DNA from: Firmicutes bacterium UBA5493
GTDB lineage: Bacteria > Bacillota > Limnochordia > Darwinibacteriales > Darwinibacteriaceae
NCBI GenBank assembly: GCA_002424045.1
Contig: DIPH01000015.1
Location: forward strand, 70,550 to 134,549
DNA: 64,000 nucleotides
Direction: 5' to 3'
Part shown: positions 1 to 64,000 of the stretch, one piece after another
How positions within the stretch are numbered: the stretch's first letter is position 1
How the letters are laid out: each line of letters opens with the position of its first letter
The notes under the pieces: model-generated
Told to the model about the DNA's origin: nothing
The model's input: the letters and a program-made list of their open reading frames with translations, nothing else
Databases searched by the model: none
Made by a program: the position numbers and the translations under genes

Positions 1-133
1 TCAATAGAGTGGTTTTCCCTGCACCATTTGCACCCAAAACAGAGACTACATCACCTTGCTTTACTTCCAAGCTTACCTTTTTCAGGGCCGGAATATCACC
101 GTACGAAACAGATAGATTCGTGATCTTTAACAC
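1..133 (-). CDS. livF: Branched-chain amino acid ABC transporter ATP-binding protein LivF, N-terminal part only (gene continues beyond window start)
   Basis: Reverse-complement of 1-133 translates to V/MLKITNLSVSYGDIPALKKVSLEVKQGDVVSVLGANGAGKTTLL (Walker A), typical LivF N-terminus. GTG start overlaps the livG stop. Not in ORF table because truncated. Confidence 0.7.
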   Translation of the reverse strand, partial: MLKITNLSVSYGDIPALKKVSLEVKQGDVVSVLGANGAGKTTLL

Positions 134-900
134 TCGGCTTCCTCCTTCCCTAAATAGGCCTCGATAACTCGTGGATCCGATTCACAGTCACAGAACGGTC
201 CTTCAGTCAATTTCTGGCCATAATTCAAGACAACACAATGATCAACAACCGCTTCTACTAATTCCATGGTGTGTTCCACGAGCAGAATCGTGATCCCCTG
301 TTGCTTCACGTTTAAAATGATATCTTGTAAAAAGTTGAACTCCTCACGGTTCATTCCTGCAGCTGGCTCATCCAAGAGCAATAAAGACGGCTCCAAGGCA
401 AGAGCGCGTGCGATCTCCAAACTACGACGGTAGCCATAGGGCAAGCTATTTCCCATCTGATGGTAGTGTTGTTTACCTAAGCCTACAATCTCCAACAATT
501 CCTTCGCCCGAGCCTCTTCTCTAGCGTTGGCCATCTTGAGTTTGGGTGTAGAAAACACTGCATCCCAGATTTTCGCTCCAAAACTGGCATGCCGAGCTAC
601 AAGCACTGTTTCTAGAACACTTAGACGTTCAAACAAACGAATGGTCTGGAAGGTACGGGCAATTCCTGCTCTAGCGATCTTGTGTTTGTCAAAATTCGTG
701 ATGTCCTGACCATTAAAGATCACCCTACCGCTTGTTGCTTTGTGAACGCCGGAGACGACATTGATGAATGTTGTTTTTCCGGAACCATTTGGCCCGATTA
801 ACCCTGTGATGGAGCCCTTTTCGATGTTAATGTCTAGGTCTGAGTTAGCGGTAACGCCGCCAAAAGATTTTGTCAATCCCTTAGTTTCCAAAATGTTCAT
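127..900 (-). CDS. livG: Branched-chain amino acid ABC transporter ATP-binding protein LivG
   Basis: 257 aa. Walker A GPNGSGKTT, ABC signature, LivG-type C-terminal extension. Confidence 0.9.
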   Translation of the reverse strand: MNILETKGLTKSFGGVTANSDLDINIEKGSITGLIGPNGSGKTTFINVVSGVHKATSGRVIFNGQDITNFDKHKIARAGIARTFQTIRLFERLSVLETVLVARHASFGAKIWDAVFSTPKLKMANAREEARAKELLEIVGLGKQHYHQMGNSLPYGYRRSLEIARALALEPSLLLLDEPAAGMNREEFNFLQDIILNVKQQGITILLVEHTMELVEAVVDHCVVLNYGQKLTEGPFCDCESDPRVIEAYLGKEEAEC

Positions 901-1868
901 TCGCTACTACCACCTTTTACATCGTCTCGCTCACCAAAGATCTTGTTGAATCCTTTTTCAAATAAAGGAGCCAGACCATCAGGCATAAACACCACGATCA
1001 TCAGGATGATGAAGGTAGCTGCCATCATGTAGTAGGTCTCCCAGCCAGGGAAGCGGAACAACTCTGGCAAGAATGTTACAATTGGTGCACCAATGATACC
1101 ACCCAGCAAGTGTCTCAAACCACCTGTTACAGCCATCCCAACGAATTTTGTGGATTCTGCAAAAACGAAACTTTCTGGGCTAATGAACCCTGAGAGATGG
1201 GCATAAAAAGCCCCTGCCAATCCTGCAAATCCTGCAGAAATACCAAAAGCAAGAAGCTTGAAATTTCGAGTGTTGATCCCACTACATTCGGCGGCCAATT
1301 CGTCATCACGCATAGCCATGAAAGCTCTGCCGATGAAGCTGTTGGTAATTCTCTTGATGAAGAGATACAAAAGGGCAATTGTAGCTACCAAGAGATAGTA
1401 GTAGTGGGTATTGTTAAATTTGATCCCAAAGAGCTTTAACCCGGGAATACCGAATACACCCAAAGGACCATTTGTCAAGCTCTGCCAGTTAACAATGATG
1501 ACCCACACGATGTGTCCAAAGGCAATGGTGGTCAGTGAGAGAAAGAACCCACTTAATTTAAATGATGGAACACTCAAAAACACGCTAAATATAACACACA
1601 TGAGGATCGCAGCAAGAAAACCAAGACCGATTGGGAAGCCCAATTTCAACACCGTCAACGATGTAGTATAGGCGCCAATTCCGTAGAATGCCGCGTGCCC
1701 TAAAGAAATCTGCCCTGCAAATCCCACCTGCGTAACCAAGCCCATGGCAATGATGGCGTGGATCAAGCTGCGGTTCATAATATAAACTTTGTAGGAGTCA
1801 CCGATTACTAGCGGATATAACACAACTAGTAAAGCGATGATCAAAAAGCCAATTTTTCTCCTTTGCAT
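897..1868 (-). CDS. livM: Branched-chain amino acid ABC transporter permease LivM
   Basis: 323 aa polytopic membrane protein with LivM-like motifs; 4-nt overlap with livG. Confidence 0.85.
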   Translation of the reverse strand: MQRRKIGFLIIALLVVLYPLVIGDSYKVYIMNRSLIHAIIAMGLVTQVGFAGQISLGHAAFYGIGAYTTSLTVLKLGFPIGLGFLAAILMCVIFSVFLSVPSFKLSGFFLSLTTIAFGHIVWVIIVNWQSLTNGPLGVFGIPGLKLFGIKFNNTHYYYLLVATIALLYLFIKRITNSFIGRAFMAMRDDELAAECSGINTRNFKLLAFGISAGFAGLAGAFYAHLSGFISPESFVFAESTKFVGMAVTGGLRHLLGGIIGAPIVTFLPELFRFPGWETYYMMAATFIILMIVVFMPDGLAPLFEKGFNKIFGERDDVKGGSSE

Positions 1869-1887
1869 AACATTGTCCCCCCCAAAC

Positions 1888-2769
1888 CTACATTTTCTTG
1901 AAAAGCCCTTGCGGTCTAGCGATTAGGAAAAATACCAGCAACACAAAGGTAATGACATCCCGATAGGAAGAAGAAATATAAAAGACGGAGAAGTTCTCTG
2001 TCAGACCGATCAAGAGGCCGCCAACAAGCGCACCAAATGGGTTAGTGAGTCCGCCAATTACCGCAGAAGCAAAACCTTTAATTCCGATAATTCCCCCACC
2101 TAGCTCTACAGAGACAAAGTAGATGGGTGCTAGCAAAATACCCGCAATGGCCGTTACGCCAGTACTCATCGCAAAAGAAAGGGCCGTCATTTTTTCAACG
2201 CCGATTCCCATCAAAGAAGCCGTGTCCTTGTTTTGCGCTGTTGCTCTAAGGGCTTTACCAGTAAGAGTTCTCTTAAAGAAGTAGTTCAGACCGATAACTA
2301 GGGCAACAGTGAATCCAAGCACCCAGAGCGAATGATGCTGGATGGTGATACCGCCTATCCGCAACGGATTCATGGGACTACCAAAGATATTCGGGAAAGG
2401 ATAAGGAACCCCACCCCAAAGAACAATCGTTAGATTCAAAAGGAAAATGTTCAGCATCATGGTGGCGACAATGAACTCAAGTCGACCACCTTTTCTACCC
2501 ATAATCTGTCTGTAAACAACTCCCCTCAGAATAAGGATGCCATATAGGGCAACCAGTGCAACTGCTAGGACAAAGGCAATGACGATTGGGAGGTTCCACA
2601 TAACATGAAAGGTGTAAAAGAAATAAGCTCCTAACATTGCGGACGAAATGTGAGCAAAATTGATTAACCCCGTTGTCTGCCAAAAAAGACATACCCCAAT
2701 GCCAATAACCCCATAGAGCAGTCCCATAGCCATACCTGAGATAGAGTTTTGCAACACCATCTGTAACAT
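1888..2769 (-). CDS. livH: Branched-chain amino acid ABC transporter permease LivH
   Basis: 293 aa hydrophobic permease, LivH-like, in liv operon order. Confidence 0.85.
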   Translation of the reverse strand: MLQMVLQNSISGMAMGLLYGVIGIGVCLFWQTTGLINFAHISSAMLGAYFFYTFHVMWNLPIVIAFVLAVALVALYGILILRGVVYRQIMGRKGGRLEFIVATMMLNIFLLNLTIVLWGGVPYPFPNIFGSPMNPLRIGGITIQHHSLWVLGFTVALVIGLNYFFKRTLTGKALRATAQNKDTASLMGIGVEKMTALSFAMSTGVTAIAGILLAPIYFVSVELGGGIIGIKGFASAVIGGLTNPFGALVGGLLIGLTENFSVFYISSSYRDVITFVLLVFFLIARPQGLFKKM

Positions 2770-2849
2770 TTTACCACCTCGTAGCGTTCTATGACTTTTC
2801 GGGCCGTAATGAGGAGGAGACCCTCAGGGGGATCTCCTCCCTACTTTCC

Positions 2850-3974
2850 TTAGTACTTCTCGATAATTTTCCAGCCGTCGCCTTGGAATTCAGAAATGAG
2901 ACTGAACCTGGAAAGATTGTGTTTTTCGTCAGTTACGAGCTCGCCTTGTAAGCCAACAAATCCAGAGAAATTCTCTAGTTCTTCACGCATAGCTTGTTTG
3001 TCGAATCCTACCCGTTCGATAACCTCTTTGATTACATAGACGCCATCATAATAGGCTTGACCCGGGTCACTTGGTAAGCGGCCATAACGTGCTTGGTACT
3101 TCTCTACGAATTCTTGAACCACTGGGTTGGTATCTTCTGGTGTGAAGCTTTGAACAGCAATGACGCCAGTAGCAGCTTCTGGTGCTAAGTCAGTAAATGC
3201 TGGTACGCCCCAAGCAGTAAAGCCTACAACAGGAACATTAACGCCCATTTGGCGCAGTTGACGCACAAATACTGCGGCTTCGGATTCGTGGGTGAGACCC
3301 ATGATGGAGTCTACGCCAGCACGTACCATATTGAGGATCTGTCCAGTAGCATCCTTGTCGCCTTCGCGCATTTGCTCAACGGCAACTGGCTCAATGCCAT
3401 ACTCAGCAAATTTGTGGATAATAACGTCGCGAGCACTGGTGCAATAGTCTGTTGTTCCGTAGATAATACCAGGCTTCTTGGAGCCCAATACGTTGACTGC
3501 ATATTCAGCTTGATTCTCTACTCTAACTCTATCATCAGCTCTTAGACGGAATAGCCATGGATTGGCAAGGTTGTCGTAGCCAAGTGATGGAGAAGTAGCA
3601 CCGACCATCATCAATGTTTCGTTTTCTTGGGCAACTTGGTGTACGGCCAAAACAGAACTACTCATGTTTGGTCCAAACACTACGTCTACCTTATCATTTT
3701 CGATGACCCTTTTTACAACGTTGATGGCAGTGGCTGGAGAGGCCTCGTCGTCATAAACGACGACTTCAATCTTCTTGCCCTCAATGCCGCCTTCTGCATT
3801 GATCTCATCAACAGCTAACATAAAAGCTTCTTGGATATAATCGCCAAGAATAGAACCTGATCCAGTAAAGGGAGCAACCAAACCAAATTTAATAGTCTGA
3901 GCACCTACCACACTACCTGCCAATAATGTTACCATGAGAACCATTAGTGGAATAACCTTTAGATTTCTACGCAT
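2850..3974 (-). CDS. livK: Leu/Ile/Val-binding periplasmic substrate-binding protein (LivK/LivJ family)
   Basis: Type-I periplasmic binding fold sequence. Start trimmed to MRRNLKV, which has an AAAGGGG ribosome-binding site. Signal peptide ends ...VVGA|QT with no lipobox cysteine. Confidence 0.85.
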   Translation of the reverse strand: MRRNLKVIPLMVLMVTLLAGSVVGAQTIKFGLVAPFTGSGSILGDYIQEAFMLAVDEINAEGGIEGKKIEVVVYDDEASPATAINVVKRVIENDKVDVVFGPNMSSSVLAVHQVAQENETLMMVGATSPSLGYDNLANPWLFRLRADDRVRVENQAEYAVNVLGSKKPGIIYGTTDYCTSARDVIIHKFAEYGIEPVAVEQMREGDKDATGQILNMVRAGVDSIMGLTHESEAAVFVRQLRQMGVNVPVVGFTAWGVPAFTDLAPEAATGVIAVQSFTPEDTNPVVQEFVEKYQARYGRLPSDPGQAYYDGVYVIKEVIERVGFDKQAMREELENFSGFVGLQGELVTDEKHNLSRFSLISEFQGDGWKIIEKY

Positions 3975-4202
3975 CCTTTTACCCCTTTCGTTTTTCACCT
4001 CTAGACAAACCAACGTAAGTTCGCTACGTACACCTCCTTTCATCCGAGGTTTTACTTCTTCATGCTTCCACATATTAGGCAATTTCCTTACGCCTACTTT
4101 CGATTTATAAAACTTATTTCAACAAAACCAGACGTTATCCTTTGTTTAAAACGACAATTGAAGTGGTAATTCGTTGTTAATTTCTACAAAGGGGGGCACA
4201 AA

Positions 4203-4236
4203 AAACCACCTTAGGAACAAGGTGGTTTGTGCCTGA
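4203..4236 (-). terminator. Rho-independent terminator (hairpin ACCACCTT-N6-AAGGTGGT plus U-tract on minus strand)
   Basis: Perfect 8-bp stem followed by TTTTTT on the minus strand, about 250 nt downstream of uxaC. Confidence 0.5.
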
Positions 4237-4400
4237 AATTTTGTCGATAATGTAGTAGTGTCACCTGCAGGAAAATCAACGAGAACTCAAAAGCCGTAAA
4301 CAAAATCACCATTCGCCTAAAAGGCCATCCATCCCAACCCATTTCATCACCCTCACTGGTTATGTCGATCTCTCATGAGCATTTTTCCCTTTTTTGACGC

Positions 4401-4422
4401 GAAAAACCCCCTTTTTGGGGGG
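4401..4422 (-). terminator. Rho-independent terminator downstream of uxaC
   Basis: CCCCC-TTTTT-GGGGGG hairpin followed by U-tract on minus strand, 64 nt after the uxaC stop. Confidence 0.6.
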
Positions 4423-4485
4423 TTGGGGTTATTGCCAGGGCATTGAACCGAAAGCTCGTCGTCTCGCATCACGAAGTAAACAGTG

Positions 4486-5892
4486 CTACAACTCCACATC
4501 AAAATAATCCCGAGCATTGTTAAAACAGATATCTCTGACCATGCGTCCCATCAATTCCAAATCGTTGGGGGCCTCCCCAGTCTCCACCCAAGCGCCGAGT
4601 AAGTCACAGAGGATTCTGCGGAAATATTCGTGACGGGTGTAGGAGAGGAAGCTTCGGGAGTCCGTCAGCATGCCCACAAACCGGCTAAGCAAACCGATGT
4701 TAGCTAGAGCTACCATTTGACGAATCATCCCGTCTTTTTGATCGTTGAACCACCAACCCGAACCAAGCTGCATCTTGCCAGGAATCCCTCCACCCTGGAA
4801 AGAGCCTGCAATCGTGGCTAAAAGATCATTGTCGATTGGATTAAGAGAATACAAAATGGTCTTGGGCACGTGATTCGTCTCGTCAAGTTTGGACAAAAAG
4901 GCAACGAGAGCTCGACCATAAACTCGATCATCCATGGAGTCAAACCCGGTATCAGGCCCTAAGAGTCTGTGCATACGAGCACTGTTGTTTCTGATTGCAG
5001 AAAGGTGGAGTTGCATAACCCAGCCTCGTTCAGCATATTCCCTTCCTAAGAAAAGCAAGACTTGTGTCTTAAACATCTCCGTTTCTTCCTGGGTAAGCAT
5101 TTCTCTGCGTAAGGCTTTTTGCAGGGCAGAAGTCGCGTCCTCATCGGTTCCTTCCCCGTAAACAATGGGATCCAAACCATGATCGGATAGGCGACATCCC
5201 ATGCTATGGAAGAATTCAATCCTCTGCTTCAGTGCTTCCTTGAAGTCTGCGAATGTTCGAACCTCCCCACCAACGATTGCTTCAAGCTTCGTGACCCAAT
5301 CAACGAACCCAGGTTGATCAAGGTTAAAGCTCTTATCGGGTCGGAACGCGGGATACACCTTTACCGCAAAATCATTGTCCTCAGCCAAGGCTTGGTGGTA
5401 TCTTAGAGAATGGGCGGGGTCATCAGTTGTACACAGTCCCTTGACATTGGACCTTTCGATCAATGCTCTAGCCCTGAACTCTTCTTTCTGTAACAGACGA
5501 TTACACTCTTCCCAGATCTCCTCCGCCGTTTCTGGCGAGAGAAGTGCATCGATATCGAAGTACCTTCGCAATTCCAAATGAGTCCAATGATAGAGGGGGT
5601 TACCAATACATGCTGGCATCGTCTGGGCCCACTTCATAAACTTGTCTTTATCGCTGGCCTCACCAGTTATGTATTTCTCGTCGACTCCATTGGCCCTCAT
5701 GGCACGCCACTTATAATGGTCGCCGGCCAACCAAATCTCGGTTATATTTCTATACCTCTTGTTCTCAGCGATCTCCTTGGGGTTCAAATGACAGTGATAG
5801 TCAAAAATAGGCATGTCTTTCGCGTATTCATGATAGAGTCTTTCTGCTGTTGGGTTCGTTAATAAAAAGTTCTCATCCATAAACGATTTCAT
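4486..5892 (-). CDS. uxaC: Glucuronate isomerase (uronate isomerase)
   Basis: Start trimmed to MKSFMDENFLLTN (GGAGGGAG ribosome-binding site). Conserved UxaC N-terminus FLL..P.A..LYH...K..PI.DYHCHL. Confidence 0.9.
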   Translation of the reverse strand: MKSFMDENFLLTNPTAERLYHEYAKDMPIFDYHCHLNPKEIAENKRYRNITEIWLAGDHYKWRAMRANGVDEKYITGEASDKDKFMKWAQTMPACIGNPLYHWTHLELRRYFDIDALLSPETAEEIWEECNRLLQKEEFRARALIERSNVKGLCTTDDPAHSLRYHQALAEDNDFAVKVYPAFRPDKSFNLDQPGFVDWVTKLEAIVGGEVRTFADFKEALKQRIEFFHSMGCRLSDHGLDPIVYGEGTDEDATSALQKALRREMLTQEETEMFKTQVLLFLGREYAERGWVMQLHLSAIRNNSARMHRLLGPDTGFDSMDDRVYGRALVAFLSKLDETNHVPKTILYSLNPIDNDLLATIAGSFQGGGIPGKMQLGSGWWFNDQKDGMIRQMVALANIGLLSRFVGMLTDSRSFLSYTRHEYFRRILCDLLGAWVETGEAPNDLELMGRMVRDICFNNARDYFDVEL

Positions 5893-5983
5893 GCGTTTCT
5901 CCCTCCATATTGGATTTACCTGAGTGTCTGGCTCTACCAAAAAACCCGTACTCCCCATCACAAGGAGTACGGGTTGTGTCTAT

Positions 5984-7435
5984 TTAGGCATTATAGGTAG
6001 ATGCCGCGGTGCTTCCCCCTTGACCGGTCCAGTTCGTGTGGAAAAACTCTCCACGTGGTTTGTCTATCCGTTCGTAGGTATGGGCGCCAAAGTAATCCCT
6101 CTGGGCCTGCAGTAGATTTGCTGGAAGCCGGGAGTTGCGATAGCCGTCATAATAGCTGAGGGCTGCGCTAAAGGCCGGTACTGGAATGCCATGGAGCATG
6201 GCTGTGGCACACACTTTTCTCCAGCTCTCCTGGGCCTGGGTAATCTTCTCCTTGAAGATGGGATCCAAGAGCAAATTAGCGAGTTCTGGGTTTTGATCGA
6301 AAGCTTTTTTGATATCACCCAAGAAAGCCGAGCGAATAATACATCCTCCCCGCCACATGAGTGCGATGCCGCCGTAGTTTAGATCCCAACCATGACTCTC
6401 TGCTGCTGCACGCATCAAGGCATACCCTTGCGCGTAGGAGACAATCTTGGAGGCATAGAGAGCTTGCCTGACATCTTCGATAAAGGCCTTCTTGTCGCCT
6501 GTAAAGCTCGGTTTCGGACCTTCGAGAACCTTGGAAGCCGCCACCCTTTCTTCCTTGAGGGCAGACAGAAAGCGTGAGTAAACTGCTTCCCCGATTAAGG
6601 TTAGGGGAACACCTTCATCTAGAGACGAAATGGCTGTCCATTTTCCTGTTCCCTTTTGCCCAGCCGTGTCTAGAATTTTCTCCACCAAAGGCGAACCATC
6701 TTCATCTTTATAGGCTAGAATGTCCGCGGTAATCTCGATGAGGTAACTATCCAGGTCCCCTTGATTCCAGTCGCTAAAGATCTCATGCATCTCATCAGGT
6801 GTCATCCCTAAGAGATCCTTTAAGAGATGGTAGGCTTCACAGATGAGCTGCATATCGCCGTACTCGATACCGTTATGCACCATCTTGACAAAGTGTCCGG
6901 CACCATCCTGCCCCACCCACTCAGCGCAGGGACTACCATCTTCCACCTTCGCAGCTACTGCTTGGAAGATGGGCTTAATATGGGACCAGGCTTCAGGTGA
7001 GCCGCCTGGCATGAGACTTGGTCCAAGAAGAGCGCCTTCTTCACCGCCAGATACTCCCGTTCCCACGTAGAGCAAGCCTTTTTCCTCCACATACTTCGTC
7101 CGGCGAATGGTATCGGGGAAGTGCGAATTGCCTCCATCGATGATGATATCGCCTGCTTCGAGGAGAGGAATCAGCTGCTCAATCAGATTGTCTACGGGCT
7201 TTCCTGCCTTAACCATGAGCATCACTTTACGAGGGGTCTTCAGGCTCTGCACCAGTTCTTCCAAAGAATGTGCCCCAATGATATTTTTGCCTTTCGCTCT
7301 TCCCTCTACGAAGGACGTTACTTTTTCCACTGTGCGATTATAAACTGCAACGGAAAAGCCTTTGCTTTCCATGTTCATAACCAAGTTCTCGCCCATTACT
7401 GCCAAACCGACTAAACCGATATCTGCTTTTGACAT
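5984..7435 (-). CDS. gnd: 6-phosphogluconate dehydrogenase, decarboxylating
   Basis: 483 aa with [17 protein letters not shown]-binding Rossmann motif and typical Gnd/GntZ core and C-terminal tail. Confidence 0.9.
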
Positions 7436-7459
7436 ACTTCATACACCCCTTATTTTTCG

Positions 7460-8539
7460 CTATCTCTGCACCCTCGCATTACCTTCCCAAATACTCCATA
7501 CCTGCTGTTCATCGGCAGGTTGGGCATAGTCGGTCAAGAACGTAGTAGCCATGGCACCAGTGGCCCAGGCAAATTGAACCCATTTTTCCGAATCCCAGCC
7601 CCGTAAAATGCCATACAGCAGACCGCCTACAAAACCATCGCCCCCGCCAATGCGGTCCAATACAGTAATGGGACGGGGCTCAACCACATGCCACTTGTCC
7701 TCAGCTAACAAGATGGCTCCCCACAAATGGGAGTTTACGCTGACAACTTCACGCAGGGTATTGGCAAAAACAGAGGTGTTGGGAAACTGTTCTTTGACTC
7801 TTCCAATCATGTCCTTAAAGCCATGGATCTGTTCATTAATGTCTTGGCCGCCAGCTTCAGGGCCTTTGATGCCCAGACAGAGTTGATAGTCTTCTTCGTT
7901 GCCGATCAAAACATCGCTTAAGCTTGCGATTTCGGTAAAGATGTCCCGTAGTTCCTCTTCCCTATTCTCCCAGAATGTTGCCCGATAGTTTAAGTCAAAG
8001 GAAACTAGCGTTCCGTGCTTCTTAGCAGAGCGGGCCAACTCCAGACAAAAGGTACTGGTTTCAGGGGATAATGCGGCAATTAGACCCGAAAGGTGCATAA
8101 TCTGTACACCTTCTTCGCCAAAAATCCGCTCCATGTCAAAGTCCGCTACATTCAGTGTGCGACCTACTTCTCCTGCCCTATCATTTTGCACTCTAGGACC
8201 GCGTGTACCGTATCCGCTGTCTGCAATGTTGAATTGATGGCGATAACCCCATGGTCCGCCCTGAGGTACTTCAGGACCCTCATAGGTCATGTGCCTGCTG
8301 GCTAAGTTGTTCTTGATAAACTGGGCAATGGGACTGCCCTTTACAAAGGCAGTTAGCACCTTAACCGGTAAACCAAGATACGAAGAAATGCTGGCTACGT
8401 TCGTTTCTGCGCTGGTGACCTGCATTTGAAACATATCACTAGAATGCACAGGCTGTCCGTTCATTGGCGTAATGCGCACTCCCATGCTCGTGGGAACCAG
8501 CAAAGAATAAGTAAAATCCTTTCGCAATTGTAGACTCAT
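7460..8539 (-). CDS. PfkB-family sugar kinase, 2-dehydro-3-deoxygluconokinase (KdgK)-like
   Basis: 359 aa. KdgK-like N-terminus (LLVPTSMGVRITP), AETNVA motif, PfkB signature DRIGGGDGFVGG. True substrate (KDG versus gluconate-like) is unknown. Confidence 0.7.
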   Translation of the reverse strand: MSLQLRKDFTYSLLVPTSMGVRITPMNGQPVHSSDMFQMQVTSAETNVASISSYLGLPVKVLTAFVKGSPIAQFIKNNLASRHMTYEGPEVPQGGPWGYRHQFNIADSGYGTRGPRVQNDRAGEVGRTLNVADFDMERIFGEEGVQIMHLSGLIAALSPETSTFCLELARSAKKHGTLVSFDLNYRATFWENREEELRDIFTEIASLSDVLIGNEEDYQLCLGIKGPEAGGQDINEQIHGFKDMIGRVKEQFPNTSVFANTLREVVSVNSHLWGAILLAEDKWHVVEPRPITVLDRIGGGDGFVGGLLYGILRGWDSEKWVQFAWATGAMATTFLTDYAQPADEQQVWSIWEGNARVQR

Positions 8540-8557
8540 TGGAATGTCCTCCTGTTC

Positions 8558-10096
8558 TTATTGTTTTATGCCAAGGGCTTTCAAATGGCGATTCATATGG
8601 CAGACGAGAAACTGCTCATACCGGCCCTCATGTTTTTTTAACACTTCGTAGATACCCTCTTTGAGCTTGGGATCTTGCAGCATGAACCCATAGGTGATGT
8701 GCAAGAGTTGGCGAGCATCATCTTGGTCAAGGAGTCCAGGTAGTTCCTGATCCTCGAGAGTATCAATTTCAGGGACTTTCGCGAGATCCATGCTCACGTG
8801 GTAATACTTGCGAGCGGCTTTAAGAGAGTCCAGAGCTTTTTGATGGAGTGCCCTATAAAGACAAGGATCTACATGTGCGATCACCCTCACGGCCTCCAGC
8901 CAATTGGTTCCGGCAGTTTTTACATGATACCCTGTAGCCCTTGCGTATTTACCGATAATGGGGAAGACGCTGAATTTATCGCTTCCAGAATGGATACTGA
9001 GTTTATATCCGAAGTGACTGGAAATGTCCGCGTGAACTGCAAACTCTTGCTCAAATTGTTCTAGATCGCCCATATAGTCAATGCCTTTCTCGAAGTGACC
9101 GTAAAAGCGCGGAGCAACGCTACAGACCTTGATACCCCTTTTTTTCAGCTCATTAGCGACAAAGAAGTGATCCTGGGGGGTTGTGGGTGTAGCCACTTCA
9201 TCGATACTGATCTCAAAGTCTATGGGCCGATCGAGTTTTGTAATTACTTGTTCATAGACCTTTTCCATGAAGTCCAGAGCTTGATGGTAGGTTAATGCCA
9301 TCCGTTGGTAATGCTCTGGATCCATATAAATGGTTGCACCATTTTGGAGCTCATAGCGTTGATCACAATAGAGTTCTTCAAATTCTTTTCGTTTTGCCTT
9401 TGGAAGCTGGTTATACTGGCTTAGAACCTCAGCCTCTGTTAGGTCTAGGATTTCATCATTGATGTGTTCCGAACAATCCAAAGTAATCATGCTGAATCCT
9501 AGCTCCAAAGCCATTAGAATATCTTCTATCTTTTTAAGATGGTCACCGTCTGCGCCATATCCTCCTTGATACCCTTCTTGGAAGACAGCCCAAGTAGCCG
9601 CATCAAGGACGTCTACATAGGTGCGGTTTGTTAGTTCCAATTCTCGCATAGATTGCTGGGCCAAAACCGGGCGCACTGGAGTGTCACGAATGGCCTTAAG
9701 ATGTCCGGGACTTGCAAGACCTAGACGATCTCCGAGCCCCATGGAAATCCCACTGGTGCCTAAAGCCTGAGGTGCAGTCCAAGTCAAAAGGGAACGTAAA
9801 ACCTTTGCATTCTTGCCATTTAAGGCAACCTGTTTCACCATAAAAACACCTACGTTAGAAACCTCGCCTTCGAATTGGTCAGTCCCCTCCCGATCTGAGA
9901 CAACGACCACTCGCCTTTCTCGAGCTTCCTTAACCATGAACAGAAGCTTATCATAGGCGAGTTGTAATGAGTCGGGGAAGACATCGCCCGATTCTTCTTC
10001 TAAGCGTTGTTTCAAGTCTTCAAGAGTCTCGGCTTGTTTCACCGTTTCGCGCCAACTTGTCACAACCATTCCTCCTCGTAGTGGTCTAAACTTCAC
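8558..10096 (-). CDS. Putative tagaturonate/fructuronate epimerase (UxaE-family-like) protein
   Basis: 512 aa with His/Asp/Glu-rich segments (SIHSGSDKFS). Operon context with uxaC/kdgK matches the Thermotoga-type uxaE arrangement. Assignment is by resemblance and context only. Confidence 0.4.
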   Translation of the reverse strand: MKFRPLRGGMVVTSWRETVKQAETLEDLKQRLEEESGDVFPDSLQLAYDKLLFMVKEARERRVVVVSDREGTDQFEGEVSNVGVFMVKQVALNGKNAKVLRSLLTWTAPQALGTSGISMGLGDRLGLASPGHLKAIRDTPVRPVLAQQSMRELELTNRTYVDVLDAATWAVFQEGYQGGYGADGDHLKKIEDILMALELGFSMITLDCSEHINDEILDLTEAEVLSQYNQLPKAKRKEFEELYCDQRYELQNGATIYMDPEHYQRMALTYHQALDFMEKVYEQVITKLDRPIDFEISIDEVATPTTPQDHFFVANELKKRGIKVCSVAPRFYGHFEKGIDYMGDLEQFEQEFAVHADISSHFGYKLSIHSGSDKFSVFPIIGKYARATGYHVKTAGTNWLEAVRVIAHVDPCLYRALHQKALDSLKAARKYYHVSMDLAKVPEIDTLEDQELPGLLDQDDARQLLHITYGFMLQDPKLKEGIYEVLKKHEGRYEQFLVCHMNRHLKALGIKQ

Positions 10097-10109
10097 CGGG
10101 CCTTCCCAG

Positions 10110-10865
10110 CTAGAGAATTAACGAAGCCGAGTCTCGATCAAGATACAAAGTGACATCCGCGTGAGTTCGAAGGATCGATGCAGGGCACTTCGTGCTGATG
10201 GGCCCTTTCAGGGCATCATGCACAGCCTGGGCTTTTCGCCCATCAGGAACAACCGAAATAATCTTCTTACATCTCAAGATGGCTGGGACAGTGAGGGTCA
10301 GTGCCTCTTCAGGAACGTCCTCTAAAGCTTTGAACCAGCCCTCTCCCAATTGTTGCCGTCTGCAAGCATCATCTAACTGCACCACTTTTACCAGAAACTC
10401 ATCTTCAAAATCGGCCACCGGGGGATCGTTGAACGCAATATGACCATTTTCACCGATTCCGATAAAACCGAGCTTAATAGGGTTGGCTTCAATAAGTTGA
10501 GCATAACGCTCACATTCCCCTTCTACGTCTGCGGCGTCACCTTGGATGTACTCTACTTTATTGGGGCGGAACACCTTCTCGATGCGTTCTCTAATCCATA
10601 GCCTGAAACTTGCAGGATGCTCCGGGGACATCCCCTTATATTCGTCTAGATGGAAAGCTATAACCCTGCTCCAATCAATAGTCTGTGTCTTAAGACCATC
10701 CATAAAGGTAAACTGTGATGCCCCCGTCGAAAACAACAGATTTACCATGGGTTCCTGCACACTCTGCAAGTATGAGCTGGTGTCCTCTGCTGCAGCACGC
10801 CCCAACTCCTGCGCATTTTCGTACACTTTGACCTTAATGTTATTGAACTGCATTTCCCTAATCAT
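10110..10865 (-). CDS. Glucosamine-6-phosphate deaminase / 6-phosphogluconolactonase family protein (NagB-like)
   Basis: 251 aa with LFSTGAS, IGIGENGHIAFNDP motifs of the NagB/Pgl family. Ribosome-binding site AAGGAGG 9 nt upstream. Confidence 0.75.
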   Translation of the reverse strand: MIREMQFNNIKVKVYENAQELGRAAAEDTSSYLQSVQEPMVNLLFSTGASQFTFMDGLKTQTIDWSRVIAFHLDEYKGMSPEHPASFRLWIRERIEKVFRPNKVEYIQGDAADVEGECERYAQLIEANPIKLGFIGIGENGHIAFNDPPVADFEDEFLVKVVQLDDACRRQQLGEGWFKALEDVPEEALTLTVPAILRCKKIISVVPDGRKAQAVHDALKGPISTKCPASILRTHADVTLYLDRDSASLIL

Positions 10866-10869
10866 TGAG

Positions 10870-12153
10870 CTAAGCCTCCTTGTTACCTTTGGGGAAGTCC
10901 TTTTCCAAAGCCCAAAGACCTAGAGCTGGATTACTAATGTAAAAGACTTCTTCTCCGTTAACGATATTACGGCCTTCCTTGAGCTGGTCTAGCCTATACT
11001 GGCTGACAGCTTGGGCATAGGGCACGTAGTTGTAATTGACTCCTCGAATCTCCTCTTCCGTCAAATGCTCCACCGCATAGGTGATTTTGAAGCGGTTTTC
11101 CGAGGAACCATGAATTAAATGTGCTGCCACCGACAGATTCTTCCCCAGTTCCTCACTGGTTTTCACAAAGTCTAGAATCTCACGACTGGTCTTATAACCG
11201 AAAGCGCGAATCAAACGATCAATCTCTGGATCTTCGCCAAACATACGAACACCAGGAGCCAAAATGACCAACTCACCATCATCTGCAATGGCCATTCTTG
11301 TGCGATACACGGACTTATTGCCCAGCCAGGTGCTCCTAAATTCGTTGGGATCCAAGTAGACGACAACTTTCTTGAGAGGTTCAGAGAGCAAGTCCAAATT
11401 GCATACTTGACTCTTAGCTACAGCCTGGCTAAACGCCTCGCGCTCCTTGCCCAAGAATAAGCCCTGCAGTGCAGTGGCTTCGTCCCTTGTTTCAGTTACG
11501 GTAAGAACATAAGCCAAGGGCAAATCATGCAGGAAATGCTCTTCTGCATAATCAAACACCTTACGAACGGGGGAATAATCCCGACCCATCATTTTCTCCA
11601 TGCCGTAAACTGCTCCGAGAAAATGGGACTTGTCAATAATATCTTTACCACCGCACCCTACCACGATGTTCTTGGTGTAATTGGCCATCCCCACTACCTC
11701 ATGTGGTACGACTTGACCGATGGACAAGATGAGATCATACTGGCCTTCGAGAATTTCACTGTTGATATCCACAACAATGGAATAATCCACGAGGCCTTCA
11801 GAGACTTCCTTTACAAAACCGCCTGGCACAACGCCCACCGTTTTAACATCGGTGCGCCAGTTATGGTCTAGGTACACCTCAGGCGGTACATCTGCCCCAA
11901 AAATCCGCTGTTTTTCCTCCAAGGTCATGGGTACATGGGTTCCCAAGGCCGGCAAAATTCTTACCTCTGCAGGCTGCAACAAGTGGTGCAACATACTCGT
12001 GATTGGTCCGGCCATGCTATGTGCCCTGGTGCCGTCTGGAGGGATTAGCAACACTTTATCTAGGGGCTTTTCGTATGCACCCAGCCATGTGGCCAACTCC
12101 TTTTGGACGGTCTCTAAATCGATGGGACCGTCTGCCAAGAAACGACTTTCCAT
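10870..12153 (-). CDS. LarA-family (nickel-pincer-nucleotide-dependent) alpha-hydroxyacid racemase/epimerase homolog
   Basis: 427 aa with LLIPPDGTRAHS (D-x-TR motif), ALGTHVPMTLEEK (LarA ALGTHRPMT motif), VVPHE..G and conserved Lys region. Consistent with DUF2088/LarA N- and C-domains. Confidence 0.65.
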   Translation of the reverse strand: MESRFLADGPIDLETVQKELATWLGAYEKPLDKVLLIPPDGTRAHSMAGPITSMLHHLLQPAEVRILPALGTHVPMTLEEKQRIFGADVPPEVYLDHNWRTDVKTVGVVPGGFVKEVSEGLVDYSIVVDINSEILEGQYDLILSIGQVVPHEVVGMANYTKNIVVGCGGKDIIDKSHFLGAVYGMEKMMGRDYSPVRKVFDYAEEHFLHDLPLAYVLTVTETRDEATALQGLFLGKEREAFSQAVAKSQVCNLDLLSEPLKKVVVYLDPNEFRSTWLGNKSVYRTRMAIADDGELVILAPGVRMFGEDPEIDRLIRAFGYKTSREILDFVKTSEELGKNLSVAAHLIHGSSENRFKITYAVEHLTEEEIRGVNYNYVPYAQAVSQYRLDQLKEGRNIVNGEEVFYISNPALGLWALEKDFPKGNKEA

Positions 12154-12174
12154 ACCTTACACCACCCTCTATTT

Positions 12175-12987
12175 CTATACTCCCGAAAACGCTGCAAATC
12201 CGCCATCCACAGGTACAACGATTCCGGTGACAAATCGGCTTGCATCCGATACGAGCCAAATAGCGGTACCCACTAGGTCAGAAGGTTCTCCAAAGCGGCC
12301 CATGGGTGTGTGCTCTAAGATTGTACGGCCCCGAGCTGTTAAATCACCTGTTTTCTCCTCGGTTAGCAAGAAGCGATTCTGCTTGGTCAAGAAGAAGCCT
12401 GGTGCCATTGCATTCACCCTTATATTTGCGGAATAGTGTTTGTTTAGATGGACCGCCAGCCACTGGGTGAAATTGCTTACTGCTGCTTTAGCACCGCCAT
12501 AACCTACAACATTGGTCAATGGCCGTATGGCTGCCATGGAGGAGATATTCAGAATCACTCCCTCTTTTTTCTCTGCGAGGATTTCGCCGAAAACTTGCGA
12601 AGGAAGCAAGGTGCCCATGAAGTTGAGTCGCACAACGTTATCCAGATCCTGTTCGGGTAAATCAAAAAAGGACAAATTCGGGCTTGTGGTTGCGGATGGG
12701 CTATTGCCCCCGACCCCATTCACCAGAATATCGATGGTACCATACTTGGCTAGAATCTCTTCCCGAGCTTGCAGGAGACTTTCCCGATCTAAAGCATCGA
12801 ATGGAATACTGACGGCGTCCCCCCTCGCTTCCTTAATTTCCGCAACCAGTTCATCCGCGGGGTTACGATCCAATACCGCAATTTTGGCCCCGGCTTTGGC
12901 TAGGCCGCGGGATAGTTCACTCCCCAAAATACCTGCTCCACCCGTAATTGCCACAACTTTACCACTCAAATCAAATAATCCTTGCAT
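12175..12987 (-). CDS. SDR-family D-mannonate/fructuronate oxidoreductase (UxuB/YjmF-like)
   Basis: 270 aa with TGGAGILG Rossmann motif and YGGAKAA catalytic Y-x3-K. Resembles the Bacillus SDR-type UxuB. Confidence 0.7.
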   Translation of the reverse strand: MQGLFDLSGKVVAITGGAGILGSELSRGLAKAGAKIAVLDRNPADELVAEIKEARGDAVSIPFDALDRESLLQAREEILAKYGTIDILVNGVGGNSPSATTSPNLSFFDLPEQDLDNVVRLNFMGTLLPSQVFGEILAEKKEGVILNISSMAAIRPLTNVVGYGGAKAAVSNFTQWLAVHLNKHYSANIRVNAMAPGFFLTKQNRFLLTEEKTGDLTARGRTILEHTPMGRFGEPSDLVGTAIWLVSDASRFVTGIVVPVDGGFAAFSGV

Positions 12988-13058
12988 AGATGCCCCTCCT
13001 TGTTCTTGTGCTTTGTCGACATAGAAATTCTTTGAAGTTGTCCTGAAACAAGCTATTT

Positions 13059-13075
13059 AGTTGCGTGACGCAACT
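13059..13075. promoter_or_regulatory. Perfect palindrome AGTTGCGT-g-ACGCAACT, candidate operator upstream of the SDR-first sugar-acid operon
   Basis: 8-bp arms are perfect reverse complements around one central base. Lies between the ROK-gene terminator and the SDR start, about 70 nt upstream of the start codon. Confidence 0.45.
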
Positions 13076-13083
13076 TAGTCACC

Positions 13084-13109
13084 GAAAAAAGAGTGGTCTA
13101 GAACCACTT
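13084..13109 (-). terminator. Rho-independent terminator after ROK regulator gene
   Basis: AGTGGT-N6-ACCACT hairpin followed by U-tract on minus strand, immediately after the stop at 13114. Confidence 0.55.
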
Positions 13110-13113
13110 CAGC

Positions 13114-14349
13114 CTATACATGATCCCACCCATTGGATTTCGGTAGCTCAAAAATATCCTGCAATAGTAAGGTTGCCGCTCCAATTGTCACGGAGTCTTG
13201 CCCCAAACCCACTGGTTCTAACCTTAGGTGACTTTTTAGGGGCTGGAGCACCTGGATACCTACGGTTTCCCGAACCTTGGGTAATATATAATCCAGCACC
13301 GGAAACACATCTCCTCCGATTAAAACCTTCGCAGGATTGAGAATGTTTATGGTGTAGGACAGTGCCAAACCCAAGTGAGCGGCAACCTCTTCCCATAATC
13401 TAAGGGCTGCTGGGTCACGGGCAAACGTGGCCTGGCACAGCTTCTCGAAATTGAGCTGGTTGGGATCTCCTCCGGTAAATGCCATAAGGCTCTGGGCTTC
13501 ACCCTTCTTTAGCAGTTCCCTTCCGCGCTTCAATATCGCATCAATGGATGCAACCGTCTCTAAACAACCTAAATTACCACATTTGCAGCGGGGACCACCT
13601 GGAAGGACAGTAAGATGTCCGATTTCACCTGCACTATAATCCGTCCCAGGAAATAACCTACCGCCCAAGATCACACCTGATCCGATAGAAGAGCCAACTT
13701 TTACTACGAGGATATTTTCCACCGCTTGCCCATTACCAAACCACGATTCTCCAAGTGCCATGGCGTTGGCATTATTCTCCATGCGGACGGGTAAGTCATA
13801 CCTACTTTCAATGTTGACGGCCACCGGTTCATTACGCCACTCAATGGCCGGAGCGAAAACACTAAGACCTTGATGACTATTAACAATTCCATGCATAGCC
13901 ACGCCTATGCCCAAAACAGTAATTTCTCTCTCTTGGGCTCGCTCTAGCAACGAATCTATGACACCATAGACATCCGCCATCACAGCATCCCGGCTGGCAT
14001 CTCGGAGTGGTACTTCCATACGTTCTGTGATCTGGGCGTTAAAGTCGACCAAGACTCCTGCCACAAATGTTGATTCAATGGCGATTCCCACTACATGAAC
14101 GGCGCCGGCAACCAGACTTAACATCACGGGTCTACGACCAAGCCCACTGTCTCCTTCGCCACTCTCCTCCACGAATCCTTCTTCCAAAAGTGAAGCAACG
14201 ATACGAGTGATTGTGGACCGATGGAGTCCTGTCTGGCGCGCAATATCAGCCCGCGAGATTGATCCAGCCCGCATAATGTGACCTAGGACCAATCTGGGAC
14301 TAATCTCTTTTAAAATGGGGAGCTTCTCTCGAATATCCATAGCCATCAT
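13114..14349 (-). CDS. ROK-family transcriptional regulator (NagC/XylR-like) with N-terminal HTH
   Basis: 411 aa with N-terminal winged HTH and ROK sugar-kinase-like domain including the CxCGxxGC zinc motif (KCGNLGCLE). Confidence 0.85.
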   Translation of the reverse strand: MMAMDIREKLPILKEISPRLVLGHIMRAGSISRADIARQTGLHRSTITRIVASLLEEGFVEESGEGDSGLGRRPVMLSLVAGAVHVVGIAIESTFVAGVLVDFNAQITERMEVPLRDASRDAVMADVYGVIDSLLERAQEREITVLGIGVAMHGIVNSHQGLSVFAPAIEWRNEPVAVNIESRYDLPVRMENNANAMALGESWFGNGQAVENILVVKVGSSIGSGVILGGRLFPGTDYSAGEIGHLTVLPGGPRCKCGNLGCLETVASIDAILKRGRELLKKGEAQSLMAFTGGDPNQLNFEKLCQATFARDPAALRLWEEVAAHLGLALSYTINILNPAKVLIGGDVFPVLDYILPKVRETVGIQVLQPLKSHLRLEPVGLGQDSVTIGAATLLLQDIFELPKSNGWDHV

Positions 14350-14366
14350 TCCTGTTCCACAGGAGT

Positions 14367-15647
14367 CTACTTGATCATATGGTTGATAACAGTAACATCC
14401 GTCTTCTTCATGCCTTCAGAGGCAATGTTCCCGATTACACTGATGGTCTCCTCCACATTGGACTTGACAATACCGTCCCCATCCAAAAACTTCAGAGCGG
14501 TAAAGGACATGGTCAGCCCCATAATGGCTGCATCTACTGACGATGCAATTTTTGCTGCACACGACGGTTTGGCTCCATCACAAAGAATGCCCGAAACATT
14601 AGCTAATGTGTTTGTGATGGTATCGCAAACCTCTTCATAATCTCCTCCGAGCATGTAGGTGATGGCAGCACCTGAACCGCAGGCTGCACTTACCGCGCCA
14701 CAATAGGCCGAAAGGCGACCAATACCGGTTTTCTGATGAATGGCCACGAGGTTACTTACACACAGAGCCCTAAACAACTTTTCCTCAGACAATTCATAGT
14801 ATCTGGCATAGACGATAACGGGGATAGAGGCAGCAATGCCCTGGTTTCCGCTTCCAGAGTTGATCACAACAGGCAATTGGCAACCGTCCATGCGGGCATC
14901 GGAAGCGGCAGCAGCTGTAGCACGGGCAACATTCCCGACGGCATTTCCGAAGTTCTCCAGGAGGACCTTGCCCACACTAGCGCCGTAGTCCTCTGTTAAG
15001 CCTGCTTCTGCAATGGCGGTATTATGCTCAACCTGGGGCCTGAGAATGGGCTCAACATCCTCGAGTTTCACAGAATGAGCAAAGTCCAGAATATCTCTGA
15101 CATTCAAGAGCGAACGATCGGTAAGTGTTTCACCACCCTCGGCACTTACTCCTTTATCCAAGAGGATGTTGCCGTCCTTTTCGATCCGCACAAAGCTCGT
15201 GTGGGTATGCAAAATCTCAACTAAGGCGTGGCTTTGCTTCGACGTCCCCTCCACAATAAGATGGAGTTTAGCTGGAGTTTTATCCAAGAGTTCCACCACG
15301 CAGCACGAAGCATCAGCGATGCGCTCCTTCGTGTTTTCAATGTCTTTTTCCTTAACAGAACTTAGGACCGCCAAACCACGATCTGCTTCTCCACCGAAAA
15401 TGCCCAGCCATACCGCGGTCGCAATTCCTTTTAGACCGTTAGAGTGGGGAATGGTCACCGACTTGGTGTTTTTGATCAAGTTTCCACTCATCCTGACCTC
15501 AATTTTCTCAGGAACCTCACCTAGAACGTCCCGAAGCTTAGCACCGGCTAAAGCCAAACAAGCAGGCTCGGTGCAACCTACAGCAGGTACCAATTCTTCC
15601 TCCAAGATAGCAATATAATTCTCGTATTTCACCTTATCAATACACAT
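14367..15647 (-). CDS. UPF0597/YhaM(CyuA)-family serine-dehydratase-like Fe-S protein (L-cysteine desulfidase homolog)
   Basis: 426 aa with AVGCTEPACLALAGA, INSGSGNQGIAASIPVIV, LCDGAKPSCAAKIAS. These align closely with E. coli YhaM motifs. Confidence 0.7.
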   Translation of the reverse strand: MCIDKVKYENYIAILEEELVPAVGCTEPACLALAGAKLRDVLGEVPEKIEVRMSGNLIKNTKSVTIPHSNGLKGIATAVWLGIFGGEADRGLAVLSSVKEKDIENTKERIADASCCVVELLDKTPAKLHLIVEGTSKQSHALVEILHTHTSFVRIEKDGNILLDKGVSAEGGETLTDRSLLNVRDILDFAHSVKLEDVEPILRPQVEHNTAIAEAGLTEDYGASVGKVLLENFGNAVGNVARATAAAASDARMDGCQLPVVINSGSGNQGIAASIPVIVYARYYELSEEKLFRALCVSNLVAIHQKTGIGRLSAYCGAVSAACGSGAAITYMLGGDYEEVCDTITNTLANVSGILCDGAKPSCAAKIASSVDAAIMGLTMSFTALKFLDGDGIVKSNVEETISVIGNIASEGMKKTDVTVINHMIK

Positions 15648-15670
15648 ATGTCACCTCATCATAACCGAAA

Positions 15671-16528
15671 TTAACCTTTAACCGCACCGGCCACTTGACC
15701 GGATTTCTGATATGTCTGCATGACTAGGTAGAGAATAATACTGGGGACAATGACCAAGGTAGTGCCCGCCAGTACCACTTGCCATGGCGTCGATAATCCG
15801 TCGCTGACTGGGAGCATTGAAACCGAAACCATCAGCGTATACTTAGAACTATCGCGCAAATACAGAAGGGGCCAGAAGTAGTCGTTCCAACGGGCAATAA
15901 CCGTGATAGATGCCCAGGAGGCCAATGCTGGTTTGGCAATGGGCACAACAATTCTTCTATAGATGCCAAATTCACTGCATCCGTCAATACGAGCCGAATC
16001 AATGATGGCGTCGGGTATATCCAACATATATTGCCTCAAATAGAAAATACCAATGGCAGTGGCCATCCGCGGAATGATCAAGGACCATAGACTGTTAACC
16101 AAGCCTACTCTGCGCATGATCACAAACATGGGAACCGCACCAACTTCTGGCGAAATCATCATGGTAGCAATGACAAAATAGAAGAGAGCATTGCGCCCGG
16201 GAAAATCGAATTTAGCAAAGGCATATCCTGCCAGGGAACAGAAAAACAACGTGGTCACCGTCCCCACGATGGAGGTAAATGCACTGTTTAAGAGATTTGT
16301 CCAGATTGGAATGAGTTCAAAAAGCCGCTTGTAGTTGGCCAGTGTTGGACTTTGAATACGCAGGGCATTAAACCCAGTAATACTCTCTCCCACTTCTTTA
16401 AAGGAAATAATGGACATCCAGAGTACTGGGAAGAGACAAAAGGCAACAATAATGCACAGCAATCCATGGACAACAAGTTTACGAAGCACTTCCTTTGTCT
16501 TGTAGCTCATAACAAACCCCCCCGTCAC
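15671..16528 (-). CDS. Carbohydrate ABC transporter permease (CUT1 family, MalG-like)
   Basis: 285 aa with EAA-like loop (IDGCSEFGIYRRIVVPIAKPAL). GTG start overlaps the upstream stop (TAGTG); an alternative ATG lies 18 nt downstream. Confidence 0.85.
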   Translation of the reverse strand: MTGGFVMSYKTKEVLRKLVVHGLLCIIVAFCLFPVLWMSIISFKEVGESITGFNALRIQSPTLANYKRLFELIPIWTNLLNSAFTSIVGTVTTLFFCSLAGYAFAKFDFPGRNALFYFVIATMMISPEVGAVPMFVIMRRVGLVNSLWSLIIPRMATAIGIFYLRQYMLDIPDAIIDSARIDGCSEFGIYRRIVVPIAKPALASWASITVIARWNDYFWPLLYLRDSSKYTLMVSVSMLPVSDGLSTPWQVVLAGTTLVIVPSIILYLVMQTYQKSGQVAGAVKG

Positions 16529-17397
16529 TAGATTTCACCCGTCCTGCGTCGTACCATGAACTGAATGAGCGAAATACCAAGCAGAATTACAATCAACACT
16601 ACACCTAACGCAGAACCGTAACCCAATTTGAAGTTGGTGAAAGCGGACGTATACATCAGTTCAAACAACGATGTATTTGATGTTCCAGGCCCAGATAATA
16701 TGTGGGACTCATTGAAAAGTCGCCACGCGTCTACGGTGATGGTGATAAAGCAGAAGAACAGAATATTATTTAGCAGTGGCAGGGTGATACGGAGAAACTG
16801 TTGCCAGCCCGATGCTCCATCCACTGTAGCTGCTTCGTAATACTCATCGGAGATATTCAATAGACCAGATAGGATAATCATTGTGAACCAAGGCGTTAGG
16901 CGCCAGATAAACAAGATCACTACTGGAATCCAGGCATAGGCACTTGTGGTCAACCAGGGAATACGACTTCCTCCCAAGGACACAATGACCTCATTCACCA
17001 GGCCTGCATGTTCTTCAAACAACATTCGGAAAATTAACCCCATGGCCACCGAAGCACAGACATACGGAAGAAATGTGGACGTTTTGAAGAACTGTTTCGA
17101 GCGTAACACTTTGCTATTGAGCAAAACAGCGATGAGTAAAGACAATCCCATGATGCCAATGGCTCCCACGATCCAGTAGCGAAATGTATTCTGGATAGCA
17201 TTGGAAAACATGTAGTCATTCATCATGAGCTGGTAATTTCTCCACCCAATCCACCTCGGAGGCCTTAGCCCGTTCCATTCAGTAAAGCTGTAATACACAG
17301 TGGCAATGGTGGGAACAAGCTGAAATACCAGGAAGAGAATGAGATAAGGTGCGATGAATAGATAGGGATGGCGATGCTTTCTCAACGTCTCCCACAT
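16528..17397 (-). CDS. Carbohydrate ABC transporter permease (CUT1 family, MalF/UgpA-like)
   Basis: 289 aa polytopic protein with ABC permease signature. Confidence 0.85.
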   Translation of the reverse strand: MWETLRKHRHPYLFIAPYLILFLVFQLVPTIATVYYSFTEWNGLRPPRWIGWRNYQLMMNDYMFSNAIQNTFRYWIVGAIGIMGLSLLIAVLLNSKVLRSKQFFKTSTFLPYVCASVAMGLIFRMLFEEHAGLVNEVIVSLGGSRIPWLTTSAYAWIPVVILFIWRLTPWFTMIILSGLLNISDEYYEAATVDGASGWQQFLRITLPLLNNILFFCFITITVDAWRLFNESHILSGPGTSNTSLFELMYTSAFTNFKLGYGSALGVVLIVILLGISLIQFMVRRRTGEI

Positions 17398-17510
17398 GAA
17401 AATCCTCCTTTTCCGCTATTAACCGGCAACGCCCGGAAAACGGGCCTCACCTCGGGCGAGATGTCCTGGCGCACCCATTAGTACGGAGCGCGCCAGGGCC
17501 AGAGTACTCC

Positions 17511-18839
17511 TTAGGGCATCTCTGCCCGGCCAATACGGAGTTTGAGTTCTTTATCCATATTAGCAATTGCCTGTACCATTGTTTGCTCACCGGCCACATA
17601 TTTCTCAATCTCAGCACTGATGATGCCGTCAGCTTCATTGTCCTGTGGCGTTACTGTCATGTTAGGTGAAGGATTGAACAGACCATCAGCCTCGGCTTTT
17701 CGGAACGATTGACCGCCGTAGAAAGACGAGGGTTCTTGCCAGAATGGATCCGACAGCACTTCAAGGGAAACTGGGTTGGAGTAGGGACCATTCAGTCTGT
17801 CCATCTCGTTTACCCATGCGTTGCGCTCTTCAGTATTGGTCGAGAAGTCATACCACATATCCAAGAACAGATCCACGTAGGTGTCGTCTCCCTTGTTTAC
17901 TACGCAGAAGTACGTAGAAACAGGGGCACCGCCGGTGCCTACTTCTTCAAAGACAGGCGCACCCATCACTCGCCAATCACCAACAGTGGCTGTCAGGTTC
18001 CTGCGCAAGAATTCATCCCAGAATGCACCGATATAGAATGTAGCAATTTTGCCTTGATCCGTTGCTTCATAAAGTGGCGGCTGCATCATGGTTGTTCTGT
18101 AGAGAAGCCCCTCGCTGTGAAGCTGATCCAAGAATCCAAGGGCCAGCTTTGTACCTTCGTCTTCGCCGATGACCACATTCCCATTTTCATCCCAGATTCT
18201 AGCATTGGCTTGAGGCATCAAACCGCGACGACCCCAGTAACGCCAGGTATAGGTGGTGGGATCAATATAAGATAGATAGACTTCACCATTGCTGCGTTCT
18301 TTTAGGAGACGTCCTGCTTCAAGATATCCGTCAAAGGTGCCCATCATAGCGGGATCTACGTCATACTCTTCGAAAATCGCCGCATTGTAGAATAACACTT
18401 GGGGACGAACAGCGTCAGGCAGAGCCCAAACACGTCCATCAATGGTGGCATCGAGTACTGCACCGTCCACGAACTGATCTGCGATTGGTGTCCAATAATC
18501 AGTCATGTCTAACAGTAATCCAGCATCAACCAAGTTCATGATGCCTACTGCATCAAGCATAATCACATCTGGCATATCTTTGTAAGCGCCAGCGAGATTA
18601 TCCATGGCGATCTTCTGAACGCCAGCGTGCATGGTTTCGATCTGAACTGTCTCAACATCCACATTAGGAGCAAAGCGATGGATGGAAGGTTGGTAGAATA
18701 GTTCCCGGAAATGAGGTTGTCCAGTAGAGTAAATGAGAATCTTTCCATCTGGATAAGTGTCTTGAGCCATCACAGGAAAAACGCTCATAACCAACGAAAC
18801 GACGACAAGCAACACTAAGGACATTGATTTTCTGTACAT
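17511..18839 (-). CDS. Extracellular solute-binding protein, family 1 (sugar ABC transporter substrate-binding protein)
   Basis: 442 aa. Signal peptide cleaved ...PVMA|QD without lipobox. SBP_bac_1-like. Confidence 0.85.
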   Translation of the reverse strand: MYRKSMSLVLLVVVSLVMSVFPVMAQDTYPDGKILIYSTGQPHFRELFYQPSIHRFAPNVDVETVQIETMHAGVQKIAMDNLAGAYKDMPDVIMLDAVGIMNLVDAGLLLDMTDYWTPIADQFVDGAVLDATIDGRVWALPDAVRPQVLFYNAAIFEEYDVDPAMMGTFDGYLEAGRLLKERSNGEVYLSYIDPTTYTWRYWGRRGLMPQANARIWDENGNVVIGEDEGTKLALGFLDQLHSEGLLYRTTMMQPPLYEATDQGKIATFYIGAFWDEFLRRNLTATVGDWRVMGAPVFEEVGTGGAPVSTYFCVVNKGDDTYVDLFLDMWYDFSTNTEERNAWVNEMDRLNGPYSNPVSLEVLSDPFWQEPSSFYGGQSFRKAEADGLFNPSPNMTVTPQDNEADGIISAEIEKYVAGEQTMVQAIANMDKELKLRIGRAEMP

Positions 18840-18974
18840 TCTTGAGAGTCCTCCTTCTTCGATATCTTACTCAATAACAGTAGGATAAATCTTGTGCTCT
18901 CTAGCATTGATGAGCTCTTGAACAGCACCTCCAATCCCCTCCACATCATAAGACGCGACATAGTTGGCACAGAT

Positions 18975-19619
18975 TTAGCGCAAGGAATCAATGTCAACTT
19001 CCAATACTCGTTTGGCATAGGCTAAATCTCTGTTTTTGCATGCTTCAACGAACTCAAAATGGCGCGCACCTGAGGAGCGCTCCTTCATGAGAGGATTGTC
19101 GCGGTCATAGCCACTAAAGTGTTGGGTCGTAGCCCGAGTCAACTTACGTAATATCTGTTCCAAAAGCCCATAGAGAACCTGATTTTGGGCGTAAGAAGCC
19201 AGCTGCAGGTGGAAAGTCATGTTGCGTTTCCAGTTGTCCATGGGTGCCCCATGAATTTCAGCATCTTTGCGATTGGCATGGTTCAATCTTTCCAACTCGG
19301 CGATGACTTCATCGGTCAGCATGTGGAAGCTTCTTTCCAACATATAGATTTCTAAGGCCTGGCGTGCTTCGGCTAATTCCCTTATTTGCTTGGGAGTGAT
19401 CTGCACTACCATATAGCCCAGCCGCGGTATAGAACGCAAAATATCCTCATTACAAAGTTCAATGAGCGCTTCCCGAACCGGCGATTTGCTTACCCCGAAC
19501 TCGTGAACTAACCTGCTCTCCGTAATAATATCCTCCGAGCTGTATTTTCCGTTAATCACGTCGCTATACACTTGATCATAGACTTTTCTTGTTAATGGTT
19601 TTGAGTTTTGTAGTGCCAT
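18975..19619 (-). CDS. GntR-family transcriptional regulator (FadR/FCD C-terminal domain)
   Basis: 214 aa. N-terminal GntR winged HTH (LVHEFGVSKSPVREAL) plus FCD-like C-terminus. Confidence 0.85.
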   Translation of the reverse strand: MALQNSKPLTRKVYDQVYSDVINGKYSSEDIITESRLVHEFGVSKSPVREALIELCNEDILRSIPRLGYMVVQITPKQIRELAEARQALEIYMLERSFHMLTDEVIAELERLNHANRKDAEIHGAPMDNWKRNMTFHLQLASYAQNQVLYGLLEQILRKLTRATTQHFSGYDRDNPLMKERSSGARHFEFVEACKNRDLAYAKRVLEVDIDSLR

Positions 19620-19662
19620 TCCCCCACTCCCCTTCGCCTTGCATTATTGTCACAGACTCGTC

Positions 19663-20622
19663 TTAGAGATCACCCGCAGCATCCATCACTGCCCGGAGAT
19701 GCGAGACTTCAATGTTTTCCGGCAGAGTGCAATCGGCACCGATAATGAACCTCTCCCGGCCGACCTCAGCAACGATCTCAGCTGCCGTGCGGGCAATTTC
19801 CTCTGTGGGGCCATCAACGAGCACACCACTACGGTCGTCAAAGCCGCCCAAGAGCGTTTTTCCAGGAAACAATCTTCTTCCATCGGCTAATGTATAGTCA
19901 CTTTCGTGGATCGCCCAGTTGATCACGTCAGCGTTGATCGGAGAGTACATGGGTATGTTAGTACCGCCTTTACAGATATGCAGGATACTGATTGCACCTT
20001 GCTCATTGATATGATCAACCACTGCAGCATCTAAAGGCCTGACATACTTCTCAAACAAGCTTTGTTCGAAACGATGCGCTTCGCCACCTAGAGCGGCATA
20101 AAAAATCCCGTCAGCACCAGCTTCGACCAACTTGGTGCTGAGCTCACACAGCGTTTTTACCACGCTTTTTAACGCCGTGGCCACTGTCTCAGGGTCCTCC
20201 CTAAGATGCCTGCTCACTAAGTTATCTGGGTTTGCAAAATAGCCTGGTTCTTCCGTTGCATGATAAGCTGAAACAAGAACTCCATGTACCGTAGCGAACA
20301 ACGGTAGGTCCTGTGGCAACTCAGCACGAAGCATTCGAAACTCTGTGAGGTATTCTTCATATCCAGTGCGTTCCCATGGCAACGCCTTTAGATCCTTCCA
20401 ATCGGATATGTTAGAAATTGGTTTTTCCATGCGATAAAAATGCTCGTTCATGACTTTGAGTATATCTGGTTTAACCTTCTGGTAATAATCCAAATGGGCC
20501 TCTACTGCGGCACGGCCCGTCCAGTTATCGGAACTAAAATGATGCCAAAAGCCACACAGAACTCCGTCTATGCTTTCTCCACGAAGTGTCGCGTGCAGGC
20601 GTTCCCGTCGATCCACAATCAT
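19663..20622 (-). CDS. Uroporphyrinogen decarboxylase (URO-D)-like family protein of unknown function
   Basis: 319 aa with URO-D/MtaA-like TIM-barrel features. First gene of the operon with the GntR regulator and sugar ABC transporter; no haem-biosynthesis neighbours. Confidence 0.6.
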   Translation of the reverse strand: MIVDRRERLHATLRGESIDGVLCGFWHHFSSDNWTGRAAVEAHLDYYQKVKPDILKVMNEHFYRMEKPISNISDWKDLKALPWERTGYEEYLTEFRMLRAELPQDLPLFATVHGVLVSAYHATEEPGYFANPDNLVSRHLREDPETVATALKSVVKTLCELSTKLVEAGADGIFYAALGGEAHRFEQSLFEKYVRPLDAAVVDHINEQGAISILHICKGGTNIPMYSPINADVINWAIHESDYTLADGRRLFPGKTLLGGFDDRSGVLVDGPTEEIARTAAEIVAEVGRERFIIGADCTLPENIEVSHLRAVMDAAGDL

Positions 20623-20840
20623 TCTCCTTTTATAGCAAACGTTGCGTTTATTTAATATTATCAGTAGTAATATTACCCTAGTATTTAATAGAAGTCAACC
20701 CCATAAATGTACTTGTTATTGGACGAATTTTGGCATTTTAAACCGTTTTCGCGAAAATAAAGCTCGGAAGATATTATCACTAATCATATCAGCCTGGGTC
20801 CGATCACCCTAAACATTGCCTTACCTTCACCCGATCGTAA

Positions 20841-21947
20841 CTAGAGGTAGTGTGACGGAGGACGGCAACAAAGGAGTCTAAGAGGAGTCTGCTCCGCTTC
20901 TGTGGAGAGAGTGAACTCGCCTAAGATAGCTGGCCAAAACATGACATCCCCCTGATTGATGGTCCATCTTCGACCGCCTACCTCCATACTGCCTCGACCC
21001 TGTACGGCAATGGCAATGGTATAGGTTTCCATCTCTAGTTCTGTGCGCCCCCGCACCACAAATTCTGTTAGCCCAAAGTAGGGTTGATCAGGGTCTCCCA
21101 TCATGGTCTCGTAAACGCTAACCTGGGCCCCTTCGGACACTATCGGCACGAGTCTTCTTTTCGCCAAATTTCCCTCAGGAGAATCTCCCTGGTACTGGAA
21201 TAAGTCTAGGGCTCGTTCCCAGCCTAACCCTAAGTGGTTGGAGGAATGCTCGAGGGGGGCATCTTGACCATTCGCTTCAGCGTAGATTGTGAGATCCGAG
21301 GGCTCTTGGATCTCTAACATGAGTACGCCGGAACCAATAGCATGGGGGACACCCGCGTCCACCATGAAAATGTCCCCTGGTCTGACGTCAACTCGGTGCA
21401 TCATGGCAATGAGAGACTCTGTATCCCGATTCAGGAGTGCCTCTTTAAAGTCCAGAGCACGAACCCCCTCACGAAAACCCAAGAGAATATAAGGCGGAAC
21501 ACCATTGATGCTTCTGGTTTCAAGAATGTACCAGGCTTCAGCTTTGCCATGACGGCTACCGAATAAGGACAGGGCTTGTTGGCGCGATGGATGCACCTGA
21601 ACCCTCAGTCGTTCACAGGAGTCCAGTAATTTGGCCAAAAGGAAGGGATGCGCACCGAACACTTCCACATGTTTTTCCCCGAGCATCTCCCGTGGATATT
21701 GCTTGATTACATCATCTAACATGAGCTCACGATCACCAACGGACACAAGGCTCAAACCTTCGTTGGGATGCGTTTTCAGACGAGAAGCTGTTGTCGATCC
21801 GAGCCAATCCTCTGGTGCACAGCTATCTCGGGGATTAGGGTACCTTCGAAAGGCCTCCAAGAGTAGTCCTCCACGATAGGTACGAAGAACCCGGTTGGGC
21901 TTTAACACGAATGCTTGTTTCAATTGGTCTTGGGTCAAATGGAGCAA
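20841..21947 (-). CDS. manA: Mannose-6-phosphate isomerase, class I
   Basis: 368 aa. Type-I PMI zinc-binding motifs VQVHPS...AEAWYIL...HAIGSG. TTG start with AAAGGAG ribosome-binding site. Confidence 0.8.
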   Translation of the reverse strand: MLHLTQDQLKQAFVLKPNRVLRTYRGGLLLEAFRRYPNPRDSCAPEDWLGSTTASRLKTHPNEGLSLVSVGDRELMLDDVIKQYPREMLGEKHVEVFGAHPFLLAKLLDSCERLRVQVHPSRQQALSLFGSRHGKAEAWYILETRSINGVPPYILLGFREGVRALDFKEALLNRDTESLIAMMHRVDVRPGDIFMVDAGVPHAIGSGVLMLEIQEPSDLTIYAEANGQDAPLEHSSNHLGLGWERALDLFQYQGDSPEGNLAKRRLVPIVSEGAQVSVYETMMGDPDQPYFGLTEFVVRGRTELEMETYTIAIAVQGRGSMEVGGRRWTINQGDVMFWPAILGEFTLSTEAEQTPLRLLCCRPPSHYL

Positions 21948-22543
21948 GATACCTTCTCCTTTCTTTCTGAAATTTCGATTTTACTATATCATAAGATCGG
22001 CTTCTTCTTATCAAATGAATAGAAAAAACAAAGGAGCTCGTTCCCCCAAGCTCCTCTGCTCCTTTTCTTTCCTGCCTAGAACCCTATGCCACGTTTAGGG
22101 TCTATCCTCAGTATTTTGACGTGGCCAAGTTCGGCAATGTTTACCTTTCTCCACTGGCGCTAAAAACGCTTCCCTCCAACTGGGGACCCCCCATCCACTA
22201 CCCAGCTGGGCATCGAGCAACTCTCTCCCTCCCCTACTTCGATTTTTTAGTTTGATTGCACGAGCAACCCTGGAGGTCTATTTGAGTGAATTGTACACCA
22301 TCCTTTCTGATTTGTCAATTAATTATGAATCCAGTTCGAGAATTTTCCGCTATCTGAAGCCCATGACTCTGACGCGCTTCATACGACTGGCGAAAAAGAA
22401 ATGCAACAAGCGTTGGAGCTGCACATAATTTTGAATTGGCCCCACCTGTATCCAAAAAACCTCTTCAAACCTTCCTGGGCTAGAAGGGAAAAGACCTTGT
22501 CTCCCGAAAATACTTATGGACATAGGAATGTGGAGTTGTTAAG

Positions 22544-23503
22544 ATGATCCTCACTGTGACTGTAAATCCCGCATTAGACAAGAACTATAGTATCCCCGGA
22601 TTCGCCCTGACGGGCATTCACCGGGTGGAAAGCATGTCTATAGTGCCTGCTGGTAAGGGCCTAAATGTCTCAAGGGTGCTAAAAACACTGGGAGTACCAA
22701 CTGTGGCCACTGGTATCTTGGGAGGGTTTACCGGAAAGCAGATCGAAACCGCTCTAAAGCAGTTGGGTGTGGAAAACGATTTTGTGCAGATTCGAGCCGA
22801 ATCTCGCTCCAATTCCCTAGTCATAGATCGCCACCACTCCATTCACACCGAAATCAAAGAACCAGGTCCGGCCATCCCTAAAGACGCCTGGAAACGCCTA
22901 GAGAAGAAAATCATGCAGATCGCTCCTACCTGTAGCTGGGTGGTTTTTGCCGGCAGTCCGCCCCCGGGTGCCCCTTCCACCCTCTATTATGAGTTGATCC
23001 AAAAAACGCAGACCGCAGGAGTGAAGGTGGCCCTCGATACGAGAGGCCCGTGGTTGAAGGAAGGAATCAAGGCGTGTCCCGATCTGATTAAGCCCAATTG
23101 GGAAGAGTTCCAAGAATTAGTGGGTCCCTGCTATTCAACAGTGCAAGCCTTGGAAAAAGCAGGACGAATCGTGGAAGAAGAGGGAGTGGGGATTGTCGTA
23201 GTCTCTATGGGCGCCAAAGGCGCATTGGCAGTTGATAGACAGCATTCCTATCTTGTACAGCAGCTCCCCCCCATCAAAGTGGCAAGTCCAATAGGTAGCG
23301 GCGATACATTGGTCGCAGGTCTTTTAGCTAAGTTGCAGGATGGGTGGGATTTCGCGCCAGCCTTCCGCTTTAGTCTAGCGGCGGCTTCTTCAAACGCAAG
23401 TCACTTTGGTGCAGGCGTAATTGACCTTGACCAAACTGCCGCGTTAGAGCACGAGATCGCGGTAGAACAAATCCAACATAGGAGGAACTCTCATGTTCGT
23501 TGA
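22544..23503 (+). CDS. PfkB-family hexose-phosphate kinase (1-phosphofructokinase/tagatose-6-phosphate kinase family)
   Basis: 319 aa with LTVTVNPALD N-terminus typical of FruK/LacC, GKGLNVSRVL, C-terminal GSGDT motif. Confidence 0.75.
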   Translation: MILTVTVNPALDKNYSIPGFALTGIHRVESMSIVPAGKGLNVSRVLKTLGVPTVATGILGGFTGKQIETALKQLGVENDFVQIRAESRSNSLVIDRHHSIHTEIKEPGPAIPKDAWKRLEKKIMQIAPTCSWVVFAGSPPPGAPSTLYYELIQKTQTAGVKVALDTRGPWLKEGIKACPDLIKPNWEEFQELVGPCYSTVQALEKAGRIVEEEGVGIVVVSMGAKGALAVDRQHSYLVQQLPPIKVASPIGSGDTLVAGLLAKLQDGWDFAPAFRFSLAAASSNASHFGAGVIDLDQTAALEHEIAVEQIQHRRNSHVR

Positions 23504-24068
23504 ATTGATGGAGAAAACTCGGAGTTTTAGGCGGTTCCAACAAGATCCAGCCCCGAGCATGGATGATCTAAAGAGTCTTATTGATATTGCCAGGCTGACT
23601 CCATCTGCCGGTAACAGACAACCTTTGAAGTTTATCTTGGTTCAAGATAAGCAAGCACTTCCTGAGGTGTTCTCAACGTTGAGATGGGCCGGTTACTTAC
23701 AGGATTGGACAGGTCCTGCCCTCAGTGAGCAACCCACCGCCTATATCGTTATCCTCAGCGATCCAGAAAAGTCGAAGAATCCCGGTATTGACATTGGCCT
23801 AGCAGCCCAGAGTATTGTCTTAGGCGCACAGGAACTGGGGTTTGGTGCTTGTCTCCTGGCAGCTATTGATAGGTCCCGTCTCCGGGAAGTGCTGGACATT
23901 CCCAAACACCTAGAGATTGAACTGGTTGTAGCTCTAGGCACACCAGGTGAAGAGGTTATGTTGACTACGGTTGGTAGCGACGGGGATATCCGCTATTGGA
24001 GAGATGACAAAGGCGTTCATTACGTTCCGAAGCGTTCCCGGGACGACCTGATCGAAAAGACCCTTTAG
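23493..24068 (+). CDS. Nitroreductase family protein
   Basis: 191 aa. RSFRRFQ...PSAGNRQP motif of the NADH-oxidase/nitroreductase fold. Overlaps the upstream kinase by 11 nt. Confidence 0.8.
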   Translation: MFVELMEKTRSFRRFQQDPAPSMDDLKSLIDIARLTPSAGNRQPLKFILVQDKQALPEVFSTLRWAGYLQDWTGPALSEQPTAYIVILSDPEKSKNPGIDIGLAAQSIVLGAQELGFGACLLAAIDRSRLREVLDIPKHLEIELVVALGTPGEEVMLTTVGSDGDIRYWRDDKGVHYVPKRSRDDLIEKTL

Positions 24069-24074
24069 TCCATG

Positions 24075-24506
24075 CTAAAGGGTCAATTGTACCGGAGTTG
24101 TGTTTGCTAGATTGTCACTCACCGGGCAGCGGCTCTCCACCGTTTTCAGCCAGGCGTCTAGTTGCTCCTTACTTGCATTAGAATCGGGTATGACCTTCAC
24201 GCGAATTTCTTGAAAGCCTGCCCGGTTCGTGGTAGATTCTCCGAGGAACTTGGCTGGATCCAATTCTCCTGCAAGCTCAAAGGTGATACCTTTAAGCTCA
24301 AAGGCCATTTCCTTCGCTACCACATGCCCCACAACGTTCAAGCACCCGGCTAGGGCCCCCAAGACATACTCTACTGGAGTTGGTCCGGTGTCTGTACCAC
24401 CCAGATTTCGTGGTTCGTCAATGATCATTTCGAAATTGCGCGCCCTTACCACGGTCTTGGTGGGGTTTTTACTATGGGCCCCCACCGTAAACGTCGCCAT
24501 AGCCAT
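24075..24506 (-). CDS. OsmC/Ohr-family peroxiredoxin-like protein
   Basis: Start trimmed to MAMATFTV (ribosome-binding site GGAAGGGAGAG). OsmC-like fold motifs GPTPVEYVLGALAGC, ESRCPVSD. Confidence 0.75.
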   Translation of the reverse strand: MAMATFTVGAHSKNPTKTVVRARNFEMIIDEPRNLGGTDTGPTPVEYVLGALAGCLNVVGHVVAKEMAFELKGITFELAGELDPAKFLGESTTNRAGFQEIRVKVIPDSNASKEQLDAWLKTVESRCPVSDNLANTTPVQLTL

Positions 24507-24556
24507 GACAACTCTCCCTTCCTCACTCGATCCTAGACTGCCCCAAACCCGCGGAT

Positions 24557-25600
24557 TTATTCGCCAGTGTCTAGGATTACATCGCTTTTGCGGGGAATGT
24601 CTAGAACGGAAAAGTAGAGTTCTTCTAGGGGAATCCATTCGTTGACGAAGCGTTCCAACATAGCCGGGCCACTGCGCTTCAGTAATCGTTCTTTCTGCAC
24701 CTCTGGGCTCACAGTCAAAAAGACCTTCAGATCATAGCTCTCCACGAAAGTAGGGTGATGGCTGTAGCAGCCTTCCACAACCGTTAGGCGATGTGATTTG
24801 ATGGTAGGTGATATGATAAAGTTATTCTGCTGGCAATTGTAAACCCGGTAGTGAAAAGGGTTGCCACCCTTGAGCTTAGGTATGACCTCAAGTTGAAAAC
24901 GTTCATAATCTATATTACCCCCAGGTTCCCCAAGGCGACTGACCGTACGCTGCTCAGGTCTGAGAAAAAAGTCGTCCATGGCGATAACTGGGCAGCCATA
25001 GACATCCTGAAGGAGCTGGCCAAGGGAGCTCTTTCCTGAACTGCTCCGCCCGTCAATGGCAACTACACTTGTAGACCCTTGGTTTGCCACGAGCTGCTCA
25101 ATGCGCTCAAAAATTGGGAAATAGAGTGCAAAAACACGTCTTACCACCCGATAACTAGGGGAGTAATGCTCCCTATAGCGCGGGCTGTGGCTCATGGGTG
25201 GATACCCCGCCTCTTTATACTCTTCCAGAAACGAATCTACATCTGCCGGGGGATAAAACTCCCTTAAAATGGACAACTTCGCCTCAAATTCTTCCCTATT
25301 CCCCCGCTCCTGGGCCGCAGTCAAGACGAAAAACCGGTTCACGGTCTGAAGAGAAAGGGCATGGCCTAAGGCTTTGAGATTTAGGCGAACAAGTCCGTTA
25401 CCAATGTCCTCAAAAAGCTCACCCGGGGTGTAGGTAAGCCCCTTTACTTCTTCCGTAAGGCGCGCTAAACTGACTTCCTCATCGTTGATGAAATGACCAC
25501 TGCCAAATTCATTTTGATAGATGAGCTTGGCTAAATCTCGGGGGGTGAGTTGGGGGTAACGTTCTAGGTGCTCACATAAAAGCCTCTTCAGCTCTTTCAC
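24557..25600 (-). CDS. Uridine kinase / P-loop nucleoside kinase family protein with ~170-aa N-terminal domain of unknown function
   Basis: Walker A AIDGRSSSGKSSL, D-x-F, and Udk-like YDLKVFLTVSPEVQKERLLKR in the C-terminal half. The N-terminal half matches nothing I recognise. Confidence 0.6.
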   Translation of the reverse strand: MKELKRLLCEHLERYPQLTPRDLAKLIYQNEFGSGHFINDEEVSLARLTEEVKGLTYTPGELFEDIGNGLVRLNLKALGHALSLQTVNRFFVLTAAQERGNREEFEAKLSILREFYPPADVDSFLEEYKEAGYPPMSHSPRYREHYSPSYRVVRRVFALYFPIFERIEQLVANQGSTSVVAIDGRSSSGKSSLGQLLQDVYGCPVIAMDDFFLRPEQRTVSRLGEPGGNIDYERFQLEVIPKLKGGNPFHYRVYNCQQNNFIISPTIKSHRLTVVEGCYSHHPTFVESYDLKVFLTVSPEVQKERLLKRSGPAMLERFVNEWIPLEELYFSVLDIPRKSDVILDTGE

Positions 25601-25620
25601 AGATGGCCCACCTCTCTTCT

Positions 25621-26202
25621 TTAAGCAATCACCAGTTTGATGATCTGATTTAGATTCTTGTGCACAGCTTCAACGACACTGGGGCAGAATTGGGTTCCAC
25701 TTTTTTCAGCCAGAAAATCCAGGCTTGTATCTAGACTCAAAGCCCGACGGTATGGACGATCTTGAGTCATGGCATCCACCACATCAGCCACGCTGGCAAT
25801 CTGCGTCAAAAAGCTAGGCCTTACACCCTTACTACTCTCAGGATAGCCGCCTTGTCCATCAAACCACAGATGGTGGTGGAGGATAATCTCCCGCACTCGC
25901 TCATCAAGGACGCTCTTTTTCACATACTCCCAACCACTGACGGGGTGCTGCTGAATGGCTTTCCAATCCTCCACAGAGAGGGGCTCTTCCTTCAGTAGTA
26001 TAGCCCTGGGAATATGTTTTTTTCCCACATCATGAAGTAGAGAACCCAGCGAAAGCGTGTTGAGTTCAGCCGAACTCAAGCCCAAGTTCTCACCAAGGAC
26101 CAGGGAAAGCCTCTGCACACGTTGGCTATGCCGCAGAGTGGCGGGGTCTAGTCCAACCAAAGCGCTTGCTCGAGCCCAGGTTGTCCGCAATTTATTGTTC
26201 AT
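25621..26202 (-). CDS. HD-GYP domain protein (putative c-di-GMP phosphodiesterase), stand-alone
   Basis: HD motif LHDVGK, HHHLWFDGQGGYPE (GYP motif). Start trimmed to MNNKLRT. Confidence 0.7.
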   Translation of the reverse strand: MNNKLRTTWARASALVGLDPATLRHSQRVQRLSLVLGENLGLSSAELNTLSLGSLLHDVGKKHIPRAILLKEEPLSVEDWKAIQQHPVSGWEYVKKSVLDERVREIILHHHLWFDGQGGYPESSKGVRPSFLTQIASVADVVDAMTQDRPYRRALSLDTSLDFLAEKSGTQFCPSVVEAVHKNLNQIIKLVIA

Positions 26203-26417
26203 CCTAAACAACAATCCTTCCTTGGAACGCAACTACTTCATTATCGACAATTTCTCTTGCTTAGTCCAGCCCTTTTTTGACTTTTCCTTGTTTCTTGGAT
26301 TTTTCGGTTCTCTAGCGTCCCGCGACTCAGACTTGAGACGGACCAAGAAACAGACTAGAGGCGAATTGCCCATTTCTCTCTATCTTGTTATACTATAGAA
26401 AAAGGGAGGTTATGATC

Positions 26418-26852
26418 ATGGAACCCAAACATCTCGGCGCCTTAGCGTTGATTCTCTTTGGCGGGTACTTCCTTGCCAACAATCTCGGCATTCTCCCGAG
26501 CTCAAATGTTTTCTGGCCCGTAGTTCTTATCGTTCTCGGATTGGTAGCGCTCTATCAGAATAGCTCTAGACCTAAGAAAACGGTCACTGACGATGGCGAA
26601 GTTATCTTCGAAATAGACGGAAACTCGGCACCCATAAAGGCCCTCGTTGCCATACCCACAATTCTTGTCGTTGTAATTGTTAGTTTAGTGATCCTTGGGG
26701 TCTTGGGCCCATTTTTCATCCTGTCCTTGGCCTTTATCCCCATTGTATTGTTCTTGAAACTTGGTTGGGCTTTTTTTCGACTACTTGTGCCAATTCTCTT
26801 TGGGGCGGCACCCCTCTTGTTACTCCTTGGACTCTTGATGCTGATTTTCTAG
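26418..26852 (+). CDS. Small integral membrane protein (LiaF-N/DUF-type, 4 TM) of unknown function
   Basis: About 144 aa, almost entirely hydrophobic helices. AGGGAGG ribosome-binding site 8 nt upstream of ATG at 26418. Confidence 0.55.
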   Translation: MEPKHLGALALILFGGYFLANNLGILPSSNVFWPVVLIVLGLVALYQNSSRPKKTVTDDGEVIFEIDGNSAPIKALVAIPTILVVVIVSLVILGVLGPFFILSLAFIPIVLFLKLGWAFFRLLVPILFGAAPLLLLLGLLMLIF

Positions 26853-26953
26853 CTCCGACGCTCCATATTTCCCAAAAGGAAAACCCCGCACAAGCGAGGT
26901 TTTCTCTTTCTTAAAGGACCAATCATTATCTTGATAGATCGTTCGAGATGACT

Positions 26954-28021
26954 CTAAGGTTCGACTTCCATGACCCATCCAAACGGATCCTTCAATCTTC
27001 CGTTTTGGATTCCTGTCATGGTGTCGTAGAGTCTTTGACTGATTTCCCCTGTTTTTCCTCCGCCAATTTCGATGGTCTTGTCTGCCCAACCCAGTTTACC
27101 GATGGGGCTAATCACCGCTGCCGTACCACAGCCAAAGGCTTCAATCAGGCGGCCGTCTGCATGGGCTTGGAAAATCTCTTCAACGCCTAAGCGCCTCTCT
27201 ACTGTAGGAATATCCCAGGATTTCAGGAGCTGTAATACGGAGTTACGGGTGATTCCAGGCAAAACACTGTCGCCCAGATCTGGCGTAATGAGCTCTCCAT
27301 CTATATTGAAGAAGACGTTCATGGCTCCCACTTCTTCTACATACTTGCGCTCTAGTCCATCCAGCCACAACACCTGCGAGTAGCCCTGGGCCTGGGCGTT
27401 CTTCTGTGCTAAGAGGCTCCCGGCATAGTTCCCAGCTGCCTTCGCATAGCCGGTACCGCCGCGCACAGCACGCACATAATGTGGTTCAACCCAGATGCTT
27501 ACGGGATTTAGACCCTCTGCGTAGTACGCTCCCACTGGAGACAAGATGATGACAAATTTGTAGGTACGGGAGGCCCGAACGCCCAAAACATTATCGGCGC
27601 CAATAACAAAGGGCCTGAGATAAAGGGCTGTACCCGGTGTTCTAGGAATCCAATCCTGGTCCAGGGCAACCAGCTTTTTAATGGCCTCTAAAGCGAACTC
27701 TTCGTCAAATTGCGGTATGGACATTCGCTGGTTGCTGCGGTTGAGGCGGGCCATGTTCTGCTCAGGTCTAAAGAGAAGAATCTTACCCTCGGGACTTCTA
27801 TACGCCTTCATACCCTCAAAGACCGCTTGGCCGTAGTGCATCACTGCACAAGCCGGGTCCATATCGAAGGGCCCATAAGGTACAATACGGGCGTCATGCC
27901 ACCCTTGACCCTCTGTGTAGTCCATGATGAACATGTGGTCAGTAAAAAAGCGCCCAAAACCCAGGTTGCTTTCATCTGGTTTGGCTTTCGGGGTTGTAGT
28001 CTTCACCAGAGAAATCTTCAC
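26954..28021 (-). CDS. ilvE: Branched-chain amino acid aminotransferase
   Basis: 355 aa, fold-type IV PLP enzyme of the 356-aa Bacillus YbgE/YwaA type (GFGRFFTDHMF...EGMKAYR...). Confidence 0.9.
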   Translation of the reverse strand: MKISLVKTTTPKAKPDESNLGFGRFFTDHMFIMDYTEGQGWHDARIVPYGPFDMDPACAVMHYGQAVFEGMKAYRSPEGKILLFRPEQNMARLNRSNQRMSIPQFDEEFALEAIKKLVALDQDWIPRTPGTALYLRPFVIGADNVLGVRASRTYKFVIILSPVGAYYAEGLNPVSIWVEPHYVRAVRGGTGYAKAAGNYAGSLLAQKNAQAQGYSQVLWLDGLERKYVEEVGAMNVFFNIDGELITPDLGDSVLPGITRNSVLQLLKSWDIPTVERRLGVEEIFQAHADGRLIEAFGCGTAAVISPIGKLGWADKTIEIGGGKTGEISQRLYDTMTGIQNGRLKDPFGWVMEVEP

Positions 28022-28300
28022 GATGTAACACTCCCTTTATTTCTACTTTATGTATGTACTTCATGTTTTTATCGCCGATTCCTGCTTCCTGTTCCGGGGA
28101 TCATTTCCCGAGAACTGCGATGCACTGCTGTTTTGCGTTGTCTTGGCTAATGCCGTTCACGAATGTTTGGGTTTTCATCCCCAAAGATTTCGTTTTTCCT
28201 AAAAAATACTCGAGAAAATTTTACTGAATATTAACCCCGCCCCAGCTATTGATCCTTGCCTCTGACTTCTATAAAATGAGACTGAAAGGAGTCTACGCCC

Positions 28301-28996
28301 ATGCAACTTGTGTTCAAAGGCAAGACCAAAGATGTTTTTGTGTTAGATGATGGCAAGTATGTGTTGAAGTTCAAGGATGATGTGACCGGTGAGGATGGCG
28401 TCTTTGATCCGGGGGCCAATAAAGTGGGATTAGCTATGGAAGGTGCCGGTGAGGCCGCTCTACAGCTGAGTAAGTTCTTCTTTGAGATGCTACATAAAAA
28501 GGGAATCCCCACCCATTACATTGCAGCGGATCTAGAGGAAAAGACGATGACTGTTCAGCCAGCCAATCCCTTTGGTGAAGGTCTAGAAGTCATTTGCCGT
28601 TACCGAGCGGTGGGAAGTTTCTATCGGCGCTATGGCAAGTATGTGAAAAATGGCGATCCCCTTAATGCCTTTGTAGAATTCACCCTCAAAGATGATGCTA
28701 GAGAAGACCCGCCCATCACAGAAGATGCCCTGGTTATGCTGGGGATTCTATCGAAAGAAGAATACAAAACCCTGTGTCAGCTCACGCGCGAAATCGCAAA
28801 TGTAGTGAAAGACCAATTGGCCCAAAGAGATATGGATTTGTATGACATAAAATTTGAGTTTGGCCGGGTTGGCCACGACCATCATATTGCACTCATAGAC
28901 GAGATCTCCGGAGGCAATATGCGTGCCTATAAAGATGGTGCCCAGGTTCAGCCACTGGAGTTAACCAAATTAATGCTGGAAGACAAATCGTCATAG
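28301..28996 (+). CDS. purC: Phosphoribosylaminoimidazole-succinocarboxamide (SAICAR) synthase
   Basis: 231 aa. GKTKDVF, KFKDDVTGEDG, KGIPTHYI, IKFEFG, LIDEIS align with E. coli/B. subtilis PurC motifs. Confidence 0.8.
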   Translation: MQLVFKGKTKDVFVLDDGKYVLKFKDDVTGEDGVFDPGANKVGLAMEGAGEAALQLSKFFFEMLHKKGIPTHYIAADLEEKTMTVQPANPFGEGLEVICRYRAVGSFYRRYGKYVKNGDPLNAFVEFTLKDDAREDPPITEDALVMLGILSKEEYKTLCQLTREIANVVKDQLAQRDMDLYDIKFEFGRVGHDHHIALIDEISGGNMRAYKDGAQVQPLELTKLMLEDKSS

Positions 28997-29802
28997 CAAC
29001 CCAAGAGGCGCATCGCTCCAGCTTCTTGCTGGATTTGGTATAAAGCTCTATGTGTTTTTGGGCTAGCGGGATTTGCCGAAAACTCGACGCAAACACTTGA
29101 ATCCCGTAGGGATTGAACTTGTACCATGCTAAGCCCCAAGTCCCCTAGGATATTGATGATAAGGGGAAGGGTCTCCACAGTCTTGATCTGAATCAAGAAA
29201 CGTACACTTTGGACATCTGAAGGCAAGATAAGTTTTGAGCCAACTGCGAAATATCGTCGATTAAGGGGTAGGCACGCTTGAACGTAGAGAGCGTGCTTTT
29301 CGAGTAGAAAAACCAACTCTTCCGTAAAGGGTAAGAGGGCATAGTCTATAGACCCTTCTGCCACTTGGCGGCAGGCACTACCGGCGTCATCCGTTTGCAC
29401 CAACGCCGCCTCTGGGTAGAGGGCCGCTACAACCTGTGTGTCATCCCGCCCTAGGCCTGGGAGCAAAGCCAAGGTCCTCACCTGACCCTGGGGTTCCTTA
29501 GCGTGCTGCAAGACTTGTACTAGGACCAAGCCCGAATCCATTAGACGTTCGTATTGTCTCTCCCTAGAAAGACGCATTAGGGTACGTGCAAAAACGCTGG
29601 CGTAAGGTCTAAACTCCGGCGGTGTATTGGCCTCAGCTTCCCTAACCACCCTTTCCTCCTGCTCAGGGATGAAGACCTTACCCTCTGTCTTTCCCTTATG
29701 CTCTGCTACCTGGTCAACAATCATCATCCTTTTCAGGAACTGTTCTAGAAGCCCTTGATCAATGATGGACAGTTCCTGACGGAGTCTCTCAAGCTCTCCC
29801 AT
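28948..29802 (-). CDS. Chorismate mutase (AroQ-type) fused to a divergent prephenate-dehydratase/ACT-like region
   Basis: N-terminal LERLRQELSIIDQGLLEQFLKRMMIVDQV is a classic AroQ chorismate mutase helix. Remainder is PheA-like in length and order but canonical PDT motifs are degenerate. Start trimmed to MGELERL. Confidence 0.5.
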   Translation of the reverse strand: MGELERLRQELSIIDQGLLEQFLKRMMIVDQVAEHKGKTEGKVFIPEQEERVVREAEANTPPEFRPYASVFARTLMRLSRERQYERLMDSGLVLVQVLQHAKEPQGQVRTLALLPGLGRDDTQVVAALYPEAALVQTDDAGSACRQVAEGSIDYALLPFTEELVFLLEKHALYVQACLPLNRRYFAVGSKLILPSDVQSVRFLIQIKTVETLPLIINILGDLGLSMVQVQSLRDSSVCVEFSANPASPKTHRALYQIQQEAGAMRLLGCYDDLSSSINLVNSSG

Positions 29803-30919
29803 GTGATTTCCCTCCCCAGCCCTGCACTCCAAAGGCCACCAGCATCAAGTCCATGATGGCTATGGCTGCCGCCGCTTCCACTGCAACTACTGCACGAGGT
29901 ACAATGGCTGGATCGTGACGCCCAGCGACGGTAATCGTCTCGCTAAGCATGGTCTCCAAATTCACACTACGCTGAGGAAGGGCTATGGACGGCGTGGGCT
30001 TAATACCCACCTGAAATACCAGGGGCATAGCATTTGTAATACCTCCGTTGATTCCACCCTCATGATTGGTGGCAGTGCGCACCTGGTCTTCTGCACTTAT
30101 GTACAAAGGATCGTTATTCTCCGACCCCCTGCGCCTGCAGGCGGCAAAACCATCACCAAATGACACGCCTTTCACTGCTGGAATACCGTAGAGAAGTGAC
30201 GCCAAGCGAGACTCAACCCCACCAAAAATGGGATCTCCCAGGCCCGCCGGTAGGCCCAAGACGATGCACTGCACCACGCCACCAAGGGAGTCGCCCTGGA
30301 GGCGCACTCTTTCTACCAGTTCTACCATCTCTTCCTTTTTGCCATCATCCAGAACAGGAAGGTCTTTAGCCGCCAGGGTCTGGAGTTCCTCTATATTGGG
30401 ATTGGCTATATCCAAAGTGATATCAGAAACACCACCCAACTCCGCTATACGGGCAAAAATCTCGACACTTCGCCGCTTCAGCATCTGCTTACAGATAGCC
30501 CCAGCCGCGCACAGGGGAGCTGTGAGCCTTCCAGAAAAGTGTCCGCCTCCCCTAGGGTCCGCAGCTCCATCAAAACGCACAGTCCCCGTATAGTCCGCGT
30601 GGCTTGGCCGTGGTAGCTTCAACCTTTCATCATAGTCTTGAGAGCGCGCGTCCCTGTTTTCTATGACGATACAGAGGGGTGTACCCGTTGTCTGTCCCTG
30701 ATACACCCCTGAGAGAATAGTAAAGGCATCCCCTTCCGTCCTTGCTGTGGACCATGGTGTACGTCCTGGTGCACGCCTAGCCACAAAGTCTTGCATGGCT
30801 TCAAGGTCGAGCCTTTCGCCAGCAGGCACACCATCCACCACAACCCCCACTGCAGGTCCATGCGATTCTCCAAATAGGGTAATGTTTAGTTGTTCACCCC
30901 AGCTTGATGCCATGGACAT
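29789..30919 (-). CDS. aroC: Chorismate synthase
   Basis: 376 aa. GESHGPAVGVVVDGVP, RPSHADYT, GRHDP motifs. Confidence 0.9.
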   Translation of the reverse strand: MSMASSWGEQLNITLFGESHGPAVGVVVDGVPAGERLDLEAMQDFVARRAPGRTPWSTARTEGDAFTILSGVYQGQTTGTPLCIVIENRDARSQDYDERLKLPRPSHADYTGTVRFDGAADPRGGGHFSGRLTAPLCAAGAICKQMLKRRSVEIFARIAELGGVSDITLDIANPNIEELQTLAAKDLPVLDDGKKEEMVELVERVRLQGDSLGGVVQCIVLGLPAGLGDPIFGGVESRLASLLYGIPAVKGVSFGDGFAACRRRGSENNDPLYISAEDQVRTATNHEGGINGGITNAMPLVFQVGIKPTPSIALPQRSVNLETMLSETITVAGRHDPAIVPRAVVAVEAAAAIAIMDLMLVAFGVQGWGGKSHGRA

Positions 30920-30925
30920 CCTCCT

Positions 30926-32287
30926 TTATTGATTCCACCCGAAGGCAGTCATTATCGTGTCCACAATCTGAGCAACCTCTCCATGGCCACAGACCTTTAG
31001 ATCAGCTACAGCTTCATACAATGGTTGGCGCCGTTCAAACAACTTGCGAGTTTCCTTTACGCCTCCTTTGAGCATAGGTCGATTCGAATCGCCCCCTATG
31101 CGCTGTAAGGCCACCTCAAGGGACACGTCGAGATAAATGACCAAAGCCCCAGCCCCATGAACTGCCTCTAGAATACCCTCCTGGAGCAGTGTTCCGCCAC
31201 CTGTGGCCACGACCATCGACCCTGGACAGAGGAGCTGGTCCAGGAAAATCCGCCTCTCGAAGCTACGAAAGGTTTCTTCTCCTCGGGAGGCAAAAATCTC
31301 GGTTATGCTTTGTCCAGTTTCTTGCACGATGCGATCGTCCAAATCTACAAAGTCCAACGACATGGCTGTAGCTAAAGTCTTCCCAACATGGGTCTTTCCA
31401 CTACCCATAAAACCTGTAAGCACAAGCTTAATTGGACTATTACGGAGTACTTCCTCTGCTAGTTCTCGTCGCACCTCGTCAAGTTCATCCTTGCATGAAT
31501 CAAAGTTCACCTGGGGGTTCCAGATCTTCTGGGATGCCAGTGCCTGTTCAAAGAGCATTTGCAGGCCCCCCTTGGCCCAGAGTCCCCTGGACTTTGCCTG
31601 CAACACAAGGCGAGTTGCGCTCGGATTATATACCGTATCAAAGACAACCTGCGCCGCCTCAAGCTGTCTCTCTGTTACTGGAATACCGCCTACATGGGGC
31701 CACATCCCCACAGGTGTTCCATTCAACACGACCTCACAGTCCAAATTTCTTCCCTCATCACCCCAAACAGCATGGATGGTATGGTAATCTCTTTCCTTAA
31801 CCTCACCCACCAACGTCTCTGCCCGATGAGAGTTTCTAACTTGGATCAGGATCTCCGTAGCGCCAGCACGAACCGCTTCCATAGTCAGTACCCGAGCGAC
31901 ACCACCTGCTCCCAAAACACAAACTCTGCGCCCATGCATGGGCACCCTGCAGGCAGCAAAGGCCTCTCCGTCAGTGTTATGTCCTGTGCGCCCATGCACA
32001 GTGTTGACGGCACCATAGAGAGAAGCAGAAGGTCCCAGCTTGTCTACATAGGGTATTACAGATTCTTTATAAGGAATGGTACAGTTAAGCCCATCGAGTG
32101 CATCAAGAAGCTTAGGTAGCCTTGTGGGCAGAGATTTTGGTTCTAGCTCATAGAGTTGATACTCTCCTCGCAGACCTGCCACCTCCATAATGCGCTCATG
32201 GATGAAAGGTGAGAGACTATGCCCTAAGGGATATCCAATCAGGCCAAAACGGCGGAAAGGACCCTTCGTTTGTAAAATGTTCTTCAC
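30926..32287 (-). CDS. Bifunctional shikimate dehydrogenase (AroE) / shikimate kinase (AroK) fusion protein
   Basis: N-terminal GLIGYPLGHSLSP, NCTIPYK, GAGG Rossmann (AroE). C-terminal about 170 aa with Walker A GFMGSGKT and shikimate kinase lid (AroK). GTG start with GGGAGG ribosome-binding site. Confidence 0.8.
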   Translation of the reverse strand: MKNILQTKGPFRRFGLIGYPLGHSLSPFIHERIMEVAGLRGEYQLYELEPKSLPTRLPKLLDALDGLNCTIPYKESVIPYVDKLGPSASLYGAVNTVHGRTGHNTDGEAFAACRVPMHGRRVCVLGAGGVARVLTMEAVRAGATEILIQVRNSHRAETLVGEVKERDYHTIHAVWGDEGRNLDCEVVLNGTPVGMWPHVGGIPVTERQLEAAQVVFDTVYNPSATRLVLQAKSRGLWAKGGLQMLFEQALASQKIWNPQVNFDSCKDELDEVRRELAEEVLRNSPIKLVLTGFMGSGKTHVGKTLATAMSLDFVDLDDRIVQETGQSITEIFASRGEETFRSFERRIFLDQLLCPGSMVVATGGGTLLQEGILEAVHGAGALVIYLDVSLEVALQRIGGDSNRPMLKGGVKETRKLFERRQPLYEAVADLKVCGHGEVAQIVDTIMTAFGWNQ

Positions 32288-32374
32288 CAGCCATCGCCTC
32301 CCGTACCACCTACTGTCACATTTACTTCAGTTTATCCACGATAAATCCTGCATCATGCGTTGAGCTTGAATGCC

Positions 32375-32405
32375 CAGACAGAAAAACAAGGGCAGCAGCC
32401 CTTGT
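32375..32405 (-). terminator. Rho-independent terminator after pepF
   Basis: ACAAGGGC-N4-GCCCTTGT hairpin plus U-tract on minus strand, directly after the stop at 32408. Confidence 0.6.
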
Positions 32406-32407
32406 TT

Positions 32408-34189
32408 CTATTTTTGCGCTAGTTGTAAGAATTCTTCCACATCATCAGTAGCCAGTTTTACTGCTGCCTCCCAGAAATCCGGCTTGGTGAGATCCACCCC
32501 TAGGTGTTTCTTGGCCAGATCTTCCACGGTCATCCTGGCAGTATCTGCCAGTAGGCGTGCGTAGCTCTGGGCAAAACCCCGCCCCTCTGCTCTGGCTCTG
32601 GCGTAAACTCCCGCACTAAAGAGATAACCAAAGGTATAAGGGAAGTTGTAAAACGGTACGCCAGTTGAGTAAAAGTGTAGCTTGGATGCCCAGAAATGCG
32701 GATGGTAGACCTTTAGGCTCCCCAAGAAGGCATCCTTCTGGGCCTCCGTCATGAACTCGCTCAACTGGGCTGAGCTCACTAGACCCTTCTTTCGTGCATC
32801 GTAAAAACGGGTTTCAAAGAGGAAACGAGAGTGAATGTCCATAAAGAAGGAAACACTACGTCCGATCTTGTCCTCTAAAATGCCCAATTTCTCTTCTGGA
32901 CTGGTAGCCGCCCCTATGGCTCCATCCACCACCAGAAGCTCTCCAAAAGTGGATGCCGTTTCGGCCACGTTCATGGCGTAACGCCGCAGAAACAGGGGAG
33001 CATCCTTTAGAACATAACCATGGTAGGCGTGACCAAGCTCATGAGCAAGGGTGCCTAGGCTATCAAGGGTACCAGAGTAGGTCATGAAAACCCGGGATTC
33101 TTTGCTCAAAGGCAATGAGGTGCAAAAAGCTCCAGGACGCTTTCCTGCCCGGTTTTCCGCTTCAACCCAGCGTTTGTCTAGGGCTTTCTGGGTGAAATCA
33201 GCTATTTCGGGGCTAAACTTGCGAAATTGATCAACGACAAAGGTCTGTGCTTCGGCAAAAGGAATCTCCTTGCCCGCATCCCCCACAGGGGCCCGCAGAT
33301 CGTACCAGGCAACTTGGTCCAGACCCAAAAGCTCTGCTTTACGTTCCAAGAATTTTACTAAATGAGCTTTCCCCCCTTGCACAGCCGTCCACATCGCGTC
33401 CAATGTGGCCCGTTCCATGCGATTTCTTTGTAGGGGTTCTGAGAGCACATCATCCCAGCCGCGGTTTTTGTAAAGATTAATTCTAAAGCCCGCAAGATGG
33501 TTTAAGGTGCTAGCAAAAAGCTCGGCCTTTTCAGCCCAGGCCCTTTCGTATTTCTGGAAAACCTCTTCGCGGACTTTGGGGTCTGGGTTGGAAAGCAAAT
33601 TGGCCGCCTGCCCCATGGATAGTGTCTGAGGCCTTCCGTCTAGCTCCATATCGATAGACATCTCGCCAACAATGGTGTAATAAAGGTGGGACCAAGCATG
33701 ATAACCATCCACCTCCAAGTCGGTCACTAAGGCTTCTAACTCTGGAGACATCTTTGTCTTGGCCACATTGCGTCTTTCATTCAGGGAAAAATGGAGTTCC
33801 TTAAGCTCTTCATCGTCCAGAAATGACTGCCAATTCTTTTCAGGAATGCTCACAAAAATGTGATCGATGGCGGTAAAAACCCCGGCCAAAGATGCACTGA
33901 TTTGGCCCAGATCCCCCTGCAGCAGCTTCGCTTTGTCATCCCTTACATTCTGTGCCATGAGACAGCCCACAAAGGCACTGCACTGTCCCAGATTCATCTG
34001 CACGTCCTGCATATCATGGACAAGTGTTTTCAACTGCTCCACATCCAGATCGGCGGTGAGCGCTTCAACTTGCTCTCTTAGAGCCGATATCTTGGTACGC
34101 ACCGTCTCTATATGTTTCTGGAGCTCCTGTGAAGAACTTCCCCCCGGAAAGATGCTTTCCAAATCCCATGTTTGTTCTACGTTACTCAT
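32408..34189 (-). CDS. pepF: Oligoendopeptidase F (M3B family metallopeptidase)
   Basis: 593 aa with HEXXH zinc motif (AHELGHAYH) in M3B context. Confidence 0.85.
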   Translation of the reverse strand: MSNVEQTWDLESIFPGGSSSQELQKHIETVRTKISALREQVEALTADLDVEQLKTLVHDMQDVQMNLGQCSAFVGCLMAQNVRDDKAKLLQGDLGQISASLAGVFTAIDHIFVSIPEKNWQSFLDDEELKELHFSLNERRNVAKTKMSPELEALVTDLEVDGYHAWSHLYYTIVGEMSIDMELDGRPQTLSMGQAANLLSNPDPKVREEVFQKYERAWAEKAELFASTLNHLAGFRINLYKNRGWDDVLSEPLQRNRMERATLDAMWTAVQGGKAHLVKFLERKAELLGLDQVAWYDLRAPVGDAGKEIPFAEAQTFVVDQFRKFSPEIADFTQKALDKRWVEAENRAGKRPGAFCTSLPLSKESRVFMTYSGTLDSLGTLAHELGHAYHGYVLKDAPLFLRRYAMNVAETASTFGELLVVDGAIGAATSPEEKLGILEDKIGRSVSFFMDIHSRFLFETRFYDARKKGLVSSAQLSEFMTEAQKDAFLGSLKVYHPHFWASKLHFYSTGVPFYNFPYTFGYLFSAGVYARARAEGRGFAQSYARLLADTARMTVEDLAKKHLGVDLTKPDFWEAAVKLATDDVEEFLQLAQK

Positions 34190-34206
34190 ATACTACCTCC
34201 TCCTCT

Positions 34207-34662
34207 CTATAAGGCCGATGGTTTGGCCAACTGAATGCTATGCTTTTCTACCGTCATGGCCATCCTATCTATTTGTTTTCCAATTCTGCCCAGACGATCG
34301 TGGAGAAGATTGTACCCATCAAAGAGGGCTCCATCGTTCTCTTCCATTGCATTTTCCAGCCTGACAATGTCCTGTCGGAGACTTGTTTCAACTCGGGAAA
34401 TCTCCTGACCGAGACTTGTTTCAACTCGGGAAATCTCCTGACCGAGACTTCTTTCAACTCGGGAAATCTCCTGACCTAGGCGGGAAATCTCCTGACCTAG
34501 GCCTAAGACCTCCTGACCGAGATGTGCTTCAACACGGCCCAGGTCTTCACGCAAACCGGTTTCCATCTGATTCATCCGGGCCTCTACCCGCTCAACATTC
34601 GTCTTAACCTGTGTGATATCGTCAGCGATTGTCTTCAGAATATCCATGATTTGATCTTGCAT
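34207..34662 (-). CDS. Coiled-coil protein with 11-residue (hendecad) tandem repeats, unknown function
   Basis: Start trimmed to MQDQIMD (ribosome-binding site GGAAGGAG). Contains repeated SLGQEISRVE(T/R) units encoded by the 33-bp DNA repeat. Confidence 0.55.
   Translation of the reverse strand: MQDQIMDILKTIADDITQVKTNVERVEARMNQMETGLREDLGRVEAHLGQEVLGLGQEISRLGQEISRVERSLGQEISRVETSLGQEISRVETSLRQDIVRLENAMEENDGALFDGYNLLHDRLGRIGKQIDRMAMTVEKHSIQLAKPSAL
34378..34523. repeat. 33-bp tandem DNA repeat (3 near-identical full copies plus 2 partial copies) inside the coiled-coil gene
   Basis: gagacttgtttcaactcgggaaatctcctgacc repeated at 34378, 34411 and 34444 (one mismatch), then truncated copies to about 34523. 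Confidence 0.9.
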
Positions 34663-34724
34663 GATACATACTCCTTCCACAGCGATCCCTGGAATTTCAG
34701 TATACCATGAAAGAGCCATAAGCC

Positions 34725-36107
34725 TCAATCGACTAAGCGAAAACGTGCCGTGAAGTGGCGCAAAATAGGAGGTTCATATTCGAAGGCGATTCCCTTAATT
34801 TCATCTCTCTGAGCGTAGACTTTAGCGATGGAATCTGCAATATAACGCATATGGTTATCTGTGTACACCCTCCTAGGAATGGTTAAGCGCAGAAGCTCGA
34901 GCTCCGACAAACCATCTTCTCCCGTATCAGGGTCACGTCCATAAAGGAGCGAACCAATCTCCACCGCCCGAATACCGCTTTCTACATACAAAGACACAGC
35001 AAAGGCATGGGCAGGATATTGCGTTTTTGGCATGTGGGGTAAGATTTTACCCACGTCCACAAATACAGCATGACCGCCTATTGGCGATTGCACCGGAATA
35101 CCAGCATCCTGCAAGCGTTTACCCAAAAGCCCTACCTGGGAAATGCGCTGGGTCAAATAATCTTCTTCTACGACTTCTTCGAGGCCTATGGCCAAAGCTT
35201 CCATGTCCCGACCGGCCAGGCCCCCATAGGTTGGAAAGCCTTCAAGTGGAACCACCATGGCTTGGCAACGTTGAAAAAGATTTATGTCTTCCCGTACAGC
35301 CAAGACGCCGCCAATATTCACTAAGCCATCCTTCTTGGCGCTCATGGTGAATGCATCGCAATAGGAGAACTGTTCCCGGACGATTTCACGAATACTCTTA
35401 TTGGCATACCCGTCTTCCCGTTCCTTAATGAAATAGGCATTTTCCGCAAAGCGCGCACTGTCCATAACAACTGGAATGTCATATTTCTTCGCCATGGCAT
35501 AGGTTGCCCTAATGTTCGCCATGGAAATCGGCTGACCACCTACACTGTTGCAGGTCACAGTAGTCACAATGGCTGCAATGGAGTCTCGGCCTTTTTCCTG
35601 AATGAACCTCTCCATTGCCTCTAGATCAAAGTTTCCTTTAAAGGGATGCTCCTTGGCTGTATCTAAGGCCTCCGCGGTGATAAAGTTCACCGCTCTTCCA
35701 CGGGCCATCTCAATATGGGCTTTCGTTGTATCAAAGTGCATATTGCCTAAGACATACTGTCCATCCCGTCTAATAAGGAGGGGGAATAAAACCTGCTCAG
35801 CTCCACGCCCTTGATGTGTAGGCATGACGTAGATATGGCCACTGAGGTTTTGAACTGTCTCTTCAAGGTGGTAAAAGTTGCGGCTACCTGCGTAGGATTC
35901 GTCCCCAAGCATCAATCCAGCCCACTGCCTATCACTCATGGCGCCTGTACCACTATCGGTGAGTAAATCGATATAGACTTCATCACTGCGTAATAAAAAC
36001 GGGTTGTAACCCGCCTTTTCTATACACCTTTGGCGTTCTTCCCGAGGTAAGAGCCTGATGGGTTCCACCATCTTAATTTTGTACGGTTCTGGTTGATAGG
36101 ATGTCAT
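34725..36107 (-). CDS. Tryptophanase / tyrosine phenol-lyase family beta-eliminating lyase
   Basis: Start trimmed to [17 protein letters not shown] (ribosome-binding site GAAGGGGAG). PLP-lysine context SMSAKKD and TnaA/Tpl-wide conservation. Confidence 0.85.
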
Positions 36108-36204
36108 GTAAACTCCCCTTCGCATTTTTTTGACGTTCTCTTTACGTATTACTATTAGATTCCTCCGCCCGATTCCCCTTCACAAGTTAGCAAAGATTTC
36201 CGTC

Positions 36205-36233
36205 AAGTTAAAAGGGGCCTTCTAGGGCCCCTT
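36205..36233 (-). terminator. Rho-independent terminator after the Arc-like gene
   Basis: AAGGGGCC-N6-GGCCCCTT perfect hairpin plus U-tract on minus strand, 5 nt after the stop at 36238. Confidence 0.65.
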
Positions 36234-36237
36234 GTGG

Positions 36238-36438
36238 TCATCGATCACTGTCTGCTTGATTTCTGCCAGCACCGGTATGATCCGGTATATACTTGCCGGT
36301 CTTCTTTCTTTGCCGGACACATTCTGTGAGCAAAAACTCAATTTGTCCGTTTACAGATCGAAAATCATCCTCAGCCCAGGCGGCAATCTCCTCATAAAGT
36401 CTCACAGACAAGCGAAGTGGGACTTGCTTCTTGGCCAT
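36238..36438 (-). CDS. Arc/MetJ-type ribbon-helix-helix DNA-binding protein
   Basis: 66 aa. PLRLSVRLYEEIAAWAEDDFRSVNGQIEFLL parallels Arc repressor FNLRWPREVLDLVRKVAEENGRSVNSEIYQRV. Start 2 nt after the SPFH stop. Confidence 0.7.
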   Translation of the reverse strand: MAKKQVPLRLSVRLYEEIAAWAEDDFRSVNGQIEFLLTECVRQRKKTGKYIPDHTGAGRNQADSDR

Positions 36439-36440
36439 CT

Positions 36441-37463
36441 TTAATACAAACTTCCACTATTCACAATAGGCTGGGCGTCTCTATTCCCGCACAAGATGAC
36501 AAGGAGATTCGATACCATGGCCGCCCTACGCTCTTCGTCAAGCTGTACAACGTCGTTTTCACTAAGACTATCAAGAGCCATCTGGACCATGCCCACAGCC
36601 CCATCAACAATCATCTTCCTGGCATCAATGATGGCGCTGGCCTGTTGTCTCTGAAGCATCACCGCGGCAATTTCGGGTGCATAAGCGAGATGTGTGATGC
36701 GAGCTTCAATGATCTCGAGACCTGCGTTCTCCACTTTAGATTGAATCGTCTCCCGAATACGATCCGCTACAACGGCGCTCGAACCCCTCAGACTACCGTC
36801 ATCGGGCAGACCGTCACCGGTGGTGTCCACTCCTGGAGCCACATCATAGGGATAAATGCGGACGATATCCCTTAAGGCACTGTCACATTGCAGCGACAGA
36901 TATTCCTTATAATTGTCTACATTGAAGACTGCCTGCGCCGTATCAATAACCCTCCACATTACGGCTATACCGATCTCTACAGGATTGCCCAAAGCATCGT
37001 TGACCTTCTGTTTGGAATTGCTAAGCGTCATAACCTTCAGGGAGATCTTCTTATTTACCACATTAACCTGCCCCGTGCTTCCCTGACCTGAAAGGATCAC
37101 CTTGGAACCTGCATTGGTATCCACATCCCCGCTTTGGCCCAAACGCGTCTTCGCTGCTGGGTTAACGGCCGACGAGAAAGGATGGACATAGAAGAACCCA
37201 GGTTCTTTCAATGTACCAGTGTAATTTCCGAACAAGGTAAGGACGAGCGCCTCCTGGGGCTTGATGACTTTTAGTCCGAAAAAGGGGATAACCCCCACGA
37301 AAAGTCCAATAATCCCGACAACCAGGGGTAAGGCACCTATACTCAATCCATCGTCTAGCAAGAAGCCTCCCAAAATAACGAGCCCGATCATCCCAAGATA
37401 CAGCAACGAAAACAAAATTAACATGGGCAACCCCGGTTTGGCCTTTAGAATCTTCTCCTCCAT
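36441..37463 (-). CDS. SPFH/band-7 (stomatin/prohibitin-like) membrane protein
   Basis: Two N-terminal TM helices then SPFH domain. Start trimmed to MEEKILK (ribosome-binding site GAGGAGGAA). Confidence 0.8.
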   Translation of the reverse strand: MEEKILKAKPGLPMLILFSLLYLGMIGLVILGGFLLDDGLSIGALPLVVGIIGLFVGVIPFFGLKVIKPQEALVLTLFGNYTGTLKEPGFFYVHPFSSAVNPAAKTRLGQSGDVDTNAGSKVILSGQGSTGQVNVVNKKISLKVMTLSNSKQKVNDALGNPVEIGIAVMWRVIDTAQAVFNVDNYKEYLSLQCDSALRDIVRIYPYDVAPGVDTTGDGLPDDGSLRGSSAVVADRIRETIQSKVENAGLEIIEARITHLAYAPEIAAVMLQRQQASAIIDARKMIVDGAVGMVQMALDSLSENDVVQLDEERRAAMVSNLLVILCGNRDAQPIVNSGSLY

Positions 37464-37487
37464 ACACAATTCCTCCTCACATATATT

Positions 37488-37508
37488 TTGATATTATTAT
37501 GATATCAA
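37488..37508. promoter_or_regulatory. Inverted repeat TTGATAT-N7-ATATCAA in divergent promoter region (candidate operator)
   Basis: Perfect 7-bp arms. Lies between the SPFH start (37463) and the ABC exporter start (37638). Confidence 0.4.
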
Positions 37509-37637
37509 ACCGATATGGGAAATGCAAGCAAAATTAGGAAAAAATGGTTCCCAAACAAGAGGGCGCTTGATTAAAGAAAAAAACGGTGCTATAGTGAATA
37601 AGTGCACATTCTGTAAACCGAAAGGAGGCATCGTAGC

Positions 37638-39419
37638 ATGAAATCCGTACGTATATTATGGAAGTACATGGCCAACAATCGACTATTATATCTTGGAGCC
37701 ATCCTCTCGGTAGGTTTGGCAAGTCTAGCCGCTATCTCCGCACCTTTGGTGATTCGCATCACCATAGATAATGTCATTGGAGATGAACCACTAGTAGCAC
37801 CTCTCTTGGTACGTAGCTTTGTGGAAAACATCGGTCAAGCACTTTGGGTCCCTGGTATAGTGTTGATTGTTATCACCACGTTCCGGGGACTTTTTCTATT
37901 TCTTAGGGGCAGACTGTCTGCCCAGGCTAGTGAGAACATCGCCAAGAACATTCGGGATCGCATCTACAACCACATCCAGAACCTCCCCTATAAATATCAT
38001 AAGGAGGTCGACAGCGGAGATATCATGCAACGATGTACCTCAGACGTGGACACGATTCGCAGATTCTTGGGTGTGCAACTCGTTGAAATGGGTAATGCGC
38101 TATTCATGGTGTTTCTTATCATCAGCATCATGCTCAGTGCTGATCTTCGCATGACATTGCTCTCCATGATCGCAATACCCATTATCTTCACTTTTGCCAT
38201 CGTCTTCTTCATTAAGGTGAAAAGGGCGTTCAGGGAGGCTGACGAAGCGGAGGCTGAACTCACCACAGTACTCCAGGAGAACCTGACCGGGATCCGCGTG
38301 GTGCGAGCCTTTGCCAATCAAGAGTATGAGATCACACGATTTGATGCCAAGAACCAAGTCAACCGCGACAAGCTCTACCGCCTGATTTGGCTTTTGGCCT
38401 GCTATTGGTCTGCCAGTGACTTCCTGGCCTTTCTCCAAATTGGCTTGGTGTTAGTCTCGGGCGCATATTTTGCTGCCCGGGGAGAGATCACCATGGGCAC
38501 CATGGCACTTTTCAGTACCTACATTGGTATGCTGGTCTGGCCCGTTCGTCAGCTTGGACGAGTTCTAACTGACATGGGTAAAGCGCTGGTGGCGGCGGAA
38601 AGACTGCAGGAAGTCTTCGATGAACCGAAGGAAAACCTCCTTGAAAATTTCCAACAGCCTCCTATTACTGGCGAAATAGTCTTCGATAACGTTTCCTTTG
38701 GCTATGAGCCCAATCAGCCGGTGCTGAAGAATTTGAGCTTCACTGTCAAGTCGGGCCAAACAGTGGCTCTCTTGGGACACACTGGTTCTGGTAAGAGTTC
38801 CCTCGTCCATCTCTTGGCCCGCCTTTATGACTACGAAGAAGGGTCCATTACAATGGATGGCATAGAGCTCAAGACCATTGACAAGAAGTGGATGCGCAAA
38901 AATGTTGCTGTAGTTTCCCAAGAGCCCTTCTTGTTTGCCAAGACCATTCGAGAGAACATCACCCTGGCAAGCGGCGATGTGTCCGACGAGGAGCTGTATG
39001 GCATCTGCCAAGAGGCGGCAATTCATGATGTAATCCTAAGTTTCGATCAGGGTTATGAAACCCTAGTGGGTGAACGGGGCGTCTCCGTTTCAGGAGGTCA
39101 AAGGCAGAGAATTGCCATCGCCCGTGCCCTTATTACCCACAGTCCCATTGTGATTTTTGACGATTCTCTAAGTGCGGTAGATACAGAAACAGACGTAGCT
39201 ATTCGTAACGCTCTGGGGAGGCGTTCCAATAGGGCCACCACCTTTTTAATCTCCCACAGAGTCACGAGTCTCTCTGGGGCAGATCTCATCTTGGTTCTGG
39301 ACCACGGAACGATCGTACAGCGAGGTACCCATGAAGAGCTGATGGCCAACGATGGACCGTACGCCCGCATTTGGGAAATACAGAATACACTTGAAGCCGA
39401 GATAACGAAAGCGAGGTGA
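37638..39419 (+). CDS. ABC transporter ATP-binding/permease protein (type-I exporter half-transporter, subunit 1)
   Basis: 593 aa. 6-TM domain plus nucleotide-binding domain with Walker A GHTGSGKS, signature LSGGQRQR, Walker B IVIFDDSLSAVD. Confidence 0.9.
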   Translation: MKSVRILWKYMANNRLLYLGAILSVGLASLAAISAPLVIRITIDNVIGDEPLVAPLLVRSFVENIGQALWVPGIVLIVITTFRGLFLFLRGRLSAQASENIAKNIRDRIYNHIQNLPYKYHKEVDSGDIMQRCTSDVDTIRRFLGVQLVEMGNALFMVFLIISIMLSADLRMTLLSMIAIPIIFTFAIVFFIKVKRAFREADEAEAELTTVLQENLTGIRVVRAFANQEYEITRFDAKNQVNRDKLYRLIWLLACYWSASDFLAFLQIGLVLVSGAYFAARGEITMGTMALFSTYIGMLVWPVRQLGRVLTDMGKALVAAERLQEVFDEPKENLLENFQQPPITGEIVFDNVSFGYEPNQPVLKNLSFTVKSGQTVALLGHTGSGKSSLVHLLARLYDYEEGSITMDGIELKTIDKKWMRKNVAVVSQEPFLFAKTIRENITLASGDVSDEELYGICQEAAIHDVILSFDQGYETLVGERGVSVSGGQRQRIAIARALITHSPIVIFDDSLSAVDTETDVAIRNALGRRSNRATTFLISHRVTSLSGADLILVLDHGTIVQRGTHEELMANDGPYARIWEIQNTLEAEITKAR

Positions 39420-39423
39420 TCCC

Positions 39424-41199
39424 ATGCAACACACACTTGCGCAGGAAGAAATCCACGAAGAGAAGATTGATGTCAAGCTGTGGGCTCAAATCCTGCAGTT
39501 GGCCAAACCCTACAAGCGCTACATTATCTATGCCATGCTGGGAACGGTGGCCATGGCGGGGGGCGACGCCCTCTTTCCCTACATGACGAAAGTAGCCATC
39601 GACCGCTTTGTGGTCCCGCAAACAGTGGAGGGTATCGGCTGGTTTGCTGTGGCCTTTGTTGCCTTAGTTCTAGTGCAAAGTCTCAATGTCTATATCTTCA
39701 TCAATATGGCTGGAAAAGTAGAATCAGGCATCACCTATACGATCCGCCAAGTTGGTTTTGAACACTTACACAAACTCTCCTTTTCATTCTATGACAAAAG
39801 GGCGGCAGGATGGCTCTTGGCCCGCCTTACCAGTGATGTAAACCGTCTGGGAGAGATTGTCTCCTGGAGTCTAATTGACCTTCTGTGGGGCGGAGTGGCC
39901 ATGATTTTTTATTCCATCGTGATGTTCAGTATGAATTGGCGCCTCGCCCTTCTGACAGTGTGCGTGATACCCGTTCTAGCGGTAGTTAGTGTCTACTTTC
40001 AAAAACAGATCTTAAGAGCCTATCGTAAGGTCCGCAGAGTGAACTCTCAGATCACAGGTGCTTTTAGTGAAGGAATTATGGGAGCCACAACCACCAAGAT
40101 TCTAAGCCGCGAAGAGGAAAACTTGAAGGAATTTCAGTCCCTTACTTCTGGGCTACGAGCCTCGAGCATACGGGCGGCCACCTGTTCTGCCCTCTATCTC
40201 CCCATCGTTTTGATGCTTGGCAGCATAGGCACCAGTCTGACGCTCTGGGCCGGGGGGAGTGGCGTGATTGCCGGGACCATTACCTACGGAGTATTGGTGG
40301 CCTTTGTCTCCTACACCATCCAGTTCTTTGAACCTGTGAGGGAAATTGCTCGGATCTTTGCGGAACTCCAAATGGCCCACGCCGCCGCGGAGAGAGTGAT
40401 GGGACTGCTCAACACCGAGCCTGAAATTCAGGATCGCCCAGGATTAAGTGATAAGTGTCCCCATCTGCAAGGTGCGGTGGAATTTGAGAACGTCAGCTTT
40501 GCTTATAACCCCTTAGAACCCGTCTTGGAAGACTTTAATCTCAAGGTCAAACCAGGGCAAACGGTAGCCTTGGTAGGCGAAACAGGCTCAGGGAAGAGCA
40601 CCATTGTCAATTTGGCCTGCCGGTTCTATGAACCTACAAAAGGCCGAGTGCTTATCGATGGAGTGGACTATCGCGACAGACCCCTTTCCTGGTTGCAGAG
40701 GAATTTAGGCTATGTTCTGCAGAGTCCCCACCTCTTTTCAGGAAATATCCGAGAGAACATCCGCTATGGAAATTTAAAGGCCAGCGATGCGGAGGTGGAA
40801 CAGGCCGCGAGGCTTGTGAATGCCCATGACTTCATTGTTAACTTACCCCAAGGTTACGATTCGGAAGTCGGTGAAGGGGGAGGCCTTTTGTCCACCGGGC
40901 AGAAGCAGTTGATTTCCTTTGCCAGGGCTGTCCTGGCTGACCCTAAGATTTTCGTACTCGATGAGGCCACCTCGTCCATCGATACGGAGACCGAAATGTT
41001 GATTCAAGACGCTATCAAGACCGTTCTAGAAGGACGGACCAGTTTTATCATCGCCCATCGCCTTTCCACCGTGCGCTCCGCGGATGTGATCCTCGTTATT
41101 CGAGATGGAAAAGTGCAGGAAAAAGGCAACCATACTGAACTCATGGCTGCCAAAGGATACTATTACCGCCTCTATACCAATCAATTTCTCGAAGGCTAG
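39424..41199 (+). CDS. ABC transporter ATP-binding/permease protein (type-I exporter half-transporter, subunit 2)
   Basis: 591 aa. Walker A GETGSGKS, signature LSTGQKQL, Walker B IFVLDEATSSID. Likely heterodimer partner of the upstream gene. Confidence 0.9.
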   Translation: MQHTLAQEEIHEEKIDVKLWAQILQLAKPYKRYIIYAMLGTVAMAGGDALFPYMTKVAIDRFVVPQTVEGIGWFAVAFVALVLVQSLNVYIFINMAGKVESGITYTIRQVGFEHLHKLSFSFYDKRAAGWLLARLTSDVNRLGEIVSWSLIDLLWGGVAMIFYSIVMFSMNWRLALLTVCVIPVLAVVSVYFQKQILRAYRKVRRVNSQITGAFSEGIMGATTTKILSREEENLKEFQSLTSGLRASSIRAATCSALYLPIVLMLGSIGTSLTLWAGGSGVIAGTITYGVLVAFVSYTIQFFEPVREIARIFAELQMAHAAAERVMGLLNTEPEIQDRPGLSDKCPHLQGAVEFENVSFAYNPLEPVLEDFNLKVKPGQTVALVGETGSGKSTIVNLACRFYEPTKGRVLIDGVDYRDRPLSWLQRNLGYVLQSPHLFSGNIRENIRYGNLKASDAEVEQAARLVNAHDFIVNLPQGYDSEVGEGGGLLSTGQKQLISFARAVLADPKIFVLDEATSSIDTETEMLIQDAIKTVLEGRTSFIIAHRLSTVRSADVILVIRDGKVQEKGNHTELMAAKGYYYRLYTNQFLEG

Positions 41200-41224
41200 G
41201 CCTCCTTAAGGAGGCCTTTTTTCT
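41196..41224. terminator. Bidirectional rho-independent terminator
   Basis: GGCCTCCTT-aa-GGAGGCC hairpin flanked by T/A tracts between convergent genes. Confidence 0.6.
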
Positions 41225-42575
41225 AAGGGATGAGCTCCTGTAGCTCTCGATAGTAGCCTTCCGTTTCTTCAACAGTCTTGGCATTGAAAAACACATAAAG
41301 GTCAGATAGTTGAATTGCAATATAGGGTGGGCTATTTTTATATACGTAGAGTTTACTCTGACCGAAGCCAGTCACGATAAAATTGCCGAGGGAATACTGT
41401 GCAGTCTCCGCGCCATTCATCCTTGTACTACGGGGTAACTCGTTCATCAAAGAGATGTTTTCAACATCCCCTGTAGAGAAAGCAAACCCGTAAAGAGGCG
41501 CCTTTACAATAACCTGACTATCTGTAATCTCCAGAGTATATTGGGCGGTATCGAGGCCGACGAAGAGAAAAAGCACTCCCAAGACCAATAAGCTAACTGC
41601 CGTGATAATCCCATAGTAGAGCAGTTTCCCCTTTTTTGATCCAATGTTAAACGTCTGACCGTAACCTACGCGTTTTTCCACGAGAATCCTCCGATCATGG
41701 GGATTGTTGTAGACCCCACCACGCCAATAGTCGTCCTCATCCACGATCAAAATAGAGTCGGCGCTATTCAAGATGCGATTCTGGCTCCGTCGAATGTGAG
41801 CTGCCATCATGACAACGGACCCGAGAGTTACGAGAGAGATCAAAGCCGCTACAGCACCTTGGCTACCTGTTTCCGAATAACGCAAGAATAGAGCAGAAAA
41901 AAGAAGAAGTAAGCTGTGCACGTTAGCTAATGCGACCCAGCACAGTGTCCACCCTCGAATCGAAAGGCGCGTTATGGCCAGATTAACCTCGGTGTCATCA
42001 CTATAGGCCCGAGCTCGTTCACGTGCTGAAAGCACCCAAAGAAGGTAAAAAAGGAGGGTTTCTCCACAGGCTAAAGCGCCAAAAAAAATGTTGTCCCGAG
42101 AACCCCCCCACACCAAAAGGCCCACTGCTGCCAAGACAGGAGGTAAGAACCACAGCCTGGGAACGGGCATTTTCTCCTTTTCCCGAGAGACAATAAGGTC
42201 AACGCTTACAGTGTTGGTAGCTCCCATGTACCACCCTTCCTGGGCCTTAAGGTCCCTAAGACTTTGGGAATAGGAGCCCAGTATCATATTTCCTCCCAAC
42301 AGGAGAAGACCAAGCCATAGGGTTAAAAGGAGGAAGACTAGGCTAGCCTCCCTAGGTAAGGCGATCAATATCCCCCCCACTAGAGCCGCAAAGAAGAGGA
42401 GCAAGTTCGCCCTCTTATACCTGCTAACGATGTCACGAACTCGAAGATCGCCCTGGACCTCCCTGGGTATGGTTACGCCCAGAATTACATTTTTCTTCGC
42501 AGTTGCTGCCGACTGGAAACTAACAAAAAAGGAAACGGCAATGATTAATAGCGTTGAAGCTAAGAAAAAGGTCAT
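41223..42575 (-). CDS. Polytopic membrane protein of unknown function with C-terminal soluble beta-rich domain
   Basis: 450 aa with multiple TM helices. Start/stop overlaps the upstream GntR gene. Confidence 0.5.
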   Translation of the reverse strand: MTFFLASTLLIIAVSFFVSFQSAATAKKNVILGVTIPREVQGDLRVRDIVSRYKRANLLLFFAALVGGILIALPREASLVFLLLTLWLGLLLLGGNMILGSYSQSLRDLKAQEGWYMGATNTVSVDLIVSREKEKMPVPRLWFLPPVLAAVGLLVWGGSRDNIFFGALACGETLLFYLLWVLSARERARAYSDDTEVNLAITRLSIRGWTLCWVALANVHSLLLLFSALFLRYSETGSQGAVAALISLVTLGSVVMMAAHIRRSQNRILNSADSILIVDEDDYWRGGVYNNPHDRRILVEKRVGYGQTFNIGSKKGKLLYYGIITAVSLLVLGVLFLFVGLDTAQYTLEITDSQVIVKAPLYGFAFSTGDVENISLMNELPRSTRMNGAETAQYSLGNFIVTGFGQSKLYVYKNSPPYIAIQLSDLYVFFNAKTVEETEGYYRELQELIP

Positions 42576-42961
42576 CAGATTTTTTCCCCCTGATCTAGAT
42601 TCTCACAGAGCTGTTCACATGTTTTCATAAACTCGTCCTTGCCCATACCTCGGGCTAAGCCTTCCGCAATTGAGAGGGCTAGTTGCTTCTGCCAATGGCC
42701 GGGAAAATGAGGCTCTGCATCAGCAGAAACCCTAACCTTAGCTCCCTGACGGCGGTCGATTTCAATGAACCCCTGATCTTTCAAGAGCGTATAAGCCTTA
42801 TTGACCGTCATTGCATTTATCCCCAGGTCCTCGGCCAATTGTCGGACACTAGGCAAGCCCTCCCCCGCTTGTAGGCTCCCAGAGGCAATACCCAAGACGA
42901 TGGCATTTCGCAGCTGAAGATAGATGGGCTCTTCCCCAGTCATGTCTAGTGTGATGAGCAT
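42575..42961 (-). CDS. GntR-family transcriptional regulator, YtrA subfamily (short C-terminal domain)
   Basis: 128 aa. GntR wHTH LPSVRQLAEDLGINAMTVNKAY with a short two-helix C-terminus typical of YtrA. Confidence 0.8.
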   Translation of the reverse strand: MLITLDMTGEEPIYLQLRNAIVLGIASGSLQAGEGLPSVRQLAEDLGINAMTVNKAYTLLKDQGFIEIDRRQGAKVRVSADAEPHFPGHWQKQLALSIAEGLARGMGKDEFMKTCEQLCENLDQGEKI

Positions 42962-42976
42962 AGAATCCCTCCCTTT

Positions 42977-43013
42977 GTCTTACCTGTATTACTAACTATA
43001 ATACAAGTAAGAC
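42977..43013. promoter_or_regulatory. 15-bp imperfect inverted repeat GTCTTACCTGTATTA-N7-TAATACAAGTAAGAC spanning a TATAAT box (candidate YtrA-type operator)
   Basis: 14 of 15 positions complementary. Lies 16 nt upstream of the GntR start, in the divergent region with the cupin gene. Confidence 0.45.
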
Positions 43014-43126
43014 AGAAATGCAAGGAAAACCACCAATCCTTTCATACCTCCATTAGCAGGTTTTTTCGCTAAACCAGCGAAGTTTCAAAGACAAACGTGG
43101 TGTAAAGATGGGAATGGAGGATAACG

Positions 43127-43477
43127 ATGATTCGAAAAAGCAAAGAAATCAAAACTGATGTCTATGAGAAGCGTTTTGGCGGTGAGGGAACCGTCACCAT
43201 GCGGCAATTGCTAAATGGACCCGAGGAGATGTACAAAAAGGGACGCCTTTTTGCCCATGGCATTCTTGAGGTAGGATCTTCTCTGGGCTATCATGTCCAT
43301 GAAAACGAGTCGGAGACCTTTTACATCCTGCGGGGCACAGCTGAGTATGATGATAATGGAACGAAGGTGACTGTGCACCCTGGCGATGTCACCTTTACGG
43401 CAGCCGGTGAAGGCCATGGTCTGAAAAATATCGGCCAAGAGCCCCTAGAGTACATTGCGCTCATCCTGTACAAATGA
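43127..43477 (+). CDS. Cupin domain protein
   Basis: 116 aa with cupin motifs G(X)5HXH...(HVHENE) and G(X)5PXG...H. Confidence 0.75.
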   Translation: MIRKSKEIKTDVYEKRFGGEGTVTMRQLLNGPEEMYKKGRLFAHGILEVGSSLGYHVHENESETFYILRGTAEYDDNGTKVTVHPGDVTFTAAGEGHGLKNIGQEPLEYIALILYK

Positions 43478-43487
43478 CCCAATTTCC

Positions 43488-43516
43488 TTGACTACCATTT
43501 CTGGCTAAGCTATAAT
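43488..43516 (+). promoter_or_regulatory. Sigma-70-type promoter (TTGACT-17 nt-TATAAT)
   Basis: Consensus -35 and -10 hexamers with 17-nt spacer, about 20 nt upstream of the FMN riboswitch. Confidence 0.7.
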
Positions 43517-43535
43517 GAATGTGAAAATTGCATAC

Positions 43536-43735
<200 letters not shown>

Positions 43736-43791
43736 GTGGACGTTTATTTTGTGTGTGAAGGTTTCGATGTTCAATTGGAAGGAGTCAAATT

Positions 43792-45063
43792 ATGTTCAAG
43801 AAATCAAAGCTGTCTGTTGTCGTGTTCACGATCGTCACAGGGTTCTTGTTCGCAATGGCCGGCGCCAAAGCGAATGTCACTACCATCAATTACTGGCATT
43901 ACCTCAGTGGAGATAATGCTGCGATCCATGAACAGATGGTGCAGGAGTTTAATGCCCAACATCCCCACATCCAAGTTGAAATGCTCTACACTGGGAACCA
44001 GTTTGTAGCGAGAGACAAACTTCTAGCTTCAGTGGCGGGAAGCGTGACCCCCGATGTGGCCTTAGTGGACCAGTTTTGGCCCCCCCTCATGGTTTCCAGC
44101 GGAGCGCTGGTGCCTCTACGGGATTTTGTAGACCCCGAAGAGTATTTGCAGGACTATAGCCAGGTTTCCAGAGACACTGTAACAGTCCATGGAGAAGCTT
44201 GGACAGTTCCCTTTTCCTTAAGCAACCAGATCCTTCTTTACAATAAAGATAAGTTCAGAGAAGTGGGTCTGGATCCAGAAAAGCCTCCCACAACATGGGA
44301 TGAATTGGTGGAGTACGCCAAAGTTCTTACACGGGACATTGACGGTGACGGACGCATAGATGAATGGGGTGTAAACTTCACAACTAGAGCGAATCTAGGC
44401 TCCATGTATGCTTTTGTAACTTTCTTGTGGCAAGCGGGAGGCGAGCTGTACAGCGAAGACTACAGTGAAGCAACCTTCGACGACGCTACAGCCCGAGACA
44501 CGGTGCAGTTTTGGATTGATCTTGCACATAAGCACCAAGTGCTCTCCCTCTCTCCGCCAGCTGATGGATTTGAGATTGGCCGCATTGCGATGCAGTATTC
44601 AAGCACATCATCCATCGCTGCCACCAAGAACAAAGTGGACTTTGATTTAGGGGTAGCGGCACTACCAGGGAAGAAGAACACAGTTACAGGCGTAGGTGGC
44701 AGCAGTTTGGCCATTTTCAAGACAACGTCTGAGAAACAAGCAGCAGCCTGGGAATTTGTGAATTGGATGTCCAGTGCTGAAAACAATCTGAAGTGGAGTA
44801 TGGCCACGGGGTACATTCCCCTGAGGCTTTCAGTGCGAAAGTCCGCCACCTACCAGCAATACCTGGCAGATGAGCCCCATATGCAAATCGTACTTGAGCA
44901 GTCAGATTACGCAAGGGCCAGACCAAATACTGTAAGCTATGCAGACCTATCCCGCATTTTAGGTGTGGCAGTGGAGGAAGCACTCTACGGCAACACCAAT
45001 CCAGAACCGATTCTCAATCATGCCGTTAGAGAAGCAAACACCTATATTCAAGCCCTGGACTAA
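43792..45063 (+). CDS. Extracellular solute-binding protein, family 1 (CUT1-type ABC substrate-binding protein), orphan
   Basis: 423 aa. Signal peptide ...AMAGAKA|NV without lipobox. SBP_bac_1-like. Ribosome-binding site GGAAGGAG. No permease or ATPase genes adjacent. Confidence 0.85.
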   Translation: MFKKSKLSVVVFTIVTGFLFAMAGAKANVTTINYWHYLSGDNAAIHEQMVQEFNAQHPHIQVEMLYTGNQFVARDKLLASVAGSVTPDVALVDQFWPPLMVSSGALVPLRDFVDPEEYLQDYSQVSRDTVTVHGEAWTVPFSLSNQILLYNKDKFREVGLDPEKPPTTWDELVEYAKVLTRDIDGDGRIDEWGVNFTTRANLGSMYAFVTFLWQAGGELYSEDYSEATFDDATARDTVQFWIDLAHKHQVLSLSPPADGFEIGRIAMQYSSTSSIAATKNKVDFDLGVAALPGKKNTVTGVGGSSLAIFKTTSEKQAAAWEFVNWMSSAENNLKWSMATGYIPLRLSVRKSATYQQYLADEPHMQIVLEQSDYARARPNTVSYADLSRILGVAVEEALYGNTNPEPILNHAVREANTYIQALD

Positions 45064-45089
45064 ACGTCTTGAACTCAGGTCCGAGAGAT

Positions 45090-45125
45090 TGGAAAAGGCT
45101 CAGGTTACACCTGAGCCTTTTCGCT
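45090..45125. terminator. Bidirectional terminator hairpin between convergent SBP and MFS genes
   Basis: AAAGGCTCAGGT-taca-CCTGAGCCTTT perfect stem overlapping the MFS stop codon. Confidence 0.55.
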
Positions 45126-46268
45126 TTGCTGCTTTTCCGGGTTGTATCTCACGTAGAGAAGCAATCCAAGTGCGTTTGCTGCAGCCACGGCCAGCCAGAA
45201 TAGAGCATAAGAATGAGCCGCCAGCCAGGACAGACCGATGGAACCCAGGACAATACCCAAATCGAAGGCATTACTAAAAAAGGCTAGGTCATTAGAGGCA
45301 TCGATGGCATTGATACTGTATCCTGGCACCATAGCCATGAGTACCGTATTCACAAAACCAAAACCCACTCCGCATAAGACAGCGGACAAAATCAAGATCA
45401 CCGCTCCATTTAATATGGTCAAGAACAAGAGACCAGCGATGAGCAGACAAAAGCCTGGGACAATCATGGCGCTACGCCCAAAGCGATCTGAAAGATAGCC
45501 AGAAACAGCTCCACTTAAGGTATATGTGAGGGCAAATAAACCAAAAAATAAGCTGGGATTCTCGATTCCCACTGCTCTCGCGTGGAGTGCAAACATGGAG
45601 GAAATGGCTCCCATAACAGAGGCCGACAGAAACATGCTTCCAGATAATACCAGGAGATTGTGGTTTTTCCAGGGCGGATGGGGTTGGTACGCTCGGCCCA
45701 TACCAGGGCTAAGACCTCCGGTTTTGCCCCCAATGGCAAAACCGAGAACCATGGCCACGCCCACAATCACAGTCGCCCCCCAAAAGAGGGTGGAATAGCT
45801 AAAGCTCTCAGCCAAAAAGCTCCCTAACAAAGGACCAACCATCATGCCCAAACCGATGGTGGCTGCAAAGATCCCAAAGAACAAACCTCTGTTATGCGAT
45901 CTCGTGTTATCCGACAGCATACCCTGCGCCCCAACCACAAAGCCAGCAAGTCCAACGCTTTGGAGCAGACGAACCAAGGCCAAGAAACCAAAGCCGAAAA
46001 AGGGTTGGTATAAGAATAAGACAAAGGTAGCAATGACCAAGCCGATCCGTAAGACCAAGAGGCTTGAATGGCGGGTGGCCATCTTTCCAAAAAAGGCCTT
46101 AGAGACAATCGCTCCAAGGGACAGAAGACCCACAATCACTCCAACCACCACTTCACTACCGCCAAGTCCAATGATGTACAGAGGCAAAGTGGGTACAAAC
46201 ATCTGATTCATGGTGTGATACAAGAAGGTGATCAACAATACGAGAATTGTATCTTTGTGTTTTGCCAT
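45105..46268 (-). CDS. MFS transporter
   Basis: 387 aa, 12 predicted TM helices, MFS motif region G..SDRFGR. Confidence 0.85.
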   Translation of the reverse strand: MAKHKDTILVLLITFLYHTMNQMFVPTLPLYIIGLGGSEVVVGVIVGLLSLGAIVSKAFFGKMATRHSSLLVLRIGLVIATFVLFLYQPFFGFGFLALVRLLQSVGLAGFVVGAQGMLSDNTRSHNRGLFFGIFAATIGLGMMVGPLLGSFLAESFSYSTLFWGATVIVGVAMVLGFAIGGKTGGLSPGMGRAYQPHPPWKNHNLLVLSGSMFLSASVMGAISSMFALHARAVGIENPSLFFGLFALTYTLSGAVSGYLSDRFGRSAMIVPGFCLLIAGLLFLTILNGAVILILSAVLCGVGFGFVNTVLMAMVPGYSINAIDASNDLAFFSNAFDLGIVLGSIGLSWLAAHSYALFWLAVAAANALGLLLYVRYNPEKQQSEKAQV

Positions 46269-46286
46269 CGAGACTCTCCACCCATT

Positions 46287-46919
46287 CTACAAGACAAAGA
46301 GAAAAATCATCAAAAAGTGTAGTACTGTCCCTAAGCCGACGAAAATATGGAAAATCTCATGAAAACCAAATCGTTTGGGGACGAAATTAAAAATCTTAGT
46401 GGCATAGATAATCGCGCCAATGGTGTAGGCTGCACCACCTGCCACCATGAGAATGAGGGCGGGTTTCGCCAAAGATTGTAGAAGTTGGCGAAAGGGGATG
46501 ATGGCCATCCAACCTAAAGCCAAGTAGAATCCCGCGGTAACAGCCCGTGGTAAGCCTACCAACCAGATCTTGAGGACAGCACCTACCGCGGCAAGACCCC
46601 AAATAACGCCTAACATGATCCAGCGCCACAGACCTTCCAGACCATAGTATAATATAGGTGTATAGGTACCTGCAATCAACATATAGATGGAGATATGGTC
46701 CAACTTACGCAGGAGCAACTCCTTCTTGGGCGTTGTACGCACCCAATGATAAAGTGTACTGGCCCCATAGAGCATGATGATACTCAGGCCAAAAATCAAG
46801 GCCACAGTCACTCCAGGTACCGTTCCCCAGGCTCTCCAAACAAGAAGCCCTAAACCTGCTAGACCAGCGAGGAACATGGCAAAATGGGTAAGGGCATTCA
46901 CTGGTTCTTTAATCTTCAC
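46287..46919 (-). CDS. Hemolysin III / PAQR family membrane protein
   Basis: HlyIII motifs NALTHF...LYGASTLYH...HIFV. GTG start chosen 8 nt after AGGAGGTG ribosome-binding site; the ORF-table start lies further upstream. Confidence 0.75.
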   Translation of the reverse strand: MKIKEPVNALTHFAMFLAGLAGLGLLVWRAWGTVPGVTVALIFGLSIIMLYGASTLYHWVRTTPKKELLLRKLDHISIYMLIAGTYTPILYYGLEGLWRWIMLGVIWGLAAVGAVLKIWLVGLPRAVTAGFYLALGWMAIIPFRQLLQSLAKPALILMVAGGAAYTIGAIIYATKIFNFVPKRFGFHEIFHIFVGLGTVLHFLMIFLFVL

Positions 46920-47049
46920 GATGGACTCACCTCCTCGACTATTCTTCCCTTCCAGCGAGAAAACTCCTGCTTTGTTCGGTTCAAAGAAGGACAAATATCG
47001 CCGGCTTAGAATATTGATCGTAAGTAGCTACAAAAAGGAGCTGTGTCCC

Positions 47050-47913
47050 ATGGGTGATTTGACCCTAATTTTGTGGGCGCAAGAATTTGTCAGCCCTGCC
47101 TTAACCGCTTTTTTTGCCGCCATTACGTCCCTTGGTTCTCTGGAGTTTTATATGCTAACCATTCCAGTTATTTATTGGATGGTCGACAAACACTTTGGTT
47201 TCCGCTTCTCCATTTTCTTTATCTTTTCGGCGTACATTAATTCGGGGGCAAAGCACATCTTTGTGACCGAGCGTCCCCCTCGCGAGCTTCGCCTCGTAAG
47301 TCAAGAAGGTTATGCCTTCCCCAGTGGACACGCGCAGGGTAGCACAGCCTTTTGGGGTTTTCTTGCCCTCAAGCTAAAAACCCCCCTAGCCTGGGCTGGG
47401 GCTGTGGCCATGATTCTTTTGGTGAGTTTTTCACGGATCTACTTGGGGGTACACTGGCCCATTGATATTCTTGGCGGATTAACCATAGGTGTTCTCCTAC
47501 TCTTAGCCTACTCTCCAATGGCTAAGGTGGACCTAGAAAGAATCTCCCTCAGAACTTGGATGCTGGGCTCCGTTCTCAGTGCTACTATTCTCTACCTTCT
47601 ACATCCTACGGGTGATGGGCCTATGACTGTGGGTTTTCTACTTGGGGCTCTCCTTGGCTATCGTTTAGAACTCCGCTATGTGAAGTTCCAGGAGGATGCC
47701 ACCCTTGTGCAAAATGTCGTGAAACTAATCCTGGGCTTAGCTGCGCTGTTCGCATTGCGGATTGTCCTTAAGCCACTTGTCAGCTGGCTGCCTGGGGGAA
47801 TCGATTACGTGGTCCGTTATGGATTCTTGGGACTCTGGGCTAGTCTGGGTGCCCCCTTTGCCTTTACAAGACTGGGTTTGTTTAAAAGAACAGATGTTGT
47901 AGAAACGCTCTAA
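47050..47913 (+). CDS. PAP2-family phosphatase (phosphatidic acid phosphatase type 2 / undecaprenyl-diphosphatase-like)
   Basis: PAP2 motifs KxxxxxxRP (TERPPRE), PSGH (FPSGHA), SRxxxxxHxxxD (SRIYLGVHWPID). Start trimmed to MGDLTLIL with AAAGGAG ribosome-binding site. Confidence 0.8.
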   Translation: MGDLTLILWAQEFVSPALTAFFAAITSLGSLEFYMLTIPVIYWMVDKHFGFRFSIFFIFSAYINSGAKHIFVTERPPRELRLVSQEGYAFPSGHAQGSTAFWGFLALKLKTPLAWAGAVAMILLVSFSRIYLGVHWPIDILGGLTIGVLLLLAYSPMAKVDLERISLRTWMLGSVLSATILYLLHPTGDGPMTVGFLLGALLGYRLELRYVKFQEDATLVQNVVKLILGLAALFALRIVLKPLVSWLPGGIDYVVRYGFLGLWASLGAPFAFTRLGLFKRTDVVETL

Positions 47914-47924
47914 CAAGAAAGTGA

Positions 47925-49097
47925 GTGATTTTTATCTTGAAGCGCTACTATTCGGACCCATGGTTACGAAACCTCGACACCAAGATACTCTCCCAGCACC
48001 AAGAAGATGACCGCCATTTGGTTGTCCTGGAAGAGACAATTTTCTATCCCACAGGGGGCGGTCAGCCCCATGATCTAGGCTCCGTCAACGGAGTATCCCT
48101 CATCGATGTTTTCGAAAAGGATGGGGTCGTTTTCCACGCCCTAGAACACCCGCTACAAGGAGATGACGCTTCCTGCGTTCTCGATTGGCCCCGACGCCTA
48201 GACCATATGCAGCAACATAGCGGGCAGCATCTTCTTTCCGCCGTCTTCCATGACGACTATGGCTATCGCACGGAGAGCTTTCATCTCGGGGAAGAATACT
48301 GCAGCATCGATATATCTACGCCTTCCTTATCCAACGAGGACCAAATTGCCGTAGAAACCAAGGTCAACACCGTGGTTTTCTCCAATCTACCCCTCCTCAC
48401 GTATACGCTCAGTCCCGGAGAACGAGGAAAGGTCCCTCTCCGCAAGATTCCAAACCTTGACGCTGATCTACGTATTGTGGAGATCCAAGGACTTGATTAT
48501 TCGCCCTGTTCAGGAACGCATGTAAGTAGCACAAGTCAGATTGGTCTTGTAAAAATCATCAAGAGCGAAAAGTACAAGGGCATGACCCGGGTGTACTTCC
48601 TTTGCGGAGACCGTGCGTTACGGGACTATGGACGTAAACAAGAAGTCTGTCACAATTTGGGTAGCCTCTTGTCCGTTCCAGAAGAGGCACTACATGAGCG
48701 CATGGCCCTGGAATTAGAACGCAAACAGGAGCTGGAGAAGAAAATTCTGGAACTTACAAATGAGCTCATGGATTTGAGAGCGCAAAGCATTGTCGCCCAA
48801 GGCGCAAGTCCTTTTTATCTGGAGTCCCCCAATGCAACCATAGAAGAAGCGCGGCAGCTGGCCCATTCCGTGTTGAATTTAGCGACAGGAACAGTGATCA
48901 TCCGCTTAGGCGAGCGACTGGTCTTAGCGCATAATCAAGCCGATACGTTGCACCTAGGGCAGCTAATCAAGGAGAAAGCCGGGCCCCTAGGAGGTCGGGG
49001 TGGCGGAAATGCAACAGGAGCCCAAGTATATTTCCCCGATCGAGCTGGACTCAGGGAATTTTTGAGCGCCCTTAAGATAGACCTAGAAAGTGACTAA
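47925..49097 (+). CDS. Alanyl-tRNA editing protein AlaX-L (AlaRS editing domain plus DHHA1)
   Basis: YYSDPWL N-terminus, HSGQHLL (HxxxH) and CSGTH zinc motifs, C-terminal GGRGGG DHHA1. Confidence 0.8.
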   Translation: MIFILKRYYSDPWLRNLDTKILSQHQEDDRHLVVLEETIFYPTGGGQPHDLGSVNGVSLIDVFEKDGVVFHALEHPLQGDDASCVLDWPRRLDHMQQHSGQHLLSAVFHDDYGYRTESFHLGEEYCSIDISTPSLSNEDQIAVETKVNTVVFSNLPLLTYTLSPGERGKVPLRKIPNLDADLRIVEIQGLDYSPCSGTHVSSTSQIGLVKIIKSEKYKGMTRVYFLCGDRALRDYGRKQEVCHNLGSLLSVPEEALHERMALELERKQELEKKILELTNELMDLRAQSIVAQGASPFYLESPNATIEEARQLAHSVLNLATGTVIIRLGERLVLAHNQADTLHLGQLIKEKAGPLGGRGGGNATGAQVYFPDRAGLREFLSALKIDLESD

Positions 49098-49266
49098 CAT
49101 CCCCAACTACCTTTTCGCGTTTGTCGCATCATTTCGCGGGTGACTGCAGAAATGTAAAAAAAATCAGAGAAGGAGCGTAATTTAGTATTTTCGAAGTAGG
49201 GAAACAGATACATTACGTAGAATTATCCTAATTAACACAGGCATAACTCAGGAGGAGTTTGGCGTA

Positions 49267-50598
49267 ATGTCGATTTCGGAAGTACTGCTGTGTCTCTTTC
49301 TCATCGGATTACAAATTTTTGTTAGCCTGCGCTTACTTGGTCGTAAGACTGTGTGGTGGAAAGTGATATCCTTTACCCTTTTACAGACATCCTCTATCGT
49401 GCTATTCACCTACATCATTCCTAGTCCAGCACCACAGTTTCTTGCCATCTCCGTCACACATTTCGTGTATTTCATGTGGGTCTTCAATGTAGACCTCTTC
49501 CCAGACGCTCTGGCCTGTTATCTCACCCCCCTTGCCTGTGGTGCCGTGGGGGAACTTCTGTTCGTACGATTATTTCAGACCTATCTCAATGAGCTTCACC
49601 TGCCGAACCTATCGGCAAGAACATTCGGTCCGTCCTTTAGTCTAGAGGCCTATATACCCATTCTGCTCTTAGCCCCTTATTTTCTCATCAGGGATCATAT
49701 GGCTAGCAAGAGTGACGATGATCGTCGGCGGCCTGCAAAGCTAGGTAGCGTTGACTGGCTCATAGTATGTGCAGCCATCGCCATCTGTTGTTACCTCCGA
49801 AGCCCAGTTGCAGACGTCAGTTCAGGCACGGGGGCCCTTTTTGGCAACCTATTTCTTGGAGGTTGTCTTTTTACGTTACCCCTTGCCCTCATCGCAGTAC
49901 ATCAATACATAACCAAGGAGATACAGACGGGCAAGTCTCTGCAGTATCATGCAAAACAGCATGCAGTCCAAAAGTCAGCCATCAAGACCCTACGAGAAGA
50001 ACGCCATGAATTCATCAATGAGCTAACCCTCATATCAACATATCTTCAAATGGGGAAGATAAAAGAGGCCATGACCTGCATTGATTATAGTTCGGCCAAA
50101 CTGGCCGATCGCAACAACTATGCAACCTTACCCCAAGATGCCTGGCTCACTGTCTTAGAGTTAAAGCAGACAGAGGCCAGGCATCGGCAAATCGATTTTC
50201 AAGTGGATGTGCAAGCTGATGCCCCCTACTGTTTCACAGAACAGCGTCTGCTTCCCAAACTAATCATCAACCTGGTGGATAACGCCTTTAACGCCGTTTC
50301 CATGCGCTCCAACCCCCGAGTTACGTTGACCTGGTCTTTTGGCCCTACAGGAGAACGCATCCTCACGGTGACCAATAATGGACCAGAAATCTCGCCCTGG
50401 GACGGCAAAATGATGTTTCGCGGAGGGGTAACCACGAAAAATGATTCTTCCGGTAACCATGGCTGGGGTTTAGTGATCTGCCGGGACATAGCCCGTGAAC
50501 TAGAGGGCTCCCTAACTTATAATAGCTCTCCAGAGGAGACCTCCTTTATTCTGACCCTGCCCCCCGTAAAGGCCAACGAGGAACGAGTTGCTACTTAG
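49267..50598 (+). CDS. AgrC-like (HPK10 family) membrane sensor histidine kinase, orphan
   Basis: About 6 N-terminal TM helices. H-box EERHEFINELTLISTYL resembles the AgrC/ComD R-H-D-Y-x-N-x-L pattern. C-terminal GHKL ATPase (LVDNAFNA, GWGLVICRDIA). No response regulator adjacent. Confidence 0.7.
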   Translation: MSISEVLLCLFLIGLQIFVSLRLLGRKTVWWKVISFTLLQTSSIVLFTYIIPSPAPQFLAISVTHFVYFMWVFNVDLFPDALACYLTPLACGAVGELLFVRLFQTYLNELHLPNLSARTFGPSFSLEAYIPILLLAPYFLIRDHMASKSDDDRRRPAKLGSVDWLIVCAAIAICCYLRSPVADVSSGTGALFGNLFLGGCLFTLPLALIAVHQYITKEIQTGKSLQYHAKQHAVQKSAIKTLREERHEFINELTLISTYLQMGKIKEAMTCIDYSSAKLADRNNYATLPQDAWLTVLELKQTEARHRQIDFQVDVQADAPYCFTEQRLLPKLIINLVDNAFNAVSMRSNPRVTLTWSFGPTGERILTVTNNGPEISPWDGKMMFRGGVTTKNDSSGNHGWGLVICRDIARELEGSLTYNSSPEETSFILTLPPVKANEERVAT

Positions 50599-51256
50599 GA
50601 AGGTAGGGAACAACCTGGTCTGTACCTTTGCAAATCATCCCAGGAGGGATGCTGCCCCGGATAGATGTGAGGGGATAGACTATGGAGCCCCTACCCACGA
50701 GAGTGCCGGGGTTTAAAACCGCATTACAGCCAACTTCTACCTGATCACCAAGGATCGCACCAAACTTCCTCAGTCCCGTCTCTAGGACTTCTTGCTCCAG
50801 CCTTACCTTGACATTTTCCTTCGTGGACTTAAAGTTGGAGATGATGGCACCAGCACCTAGATGCGCGCTTTGTCCTAAGATCGAGTCACCTACGTAATTA
50901 AAGTGGGGTAGTTGCACGCGAGAAAAAAGGATCGCCTGCTTTACCTCACTAGAATTTCCCAAAACCACTCCATCACCAGCCAGAACATTACCTCGTACGA
51001 AGGCACCCGGCCTGATATCGCAGTCTTCTCCAAATAGGGCTGGACCATAGAAATGGGCAGTATCAGCCACTTTGGTTCGGGCTCCCACCCAAACCCCCTG
51101 CGTAATCTGCCTAAATTTTCCAGGATCTTTTTGCACCAATTCATCAATGAGATCCTCGATCATACACAATACATCCCAGGGGTATTGCGCCCGAGCAAAG
51201 GCTTCCGGGCAAGGACAACCTTCAAAGCTGAAAAACTCACTTATCTTCAGCAACAT
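50591..51256 (-). CDS. Hexapeptide-repeat (left-handed beta-helix) acyltransferase-like protein
   Basis: 221 aa with repeated [LIV]-G-x-x-x-x hexapeptides (VLAGDGVVLGNSSEV..., GDSILGQSAHLGAGAII...). Resembles the GlmU C-terminal LbH domain. Confidence 0.65.
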   Translation of the reverse strand: MLLKISEFFSFEGCPCPEAFARAQYPWDVLCMIEDLIDELVQKDPGKFRQITQGVWVGARTKVADTAHFYGPALFGEDCDIRPGAFVRGNVLAGDGVVLGNSSEVKQAILFSRVQLPHFNYVGDSILGQSAHLGAGAIISNFKSTKENVKVRLEQEVLETGLRKFGAILGDQVEVGCNAVLNPGTLVGRGSIVYPLTSIRGSIPPGMICKGTDQVVPYLPK

Positions 51257-51268
51257 TTCTACCTCCCC

Positions 51269-52090
51269 CTACTCCACTTGTCTTCGGATAAACAAAGAAG
51301 CGATCCATACTCCGCAGGCAAACAGACCCAAACAGAGCACTAACTCAAAAGCAGTTCGGGGCCACCCAGGAAACGAAGCCCACAGAGATCCCAACATGAG
51401 GCCTATGATGGCATAAGAAACATGCCCGTACGTCCGTTTGAAAAGCCAGTTCATGGCCTTGGAAACCACGACAATGGCAGGAAGGAAACCCAAAGCCACT
51501 GGAATTAGAACGGTTAAATCGAGTTGCACCACCGCCCTAAGAAGTTCTTCATAAAAACCAAAGGCAATCAGCAGAAACGATGCACTAAGCCCTGGGATAA
51601 CCAAACCTATCCCTAAAACACTCCCTTTCAACGCTGCGCTTAGCACTCCTGAAGTCAAGGTAGACCCTTCCCCAGCAATTCTAGGCAGACCGGTTACCAT
51701 AATCAGTGTGAGTAAACCAACCAGAAGACTTACTAGAAAAGAGAGGCGAAACCCCTTGGCATTGGCCAACTTCACCATGGAAGGAATGCTGGCGATAACC
51801 AGTCCGAAGAAAAAGTATAAAGTGGCCATGGGATGCTGCGCAAATAGGTACTCTAAAATTCTGGCCAGAAAGAGAAGGCACACGGCTGCCCCCATACCAA
51901 GGGGGGCCAAGAACTTGATGTTTTCACGCCAATTCGCAAAGGGCTTGGCAATGGCGGCAATAATGGGTGCATAGAGTCCCAAAACCATGGCTAAAACACC
52001 TCCGCTCACCCCTGGAACCACCATGCCGAAACCAATCACAAAGCCACTCGCAAGCCGATACCAAAAGCTCTGCTCCTTAACCACGCTCAC
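51269..52090 (-). CDS. DUF368-family polytopic membrane protein
   Basis: 273 aa with internal duplication VPGVSGGVLAMVLGLY / IPGLSASFLLIAFGFY. Confidence 0.55.
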   Translation of the reverse strand: MSVVKEQSFWYRLASGFVIGFGMVVPGVSGGVLAMVLGLYAPIIAAIAKPFANWRENIKFLAPLGMGAAVCLLFLARILEYLFAQHPMATLYFFFGLVIASIPSMVKLANAKGFRLSFLVSLLVGLLTLIMVTGLPRIAGEGSTLTSGVLSAALKGSVLGIGLVIPGLSASFLLIAFGFYEELLRAVVQLDLTVLIPVALGFLPAIVVVSKAMNWLFKRTYGHVSYAIIGLMLGSLWASFPGWPRTAFELVLCLGLFACGVWIASLFIRRQVE

Positions 52091-52814
52091 GGACTCCTTT
52101 CAAACCGTCCCGGTTTTTGATTAGGATTCGACGTTGGCCAATTTGCTCGATGAAACCGAGTTCTTGAAATGATGTTAGTTTTCGGCTTAGAGTCTCGCCA
52201 GTCATACCTATCTGCGAGGCCCAGTCTCTCTTGCTCATCTCCAGCTCAATCTCTACATCACCCATGCTCAAATCTAAGAGCGCCTGGGCCAAGCGCCTCT
52301 CTACCGAATGCAGGCTAATGTCCTCGAGAAGCCGTTCGGCCGTTTCCAAACGCTTGCTGAGCTCCTCTAAAATCCTAAAGGCTATACTGGGGTATTTGCC
52401 CATCAACTCTTTTAGAGCGTCGCCGTCAATAACACACATACTACTTTCTTCTAAGGCCTCGGCATAATCGCCCATGGGAGAATGATTGAACAGGGTTAGT
52501 TCGCCCAAAAAATCGCCAGAACGTAGTATACGAATCACCTGCTCTTTGCCTGTATCACTCAGACGATAGATCTTGACTCGCCCAGAGTGGATGACAAATA
52601 GGCTATCTACTTCATCATCCATGGCATAAATCTCTTCTCCTTTTTGAACGACCACTCGACGCGTAATCTGGGCCACCTCCAACATCTCTTCCTCGGTGAG
52701 ACTGTGAAAGATCGGAACAAGAGTTATGCAATTCGACTCCTCATCGTACTCGCAATGGCACTTCATGGGCATCACCTCCCCTTTAAGCATATGTGCGCTA
52801 TAAAAACAATTCAC
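52077..52814 (-). CDS. Crp/Fnr-family transcriptional regulator with N-terminal cysteine cluster
   Basis: cNMP-binding beta-roll (RILRSGDFLGELTLF) plus C-terminal HTH (RDWASQIGMTGETLSRKL). N-terminal C-x-C-x7-C (KCHCEYDEESNC). Start position uncertain. Confidence 0.75.
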   Translation of the reverse strand: MNCFYSAHMLKGEVMPMKCHCEYDEESNCITLVPIFHSLTEEEMLEVAQITRRVVVQKGEEIYAMDDEVDSLFVIHSGRVKIYRLSDTGKEQVIRILRSGDFLGELTLFNHSPMGDYAEALEESSMCVIDGDALKELMGKYPSIAFRILEELSKRLETAERLLEDISLHSVERRLAQALLDLSMGDVEIELEMSKRDWASQIGMTGETLSRKLTSFQELGFIEQIGQRRILIKNRDGLKGVRERG

Positions 52815-52947
52815 CTTTCTCCCCTAGATTCCTGCAGTGAGGGTTACCGAGTTCGCAAGCCTATTTTATTCTACCCCACCTGCATCCAGACCACATCTAG
52901 GATCAAGAATCCCCACGGGAAACTGGGTGCCAGTGGGGACTTTCCGT

Positions 52948-53298
52948 CTACTTGCCAAAGTTTAGAGGATAAACGTTGCCAATAGGAACAGAGAACATAA
53001 AGCCTACGCTAGGATGATCCACGTCACCGAGGACATCCTTCACAGCCTCTACTGTCCGTTCAACTAATTGCTCACTGTCTACAACAGTGAAGATCGTCTT
53101 GTTATAGGGCCGAGCCCCTTCCATGAAGGTCTTCAGGGAACCGAATAAAGGAAAGTCCCTTCCTCTACTACTCACTAGGGCGCTGGCCATCCCTTGGCTG
53201 TCCAAAATCGTAGCTCCCTGCACTCCCACATCTACGAATCGAGCCAGGATTTCATCTAGATAATCTGTTTCATTCAAAACCAGGAACAAAGCATACAT
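52948..53298 (-). CDS. PII-like small signalling protein (DarA/PstA-DUF970- or DUF190-like fold)
   Basis: 116 aa after trimming to MYALFLVL (ribosome-binding site AAAGGAGG, 8-nt spacer). beta-alpha-beta pattern and T-loop-like GS-rich segment parallel B. subtilis DarA. Confidence 0.5.
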   Translation of the reverse strand: MYALFLVLNETDYLDEILARFVDVGVQGATILDSQGMASALVSSRGRDFPLFGSLKTFMEGARPYNKTIFTVVDSEQLVERTVEAVKDVLGDVDHPSVGFMFSVPIGNVYPLNFGK

Positions 53299-53320
53299 AC
53301 TGTCGGCCTCCTTTGATAGT

Positions 53321-54508
53321 CTACCTAATCGTTGACCCCATACCACGGATCTCTCCAGCTTTTTGGATGGCCATTTTGGCAATGTTGGTACCAACAATTT
53401 CGTAGAGCAAGACACTGACCACAATTATAGCAATAACATCCATGCTTATATCCGGCTGATGTTGCAGTACTAGAATCGCTAGCGCGATAGACAATCCGCC
53501 TTGGGGCAGCAGTGCTACGCCCAAGTGTTTTTGCACAGCGGGTTCGGCCTTCACAGCCTTCGAACCGAGCCATGCGCCAAAGATCTTCCCAAAAGCCCTT
53601 GCCAGAAGGTATCCTAGACCTAAGAGAGCGGCCTGGAGAAGAACCCTCAGATCGAAACGGGCACCGGCCAGTGTAAAGAAGAGCAAGTAAATAGGTGGTG
53701 TAAAGTGATTCAGACTAAAGAAGATCCGATTGGAGTTTTGGGTGAGATTTACCAGGACTGCGCCCATCATAATATTGGTCAACAGAGGAGATAAGGTCAA
53801 CACCTTAGCGACAGCGGTAGAAGCCAGGATCATAGCTATCGTAGTCACTAAAAGCTCGTCACTGTCCCCCGCCTTCTGCCCAAAGAATGTCAAGGCTAAT
53901 CCGAAGACGGCTCCCAGCGCCAAGCTGCCAAAAATCTCTATGACGGGTCTGCCCACTGTCTGCCACACACTTACCTCTGCTCCTAGTGCCACCACGCGGG
54001 TGATCGATATGGCGATCCCAAAGAGCAGGACCCCCAACACTCCATCCAGCGCTATGACTGGCAAGAGCGTTCTCGTGACAGGGCCATCAGCGCGATACTG
54101 CCTCATCACCATGATCGTCGCTGCAGGGGCTGTGGCCGCGGCAATGGATGCCATCACCAAACTGAAGGCAAAATCCTGTTTGAATAGGAAATACATGGTT
54201 GCGAAGACAACGAGGATGGTCCCAAAAACTTCCGAAAAAGTGATGACCACAAAGGATTTTCCAAGTTTCTTCATGTCCCTCACCACAAATTCGCTCCCGA
54301 TCTTGAAAGCCACGATAGCCACTGCAATCTCGGCAATGATGCCTAAGGAAGAAAGATCTTGGCTAGAAAGGAGTTTTAGGCATGAAGGACCTAGAATGAT
54401 ACCGGCGATTACAAAGCCAAAGACATTGGACAACTTGAGGGTCTTCGCTAATCTGCCTGCTAAGCATCCAACCAGAACAACAATTGCGAGTTTGAGTAAC
54501 ATGTCCAT
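53321..54508 (-). CDS. Cation:proton antiporter (CPA1/CPA2-type Na+/H+ or K+/H+ exchanger), no RCK domain
   Basis: About 395 aa, 11-12 TM helices with Na_H_Exchanger-like GPSCLKLL..., ALDGVLGVLLFG motifs. Start trimmed to MDMLLKL (ribosome-binding site AAGGGGGTG). Confidence 0.8.
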   Translation of the reverse strand: MDMLLKLAIVVLVGCLAGRLAKTLKLSNVFGFVIAGIILGPSCLKLLSSQDLSSLGIIAEIAVAIVAFKIGSEFVVRDMKKLGKSFVVITFSEVFGTILVVFATMYFLFKQDFAFSLVMASIAAATAPAATIMVMRQYRADGPVTRTLLPVIALDGVLGVLLFGIAISITRVVALGAEVSVWQTVGRPVIEIFGSLALGAVFGLALTFFGQKAGDSDELLVTTIAMILASTAVAKVLTLSPLLTNIMMGAVLVNLTQNSNRIFFSLNHFTPPIYLLFFTLAGARFDLRVLLQAALLGLGYLLARAFGKIFGAWLGSKAVKAEPAVQKHLGVALLPQGGLSIALAILVLQHQPDISMDVIAIIVVSVLLYEIVGTNIAKMAIQKAGEIRGMGSTIR

Positions 54509-54811
54509 GCACGACACCCCCTTAGACCCAAATATAGCATATTCAGTCTACCCTGTCAAAAAAACTACATGGTTGCCAGACGTCACGAAATGCCTTCTTA
54601 GAAGGGCTTACAGCTTCATGATCACCGATTTTCCCATAGCGGGCATCATTGTAAAGCTGTGTTAAGGCCTTGATGGCTTTCAGGTCAACCTGTTGTCAAC
54701 AACCTTATGATAGTTCCCCCTTTTTTCACGAATCCCTTTAAAGAATCGAAGAGGTAAATTCACTCTAGATGGCGAACTTGATTTGTTGCATCGAAATTCT
54801 GGAGGGACATT

Positions 54812-55603
54812 ATGGACAAGCTAAAAAAGATTAAAACATTTCTTTTAGACCTAGACGGAACCTTTTACCTAGGAGATCAACTCTATCCCTGGTCTCTACC
54901 CTTTGTACACGCCTGTGAGCGGCTGAATAAGCGCTTTATTTTTGTAACCAACAACTCCTCCCAAAACGGAAATCACTATGTAGAGAAACTCCGCAAAATG
55001 GGAGTGACCATCACAGACGAGCAAGTGTTTACTGCGGGTCAAGCCACCATTTTCTATCTCAAAAGATATAACTACCCTAAAAAGATCTACCTAGTGGGCA
55101 CCCCCGCACTTGAAGAAGAATTTAGTGCAGCAGGCTTTATACTCACAAAAAAAGACCCAGAAGCCGTTGTTCTAGGCTTTGACCTTACCCTTACCTATGA
55201 AAAGCTTGAGCGGGCTTGCTTCTTCATTCGTCAGGGCCTACCGTTCATCGCTACACATCCCGACCTTAACTGCCCCACTCTGGAAGGACCGATTCCTGAT
55301 TGCGGCTCTATGATTGCCTTAATCACTGCATCTACAGGAGTCCAGCCCAAAATAATCGGGAAACCCTATCCGGAGATGATCGAAGCCCTACGGGCAAGGT
55401 ATGGCCTTGAAGACCCCAGTACAGTGGCCATGGTAGGGGATCGGCTTTACACCGATATTGCCATGGGAAACGCCGCCGGTATTACCAGCATCCTCGTACT
55501 CAGTGGTGAAACCCAGCTGGAGGATGTGGACAAAACAGATACGGAGACTCGACCTGACGTGATTCTAGAAAATCTCGGTGAGATAGTTAAAGCATATCTC
55601 TAG
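54812..55603 (+). CDS. HAD-superfamily hydrolase, subfamily IIA (NagD/YutF-like sugar-phosphate phosphatase)
   Basis: 263 aa with DLDGT motif I, cap IIA, GDRLYTDI motif IV. Confidence 0.85.
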   Translation: MDKLKKIKTFLLDLDGTFYLGDQLYPWSLPFVHACERLNKRFIFVTNNSSQNGNHYVEKLRKMGVTITDEQVFTAGQATIFYLKRYNYPKKIYLVGTPALEEEFSAAGFILTKKDPEAVVLGFDLTLTYEKLERACFFIRQGLPFIATHPDLNCPTLEGPIPDCGSMIALITASTGVQPKIIGKPYPEMIEALRARYGLEDPSTVAMVGDRLYTDIAMGNAAGITSILVLSGETQLEDVDKTDTETRPDVILENLGEIVKAYL

Positions 55604-56450
55604 GTTCATCTGGGTGCAAGATGTCGCTCTGCAATTCCACGAGGGACTGCCGTAAGTTCTTGAGGCTGGCTTCGGTGCCAAAGTGTGCCTCCTCAAGGCC
55701 TTTAAACTCTAGGGAAATCCAGCCCTCATACCCCTTTGCCTTGAGGACTTGAAAGAGCTTTTTCAGGGGAACCAGACCTAAACCTATCACGCAGCCAACA
55801 TAACCACCGTTCTGTGGTTCTTCGTCTTGATGGGCCAGCCGCACATCAACCGCTCGAACGTGGGCAATATGATCCTTAAGGCGTTCTAAAGCCACTTCTG
55901 GATCCTCACCGGCTACAAGGCTATTGGCCATATTAAAGCCTACCTTCACCTGGGGATTGTCAATTTGTTTTAGAAGCCCAGCCATATGATGGCTCTGAAA
56001 CTCGGCACTCTCTGGGTTTTCTATGGCCAGCATTAAGTCCCTGCCTTGTAAGGCGGGCAAAACCATGTCCACAAGCTCTAAGATTAATGTTTCCACATCT
56101 TTGGCGCTAACAGTGGGATCAAATGCCTCACCGACGATCTGAACATACTCGGCGCCAAGAAATTCAGCGACGGCAAGCTCTGCCTTGATTTTCTCCAACG
56201 CTTTCTCATGTTCTTGCCATCGTAGAGGTTCCATACGATGATGAATGTCGTAACAGGACACCTTAAGGCCCGTCTCCGTCAGTATCTCCTTAATCTCGGT
56301 GCAATTTACATCGGCACCTTGGAGATAAATGTCATCCAGTTCTACACCGTCAACGGCTAGACTGGCTGCATATTTCAAAAAGCCAATGATACTCATTTCT
56401 CCCTGCAAGAGTGCTTCATGTACACTCCGCATACTTATGGCAACCTGCAC
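55587..56450 (-). CDS. Sugar phosphate isomerase/epimerase, xylose-isomerase-like TIM-barrel family
   Basis: 287 aa with AP-endonuclease-2/XI-like TIM barrel features (IENPE, ISLEF). Confidence 0.7.
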   Translation of the reverse strand: MQVAISMRSVHEALLQGEMSIIGFLKYAASLAVDGVELDDIYLQGADVNCTEIKEILTETGLKVSCYDIHHRMEPLRWQEHEKALEKIKAELAVAEFLGAEYVQIVGEAFDPTVSAKDVETLILELVDMVLPALQGRDLMLAIENPESAEFQSHHMAGLLKQIDNPQVKVGFNMANSLVAGEDPEVALERLKDHIAHVRAVDVRLAHQDEEPQNGGYVGCVIGLGLVPLKKLFQVLKAKGYEGWISLEFKGLEEAHFGTEASLKNLRQSLVELQSDILHPDEPRDML

Positions 56451-56549
56451 CGCGCTCAGTCCCTTCTTAGATTATCTATTTCTGGTTACTATTTTATTCA
56501 CCGGCTGAGGCGCTTTCTCCTTGCCCTATGGCACAATTAAATCAAGGGG

Positions 56550-58499
56550 GTGACCTATTTGAGTTTTAACGCTAAGGAACTTCTGGGACCAAAAGGCCTT
56601 TTGGCCAGAACACTCGCTAGCTATGAGTATCGTCCAGAACAGCTCCAAATGTCCAACCACGTATACCAGGCACTCCAAAACGAGGTCCACGGAGTGATCG
56701 AAGCAGGTACAGGTGTAGGAAAGAGTCTAGCCTATCTCTTACCCCTGATTTATCATACGGTGGAAGAAAAAAAACTGGCCGTCGTGGCCACCCATACCAT
56801 CACCCTCCAAGAGCAGCTCTTTCAGAAGGACATTCCCTTCTTACAGAAGGTCTTACCCTTAGAATTTAAGGCGGAAGTATTTAAAGGTCGGAGCAATTAC
56901 CTTTGCCTACGCCGCTGGAACGAACTGATTCAAGGGCGCGGCAATCACCTGGGCTTAGTGGATAATCTCGAGCTACTCAACCGCTGGGTGAACGAAACCT
57001 CCACAGGTGATTATAGCGAGGCTCCCTTAACCATACCCTGGGAATTATGGTCTGAAATTCGTTGCGAAAAGGAGAGCTGCCCTGAGGAGCTGTGCTCCTA
57101 CTTTACCAAGTGCTTTTACTGGAACTTGCGCCACCGCCTTGGAAAAGCCCACCTGATTATCACCAATCAAGCTATGCTCCTCGCGGATGCCCGGGCAGAA
57201 GGCCGTGTTCTCCCGGCCTGTGAAGGGGTTGTTATTGATGAAGCCCACAACTTAGAGGAGGTGGCAACGAGTGCCTATAGCCATGAGCTCAAGCGAGCAG
57301 ATTTTTTGGCGTATTACCGTACCGGAACGCAGTTACAGGCTGTGCTCCGCGATATTGTACCGGAATACATCATTCAAGATCTCCACCTCATCCTAGACGA
57401 ACTCATTAAAGAGGCTGGTCAGTACTTTTCCCAAATGCAACCTTTTATCACGGGCTTCACTGTTCCCTTAACAGATCAAAACCGGCCACACTTCACCCAG
57501 ACGAGTCTACCTAAGCATCTCAAAGACGTCAACGATGTCCTCAAAGAGTGTAACTTCGACGAAGAAAGTGAGATCTCAGGATTAGTAGAACAGTTTGCCG
57601 CCTTTACAGAACGACTGTTAACATCCCTCGATCTCGTCTTACTTGGCAACGATACAAGCTATGCCTACTGGGCAGAAATGCAAAATGGGGAGCCCTGTTT
57701 GGTGGCTGCCCCCATTGAAGTTGGTGCGTTTTTGCAGAAGACCTTATTTAGCCAGACCCCTTCAGTCATTCTTACCTCCGCCACCCTAAGCACCAATCAA
57801 TCGTTCGATTACATTCAAAGCCAGTTAGGCCTTTCGGAGGCAACCGGGTTGATTCTAGGTTCACCTTTTGCCTATGACAAGCAGGCCATCCTATGCGTTC
57901 CCCAGGAAGCCAAACACCCTAACCATCCCCGCTATACTCACTATGTAGCGTACCTAATCTTGCGGACATTAGCCCTCACCCAAGGCGGTGTTTTGGCACT
58001 GTTCACCAGCTACAGCCTTATGGACGAAGTGGCCGATACGATCTATCCCAAACTGGACGAAGTGGGCTACACCCTCTTTAAACAAGGGGATGGGCCTCGC
58101 CTAGGACTCATTCAGGATTTCCAGGATGAGCCCCGTTCTCTTCTTTTCGGAACCAATAGTTTCTGGGAAGGCATTGACCTCCCAGGAGAAGCGCTGCGGG
58201 CGGTCATCATCACTCGCCTGCCCTTTACTTCGCCAGACCGTCCAGTCACCCGTGCCCGTCTTCAAGCTATCGAAGACGCCGGAGGCAATCCGTTCCGAGA
58301 CTACAGTGTCCCTCAGGCCATTTTGCGCCTAAAACAAGGTTTTGGGCGACTAATCCGCACCAAGACAGACGTAGGCGGCGTTGTTATCCTCGATGAGCGC
58401 ATCCTCACCGCTAGGTATGGTGCTGACTTTTTGGCTTCCCTACCCCCGGCCCGCTTCACCCGGGACTTAGATGAGCTCCGCCTCTTGTTTGGAGACTAA
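56550..58499 (+). CDS. dinG: ATP-dependent DNA helicase, DinG/Rad3 (XPD-like) family with Fe-S cluster domain, no exonuclease domain
   Basis: Walker A GTGVGKS, DEAH box (IDEAHNLEE), four-Cys Fe-S insertion (CEKESCPEELCSYFTKC), C-terminal helicase motifs. Confidence 0.8.
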   Translation: MTYLSFNAKELLGPKGLLARTLASYEYRPEQLQMSNHVYQALQNEVHGVIEAGTGVGKSLAYLLPLIYHTVEEKKLAVVATHTITLQEQLFQKDIPFLQKVLPLEFKAEVFKGRSNYLCLRRWNELIQGRGNHLGLVDNLELLNRWVNETSTGDYSEAPLTIPWELWSEIRCEKESCPEELCSYFTKCFYWNLRHRLGKAHLIITNQAMLLADARAEGRVLPACEGVVIDEAHNLEEVATSAYSHELKRADFLAYYRTGTQLQAVLRDIVPEYIIQDLHLILDELIKEAGQYFSQMQPFITGFTVPLTDQNRPHFTQTSLPKHLKDVNDVLKECNFDEESEISGLVEQFAAFTERLLTSLDLVLLGNDTSYAYWAEMQNGEPCLVAAPIEVGAFLQKTLFSQTPSVILTSATLSTNQSFDYIQSQLGLSEATGLILGSPFAYDKQAILCVPQEAKHPNHPRYTHYVAYLILRTLALTQGGVLALFTSYSLMDEVADTIYPKLDEVGYTLFKQGDGPRLGLIQDFQDEPRSLLFGTNSFWEGIDLPGEALRAVIITRLPFTSPDRPVTRARLQAIEDAGGNPFRDYSVPQAILRLKQGFGRLIRTKTDVGGVVILDERILTARYGADFLASLPPARFTRDLDELRLLFGD

Positions 58500-58886
58500 C
58501 TCAACATCGTAGAGAGGTCCGTTTTTTATCACCCGGACCTGCTGCACCTCATCGCCTAAGACGATCTCGGTGGGACGCATTTTACGAGTCACTTGATACA
58601 AGGTCGATCGAATGGTGGACTCGTTCACATCATCCCTTGTCTGTCCGAACTCTTGTACAACAGCCCTGGCCGAAACACCTTCAGGGCTGTCCTTAGCTAA
58701 GGAGTGAAGGACTTCCACGATTTGACTTGTTAAAGATGGTCCCCTTCCCCTCCTATTCCCGGTGTCCTTCAATAAACCGTCCAGTTTGCGCAGGTCCACT
58801 TCCTTGCTGGCCAAACTCATCTGCAGTTCCTGAATTTCTCCCTGTAAGATCTCTCGAGCCTGCCTAAGCTGTTCCCGATAACTCAT
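58467..58886 (-). CDS. Hypothetical protein with N-terminal coiled coil and C-terminal winged-helix-like region
   Basis: 139 aa. Last gene of a minus-strand operon; its 3' end overlaps the dinG 3' end by 33 nt (convergent). Confidence 0.4.
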   Translation of the reverse strand: MSYREQLRQAREILQGEIQELQMSLASKEVDLRKLDGLLKDTGNRRGRGPSLTSQIVEVLHSLAKDSPEGVSARAVVQEFGQTRDDVNESTIRSTLYQVTRKMRPTEIVLGDEVQQVRVIKNGPLYDVELVSKQEAELI

Positions 58887-58910
58887 CTGTATCCCCCTTT
58901 GGTAACCGTC

Positions 58911-59936
58911 CTACTCCTTAGTATGATCAGCTTCCTCGGGTAATATTACTTTGCTTGCCCATTTCATTGCCATAGAGGCAAAAATAGTGCCCCCTAATAA
59001 GATGGGGATATAAAAGACAACAGCCCGCCACAGGACAATAAAGGTGCCGAGCAGATCGGGGGTTAAGACACTGTCCAGAACCACCCAGGCAATTCCCTCA
59101 GAAACACCTGCTCCCCCAGGAATTGGCGAAAATATGGGGGCCACACCAAAGAGAACAGCGATGGCATAACGAAGCCAGGGGCTATAGACGCCAAAACCTG
59201 TCAGCAACATAAAACTGCCCGCATAGTAGACCACATAGTATGAAAAGGCCACTGCATAACAAGCTAGAAAATGACCTCTCCTTTGACCTAGAATGAAGTG
59301 AATGGTCGAGCGAAACTCCTCAAACCACACCACTGGGCGAGATTCTCCCTTTTTTCGAACGATCCACTGGAAAAACCGCTTGCTTCGCACGATCAAGACC
59401 AACAAAGTAATCAAGACGGCAATATACAAAACGGCACCGATGCGCACCGCGTCAAAATACCTAGCCAAATCTGGGGGAATGTTGATTAGGTTGGAAAAGA
59501 CGACGAGGCCAAGGCTGGCCAGACTGAGTTGGCCCGCCAATCCTCCAGCTAGCACAATAGCAGTTGCGGTAGAACCTTTAAGGCCGCGCCTATAGAGAAA
59601 ATAGATGATCAGAGCTCCGCCTCCCCCTGCAAAAGGGGTAACTAGCGTCAAGAAATTTGCCGCTCCCAGCGTGATGGCCAGTTGCCACCAGGGAACAGAA
59701 TGTCCCACTGCCCTAGCGAGCATTCCAATGCGCTGCCCATCCACAAGCCAAGCGGCTAACACAAAGAAAAGGGCCCCAAAAAAATAGATGAGAGGATATT
59801 CCCCGAGACCCTCTAGTACACTGGCGGGGTTTGCCATCCTCCATACTACGACCACTAAAGCTAACATACTTACCATAAATGTTAGGGCGATTCCCTTCCA
59901 GGGAATACGCCACGAAAACTTCTCCGGTTTGTCCAT
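58911..59936 (-). CDS. UPF0104 / lysylphosphatidylglycerol-synthase-TM-like (flippase-like) membrane protein
   Basis: 341 aa, about 8 TM helices, flippase-like domain features including PIPGGAGVSE. Confidence 0.65.
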   Translation of the reverse strand: MDKPEKFSWRIPWKGIALTFMVSMLALVVVVWRMANPASVLEGLGEYPLIYFFGALFFVLAAWLVDGQRIGMLARAVGHSVPWWQLAITLGAANFLTLVTPFAGGGGALIIYFLYRRGLKGSTATAIVLAGGLAGQLSLASLGLVVFSNLINIPPDLARYFDAVRIGAVLYIAVLITLLVLIVRSKRFFQWIVRKKGESRPVVWFEEFRSTIHFILGQRRGHFLACYAVAFSYYVVYYAGSFMLLTGFGVYSPWLRYAIAVLFGVAPIFSPIPGGAGVSEGIAWVVLDSVLTPDLLGTFIVLWRAVVFYIPILLGGTIFASMAMKWASKVILPEEADHTKE

Positions 59937-59940
59937 GTTC

Positions 59941-61410
59941 CTAATACCTCAGCTGTTCAGAATGAGTAATCAATTGTGCCTCTGAATAGTATTTGCCTAA
60001 GATGCCCAAATAATCGCATCCCGCTTCGGCCATACCCTTAGCTCCCCACTGACTCATTCCTAAATTATGACCATTTCCGCCGCCATAGATGGTGACCGAT
60101 TCAAGTCGCCCCCCTGCGTCCCTTGTTTGTTCAACAAAGAAAAGCGCACTCGGCAACAAGGTTTGGGGACCCAGGTTGTCGTTTATTCTCGTTAAACCAG
60201 GAGGTCTCAAAGCACGCCTGATGTTCAGTTCGCCTTCGATGCATTCTTCCCCTCCTGTACCAGCTACAATAAGACTGGTAACCCTGCCCCGCTCATCCCT
60301 TGTCTCCACCTGTAAACCGGAAATCTCACCGAGCTCGAAAAGACTCGCCAACTCTATCTTGGTAAATGTACACCTCCAGCGGAACCAGGGCGAATTACCC
60401 TCAAGATCCAGGCCTGAAGTGTCTTTCCAGGTGCCTAGATCTGTGAGGATGGTTCCAGGGGATGTGGAGTAGAAATACGTAGAATTAATGGTACCATCAG
60501 ATTGAGCTAAAATCTGACCAGCCGTCTCATTAATGGCCCGTGTCGTGCTCGCTGCTTCGGGCTGGTTATTGTATACCTGAGAACTTGTGCTATCAGCCAC
60601 ATGAAAGCCTAAATGGCCCTGGCGAGAGTATATTGCCTGAGCAACGGCATAGGTTCTTGCAGCCACTGCCTGGGCCTTAAGCGCTTCTAAAGGCCAGTTG
60701 ATAGGCATCTCGCTTGGAACCACCTGATAAAGATACTCCTCTAGACTCACCTCGTTAATCACTAGAAAGCGATTATCATCGGCAACGGTGAGCTCAAAAC
60801 GACCCCTATAGCGAGGAAAAAATCTCGAACCAGTACCACGTTTAAAGGAGTTGATCTGAATGAGCCCTTCTGGGTCAGACCAGATGTGTAAGCGTTGATC
60901 AAATTCCCAGATGCTTCCTCGCCCATCGTAAACATGTAGCTTGCCGTTTTTCACAAAGACTACTGCTTCGTCACCCACATCTACTTGAAACCCACGTCCT
61001 GTGCCCTTTTCTTCCACATAGAGCCTGGAGGTGGGACTAAGAATTAGCTCTTTATGTTCAATCGTTCCGAATTGATCCGTACTAATGGCTACGCGCATGG
61101 TGCGAATATAAAGGGGATCGTAGACGTCAAAACGTACAACCTCTCCCTGTAAAATACTGGCTACCACCTGTTCAAAACCTACCTTTACAGCTTCAAAGGG
61201 CATGCTATGAACCTGGTCCTCCCAGTGCTGGAAGACTTCTACACCCTCACTGATGGGCAGGAAGCCATGGTGTTCAAACTCCACCCACGTTTGGGAAATG
61301 CGCAAAATCTTGTCGGCAGGCAGTTCCAAAAGAGCCTCATAGCTACTGGCCGGGTTAGCCTTGACGACAAGCACAAACAACACAGAAAAGAAAACCGCAA
61401 GTCGCCTCAT
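59941..61410 (-). CDS. SpoIID/LytB-domain protein (peptidoglycan lytic transglycosylase-like), secreted
   Basis: 489 aa with signal peptide. C-terminal SpoIID/LytB motif GGGNGHNLGMSQWGAKGMA. Confidence 0.8.
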   Translation of the reverse strand: MRRLAVFFSVLFVLVVKANPASSYEALLELPADKILRISQTWVEFEHHGFLPISEGVEVFQHWEDQVHSMPFEAVKVGFEQVVASILQGEVVRFDVYDPLYIRTMRVAISTDQFGTIEHKELILSPTSRLYVEEKGTGRGFQVDVGDEAVVFVKNGKLHVYDGRGSIWEFDQRLHIWSDPEGLIQINSFKRGTGSRFFPRYRGRFELTVADDNRFLVINEVSLEEYLYQVVPSEMPINWPLEALKAQAVAARTYAVAQAIYSRQGHLGFHVADSTSSQVYNNQPEAASTTRAINETAGQILAQSDGTINSTYFYSTSPGTILTDLGTWKDTSGLDLEGNSPWFRWRCTFTKIELASLFELGEISGLQVETRDERGRVTSLIVAGTGGEECIEGELNIRRALRPPGLTRINDNLGPQTLLPSALFFVEQTRDAGGRLESVTIYGGGNGHNLGMSQWGAKGMAEAGCDYLGILGKYYSEAQLITHSEQLRY

Positions 61411-62609
61411 AGCACACTAGACTCCTTAAGCCTGGCATGCTCCTCCTGCACGGCTTTAAACAGCAGCGGATCGGTCAGAATATCGGCGACAGTGTAAGCC
61501 AAAGCCTCGGCAGCTGTGATAGATGCCTGCAGCCCCTCTTGACTCACGCTTGCCTTTGCGAACTCCGGTGTATGGGAGACCAACCCATCACCGATACTCA
61601 AATAGGGGTGAATGGCTGGAACCACCCGAGATACATTGCCCATATCGGAGGATCCTCTCCCCTCGGCAAACTCCTCGATATTTATGACGTTAAGCCTTTG
61701 AAGATTGGCTCCGAAAGCTAGTGCCAGGGAGTGGTTGGGCACCATGTTATCGGTCCCTAACTCAAATTCATTCCACTCCACCTGCGTCCCTGTGATCATA
61801 GCCGCCCCCTGAGCCACGTTTAATACCTTCGCCGTGATGCCACTAAGCACCTCCCTCCTAGGAGCGCGAATATAGAAGCGTGCTACAGCCCGTGCCGGTA
61901 CAACATTGGCTGCTGTTCCGCCTTGGGAAATGATTCCATGAATACGCACGCCATCGGGGAGATGTTCTCTCAAGGCGTTAACTCCGTTGAAGAGGGCGAT
62001 GACCCCGTCTAGGGCATTAATGCCTTCTTCAGGACAATCCGCGGCATGGGCGGCCTTTCCGATAAACTCAAATTCATAAGCATCCAGTGCATTACTGGTA
62101 GCCATTAACAAGTTTTGGGAGGAGGGATGAAACATCATGGCCGCATCCACTTGATCAAAGAGGCCCGCTCTTACCAAGACAACCTTGCCGCTTCCCGTCT
62201 CTTCAGCCGGTGTCCCAAAAACGGTGATGGTTCCCCCTAACTTCCCCACGAAGGGTGCCAACCCCAGAGCGGCACCTACACTCGCCACACCGATCAAATT
62301 ATGACCGCAGGCATGCCCCAGCTCTGGCAAAGCATCATATTCGCAGAGCAAGGCTATATTGGGCCGACCCTGACCGAGCGTTCCACAAAAAGCCGTGTCT
62401 AGCCCGGCTATGCCCAGGGTGACCTCAAATCCCGCCTCTTGCAAAGCGCTCGTCAGGAGGTTAGCGGCCCTAACTTCTTCAAAACCTAATTCTGGATTCT
62501 CTCCAATCGTCAACGCCAACTGTTCCAACGTGGCTCGATTAGCATTGATCTCTGCACTAATCTGTGCCTTCCAATTCACACAATCACCTCTAATGTCTAA
62601 CGCGCCCAT
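61407..62609 (-). CDS. M20-family amidohydrolase (AbgA/AbgB/hippurate-hydrolase-like)
   Basis: 400 aa with M20D metal-binding motifs HACGHN, TPAEE, dimerisation domain. Confidence 0.8.
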   Translation of the reverse strand: MGALDIRGDCVNWKAQISAEINANRATLEQLALTIGENPELGFEEVRAANLLTSALQEAGFEVTLGIAGLDTAFCGTLGQGRPNIALLCEYDALPELGHACGHNLIGVASVGAALGLAPFVGKLGGTITVFGTPAEETGSGKVVLVRAGLFDQVDAAMMFHPSSQNLLMATSNALDAYEFEFIGKAAHAADCPEEGINALDGVIALFNGVNALREHLPDGVRIHGIISQGGTAANVVPARAVARFYIRAPRREVLSGITAKVLNVAQGAAMITGTQVEWNEFELGTDNMVPNHSLALAFGANLQRLNVINIEEFAEGRGSSDMGNVSRVVPAIHPYLSIGDGLVSHTPEFAKASVSQEGLQASITAAEALAYTVADILTDPLLFKAVQEEHARLKESSVL

Positions 62610-62998
62610 CTTCGATGTTCTTTAAACATACACTTGTCTTGTACAAAGACAAGACCTCTCTCAGCTGCAAGAAGCTCCGCCTCGGGGCTAGTAATTCCCT
62701 CCTGTAGCCAAATGGCCTTGATGTCATCACGTGCGAGGACATCTTCAACGACAGGTAGAACCTCAGCAGATGGCCTAAATATCACAACCATATCTACGGT
62801 TCCTTCTACCTCGCTTGCCTTATGGTACACTTTTTCTCCAAGAAGCTCCTCGCCTCCAAAGGGATTGACAGGGTAGATCTTATAACCATGGTGCTGAAGA
62901 TACCGTGGAACACTGTGTGCTGCTTTGACGGGATCTTTGCTGAGCCCAACCACCGCTATATTTTTAAGTTCTAACGCCTTTTCCACTGCAGTTTTCAT
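62597..62998 (-). CDS. CoA-binding domain protein (YccU-like)
   Basis: Start trimmed to MKTAVEKALELKNIAVVGLS (ribosome-binding site AAAGGAG). CoA_binding_2 Rossmann-like. Confidence 0.7.
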   Translation of the reverse strand: MKTAVEKALELKNIAVVGLSKDPVKAAHSVPRYLQHHGYKIYPVNPFGGEELLGEKVYHKASEVEGTVDMVVIFRPSAEVLPVVEDVLARDDIKAIWLQEGITSPEAELLAAERGLVFVQDKCMFKEHRRWAR

Positions 62999-63075
62999 GG
63001 CCTTCTCCTTTCTATGTCCCCCCAAGAATCAAATATGATATAATAGACCCAATGCTATTTAAAGGAGCCCGATCG

Positions 63076-63924
63076 TTGTCTAAAACTTGCCTGATCCTTG
63101 ACTGTTTTTCTTTAGTATACCGTTCTTTTTTCGGATTACCAACAACTATTAAGAGGCAAGATGGGCAAGCCATCAATGCCGTCCTTGGCTTTTACAATAC
63201 CGTTACGGGACTCATGGAACAGTTCCGTCCAGATTACTTATTTGTGGCGTCGGATCATCCGAGCCCCACCTTTCGCCATGGGCTTTACCCTGACTATAAA
63301 GGTCAAAGGCCCCCCATGCCAGAAGAATTGAAGAGTCAAATCCCCCTCATCGAGGATATCGTACACTGTCTAGGAGCTCCCCTCGTGAAGCTCGAAGGAT
63401 ACGAAGCCGATGATGTCATCGGCACCATCTCTAAGCACGCGCCCAGTGATACCCATTGCTTCATCGTCACCACCGATCATGATGCCCTGCAACTCGTTTC
63501 TGATAATGTGACGGTGATCTCGCCTAACAGTAAAGCAAACAAAGTTTTCACGCCCGAGCTCGTGACCCATGAAATGGGAGTGCCTCCCGAACGCGTTCCC
63601 GATCTTAAGGCTCTTATGGGCGATGCCAGCGATAACATCCCCGGGATTCCCCTGGTGGGGCCGAAGACGGCCAAGCGTTGGCTTGGCATCTATGATTCCC
63701 TAGACGGCGTGATCGAAAACGCACACCTTTTGCCGGGAAAGGCAGGAAGGAACCTGATGGAGGGCAAACAAGATGCCCTTCTCTACAGGCACCTGGCAAC
63801 CATTGAGCAGAACGTGCCGACCTTCTGTTGCTGGAGGGCAGGGCGTCTGGCCTTTGATGAAAGGCAAGTCCGCCAGACCCTTGATTTCATAGGAATCAGA
63901 GCTTCCATCCCTCAAGTTTGTTAG
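63076..63924 (+). CDS. 5'-3' exonuclease / flap endonuclease (DNA Pol I N-terminal-domain-like)
   Basis: TTG start 8 nt after AAAGGAG. LILDCFSLVYRSFF N-terminus typical of FEN/ExoIX. EADDVIGT acidic cluster, H3TH region (MGDASDNIPGIP). Confidence 0.8.
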   Translation: MSKTCLILDCFSLVYRSFFGLPTTIKRQDGQAINAVLGFYNTVTGLMEQFRPDYLFVASDHPSPTFRHGLYPDYKGQRPPMPEELKSQIPLIEDIVHCLGAPLVKLEGYEADDVIGTISKHAPSDTHCFIVTTDHDALQLVSDNVTVISPNSKANKVFTPELVTHEMGVPPERVPDLKALMGDASDNIPGIPLVGPKTAKRWLGIYDSLDGVIENAHLLPGKAGRNLMEGKQDALLYRHLATIEQNVPTFCCWRAGRLAFDERQVRQTLDFIGIRASIPQVC

Positions 63925-64000
63925 CGGAGTCTGACTAAGTCTTCAATGGAAGATACAATCACTAATTGCAGTTGTGCTCGCGGCTTTTTAGCTTCCTCTA

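Follow-up and report, generated by a model that had tools for sequence, protein, structure and literature searches.

A short open reading frame (ORF) between a tryptophanase-family gene and a peptidase gene is built in part from near-identical DNA units in tandem. This locus raises two questions: (i) whether it is a real gene or a stretch of slippage-prone DNA that is open by chance; and (ii) what protein such units would build, and whether its length varies. We examined it within a window of 64,000 nucleotides, by which we mean the whole stretch of DNA that was analysed. The explanation that we favour, and that we consider probably correct as a whole, is an accessory gene that is predicted to be translated and encodes a divergent member of a family of small proteins, a length-variable, cytoplasmic, all-helical rod.

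The ORF occupies 34207..34662 on the minus strand (stop codon included), begins with an ATG at 34662 and encodes a small, acidic protein of 151 aa, predicted to be an all-helical coiled coil. A ribosome-binding site read off the sequence, GGAAGGAG (34671..34678, minus strand), lies 8 nt before the ATG, and a sequence scan identified a promoter-like site, TTGAGG-18-TATACT with a TG extended -10 (34699..34728, minus strand). The -35 element of this site overlaps the stop codon of the upstream gene, tnaA (34725..36107, minus strand), which encodes a PLP enzyme of the tryptophanase/tyrosine phenol-lyase family (460 aa in the calls from related contigs) that scores above the NF009709 subfamily cut-off and under both equivalog cut-offs. 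A sister lineage, L029, keeps the promoter-like block as TGGTATAAT, and similar extended -10 promoters also precede members of the protein family in other genomes. The downstream gene encodes an M3 family oligoendopeptidase (32408..34189, minus strand) that passes TIGR02290 and fails the PepF equivalog; it starts 17 nt past the ORF stop, and its ribosome-binding site, GGAGGAGG, comes immediately after that stop. A terminator scan of the coding strand of this 17-nt gap returned no terminator-like site. An earlier, sequence-only reading of this DNA had the ORF co-transcribed with both neighbours. With the peptidase gene this is plausible, given the short gap and the terminator scan, but the proposal needs correction in that the ORF has a promoter-like site of its own. 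The GC content of the ORF is 48.5%, and both GC and GC3 resemble those of the neighbouring genes, and composition therefore gives no hint of recent transfer. Searches with tblastn and blastn found no paralogue of the ORF within the 64-kb window.

The ORF contains the sole tandem repeat with a score of at least 60 across the window. TRF reports a 33-bp period at 34366-34476 (3.4 copies, 94% matches, score 194), as well as 21-bp periods at 34460-34518. TRF together with unit segmentation resolves three 33-bp hendecad units (34378..34476, minus strand), which encode GQEISRVERSL, GQEISRVETSL and GQEISRVETSL, and two 21-bp heptad units (34477..34518, minus strand). The 33-mers share the form GGTCAGGAGATTTCCCGAGTTGAAA[G/C]AAGTCTC and translate as GQEISRVE(R/T)SL; units 2 and 3 are identical, and unit 1 is one base off. 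The 21-bp units lie 3' of the 33-mers on the plus strand and hence come first in the coding direction, where they read GGTCAGGAGGTCTTAGGCCTA (GQEVLGL) and then GGTCAGGAGATTTCCCGCCTA (GQEISRL). A 21-bp unit corresponds to a 33-bp unit without 12 internal bases. The array thus has the make-up of a VNTR, with 33-bp and 21-bp units that are 94-100% identical and have lengths that are multiples of 3. Segmentation also picks out older, diverged copies of the 11-residue motif at about residues 28-48 (34519..34581, minus strand), within ARMNQMETGLR EDLGRVEAHLG, and these align with the hendecads of another repeat protein, P0001. The sequence-only reading had described 33-bp copies that are identical or one base apart together with two shorter copies, which is what we find, and the recent expansion or contraction that it proposed is implied by the DNA identity of the units.

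Tandem repeats can be collapsed in short-read metagenome assemblies, and the array or its copy number might be an artefact of this kind. The same array, with its three 33-bp and two 21-bp units, recurs in five retrieved contigs (at least six, with an identical predicted product, are on record) from separate samples or assemblies, with both NODE_ and k127_ name styles and 99.8-100% identity to the window. The longest exact repeat inside the array is 40 bp, which is shorter than the usual final k-mers, so any k-mer of at least 41 resolves it. The contigs with a variant copy number are thinly covered, at 2.2x for one designated L010 and 1.4x for L029. However, the unit missing in L010 is the one with the distinguishing base, and a collapse of the identical pair would have left that unit in place. 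We consider an assembly artefact extremely unlikely.

The length of the repeat region varies in frame between strains, as had been anticipated, although the L010 and L029 variants both come from low-coverage contigs. L010 lacks unit 1 and is otherwise 100% identical to the window, so that a 140-aa allele is known besides the 151-aa allele; at such coverage this one-unit deletion could still be an assembly error. L029, represented by a contig of 793 bp, has a single 33-bp unit. The deletions inside the coding sequence of L010 and of L029 are both in frame. L029 also lacks the ribosome-binding site and the N-terminal helix, a loss which suggests that this lineage can do without the gene and may be in the course of losing it. 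Relatives in the wider family vary likewise: alleles of one Desulfitobacterium hafniense relative, whose repeat DNA is a 27-bp x 4.9 array, are 118 and 91 aa long and differ by exactly 27 aa, or three 9-residue units. Ten constructed alleles with 0-5 units had no exact match in a protein collection that lacks the known 151-aa and 140-aa alleles too.

The two nearest sequenced relatives, L006 and L007, place the peptidase gene about 50 bp after tnaA, and neither has the ORF between them. On the lineage tree (((window,L029),L006),L007), this absence identifies the ORF as a lineage-specific accessory insertion. It also raises the possibility of an insertion that is decaying or has no function, a stretch of slippage-prone DNA that is open by chance and whose copy number is neutral noise. 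The loss of the start region and most repeats in L029 would fit such an insertion, as would the lack of a conserved genomic neighbour among the nine family members examined. On the other hand, all retrieved copies of the window lineage have an intact frame and a strong ribosome-binding site, and the amphipathic pattern runs unbroken over 145 residues, which is unexpected for a random frame. Both coding deletions preserve the frame, and the C-terminal module of the protein is kept across hundreds of proteins. Comparison of the window with L029 over the 67 shared C-terminal codons gives a dN/dS of about 0.33, an estimate from 17 substitutions, rather than a value near 1. At the level of codons, this shows purifying selection on the C-terminal module. 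We regard a functionless ORF as quite unlikely, and the gene at 34207-34662 should be retained as real in the annotation.

We turn to the protein. AlphaFold (AF2) predicts a single continuous helix over residues 2-145, about 21 nm long, with a pLDDT of 91, whether or not an alignment is supplied. The hydrophobic period across the whole protein is about 3.6. The 11-residue units place hydrophobic residues at positions a, d and h with 3-4-4 spacing, which is found in residues 64-107 and 28-49; residues 9-37 and 50-63 are heptads. In total about 65 of the 151 residues are in hendecad register, with heptads interleaved. Spacing, period and the structure prediction that had been suggested as a check all support the interpretation as a hendecad coiled coil. 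The accompanying suggestion of a right-handed coiled coil needs correction: the array mixes hendecads with heptads, so that a nearly straight rod is more probable than a clearly right-handed one. Two segments align with conserved parts of the family described below. The N-terminal helix, residues 1-16 (MQDQIMDILKTIADDI; 34615..34662, minus strand; alignments A3 and A4), keeps the family hydrophobic pattern but has Ala for a conserved Tyr and Met for Phe. The C-terminal module, residues 97-147 (QDIVRLENAMEENDGALFDGYNLLHDRLGRIGKQIDRMAMTVEKHSIQL; 34222..34374, minus strand), aligns without gaps to 20 family representatives (alignment A2). For the 151-aa protein, a relationship to WXG100/ESAT-6-like proteins, which form a helical hairpin of about 100 aa around a central W-x-G turn, was rejected: TIGR03930 gives an E value of only 0.34, and AF2 places F-D-G-Y inside the continuous helix.

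Eleven-residue repeats also characterise amphipathic helices that bind along the surface of lipids or membranes, among them those of apolipoproteins, alpha-synuclein, perilipins and group-3 LEA proteins, and the sequence-only reading had raised this function. The periodicity fits, and two weak hits below threshold point the same way, one from the Apolipoprotein profile (21 bits) and one from the PDB, to apolipoprotein E (E 0.1). The profile score falls far below its cut-off of 90, however, and the composition of the units points elsewhere. Of the 11 positions in a unit, just three are apolar (I, V and L at a, d and h); so narrow a seam is typical where helices pack against each other. With 27 D+E versus 19 K+R, the protein carries a net charge of about -8 and has no Lys-rich interface, and heptads are mixed with the hendecads in the array. 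The protein has no signal peptide and no transmembrane or hydrophobic segment (the 19-residue Kyte-Doolittle mean peaks at 0.34). Relatives carry repeats of 7, 9 or 14 residues at the same place, which means that an 11-residue lipid code is not conserved. These features do not support a lipid- or membrane-binding helix, which we judge very unlikely. Besides the Apolipoprotein match, those of the protein to DUF1664, the ZorA tail, flagellin and fibritin (from Pfam, NCBIfam, PADLOC and the PDB) are likewise sub-threshold and compositional.

To what family, then, does this rod belong? Judged by sequence similarity, the 151-aa protein is a divergent member of a family of small Bacillota and prophage proteins that has no curated model, and that we refer to by its ALFDGY motif. 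A deep phmmer search gave 124 matches, about 20 of them with the C-terminal module, where they cover query residues 90-145, and hmmsearch with the A2 profile retrieved 387 proteins. Among the best 120 of the 387, all source names are either 'hypothetical' or spurious coiled-coil names. The many COG-style names that relatives bear (FlaC, YciE, 'Zn-ribbon', 'gas vesicle protein' and XhlA) were rejected as coiled-coil artefacts. Pfam and NCBIfam contain no family above threshold for the query or for nine relatives, the family profile has no match in the PDB, a genome scan with the 151-aa protein found no relative, and a literature search returned nothing relevant on the family motifs, phrog_15901 or hendecad/tandem-repeat proteins of this type. 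The phage family phrog_15901 matches the query weakly (E 1.9e-4, 23 bits) and the relatives at E values of 1e-8 to 4e-4.

Family members have three parts. The N-terminal motif is M-x-D/E-K-h-F-x-L-h-E-K-M-Y (A3 and A4). The C-terminal module, of about 55 residues, has the motif DIVRxENxMD-x3-4-ALFDG(Y/H)-...-VEK(H/Q), more fully DIVRLENxMD...ALFDGY...VEKHxVEIxVIK, with a strand-like alternating pattern at its end; the invariant E, L, D and G and the near-invariant R of A2 are all found in query residues 97-147. Between the two motifs lies a repeat-built middle rod of 29-157 residues, with periods of 7, 9, 11 or 14 residues. Members are 64-163 aa long (median 95) and lack a signal peptide or membrane helix, and the length range is 23-112 aa on the N-side versus 32-52 aa on the C-side. 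In size and design the query falls within this range, with 151 aa, a repeat-built middle and no membrane segment. The motif-to-motif spacer of 175 members shows a weak phase peak at 3.54 residues (R = 0.24) that is lost once every distinct length enters the count a single time. This preference for a helical phase is weak and not robust, and it does not support a strict in-register ruler model.

The hosts are mainly anaerobic, mostly spore-forming Bacillota, and a few members lie in lysogeny modules of clostridial prophages. The family might be phage-derived and have a part in conflict between phage and host or in the control of lysogeny, such as superinfection exclusion or the modulation of ImmA/ImmR-type induction, with repeat variation as an arms-race or contingency feature. 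Members in C. tetani prophages and in one IMG/VR prophage are located between the repressor/ImmA-like protease genes and the serine integrase gene, which would suit such a role, as would the phrog_15901 match. The distribution is patchy, with the same protein (P0166) in several species, and some members have IS fragments or a CRISPR array next to them. Yet a set of 2.9 million viral contigs yielded only three loci, and the six phage records are three C. tetani prophages, each deposited twice. Most members, including the query, sit between ordinary housekeeping genes, and the 64-kb window contains no prophage context. Matches in PADLOC are sub-threshold and of the coiled-coil type. A phage-conflict role for the family is, in our assessment, unlikely.

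Returning to the accessory rod protein, we propose the following mechanism. The protein would oligomerise into a nearly straight coiled-coil rod of about 21 nm, in which the conserved ends may serve as interacting parts and the middle as a spacer. Replication slippage or unequal recombination between 33-bp or 21-bp units would add or remove units. One 33-bp unit would contribute 11 residues, three turns and about 1.6 nm, and one 21-bp unit 7 residues, two turns and about 1 nm, and each gain or loss would resize the rod with the helix seam unbroken. We place the insertion into the tnaA-peptidase spacer, tentatively, in the common ancestor that the window lineage shares with L029; the inserted gene would have carried its own sigma-A-type promoter, which may now read through into the peptidase gene.

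Taken alone, 34207-34662 is one small accessory gene. Its follow-up exposes several hundred small proteins from anaerobic Bacillota and a few prophages that are absent from curated libraries and share a three-part design, in which conserved ends flank a repeat-built middle that is resized even within one species. The family is a tractable case for asking (i) how a coiled coil is built and changed in length by tandem DNA repeats, and (ii) whether length variation matters off the cell surface, and it has cultured entry points in D. hafniense, Alkaliphilus metalliredigens, Keratinibaculum paraultunense and the C. tetani prophage gene phiCT9441A_02. A bolder proposal, which we regard as a long shot, is that ALFDGY proteins are a new class of length-tunable coiled-coil adaptors with partner-binding ends, a cytoplasmic contingency locus in phage conflict or lysogeny that here rewires peptidase expression. 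If so, slippage-prone repeats would vary rod length deliberately, both in prophage lysogeny modules and on chromosomes, and the promoter of the inserted copy would change expression of the downstream peptidase gene in the present genome.

Several known systems resemble parts of this picture. In streptococcal M proteins and similar proteins, in-frame tandem DNA repeats alter coiled-coil length between strains. Those proteins are large, secreted, wall-anchored and under immune selection, whereas the query is small and lacks signals for export or anchoring. Hendecad coiled coils, such as the tetrabrachion stalk and stalk segments of trimeric autotransporters, use an 11-residue a/d/h repeat for straight or slightly right-handed packing; the query, a putative oligomer, differs in its interleaved heptads and average period of 3.6 and has no sequence relationship to them. 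At the level of the repeat there is a likeness to bacterial, membrane-anchored CCDC90-like/DUF1640 proteins (PF07798), which have nearly the same hendecad, VETSLxxEIxR, often from near-perfect 33-bp DNA repeats (33 bp x 5.5 copies at 97% in one example, L012). An N-terminal domain and a membrane helix at the C- or N-terminus belong to these proteins, and the query has neither. Membership was rejected: with 18 bits over residues 58-105 only, the query falls short of the cut-off of 33.5, and it has no terminal membrane helix, and profile-profile comparison (hhalign, A3 versus A6) shows no kinship beyond the repeat. P0001 and P0002, the only matches from a first word-indexed protein search and both at the level of the repeat, belong to or resemble this membrane-anchored group, and by hhalign they are unrelated to the conserved ends. 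Haemolysin XhlA (PF10779), the NCBI name for family member P0079, is also small, coiled-coil and associated with prophages of Bacillota, but it has a C-terminal membrane helix, which the query and the ALFDGY family lack. Relatives reach 17-18 bits where the cut-off is 34.7, and the query has no match, so this identity was also rejected.

The ALFDGY relatives themselves include YP_009219368.1 (Clostridium phage phiCT9441A), WP_025436989.1 (Peptoclostridium acidaminophilum) and hypothetical proteins of D. hafniense, A. metalliredigens and K. paraultunense. The query is among the longest of them, at 151 aa against the median of 95. Like P0004, P0007 and P0033, it is built from hendecads, whereas 7- or 9-residue units are commoner in the relatives, and its C-terminal tail is divergent (HSIQLAKPSAL versus HDVEIRVIKG). 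Most of the relatives examined have a terminator; the query lacks one and is located within an operon-like gene pair. What it shares with them is the gapless C-terminal module, the hydrophobic pattern of the N-terminal helix, the size class, a similar extended -10 promoter-like site, the absence of a signal peptide or membrane segment and a repeat-built middle of variable length.

The repeat lies in an ORF of 151 codons on the minus strand (34207-34662, ATG at 34662), with a ribosome-binding site, GGAAGGAG, read from the sequence 8 nt upstream of the start. At 34366-34476, Tandem Repeats Finder detects a period of 33 bp (3.4 copies, 94% matches, score 194), with overlapping 21-bp periods that extend to 34518; no other tandem repeat across the 64-kb window scores 60 or more. 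In coding order, two 21-mers (encoding GQEVLGL and GQEISRL) are followed by three 33-mers (GQEISRVERSL, GQEISRVETSL, and GQEISRVETSL), and a 33-mer minus 12 internal bases is the 21-mer. The second and third 33-mers match base for base, and the first departs from them at one position, which bears out the recent repeat turnover proposed in a sequence-only reading of this DNA. A diverged form of the 11-residue motif at residues 28-49, upstream of the array, indicates that recent copies are layered over older ones. Assembly collapse had been raised as a concern. Gene calls give this same 151-aa product on six or more contigs drawn from different samples; in the five retrieved, which are 99.8-100% identical to the window across 10-16 kb, the array is the same. 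The longest exact repeat inside the array is 40 bp, which ordinary final k-mers resolve. The array is therefore not an assembly artefact, and the ORF is real. A 46-aa database entry (P0003) equals residues 106-151 exactly, starting at an internal Met and comprising only the post-repeat part; it probably stems from another assembly whose contig broke at the array.

The apolar residues show a periodicity of about 3.6 over the entire chain. Their spacing is that of heptads at residues 9-37 and 50-63 and of hendecads (3-4-4) at residues 37-52 and 64-107, so the 11-residue units already noticed do exist, alongside heptads. Structure prediction, suggested earlier as a check, gave a single unbroken helix (AlphaFold2, pLDDT 91) covering residues 2-145 when run without an alignment and residues 2-142 when given one of 26 sequences. 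The predicted rod would be about 21 nm long, at 0.15 nm per residue, and burying its apolar seam would require oligomerisation. The protein has a net charge of about -8, and we found no membrane-spanning hydrophobic segment anywhere in its 151 residues; the lipid binding suggested for such helices is unsupported.

No curated library matched this protein above threshold, and a first word-indexed protein search returned only two matches, both repeat-level. An exhaustive phmmer search yielded 124 proteins, among which the last 55 residues of the query are common to about 20 representative clusters. These C-terminal modules align without gaps (consensus DIVRxENKMDxxxKALFDGYxLxYEKLxxxExKVDxxxxxVEKxDVEIxVIK), and their invariant E, L, D, and G are all found in the query. 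A profile of the module retrieved 387 proteins of 64-130 aa; the matches listed belong to Keratinibaculum, 'Clostridium sp. Cult1', Tissierellia, and Clostridiales, and those that a source names are called either 'hypothetical protein' or by a spurious coiled-coil name. With a wider full-length profile (A4), the matches extend to Desulfitobacterium hafniense, Alkaliphilus, Wukongibacter, Desulfosporosinus, and Negativicutes. Aligned over their full length, members divide into three parts: an N-terminal element, (E/D)K-h-F-x-L-h-E-K-M-Y, a middle region, and the C-terminal module. The query's N-terminus, MQDQIMDILKTIA, fits the first of these in hydrophobic pattern, and its closest full-length relatives (P0004, P0007, and P0033) carry query-type hendecads in 4.7, 2.3, and 6.5 copies. 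On these alignments we assign the ORF product to a family with conserved ends, here called the ALFDGY family. All nine relatives checked lack any Pfam or NCBIfam family, and the seven compared with phrog_15901 match it (E 1e-8 to 4e-4), with the query towards the weaker end (1.9e-4).

The sequence-only reading had further proposed that repeat number varies in frame, in the manner of a VNTR. A 1836-bp contig from a fermentation metagenome (L010), otherwise 100% identical to the window, lacks exactly one 33-bp unit, the one bearing the distinguishing base, and encodes a 140-aa product. Because that base would survive simple collapse of two identical units, we consider the deletion more likely to be real, with the low coverage (2.2x) as a caveat. 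In a 793-bp contig from a sister lineage (L029, 1.4x coverage), the gene has a single hendecad unit and is missing its ribosome-binding site and first 20 codons. In D. hafniense, alleles of a family member with lengths of 118 and 91 aa differ by exactly three 9-residue units (DNA array, 27 bp x 4.9) and are otherwise 95-96% identical, and further length series among the matches run 112/121/130 aa and 92/99/106 aa. Family-wide, length varies from 23 to 112 residues on the N-side versus 32 to 52 on the C-side, and tandem repeats, clear in 24 members, have periods of 7 (10 proteins), 9 (6), 11 (6), or 14 (2). VNTR-like length variation is thus supported both at this locus and as a family trait, and the evidence best fits a coiled-coil rod of variable length whose end modules are conserved. 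The D. hafniense member also has a divergently oriented neighbour (L030 3368-3712, minus strand), a second small coiled-coil gene encoding 114 aa with heptad repeats NLETKVS/SIETRVG and the tail HEVRLRTLNRK, which may be a distant paralogue.

Comparison of the window with L029 over 67 shared codons gave dN 0.063, dS 0.193, and omega 0.33, rejecting neutrality at roughly P = 0.02 by our own two-proportion estimate on those codons. The adjoining tnaA segment gave omega 0.03 and dS 0.67, which places the C-terminal module under purifying selection, weaker than that on the enzyme. Synonymous divergence is far lower in the small gene (34207-34407 versus L029 547-750) than at the tnaA 3' end; later cassette exchange between lineages, nucleotide-level constraint, or small numbers could account for this.

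L029 keeps the window's tnaA-ORF-peptidase arrangement and promoter block, and at the 3' end of tnaA it shares 88% identity with the window, compared with 77% for L006. In the species collection, the closest two genomes are L006 and L007 (peptidase and tnaA identities of 85% and 90%, and of 75% and 79%, respectively), and neither has an ORF between tnaA and the peptidase gene, which lie about 50 bp apart. On the tree (((window,L029),L006),L007), this absence makes a single gain before the window/L029 split the most parsimonious history; two losses are a possible alternative. The GC and GC3 of the small gene agree with the host's. A promoter-like site precedes it on the minus strand (34728-34699; TTGAGG, 18 nt, TATACT with TG before it), kept in L029 as TGGTATAAT and similar to extended -10 promoters upstream of family relatives, whose genes usually carry their own terminator downstream. 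A coding-strand scan found no terminator-like site between the ORF and either neighbour (tnaA or the peptidase gene), and only 17 nt separate the ORF's stop from the peptidase ATG, so read-through into the peptidase gene is likely. The co-transcription proposed earlier therefore probably holds for the peptidase gene and is incomplete as a description, since the ORF has its own promoter-like site; this site, the lineage-specific insertion, and the family membership had all been missed.

The upstream flank (34725-36107, minus strand) encodes a tryptophanase/tyrosine phenol-lyase-family beta-eliminating lyase that passes the tryptophanase subfamily model and reaches neither enzyme's equivalog cut-off. 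The downstream flank is an M3 oligoendopeptidase that passes TIGR02290 and fails the PepF equivalog. Next come a fused shikimate dehydrogenase N-domain and shikimate kinase gene (30926-32287, minus strand) and chorismate synthase and chorismate mutase genes, placing aromatic amino-acid synthesis directly downstream of a tryptophanase-family gene. The sole Rfam match within the window is an FMN riboswitch (RF00050, 121 bits; 43536-43660, plus strand) upstream of ORF 43792-45063.

Family-member loci examined share no conserved neighbour. One member is flanked by DNA ligase and tRNA synthetase genes, one adjoins groES, one precedes tgt, one lies between gerAC and spoIIR, and the Keratinibaculum member adjoins a CRISPR array of >80 repeats. 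That array (L013 1-5839, K. paraultunense; 86 RF01315 matches within 6 kb) stops some 160 bp away from the family gene. Some members lie upstream of copper-amine-oxidase-N-domain proteins, and one identical protein occurs in several contexts. Copper-amine-oxidase-N-domain proteins recur near members both on chromosomes and in a prophage lysogeny module (L031 4744-5304 and L014-L019), either by coincidence or through a weak association. In L014 (~5930-6400; also L015 and L016), the family gene's promoter/leader, TTGAATA...TGGTATAATAAAT...GGAGG, recurs almost unchanged past the terminator and precedes the next gene, a copper-amine-oxidase-N-domain protein; it looks like a duplicated promoter cassette. 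A sub-group, from C. tetani phages and one IMG/VR prophage, occupies prophage lysogeny modules, where its neighbours are genes for an ImmA-like protease, a repressor, and a serine integrase. With only three family loci found among 2.9 million viral contigs, most of the family is chromosomal. We regard involvement in prophage or host conflict as a minority hypothesis.

Many further query matches have the repeat alone in common and carry a membrane helix. Profile-profile comparison of this group with the ALFDGY family detected no relationship outside the repeat, and we rejected the shared VETSL hendecad as a sign of family membership, treating it as a recurrent repeat type. The same hendecad has been amplified independently in an unrelated organism, where one protein of this group, membrane-anchored and 136 aa long, has a G+C-rich 33-bp x 5.5 array (L012 5104-5285, 97% identical) that encodes VETSLGERIGG. 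Among known families, PF07798 (CCDC90-like/DUF1640) is passed or nearly passed by some of the membrane-helix, repeat-only matches.

Follow-up and report, generated by a model that had tools for sequence, protein, structure and literature searches.

A conserved operon pairing an SPFH membrane protein with an Arc-like ribbon-helix-helix protein, a putative autorepressor, behind a tandem array of palindromic operator-type boxes

SPFH genes are found in conserved small operons together with a dedicated partner gene, as in the SPFH–NfeD and HflK/HflC operons (Hinderhofer 2009, PMC2636767; PMC13086221). Here we analyzed an SPFH gene whose operon partner encodes an Arc-like ribbon-helix-helix (RHH) protein, located in a 64-kb window (the whole stretch of DNA that was analyzed). 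Several families of RHH proteins, such as MetJ, omega (pSM19035), and CopG, act as dimers that bind cooperatively to short repeated boxes, which for MetJ are 8-bp palindromes in tandem arrays of 2–5. The operator of P22 Arc has its sites one helical turn apart and overlaps the promoter. The published operator half-sites of FitAB are TGCTATCA/TGATAGCA, and they resemble the TGATATCA box described below. FitA itself was reported to bind DNA through its RHH fold (PMC3920265). No account of the pairing came up in literature searches that combined SPFH with ribbon-helix-helix, Arc, gene neighbourhood, or anti-phage, and a search for the box motif string returned primers only. The SPFH–RHH pairing, which the initial annotation of this DNA did not recognize as a described system, thus appears to be undescribed. 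FlotP of B. anthracis was considered as a protein of the same kind and set aside, being an NfeD-linked SPFH2a protein.

The SPFH gene lies at 36441..37463 on the minus strand and encodes an SPFH/Band_7 membrane protein of 340 residues, as assigned from its open reading frame and a Pfam match (PF01145, Band_7; E = 3.8e-22, 79.6 bits versus a cutoff of 23.6, residues 65–282). We read it from the ATG at 37463, which has a ribosome-binding site GAGGAGG (37472..37478, minus strand) 8 nt upstream; the TTG at 37469 given in the ORF listing is the less likely start. The stop codon TAA (36441–36443) is followed by AG and then directly by the ATG of the RHH gene at 36438, a gap of only 2 nt, so that the order and coupling of the two genes can be read directly from the DNA. 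The protein has hydrophobic stretches at residues ~11–36 and ~42–64, ahead of the SPFH domain, which constitute an N-terminal membrane anchor. Its AlphaFold2 model, with a mean pLDDT of 54 overall and a shallow alignment of 75–99% identical sequences, has N-terminal helices at residues 11–37 and 41–56 (pLDDT 84–89) and C-terminal helices at 276–302 and 310–325. By the positive-inside rule, applied to the charge distribution alone, a cytoplasmic orientation is expected for the SPFH domain. No curated family was matched in an NCBIfam search (the best was HflK, 21 bits versus a cutoff of 159), and a sequence search of the PDB matched no solved structure. The absence of an NfeD partner, pointed out in the initial annotation, was borne out by Pfam scans of the neighbouring genes (34207–42961), which found no NfeD in the operon or around it, and no NfeD gene was called in the related loci compared.

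The C-terminal end of the SPFH protein, ...LCGNRDAQPIVNSGSLY, is unusually well kept. In 70 of the 77 RHH-linked loci the protein ends in NSGSLY, and nearly all the others have conservative variants of it, the amino acids being retained while the codons vary synonymously. An embedded Shine-Dalgarno sequence was considered as the cause of this conservation and rejected because of the synonymous codon variation and because an SD-like 4-mer is present in only 40 of 76 loci.

The RHH gene (36238..36438, minus strand) encodes a protein of 66 residues, a putative autorepressor, whose assignment comes from the open reading frame, the Pfam family RHH_5, and a profile comparison with Arc. The RHH_5 match scores 26.0 bits, exactly the cutoff of 26 (E = 7.9e-6), and a precomputed RHH_5 match is present in ~60% of its homologues, among those listed; matches to ParD_like are weak. 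When the RHH profile is aligned to P22 Arc by hhalign (E = 2.5e-4, probability 43%, 33% identity), the beta-strand (Q-x-x-L-R) and the RSVN turn are in register. In a profile search of the PDB, Arc was among the top matches with an E of about 1, all matches being non-significant, and an NCBIfam search matched nothing. Across 49 homologues, residues K3, K4, Q5, P7, L8, R9, W21, A22, D25, F26, R27, S28, N30, G31, Q32, I33, and E34 are invariant. Conservation stops at about residue 50–52, the size of Arc, and the tail beyond varies in both length and sequence. The AlphaFold2 monomer (mean pLDDT 73.6) is one long helix at residues 12–47, not strand-helix-helix; this is a plausible failure for what would be an obligate dimer, and the model confirms nothing. 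NCBI names relatives of the protein 'Arc family DNA-binding protein', and database names for it are otherwise unreliable, including 'PTS ascorbate transporter subunit IIC', 'HicB family antitoxin', and 'hypothetical protein'.

The SPFH gene is separated from a divergent ABC transporter gene by 174 bp (37464–37637). This region contains the perfect inverted repeat singled out in the initial annotation, TTGATAT (37488–37494), N7, ATATCAA (37502–37508), which extends to 8-bp arms and turned out to be part of a three-box array. The array, an operator-type element at 37489..37518 with no strand assigned, was delineated from the sequence and from homologous arrays. It consists of three 8-bp palindromic boxes with a spacing of 11 bp, located at 37489–37496 (TGATATTA), 37500–37507 (TGATATCA), and 37511–37518 (CGATATGG). 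The two-box pattern GATATCA-N4-GATATCA (two mismatches or fewer) is found in the window only in this intergenic array, with 4 strand-matches at 2 overlapping sites, as compared to a mean of 0.31 for shuffled sequence, where none of 100 shuffles reached 4. The predicted promoter of the operon (37499..37527, minus strand) comprises a −35 element TTGCAT (37527–37522), a 17-nt spacer, and an extended −10 element TGaTATCAT (37507–37499) that falls within the middle box; the transcription start would then lie within the promoter-distal box. This promoter was not listed by the consensus scan because its −35 is weak, matching the consensus at only 3 of 6 positions. Between the promoter and the terminator there are the SPFH and RHH genes and nothing else. 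The terminator had been called strong. Its hairpin (36205..36233, minus strand; AAGGGGCC-CUAGAA-GGCCCCUU followed by UUAACUU), 5 nt past the RHH stop, is real, with an 8-bp GC-rich stem and −15.3 kcal/mol (z = −2.3), but the T-run, UUUUAACUU, is short and for that reason the hairpin was not listed by the consensus scan; we describe it as intrinsic-terminator-like.

We compared 80 species-level (species-representative) genomes having an SPFH orthologue. The RHH gene is directly 3′ of the SPFH gene in 76 of them; the claimed gene pair is real and highly conserved. The two-box site, with two mismatches or fewer and within 300 nt 5′ of the SPFH gene, is present in all 76 RHH-positive loci and in none of the four RHH-negative ones, which upholds the reading of the repeat as an operator-type element. 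This strict co-occurrence of boxes and RHH gene, like the conservation of the pair and the conservation and position of the boxes, is a direct observation. The arrays of the 76 loci have two (30 loci), three (42), or four boxes (4), in an 11-bp register throughout, and each position of the box consensus T-G-A-T-A-T-C-A is 82–100% conserved. In 66 of 77 loci an in-frame ATG is found −1 to +6 nt from the stop codon of the SPFH gene (the median gap being 1 nt). The promoter layout is also retained, with 68 of 77 loci having a −35 similar to TTGACA that is followed after 16–18 nt by a −10 (TATCAT) inside a box; TG is ahead of the −10 in 60 of these 68. The genes flanking the pair are completely different between lineages. 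Outside the SPFH upstream sites, the other 1.39 Mb scanned gave just 10 weak two-box strand-hits. These lie within ±5 kb of the 80 loci; they were weighed as possible further targets close to the operon and were judged to be chance matches, all with two mismatches, GC-containing, and mostly in coding sequence.

In the four genomes lacking the RHH gene, the SPFH orthologue is intact (72–74% identical), the boxes are gone as well, and the SPFH C-terminus is altered in three of the four. All four loci belong to one subclade and may therefore represent a single evolutionary loss.

Beyond Clostridia, the SPFH + RHH + box unit was found in Pseudomonadota, Actinomycetota, Deinococcota, Bacteroidota, and Bacilli; as judged from sequence, at least five bacterial phyla share it in nearly the same form. 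The cross-phylum loci were chosen without regard to the motif. A canonical two-box site together with both genes is present in Dyella agri, Hellea balneolensis, an Acidimicrobiales genome, Deinococcus geothermalis, Parabacteroides distasonis, Prevotella nigrescens, Nonomuraea gerenzanensis, Qipengyuania citrea, Bacillus sp. N5-665, and Acetoanaerobium noterae. Culturable carriers include A. noterae, P. distasonis, D. geothermalis, and Faecalicatena fissicatena. The divergent SPFH orthologue of Dyella still scores 97.5 bits with the Band_7 model. The upstream regions of three RHH-less SPFH homologues (L220, L223, and L224) were searched and have no two-box site. Exceptions are the Rhizobium and Bosea loci, in which the RHH gene is present and the GATATC boxes have a non-canonical spacing, and one locus (L219) with boxes and no RHH gene up to the contig end. 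Phage carriage was suggested by Listeria and Enterococcus 'phage' records and was dismissed; these are unverified contigs, and the SPFH gene in them is RHH-less and motif-less.

The reverse test was a blind search of metagenomes, which gave 120 loci with an exact TGATATCA-N3-TGATATCA site. An SPFH homologue lies beside the site in 61 of the 120. In a further 12, the site is located 0–21 nt 5′ of a FitA-like RHH antitoxin gene that is followed by a PIN-domain toxin gene, and hence this type of box is tied to RHH-encoding, autoregulated operons. A common origin of the SPFH-linked and FitA-like RHH proteins was considered; profile–profile comparison gave a weak result (probability 1.3%), and therefore close homology does not account for the box they have in common. 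Two hits in unrelated metagenome contigs (L172 and L192) have the promoter-plus-box layout ahead of ABC ATPase genes, and MBOAT-like genes in other contigs have the same promoter-and-operator layout as the SPFH–RHH operon.

We propose that the two-gene operon represses itself, the RHH protein being an autorepressor dedicated to it through which SPFH dosage is set, and we assign to this reading a probability of about 0.78. A sigma-A-type promoter with an extended −10 (TGnTATCAT) would yield one mRNA for the membrane-anchored SPFH scaffold and the Arc-like protein, the latter being translated by termination–reinitiation coupling. RHH dimers would occupy the 8-bp palindromic TGATATCA boxes, each presumably setting a two-stranded beta-ribbon in the major groove, where the invariant Arg9 would read the symmetric G/C pair. 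Since the boxes follow each other at intervals of one helical turn (11 bp), neighbouring dimers would share one face of the DNA and could bind cooperatively, and since the array spans the −10 and the transcription start, its occupancy would block RNA polymerase. The SPFH protein probably builds large membrane-bound oligomers, as other SPFH proteins do. With repressor and SPFH protein made from the same transcript in a fixed proportion, the loop would function as a dosage governor. What connects the RHH protein with the boxes is a correlation, their co-occurrence across genomes, and from it we infer the RHH protein as the box binder; repression on binding and the binding stoichiometry are likewise putative.

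A dosage governor alone leaves the strong conservation of both proteins unexplained. The conservation exceeds what a regulator and its cargo would need: SPFH orthologues are 68–99% identical across Clostridia and still 46–48% identical in Pseudomonadota and Actinomycetota, and the RHH core is nearly invariant across phyla. This would be accounted for if the RHH protein, still a repressor, had its availability controlled by the assembly of the SPFH protein, for example through capture and release by the ...NSGSLY tail, so that the state of the membrane would feed back on transcription in a manner analogous to PspA–PspF partner switching. The SPFH + RHH + TGATATCA-box unit might then be an ancient membrane-to-gene feedback circuit, maintained in at least five phyla, in which the tail of an SPFH cage sequesters and releases the repressor. 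In some genomes the repressor might in addition control a few envelope genes, given the boxed ABC ATPase and MBOAT-like genes. The retention of the tail as amino acids despite synonymous codons, its alteration in most of the RHH-less loci, and the predicted cytoplasmic location of the SPFH domain, the same compartment as the RHH protein, are all consistent with such a circuit. However, the RHH protein has no conserved segment past its Arc-sized fold, its tail varying after about residue 52, and the decay of the SPFH tail is known from a single subclade. We regard the circuit as an unlikely variant of the autorepressor model.

Two further explanations, both offered at the outset, appear far less probable. 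The tightly coupled, autoregulated two-gene layout in varied genomic contexts is reminiscent of a toxin–antitoxin or defence module, in which the SPFH protein would be a membrane-damaging effector and the RHH protein the antitoxin that restrains it and autoregulates the operon. The weak ParD_like matches, the name 'HicB family antitoxin' given to the Qipengyuania relative, and the same box pair ahead of FitA-like RHH/PIN loci point in that direction. Yet no PADLOC model matches either protein (E ≤ 0.01), conservation of the RHH protein ends before any toxin-neutralising extension, its profile is not close to that of FitA-like proteins, and the SPFH gene is kept in four genomes where the RHH gene and the boxes are both gone. 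The very high conservation is also unlike that of typical fast-evolving toxin–antitoxin or defence genes; relatives occur in only 4 of 2.9 million viral contigs, and most of the plasmid matches are to megaplasmids or to chromosomes that had been deposited as plasmids, with 22 of 23 being non-mobilizable. An antitoxin role is accordingly disfavoured and, in our estimation, highly improbable. The other explanation has the RHH protein also govern the divergent ABC exporter pair through the common intergenic region. The exporter genes (37638–39419 and 39424–41199, plus strand) do encode two half-transporters as had been annotated, each with ABC_membrane and ABC_tran domains, and their divergent arrangement across the 174 bp is retained in the nearest relatives (L001–L004 and L012; SPFH 83–86% identical). 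The boxed ABC ATPase genes in L172 and L192 indicate that ABC genes can be targets of this type of box somewhere, but those are of another type, ATPase-only subunits. Moreover, the remaining 75 RHH-carrying loci have unrelated neighbours and no adjacent ABC pair. The boxes cover the −10 and start region of the SPFH promoter, whereas the best candidate ABC promoter (TTGATT-17-TATAGT, 37567–37595, plus strand, from the promoter scan) is at least 49 bp away, and because of this distance of ~50 bp joint control is unsupported. The exporter pair is an incidental neighbour, context and not part of the module, and its control by the RHH protein seems very doubtful.

The autorepressor model draws on a cis-element that is readable from sequence and hardly varies between Clostridia, Bacteroidota, Deinococcota, Actinomycetota, and Pseudomonadota. 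With its defined operator, its protein of 60 aa, and its strong promoter, the operon provides an experimental handle on the setting of SPFH scaffold dosage and on the consequences when this fails. The box can serve as a genome-wide search key for further targets. Compact, strong, and apparently portable, the operator would make a repressible promoter module that might be of use as a genetic part in Clostridia and gut anaerobes. Should the membrane-to-gene circuit be true, SPFH proteins would have a partner of a new kind and would signal by a new logic, in which membrane state is read as transcription.

Among the known systems, P22 Arc is similar to the RHH protein in size (~53–66 aa for both), in the aligned Q-x-x-L-R strand motif and RSVN turn, and in having operator sites 11 bp, one helical turn, apart that overlap the promoter. 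Of the three base-contacting positions of Arc, Gln and Arg are the two that are kept in the RHH protein, whereas the third, Asn11, is replaced by Pro, Ala, or Val in the family. The boxes of the SPFH operon also differ from the Arc operator in that each is an 8-bp palindrome and 2–4 of them occur in tandem. Arc is a phage immunity gene, whereas the RHH gene is chromosomal, distal in a membrane-protein operon, and conserved across phyla. MetJ, omega, and CopG are RHH dimers that bind short repeated boxes, as the RHH protein would, and the palindromic 8-bp tandem boxes are as in MetJ. The spacing of 11 bp differs from the 8 bp of MetJ and 7 bp of omega, no co-repressor domain is evident in the RHH protein, and neither the box sequence nor the regulated gene is the same. 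The FitA-like/PIN (VapBC-type) loci have the identical TGATATCA-N3-TGATATCA just 5′ of an RHH-encoding operon (the 12 metagenome loci mentioned above), but in them the RHH gene is first, has a C-terminal toxin-binding extension, and is partnered by a PIN nuclease. Finally, the SPFH–NfeD operons (stomatin/PH1511-PH1510, FloA-YqeZ, FloT-YuaF) and HflK/HflC are likewise small operons with a dedicated partner gene. Their partners are a membrane NfeD protein, a protease, or a second SPFH subunit, whereas the RHH partner is a soluble, predicted DNA-binding protein and a conserved, operator-type cis-element precedes the SPFH–RHH operon. The SPFH protein described here represents an SPFH subfamily of its own, whose partner is of another type and very conserved, a putative transcription factor.

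The elements described in the initial annotation (the open reading frames, their coupling, the hairpin, the intergenic repeat and the ABC genes) were each found in the window. The SPFH gene (36441–37463, minus strand) encodes 340 residues from an ATG with GAGGAGG 8 nt upstream; a TTG start at 37469, given by the ORF tool, is less probable. The protein has two hydrophobic helices at the N-terminus and an SPFH/Band_7 domain (PF01145, E = 3.8e-22, 79.6 bits, cutoff 23.6). Its TAA stop codon is followed by AG and then by the ATG of a 66-aa ORF, the RHH gene (36238–36438, minus strand). The 66-aa protein scored 26.0 bits against Pfam RHH_5 (E = 7.9e-6), which is exactly the gathering score, and aligned in register with P22 Arc at the beta-strand (Q-x-x-L-R) and the 'RSVN' turn (hhalign E = 2.5e-4, probability 43%, 33% identity). 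Its assignment as a putative RHH protein rests on this threshold-level sequence evidence together with operator logic; predicted structures of the SPFH and RHH proteins were uninformative. On the same strand, 5 nt after the RHH stop, a GC-rich 8-bp hairpin followed by UUUUAACUU (−15.3 kcal/mol, z = −2.3) resembles a terminator; it was not listed by the consensus scan, and the strong terminator claimed earlier is better described as respectable than as textbook. The 174-bp region between the SPFH gene and the divergent ABC half-transporter genes (37638–39419 and 39424–41199) contains an exact TTGATAT-N7-ATATCAA at 37488–37508.

Two other gene arrangements were observed in the window. Next to the ABC pair, on its downstream side, the gene of a GntR-family regulator shares 1 nt with the start of a gene whose 450-aa product is a multi-pass membrane protein weakly matching DUF5808 and bacterial PH domains (41223–42575 and 42575–42961, both minus strand); the arrangement looks like another small regulator/membrane-protein operon. 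A 173-aa ORF (34207–34728, minus strand) overlaps by 4 nt the stop of an upstream beta-eliminating-lyase (tryptophanase-like) gene; it contains several near-identical 11-residue repeats, LGQEISRVE[RT]S, and gave only weak coiled-coil-type matches (Pfam; ZorA/LmuB in PADLOC).

Both the SPFH and the RHH families are very large and very conserved: each gave more than 8000 clusters at 90% identity, and the best SPFH matches are at least 75% identical to the window protein. Close relatives (SPFH 83% identical) keep the whole neighbourhood, ABC pair and RHH gene included; the RHH gene was overlooked there by gene callers (e.g. contig L001, 7023–7208) and is uncalled in several assemblies. In Roseburia and one other lineage, the SPFH and RHH genes occur together in entirely different surroundings. 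The possibility that the pair is not conserved in related genomes does not hold for the best 80 of at least 589 relatives (one genome per species), where tblastn placed the RHH gene directly 3' of the SPFH gene in 76. An in-frame ATG lies −1 to +6 nt from the SPFH stop in 66 of 77 loci (median gap 1 nt), and the junctions, typically TAAAATG or TGATG, look like termination-reinitiation coupling. The four RHH-less loci (L023, L024, L027 and L028, with SPFH stops at about 2728, 6017, 6020 and 6020) belong to one subclade with its own sequence signature ('KPNEALV...'). The suggested co-occurrence with divergent exporters was borne out for the SPFH/RHH pair but not for the ABC half-transporters, which adjoin it only in L012 and L001–L004. 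The conserved module comprises the SPFH and RHH genes and excludes the ABC pair.

Aligned across all loci, the 130 nt before the SPFH start revealed TGATATCA, its own reverse complement, repeated every 11 bp (e.g. TGATATCATTTTGATATCA). Each position of the box consensus T-G-A-T-A-T-C-A is 82–100% conserved, and the arrays consist of two boxes in 30 loci, three in 42 and four in 4. A two-box site (GATATCA-N4-GATATCA, at most 2 mismatches) was present within 300 nt upstream of the SPFH gene in 76/76 RHH-positive loci versus 0/4 RHH-negative loci, while the other 1.39 Mb scanned gave only 10 weak strand-hits, all with 2 mismatches and mostly in GC-containing coding sequence. The 'KPNEALV...' subclade has lost the boxes as well as the RHH gene. 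A TTGACA-like −35 element is located 16–18 nt upstream of an in-box −10 hexamer in 68 of 77 loci (perfect in 48; spacing of 17 nt in 55). Since this hexamer, TATCAT in 44 loci, is part of a box and is preceded by TG in 60, one box doubles as an extended −10 element. The window array reads CATATCG-N4-GATATCA-N4-AATATCA on the coding strand, with the boxes, read from the sequence as 8-mers, at 37511–37518, 37500–37507 and 37489–37496; in the predicted promoter, the middle box provides a TGaTATCAT extended −10, with a weak −35, TTGCAT, 17 nt upstream. The two-box site is unique in the 64-kb window (4 strand-matches versus 0.31 expected; 0 of 100 shuffles reach 4). The inverted repeat noticed initially is the two promoter-proximal palindromic boxes taken together, and as such one piece of a conserved putative operator.

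The same arrangement was observed in other phyla. Metagenome contigs were searched for exact TGATATCA-N3-TGATATCA, blind to genes, which gave at least 120 loci; in this sample, selected by the motif itself, an SPFH homologue adjoins the site in 61 of the 120 loci listed (tblastn 59; hmmsearch 61) and an RHH homologue was detected in 46 of the 120. Many of these SPFH proteins are only 35–45% identical to the window protein, on contigs of 60–73% G+C. A second sample came from a protein search with one divergent RHH protein of the metagenome set and, being chosen by RHH similarity, was not chosen by the motif. It returned relatives in Hellea (Alphaproteobacteria), Dyella (Gammaproteobacteria) and Acidimicrobiales under the NCBI name 'Arc family DNA binding domain-containing protein', and all three contigs looked up have a 283–294-aa SPFH gene directly upstream of the RHH gene and a canonical box pair before this SPFH gene. 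Hellea balneolensis and an Acidimicrobiales genome also have one or two small DUF4177 genes (about 60 aa) directly after the pair (L214, 4196–4381; L215, 4205–4390 and 4401–4583; L216, 3054–3432), a third component absent from the window and the Clostridia loci.

In a third sample, drawn from plasmid and phage collections by SPFH protein similarity, SPFH gene, RHH gene and canonical two-box site were found together in Deinococcus geothermalis, Parabacteroides distasonis, Prevotella nigrescens, Nonomuraea gerenzanensis, Qipengyuania citrea, Bacillus sp. N5-665 and Acetoanaerobium noterae. In Rhizobium leguminosarum and Bosea sp. the RHH gene is accompanied by GATATC boxes whose spacing is non-canonical. 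No upstream site was found at the more distant RHH-less SPFH genes L220, L223 and L224; at L219 the boxes are present, and the contig stops behind an intervening small membrane-protein ORF, with no RHH gene up to that point. Plasmid records H1, H2 and H15 are chromosome-sized (Nonomuraea, 11.85 Mb; Bacillus sp., 5.5 Mb; Acetoanaerobium, 2.6 Mb), and H17–H20, the 'Listeria phage' and 'Enterococcus phage' records, are UNVERIFIED_ORG contigs resembling host DNA. The collection labels should not be counted as evidence of mobility for the module.

Among the 59 SPFH-negative sites of the 120 listed, 12 (L094, L106, L145, L146, L152, L154, L170, L186, L196, L198, L201 and L202) have the exact TGATATCA-N3-TGATATCA 0–21 nt before a FitA-like RHH antitoxin gene (PF22513) that has a PIN toxin gene behind it; in L198, for example, the site is at 792–810 and the RHH gene at 824–1054. 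FitA-like RHH/PIN operons are a class autoregulated by their own RHH protein, so the presence of the site before them independently supports the box type as an RHH operator. The published FitAB half-sites, which we take to be TGCTATCA/TGATAGCA, resemble the box. FitA binds DNA through its RHH fold (PMC3920265). The SPFH-linked RHH protein is not close to the FitA-like profiles (profile comparison, probability 1.3%), and the two RHH families seem to share one type of operator box.

The SPFH-type promoter layout (TTGACA, 17 nt, TGATATCAT, then a second and third box) was also observed before ABC-transporter ATPase genes on two unrelated contigs (L172, motif 1731, gene 1752–2516; L192, motif 1876, gene 945–1865, minus strand) and before an MBOAT-like membrane acyltransferase gene on two others (L203, motif 449, gene 3–428, minus strand; L179, motif 159). 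No SPFH or RHH gene is present on these four contigs. In some genomes the RHH regulator may also act on such genes, as a small regulon. Head-to-tail arrays of greater length, built from 11-bp units with TGATATCA (e.g. GTGATATCACC repeated; TGATATCAAAA four times), occur on several unrelated metagenome contigs (L149, 917; L157, 2202; L187, 2413; L210, 788; L144, 2013–2053; L138, 829), with no SPFH or RHH gene nearby; they may be iterons or other operators.

The SPFH proteins of Bacillota, which have two insertions, are 46–48% identical to those of the proteobacterial/actinobacterial branch, and the C-terminal stretch ...MVSNLLVVLC....QP..N[ST]GSLY is invariant in all SPFH proteins compared. The RHH family, about 2000 clusters at 50% identity (E <= 1e-3), has a core, K-K-x-[FYV]-x-L-R ... 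W-[AS]-x-D-[DE]-[FL]-R-S-x-N-[GA]-Q, recognisable in all branches. Public records name the small protein inconsistently or wrongly: 'PTS ascorbate transporter subunit IIC' in many MAG records (P0121, P0128, P0130 and others), 'HicB family antitoxin' in Qipengyuania (L226, 2213–2404), and 'hypothetical protein' or 'Arc family DNA-binding protein' elsewhere.

Negative autoregulation of the SPFH-RHH operon is the simplest model that fits the evidence and the most likely one. A single mRNA would yield the RHH protein together with the SPFH protein, and RHH dimers would bind the palindromic boxes, comparable to the tandem palindromic boxes of MetJ. The 11-bp phasing would place neighbouring dimers on the same helix face, like the adjacent dimers of the Arc tetramer, and because the array covers the −10 element and the start site, its occupancy would exclude RNA polymerase. 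Alignment with Arc suggests Gln5, Pro7 and Arg9 as the DNA-facing residues; Arg9 is invariant in every branch and would be well placed to read the symmetric G/C pair in each box. A repressor made at a fixed ratio would presumably provide homeostatic control of the SPFH protein, which probably builds large membrane assemblies like other SPFH proteins. There is no evident inducing signal, and the RHH protein lacks any additional domain.

Could the loop be gated, with SPFH assembly governing the availability of the RHH protein? The idea is attractive because both proteins are so highly conserved. The predicted cytoplasmic C-terminal tail NSGSLY is kept at the amino-acid level in 70/77 RHH-linked loci, with synonymously varying codons, and is altered in three of the four RHH-less loci (NSGSI, NSGSSI, NSSIPH), which hints at a functional tie between the tail and the RHH protein. 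However, these losses all fall within one clade, and support for gating is therefore thin. A reading of the boxes as promoter elements only, or as sites of another factor, fits poorly with their absence from the promoters of RHH-less orthologues.

Of the proposal that an RHH autoregulator also controls the exporter pair, the exporter control is not supported, given the restricted ABC adjacency and a best ABC promoter candidate, TTGATT-17-TATAGT (37567–37595), at least 49 bp from the boxes. Given the layout before ABC ATPase genes on the two unrelated contigs, and before an MBOAT-like gene on the two others, a small regulon may exist in some genomes. The other suggestion, an antitoxin-like RHH protein paired with a membrane scaffold in a toxin-antitoxin or defence module, is disfavoured: there are no PADLOC matches, the RHH protein is without a neutralising extension and only weakly related in profile to FitA-like antitoxins, intact SPFH genes occur without the RHH gene, sequence conservation is very high, and the module is nearly absent from viral contigs.

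A full-text literature search found nothing on an SPFH-RHH or SPFH-Arc pairing, in line with the initial impression that this is not a described system. A survey of phage-shock-protein (PSP) neighbourhoods describes contexts of Band-7 genes and, occasionally, an RHH gene at the end of a different PspA operon; the SPFH-RHH dyad is not in it (PMC11237479). Hinderhofer et al. noted that documented members are lacking for SPFH subfamilies 6–12, and in described SPFH operons the partner is an NfeD protein or a second SPFH subunit (HflK/C), whereas here it is an RHH protein (PMC2636767; PMC13086221). The unit is a variant that combines an SPFH operon with a putative RHH autorepressor, both of known kinds; what is unusual is the joint conservation of regulator, operator and cargo in at least five phyla.

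Follow-up and report, generated by a model that had tools for sequence, protein, structure and literature searches.

A gene for a small PII-like protein lies directly behind that of a CPA2-family transporter in the DNA studied here (64,000 nucleotides in full length, referred to below as the window), and this arrangement raises the question of whether the small protein regulates the transporter beside it and, if so, in what manner. Few signal transducers are as widespread as the PII proteins, and the regulation of a co-encoded membrane transporter is their ancestral role; their known transporter targets carry ammonium (AmtB), bicarbonate (SbtA), nitrate (NrtBCD), and polyamine (PotABCD). The preliminary description of the locus had likened the small protein to the c-di-AMP receptor DarA and had proposed, by analogy with SbtA-SbtB, that it controls the transporter in trans.

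Layout of the locus

The two genes form an operon consisting of an RCK-less, NapA-like CPA2 transporter (positions 53321 to 54508, minus strand, 395 aa) and a divergent PII-superfamily protein (positions 52948 to 53298, minus strand, stop codon included, 116 aa). The mechanical open reading frame of the transporter runs from 53321 to 54517 and has a GTG start; translation probably begins with the ATG at 54508 (MDMLLK...), which yields a 395-aa protein that is 100% identical to a public one (P0121). Its TAG stop (53321-53323) is separated from the ATG of the PII-like gene at 53298 by a spacer of 22 nt (53299 to 53320, minus strand), in which a GGAGG (53307-53311) lies 8 nt before that ATG. The PII-like gene ends with a stop codon at 52948-52950, and the same 116-aa frame was called by public gene callers. 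Coordinates, protein length, intergenic gap, and the ribosome-binding site of the second gene all agreed with the preliminary description.

A promoter-like site (54531 to 54559, minus strand) was found about 22 nt upstream of the transporter ATG, with TTGACA and TATATT separated by 17 nt, a TG before the −10 hexamer, and 11 of 12 consensus positions matched. It is so close to the ATG, implying a very short 5′ untranslated region, that no space is left for a riboswitch leader, and an Rfam scan at gathering thresholds found no riboswitch or leader near the locus. Directly 3′ of the PII-like stop (approximately 52905 to 52938, minus strand), a possible hairpin (UCCCCAC...GUGGGGA, followed by UUCUUGAU) may mark the end of the two-gene transcript; its folding was not better than that of shuffled sequence (z = −0.29), and a terminator scan made no call there. 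A search of the window for a second PII/antiporter pair gave a single weak match (18441-18518), which lies within a larger, unrelated 442-aa frame and was attributed to chance. A search for a plasmid origin gave no match.

The transporter

The sole significant Pfam match of the transporter was Na_H_Exchanger (PF00999; E = 5e-29), and no Pfam match to TrkA_N, TrkA_C, or RCK was obtained. Its AF2 model (pLDDT 82.7) consists of helices throughout and stops at residue 395, its C-terminal "KAGEI" tail is conserved, and the 120 best homologues (about 395 to 442 aa, apart from one partial sequence of 290 aa) carried PF00999 alone, without RCK. The earlier statement that the antiporter has no RCK or TrkA domain was thus borne out by Pfam, by the homologues, and by the model, and the absence of RCK from all these proteins points to a need for a regulator that acts in trans. 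Single-sequence phmmer searches against the PDB gave nothing useful for the transporter or for the PII-like protein, and profiles were required for both. The profile of the transporter family matched NapA (5bz2) with an E value of 2.6e-12, and Foldseek of the model also placed NapA first (TM 0.79-0.81), followed by PaNhaP, NHA2, and KefC; the modeled structure is that of an elevator-type CPA protein.

NapA, the CPA2 Na+/H+ antiporter of Thermus thermophilus, was therefore the best match in both sequence and structure, and its TM5 and TM10 residues could be traced in the window transporter. The TM10 lysine is conserved (K308, invariant, at the position of NapA K305), as is the first aspartate of the ion-binding pair in TM5 (NapA D156 corresponds to D155), whereas the second, NapA D157, is replaced by Gly156 (codons for D155-G156 at 54041 to 54046, minus strand). 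Among the 120 best homologues, this pair was D-D in 95, D-G in 23, and N-G in 2; the clade of the window transporter has D-G or N-G (N-G in L002, L004, L006, and L007), and the wider subfamily has D-D. Because the second aspartate is absent, the substrate of the window transporter is uncertain. NapA itself is not known to have a PII partner.

Conservation of the gene pair

In 73 of 80 genome loci, the PII-like gene had a homologous antiporter as its same-strand neighbor, and in 63 of 66 full-length pairs the antiporter came first (median gap, 24 nt). When the search was started from the antiporter side, a PII gene was found directly downstream in two of three sampled homologues. Three of six distant representatives of the family (32 to 38% identical to the window copy, for the two compared) also directly adjoined a Na_H_Exchanger gene, which there followed the PII gene. 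One locus (L076) has two diverged pairs in tandem. Two diverged pairs were likewise present in five MAGs; in four of these the two members of a pair had their nearest relative in common, and in the fifth the nearest relatives of PII and antiporter differed but belonged to the same clade, so that in genomes with two pairs each PII appears, from these relationships, to have been kept with its own antiporter. The distance matrices of the two proteins were correlated (r = 0.58; Mantel P = 0.001). The pair is thus tight, same-stranded, and widely conserved, which is the type of evidence on which the analogy with SbtA-SbtB had been built. Taken with the lack of RCK in the exchanger, its recurrence in many anaerobic Bacillota suggests that the PII-like protein is probably an undescribed regulator of the transporter.

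The same loci bear on whether the PII-like protein instead acts on something else, such as an enzyme, a second transporter, or a transcription factor, and merely shares an operon with the antiporter, or acts on the antiporter among several targets. Intact PII-like genes do persist without an adjacent antiporter: four copies (L011, L014, L016, and L039) retain a downstream DUF368 gene, together with a Crp/Fnr gene in L014, L016, and L039; three copies in Acetivibrio (L018, L025, and L040) lie near DtxR-like and FeoB genes; one (P0270) lies near a V-ATPase operon; and P0300 also lacks the neighbor. In addition, one protein (P0319) joins the PII-like domain to PTS EIIA-2, the only real-looking fusion and one whose partner is not an antiporter, and multiple targets are reported for canonical PII and for SbtB (bioRxiv 10.1101/2023.08.10.552651). 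The antiporter was, however, the sole neighbor conserved across clades and in both gene orders, whereas synteny with Crp/Fnr and DUF368 genes was confined to 17 closely related loci of the window's own clade, and we consider a target other than the antiporter, or a wider set of targets, unlikely. On the same grounds of restricted synteny, the downstream Crp/Fnr regulator was rejected as a general partner. Two apparent antiporter-PII fusions (P0247 and P0304) consist of antiporter fragments and truncated PII and look like artifacts of assembly or gene calling; a third protein (P0259, PrmC with PII) may be a read-through call.

Fold and family of the PII-like protein

The AF2 model of the PII-like protein, which represents a monomer only, contains the ferredoxin-like beta-alpha-beta-beta-alpha-beta core of about 110 aa (strands at residues 2-8, 30-32, 67-73, and 99-105; helices at 14-24 and 76-90). 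Between beta2 and beta3, at the position of the T-loop, is a long segment of low confidence (residues 33-66; 53101 to 53202, minus strand; pLDDT < 50 at residues 44-53 and 56-62), the sequence of which is nevertheless highly conserved (DSQGM...PLFGSLK...RPYN), with D33, S34, Q35, G36, M37, A40, P50, F52, L55, P64, Y65, and N66 invariant or nearly so in the family. Between alpha2 and beta4, at the position of the B-loop, is a short segment (residues 91-98, GDVDHPSV; 53005 to 53028, minus strand), which is followed by G99-F100-M101-F102. There is no cysteine in the 116 residues.

Membership in the PII superfamily was supported alike by profile searches, hhalign, the topology of the model, and Foldseek. 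The window copy scored 18.9 bits against the Pfam P-II family (PF00543), below the gathering cutoff of 25, and 39 of 40 family members matched it at E ≤ 0.1 (best E, 5e-8). The family profile matched solved PII proteins end to end, the best sequence matches among them being of the GlnB type, and hhalign against Escherichia coli GlnB gave a probability of 88% (E = 3e-6); the top 50 Foldseek matches were exclusively PII proteins or PotN, with a probability of 1.0. NCBIfam gave no match for the window protein. Relatives numbered 329 in a protein search and 344 in species-representative genomes, and the subfamily comprised 443 clusters (50% identity) at E ≤ 1e-10, with a mean identity across the wide family of 30%. 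The window protein is a member of a divergent, unnamed PII subfamily, for which, by sequence profile, PF00543 rather than DarA is the nearest family.

This assignment weighs against the resemblance to DarA that had originally been suggested, and with it against the view that the protein is a DarA/PstA-type receptor coupling c-di-AMP to K+/H+ antiport. DarA, like the window protein, belongs to the PII superfamily and occurs in Firmicutes. In PstA/DarA the T-loop, which binds c-di-AMP, is short and the B-loop long (PMC6516651), whereas the window protein has the canonical layout, with a long T-loop and a short B-loop; moreover, no DUF970 match was found in the window protein at E ≤ 1 or among the 40 family members. 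A c-di-AMP receptor of this kind is therefore improbable. To our knowledge, DarA has not been described as linked to CPA2 genes.

The ligand cleft

The window protein shares fold and loop order with GlnB/GlnK, and the framework of the PII cleft is retained, with G27-x-T29, G35, and G89 of GlnB corresponding to G28, T30, G36, and G99, all nearly invariant even at the low mean identity of the wide family. Conservation of these glycines and the threonine is the pattern expected of a ligand pocket that is being maintained, and it speaks against the protein being a ligand-free structural or assembly subunit, or a CutA-like cation-binding protein, that the transporter needs in order to be stable or to function and that does not regulate it. 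K67, an invariant lysine with which beta3 begins, was paired by HMMER with GlnB K58, a 2-oxoglutarate/Mg contact, and by hhalign with K60. As CutA moreover lacks a long T-loop (PMC6516651), we give the explanation as a structural subunit or CutA-like protein very little weight.

The residues that hold the canonical ligands of GlnB differ. The contacts with ATP phosphates are gone (K90 is F, L, or I in the family, with F100 at this position in the window copy; R101 is P or G; R103 is variable), the B-loop motif GDGK has become S/G-V-G-F, with V in place of D88, the 2-oxoglutarate/Mg contact Q39 is lost (A40), and R38 is S within the window clade. From these substitutions it appears unlikely that the ligand is Mg-ATP with 2-oxoglutarate held in the GlnB manner, and sensing of nucleotides, which the preliminary description had proposed, may be absent altogether. 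The T-loop, at about 34 residues, is some 15 longer than that of GlnB (about 19), has no alignable Y51, and carries a different conserved motif. Public records of the family are without Pfam annotation or bear the name "hypothetical protein" or, probably in error, "P-II family nitrogen regulator," PF00543 being precomputed for part of them. A standard GlnB/GlnK-type regulator of nitrogen, adjacent to a transporter only incidentally, would fit that name, the precomputed domain, and the GlnB-type structure matches but is scarcely credible given the subthreshold Pfam score of the window copy, the blank NCBIfam result, the altered cleft and T-loop, and a conserved neighbor that is Na_H_Exchanger, with no homologue of amtB or glnA beside any PII-like locus whose neighbors were examined.

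Proposed regulation of the transporter

We consider it likely, with a probability of roughly 60%, that the PII-like protein is a trans-acting regulatory subunit of the adjoining CPA2 transporter and works through its T-loop, as GlnK does on AmtB and SbtB on SbtA. It would be a detachable cytoplasmic subunit, presumably trimeric like other PII proteins, whose long, conserved, largely hydrophobic T-loop (P50-L-F-G-S-L-K...R63-P-Y-N-K67) would bind the transporter at its cytoplasmic face, depending on a small ligand in the clefts between subunits; once bound, it would lock or plug transport. We infer that the two proteins physically bind, that the T-loop makes the contact, that a ligand controls it, and that transport is thereby inhibited. 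The PII-like protein would take, in its lineage, the role that is held by fused or separate RCK/KTN domains in KefC, KhtTU, and CpaA. KefC (with KefF), KhtT-KhtU, and CpaA belong to the same transporter superfamily, KefC having been among the structural matches, and have a cytoplasmic ligand-binding regulator; there, however, the regulator is of the Rossmann-type RCK fold, whereas the candidate in the window is a separate 116-aa protein of the PII fold.

A precedent in mechanism would be cyanobacterial SbtB, the T-loop of which enters the hydrophobic cleft that separates core from gate domain in SbtA, an elevator-type Na+/bicarbonate transporter (PMC8352866), and a valve-plug model has been put forward for SbtB and GlnK (bioRxiv 10.1101/2023.08.10.552651). 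SbtB is encoded beside sbtA, as the window protein is beside its partner, which in this case is a PF00999/CPA2 protein. Many SbtB proteins have a C-terminal CGPxGC redox loop (PMC8352866), which the cysteine-free window protein lacks; by profile, the latter is closer to PF00543. The two pairs also differ in the expected geometry. AmtB and SbtA are trimers, matching the PII trimer, whereas the solved relatives of the window transporter (NapA, NhaP, KefC, and NHA2) are dimers, and a 3:3 plug is therefore not simply transferable.

A second comparison is offered by PotN (PDB 7o4x; Foldseek rank 14) of the potABCD operon of lactobacilli, likewise a PII-like protein of Firmicutes encoded with a transporter whose substrate is not a nitrogen signal. 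PotN is a sensor of ATP/ADP, and its partner is an ABC importer of polyamines, whereas the partner in the window is a secondary transporter of the CPA2 family and the phosphate-binding residues are missing from the window protein.

A literature search, with most subscription journals lying outside its coverage, returned no paper on a PII-CPA pair. If the PII-like protein is indeed a dedicated CPA2 partner, the PII paradigm would be extended to the homeostasis of pH, Na+, and K+, and a mode of regulation would be suggested for many RCK-less CPA2 transporters. The window pair is a defined subject for structural work on the possible contact between a trimeric regulator and transporters of a family that, where solved, is dimeric. 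A bolder version, which we regard as possible but doubtful, is that, across a whole CPA2 clade in anaerobic Bacillota, regulation has passed from RCK domains to this large, unnamed PII subfamily, with a new trimer-on-dimer geometry and a noncanonical ligand, and that the pair of the window clade is perhaps not a cation/proton antiporter at all. In that clade, the change from D-D to D-G or N-G is accompanied by the gain of a lysine at position 69 of the transporter, while the PII partner is still 83 to 94% identical, and by this combination the pair may have left cation/proton antiport and perhaps turned into a sensor, a channel, or a PII-gated carrier of some other substrate.

Layout of the gene pair

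Both the transporter gene and the small gene that follows it are read from the minus strand. The transporter ORF (53321..54517) opens with a GTG, and the favored start is the ATG at 54508 (53321..54508; MDMLLK..., 395 aa), which matches an AAGGGGG ribosome-binding site; a public protein is 100% identical to the 395-aa product, and the same start was used by its gene callers. A strong sigma-70-like promoter-like site on the same strand (54559..54531; TTGACA, 17 nt, TG-n-TATATT; 11/12 matches) leaves, by its position, almost no leader 5' of the transporter gene, and no RNA families were found near the locus in an Rfam scan. The small gene begins 22 nt past the transporter stop (TAG, 53321-53323), with its ATG at 53298 and its end at 52948 (minus strand, 116 aa), and GGAGG stands 8 nt 5' of this ATG. 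ORF and sequence reading thus reproduced the coordinates, length, spacer and ribosome-binding site of the preliminary description. A public MAG contig (L096; GCA_002424175.1, DIQA01000064.1) encodes an identical antiporter with genes arranged as in the window, and its 116-aa product has no Pfam match on record.

The transporter is an RCK-less protein of predicted NapA-like CPA2 fold

Na_H_Exchanger was the sole significant Pfam domain of the transporter (5e-29); TrkA_N, TrkA_C and RCK had no match in Pfam, in agreement with the earlier claim of an antiporter lacking an RCK or TrkA domain. The NCBIfam matches were weak, below threshold and to CPA2 models only. The 120 closest database homologues, of approximately 395 to 442 aa except for one 290-aa partial sequence, carry PF00999 only. 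The family profile matched NapA best (5bz2, E = 2.6e-12), with PaNhaP and MjNhaP1 next. The AF2 model (pLDDT, 82.7), all-helical and ending at residue 395, superposed on NapA with a TM score of 0.79 to 0.81, the next matches being PaNhaP, NHA2, KefC and SOS1. Pfam, the family profile and the AF2 superposition therefore characterize the transporter, at the level of prediction, as an RCK-less, NapA-like CPA2-fold protein.

The 116-aa protein has a PII fold and is neither DarA nor a canonical GlnB

The assignment of the 116-aa protein to the PII superfamily, as proposed earlier, is secure. Its near full-length match to Pfam P-II (18.9 bits) lies below the threshold of 25, and P-II was matched by 39 of 40 diverse relatives (best, 5e-8). 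The family profile aligned end to end with solved PII proteins, e.g., TT1020 and 2gw8, and hhalign against Escherichia coli GlnB gave a probability of 88% (E = 3e-6). In the AF2 model (pLDDT, 77.7), a strand (residues 2-8), a helix (14-24) and a strand (30-32) precede a low-confidence segment (33-66), followed by a strand (67-73), a helix (76-90), a short loop (91-98) and a strand (99-105). PII subfamilies are not separable by structure alone; sequence profiles point to PF00543 as the nearest family, and there is no dedicated Pfam or NCBIfam model for this one.

The proposed likeness to the c-di-AMP receptor DarA was not supported, as DUF970 had no Pfam match in the window protein or in 40 diverse relatives, and the long T-loop (between beta2 and beta3) and short B-loop (between alpha2 and beta4), of canonical lengths, are the reverse of those of PstA/DarA (PMC6516651).

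A canonical GlnB was ruled out by the residues that contact phosphate and 2-oxoglutarate in GlnB, which are not conserved in the family. In the family-profile alignment to solved PII proteins and the hhalign alignment to GlnB, G27-x-T29, G35, G89 and F92 of GlnB correspond to the invariant G28-A-T30, G36, G99 and F102. GlnB G87 is G in most members and S in the window clade (loci whose transporter carries D-G or N-G in TM5), D88 is V, K90 is F, L or I, R101 is P or G, R103 is variable, and Q39 is A; R38 is S in the window protein, although many distant members have R. K67, also invariant, falls opposite K58 in one alignment and K60 in the other. Among 129 representatives (30% mean identity), G28, T30, G36, G99, F102 and P105 are nearly invariant. 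The conserved glycines and threonine, with the contacts lost, indicate that the framework of the cleft was kept and the phosphate and 2-oxoglutarate contacts were not. A ligand pocket thus probably exists, whose ligand cannot be named from sequence; with the GlnB phosphate contacts lost, what could be tested did not support the nucleotide sensing proposed earlier. The T-loop segment spans approximately 34 residues, versus approximately 19 in GlnB; DSQGM, P-[LF]-F-G-x-L-[KR] and [RHK]-P-Y-N-K-T-I-F are conserved within it.

The transporter is the only conserved partner of the PII-like family

A first protein search returned 329 relatives of the PII-like protein, mostly unnamed or "hypothetical" and in a few cases named "P-II family nitrogen regulator." A profile search run exhaustively over 1.84 billion cluster representatives gave 1010 clusters at E <= 1e-3, of which 443 reached E <= 1e-10. 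A set with one genome per species contained 344 loci with relatives; the matches listed are Bacillota (Limnochordia/Darwinibacter-like MAGs, Clostridium, Alkaliphilus, Tissierella, Acetivibrio, Anaerocolumna and others).

Among the best 80 of these 344 loci, a same-strand transporter homologue adjoins the PII-like gene in 73. The order is transporter, then PII, in 63 of 66 full-length pairs, with a median spacer of 24 nt (<=50 nt in 57). Of six distant representatives sampled, P0255, P0350 and P0389 (the first two sharing 38% and 32% identity with the window protein) each lie directly 5' of an Na_H_Exchanger gene, P0270 and P0300 do not, and P0319 (L082, 494-1363), found once, on a 1.4-kb contig, is a 289-aa fusion of a PTS EIIA-2 (PtsN-like) domain to a family member. 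Sampling from the transporter side (n = 3) placed a PII gene 3' of P0194 and P0179 and not of P0232. Across the PII-like family, the transporter is the only conserved partner.

One locus (L076) has two diverged PII-transporter pairs in tandem, PII first, and five MAGs each hold two diverged pairs, one of clade A (approximately 90% identity to the window for PII and 70% for the transporter) and one of clade B (approximately 60% and 55%). In four of these MAGs both members of each pair share their nearest neighbor; in the fifth the nearest neighbors differ, within the same clade. The PII and transporter distance matrices were correlated (r = 0.58; Mantel P = 0.001), to which shared descent of adjacent genes contributes.

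Changes at the TM5 motif

D155-G156 of the transporter (codons at 54041-54046, minus strand) align to D156-D157 in TM5 of NapA. Among the 120 closest homologues this pair is D-D in 95, D-G in 23 and N-G in 2; N-G occurs at loci L002, L004, L006 and L007. K308 (NapA K305) is invariant. The second TM5 Asp is the ion-binding residue in characterized CPA proteins, and since it is Gly in the window protein, what this transporter moves is uncertain. The PDB contains a KefC Asp156Asn variant, among the structural matches of the transporter model. The D-G/N-G transporters share four further consistent changes (S69K, S123A, P27S and G342A), and their PII partners (L001-L009 and L069) differ from those of other loci at four positions near the presumed cleft (K/R27Q, G38A, K/R95H and G97S). 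As all of these substitutions mark one clade, they are not readable as independent covariation, being confounded by phylogeny.

Proposed mechanism

The best reading, by analogy with known pairs, is that the PII-like protein would be a trans-acting regulator of the transporter; this part of the earlier proposal is retained, without its DarA/c-di-AMP and nucleotide-sensing elements. As in GlnK-AmtB and SbtB-SbtA, a PII-like trimer would attach via its T-loop, which is conserved and hydrophobic, to the transporter from the cytoplasmic side; binding would be ligand dependent and would block or lock transport. CPA2 proteins belong to the elevator transporters and have a cleft comparable to that of SbtA. 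Solved CPA relatives are dimers, so a 3:3 complex is not simply transferable, and stoichiometry is the main difficulty for a PII-plug mechanism. Its closest template is the SbtA-SbtB structure, in which the SbtB T-loop enters a hydrophobic cleft that separates the core from the gate domain of SbtA, an elevator transporter (PMC8352866); in a recent preprint this plug is argued to be a one-way valve (10.1101/2023.08.10.552651).

Searches of full-text literature, covering few subscription journals, yielded no account of a CPA antiporter with a PII or PII-like partner; the known PII-transporter pairs found were SbtB-SbtA, GlnK-AmtB and PII-NrtBCD. PII regulation of transporters is already known, and what is new is a PII-like subfamily with a new partner class, a finding made somewhat more interesting by the family size and by the degeneration, within the window's clade, of the ion-binding motif.

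Other neighbors and copies without an antiporter

Approximately 130 nt 3' of the PII gene lies a Crp/Fnr-family regulator gene (52077..52814, minus strand; cNMP_binding and HTH_Crp_2), whose product has a Cys-rich N terminus (C-H-C-...-C), followed by a DUF368/VCA0040-like (undecaprenyl-phosphate-translocase-like) gene and a hexapeptide transferase gene. These neighbors recur in 17 closely related loci only, those of the window's clade. Loci L011, L014, L016 and L039 have the PII gene and the downstream DUF368 gene without the transporter, the last three also keeping the Crp/Fnr gene. In Acetivibrio (L018, L025 and L040), a lone PII-like gene lies by a divergent DtxR-like regulator gene and feoB, both identified by sequence reading rather than profile search, with no antiporter in the flanks. 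For such antiporter-less copies, either the PII-like protein can act remotely or it has targets besides the antiporter.

Another family member without an adjacent antiporter (L081, 1080-4906) lies two genes 5' of a V-type ATPase operon. In L083 to L085, a distant PII-antiporter pair, PII first, is directly followed by a gene for a GAF-GAF-GGDEF protein. An MscS-type mechanosensitive channel gene directly 5' of an antiporter-PII pair (L092 and L093, 1384-2181) may point to an osmotic or ion-homeostasis setting. In an Acholeplasmataceae MAG (L094 and L095, 1-1882, minus strand), a PII-less antiporter homologue stands beside a divergent gene for a DUF1538 membrane protein (492 aa), after which comes a gene for a 221-aa P-II-domain product; the latter two may be another PII/membrane-protein pair. 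The window also holds an FMN riboswitch (RF00050; 43536-43660, plus strand; 121 bits) 5' of the ORF at 43792-45063.
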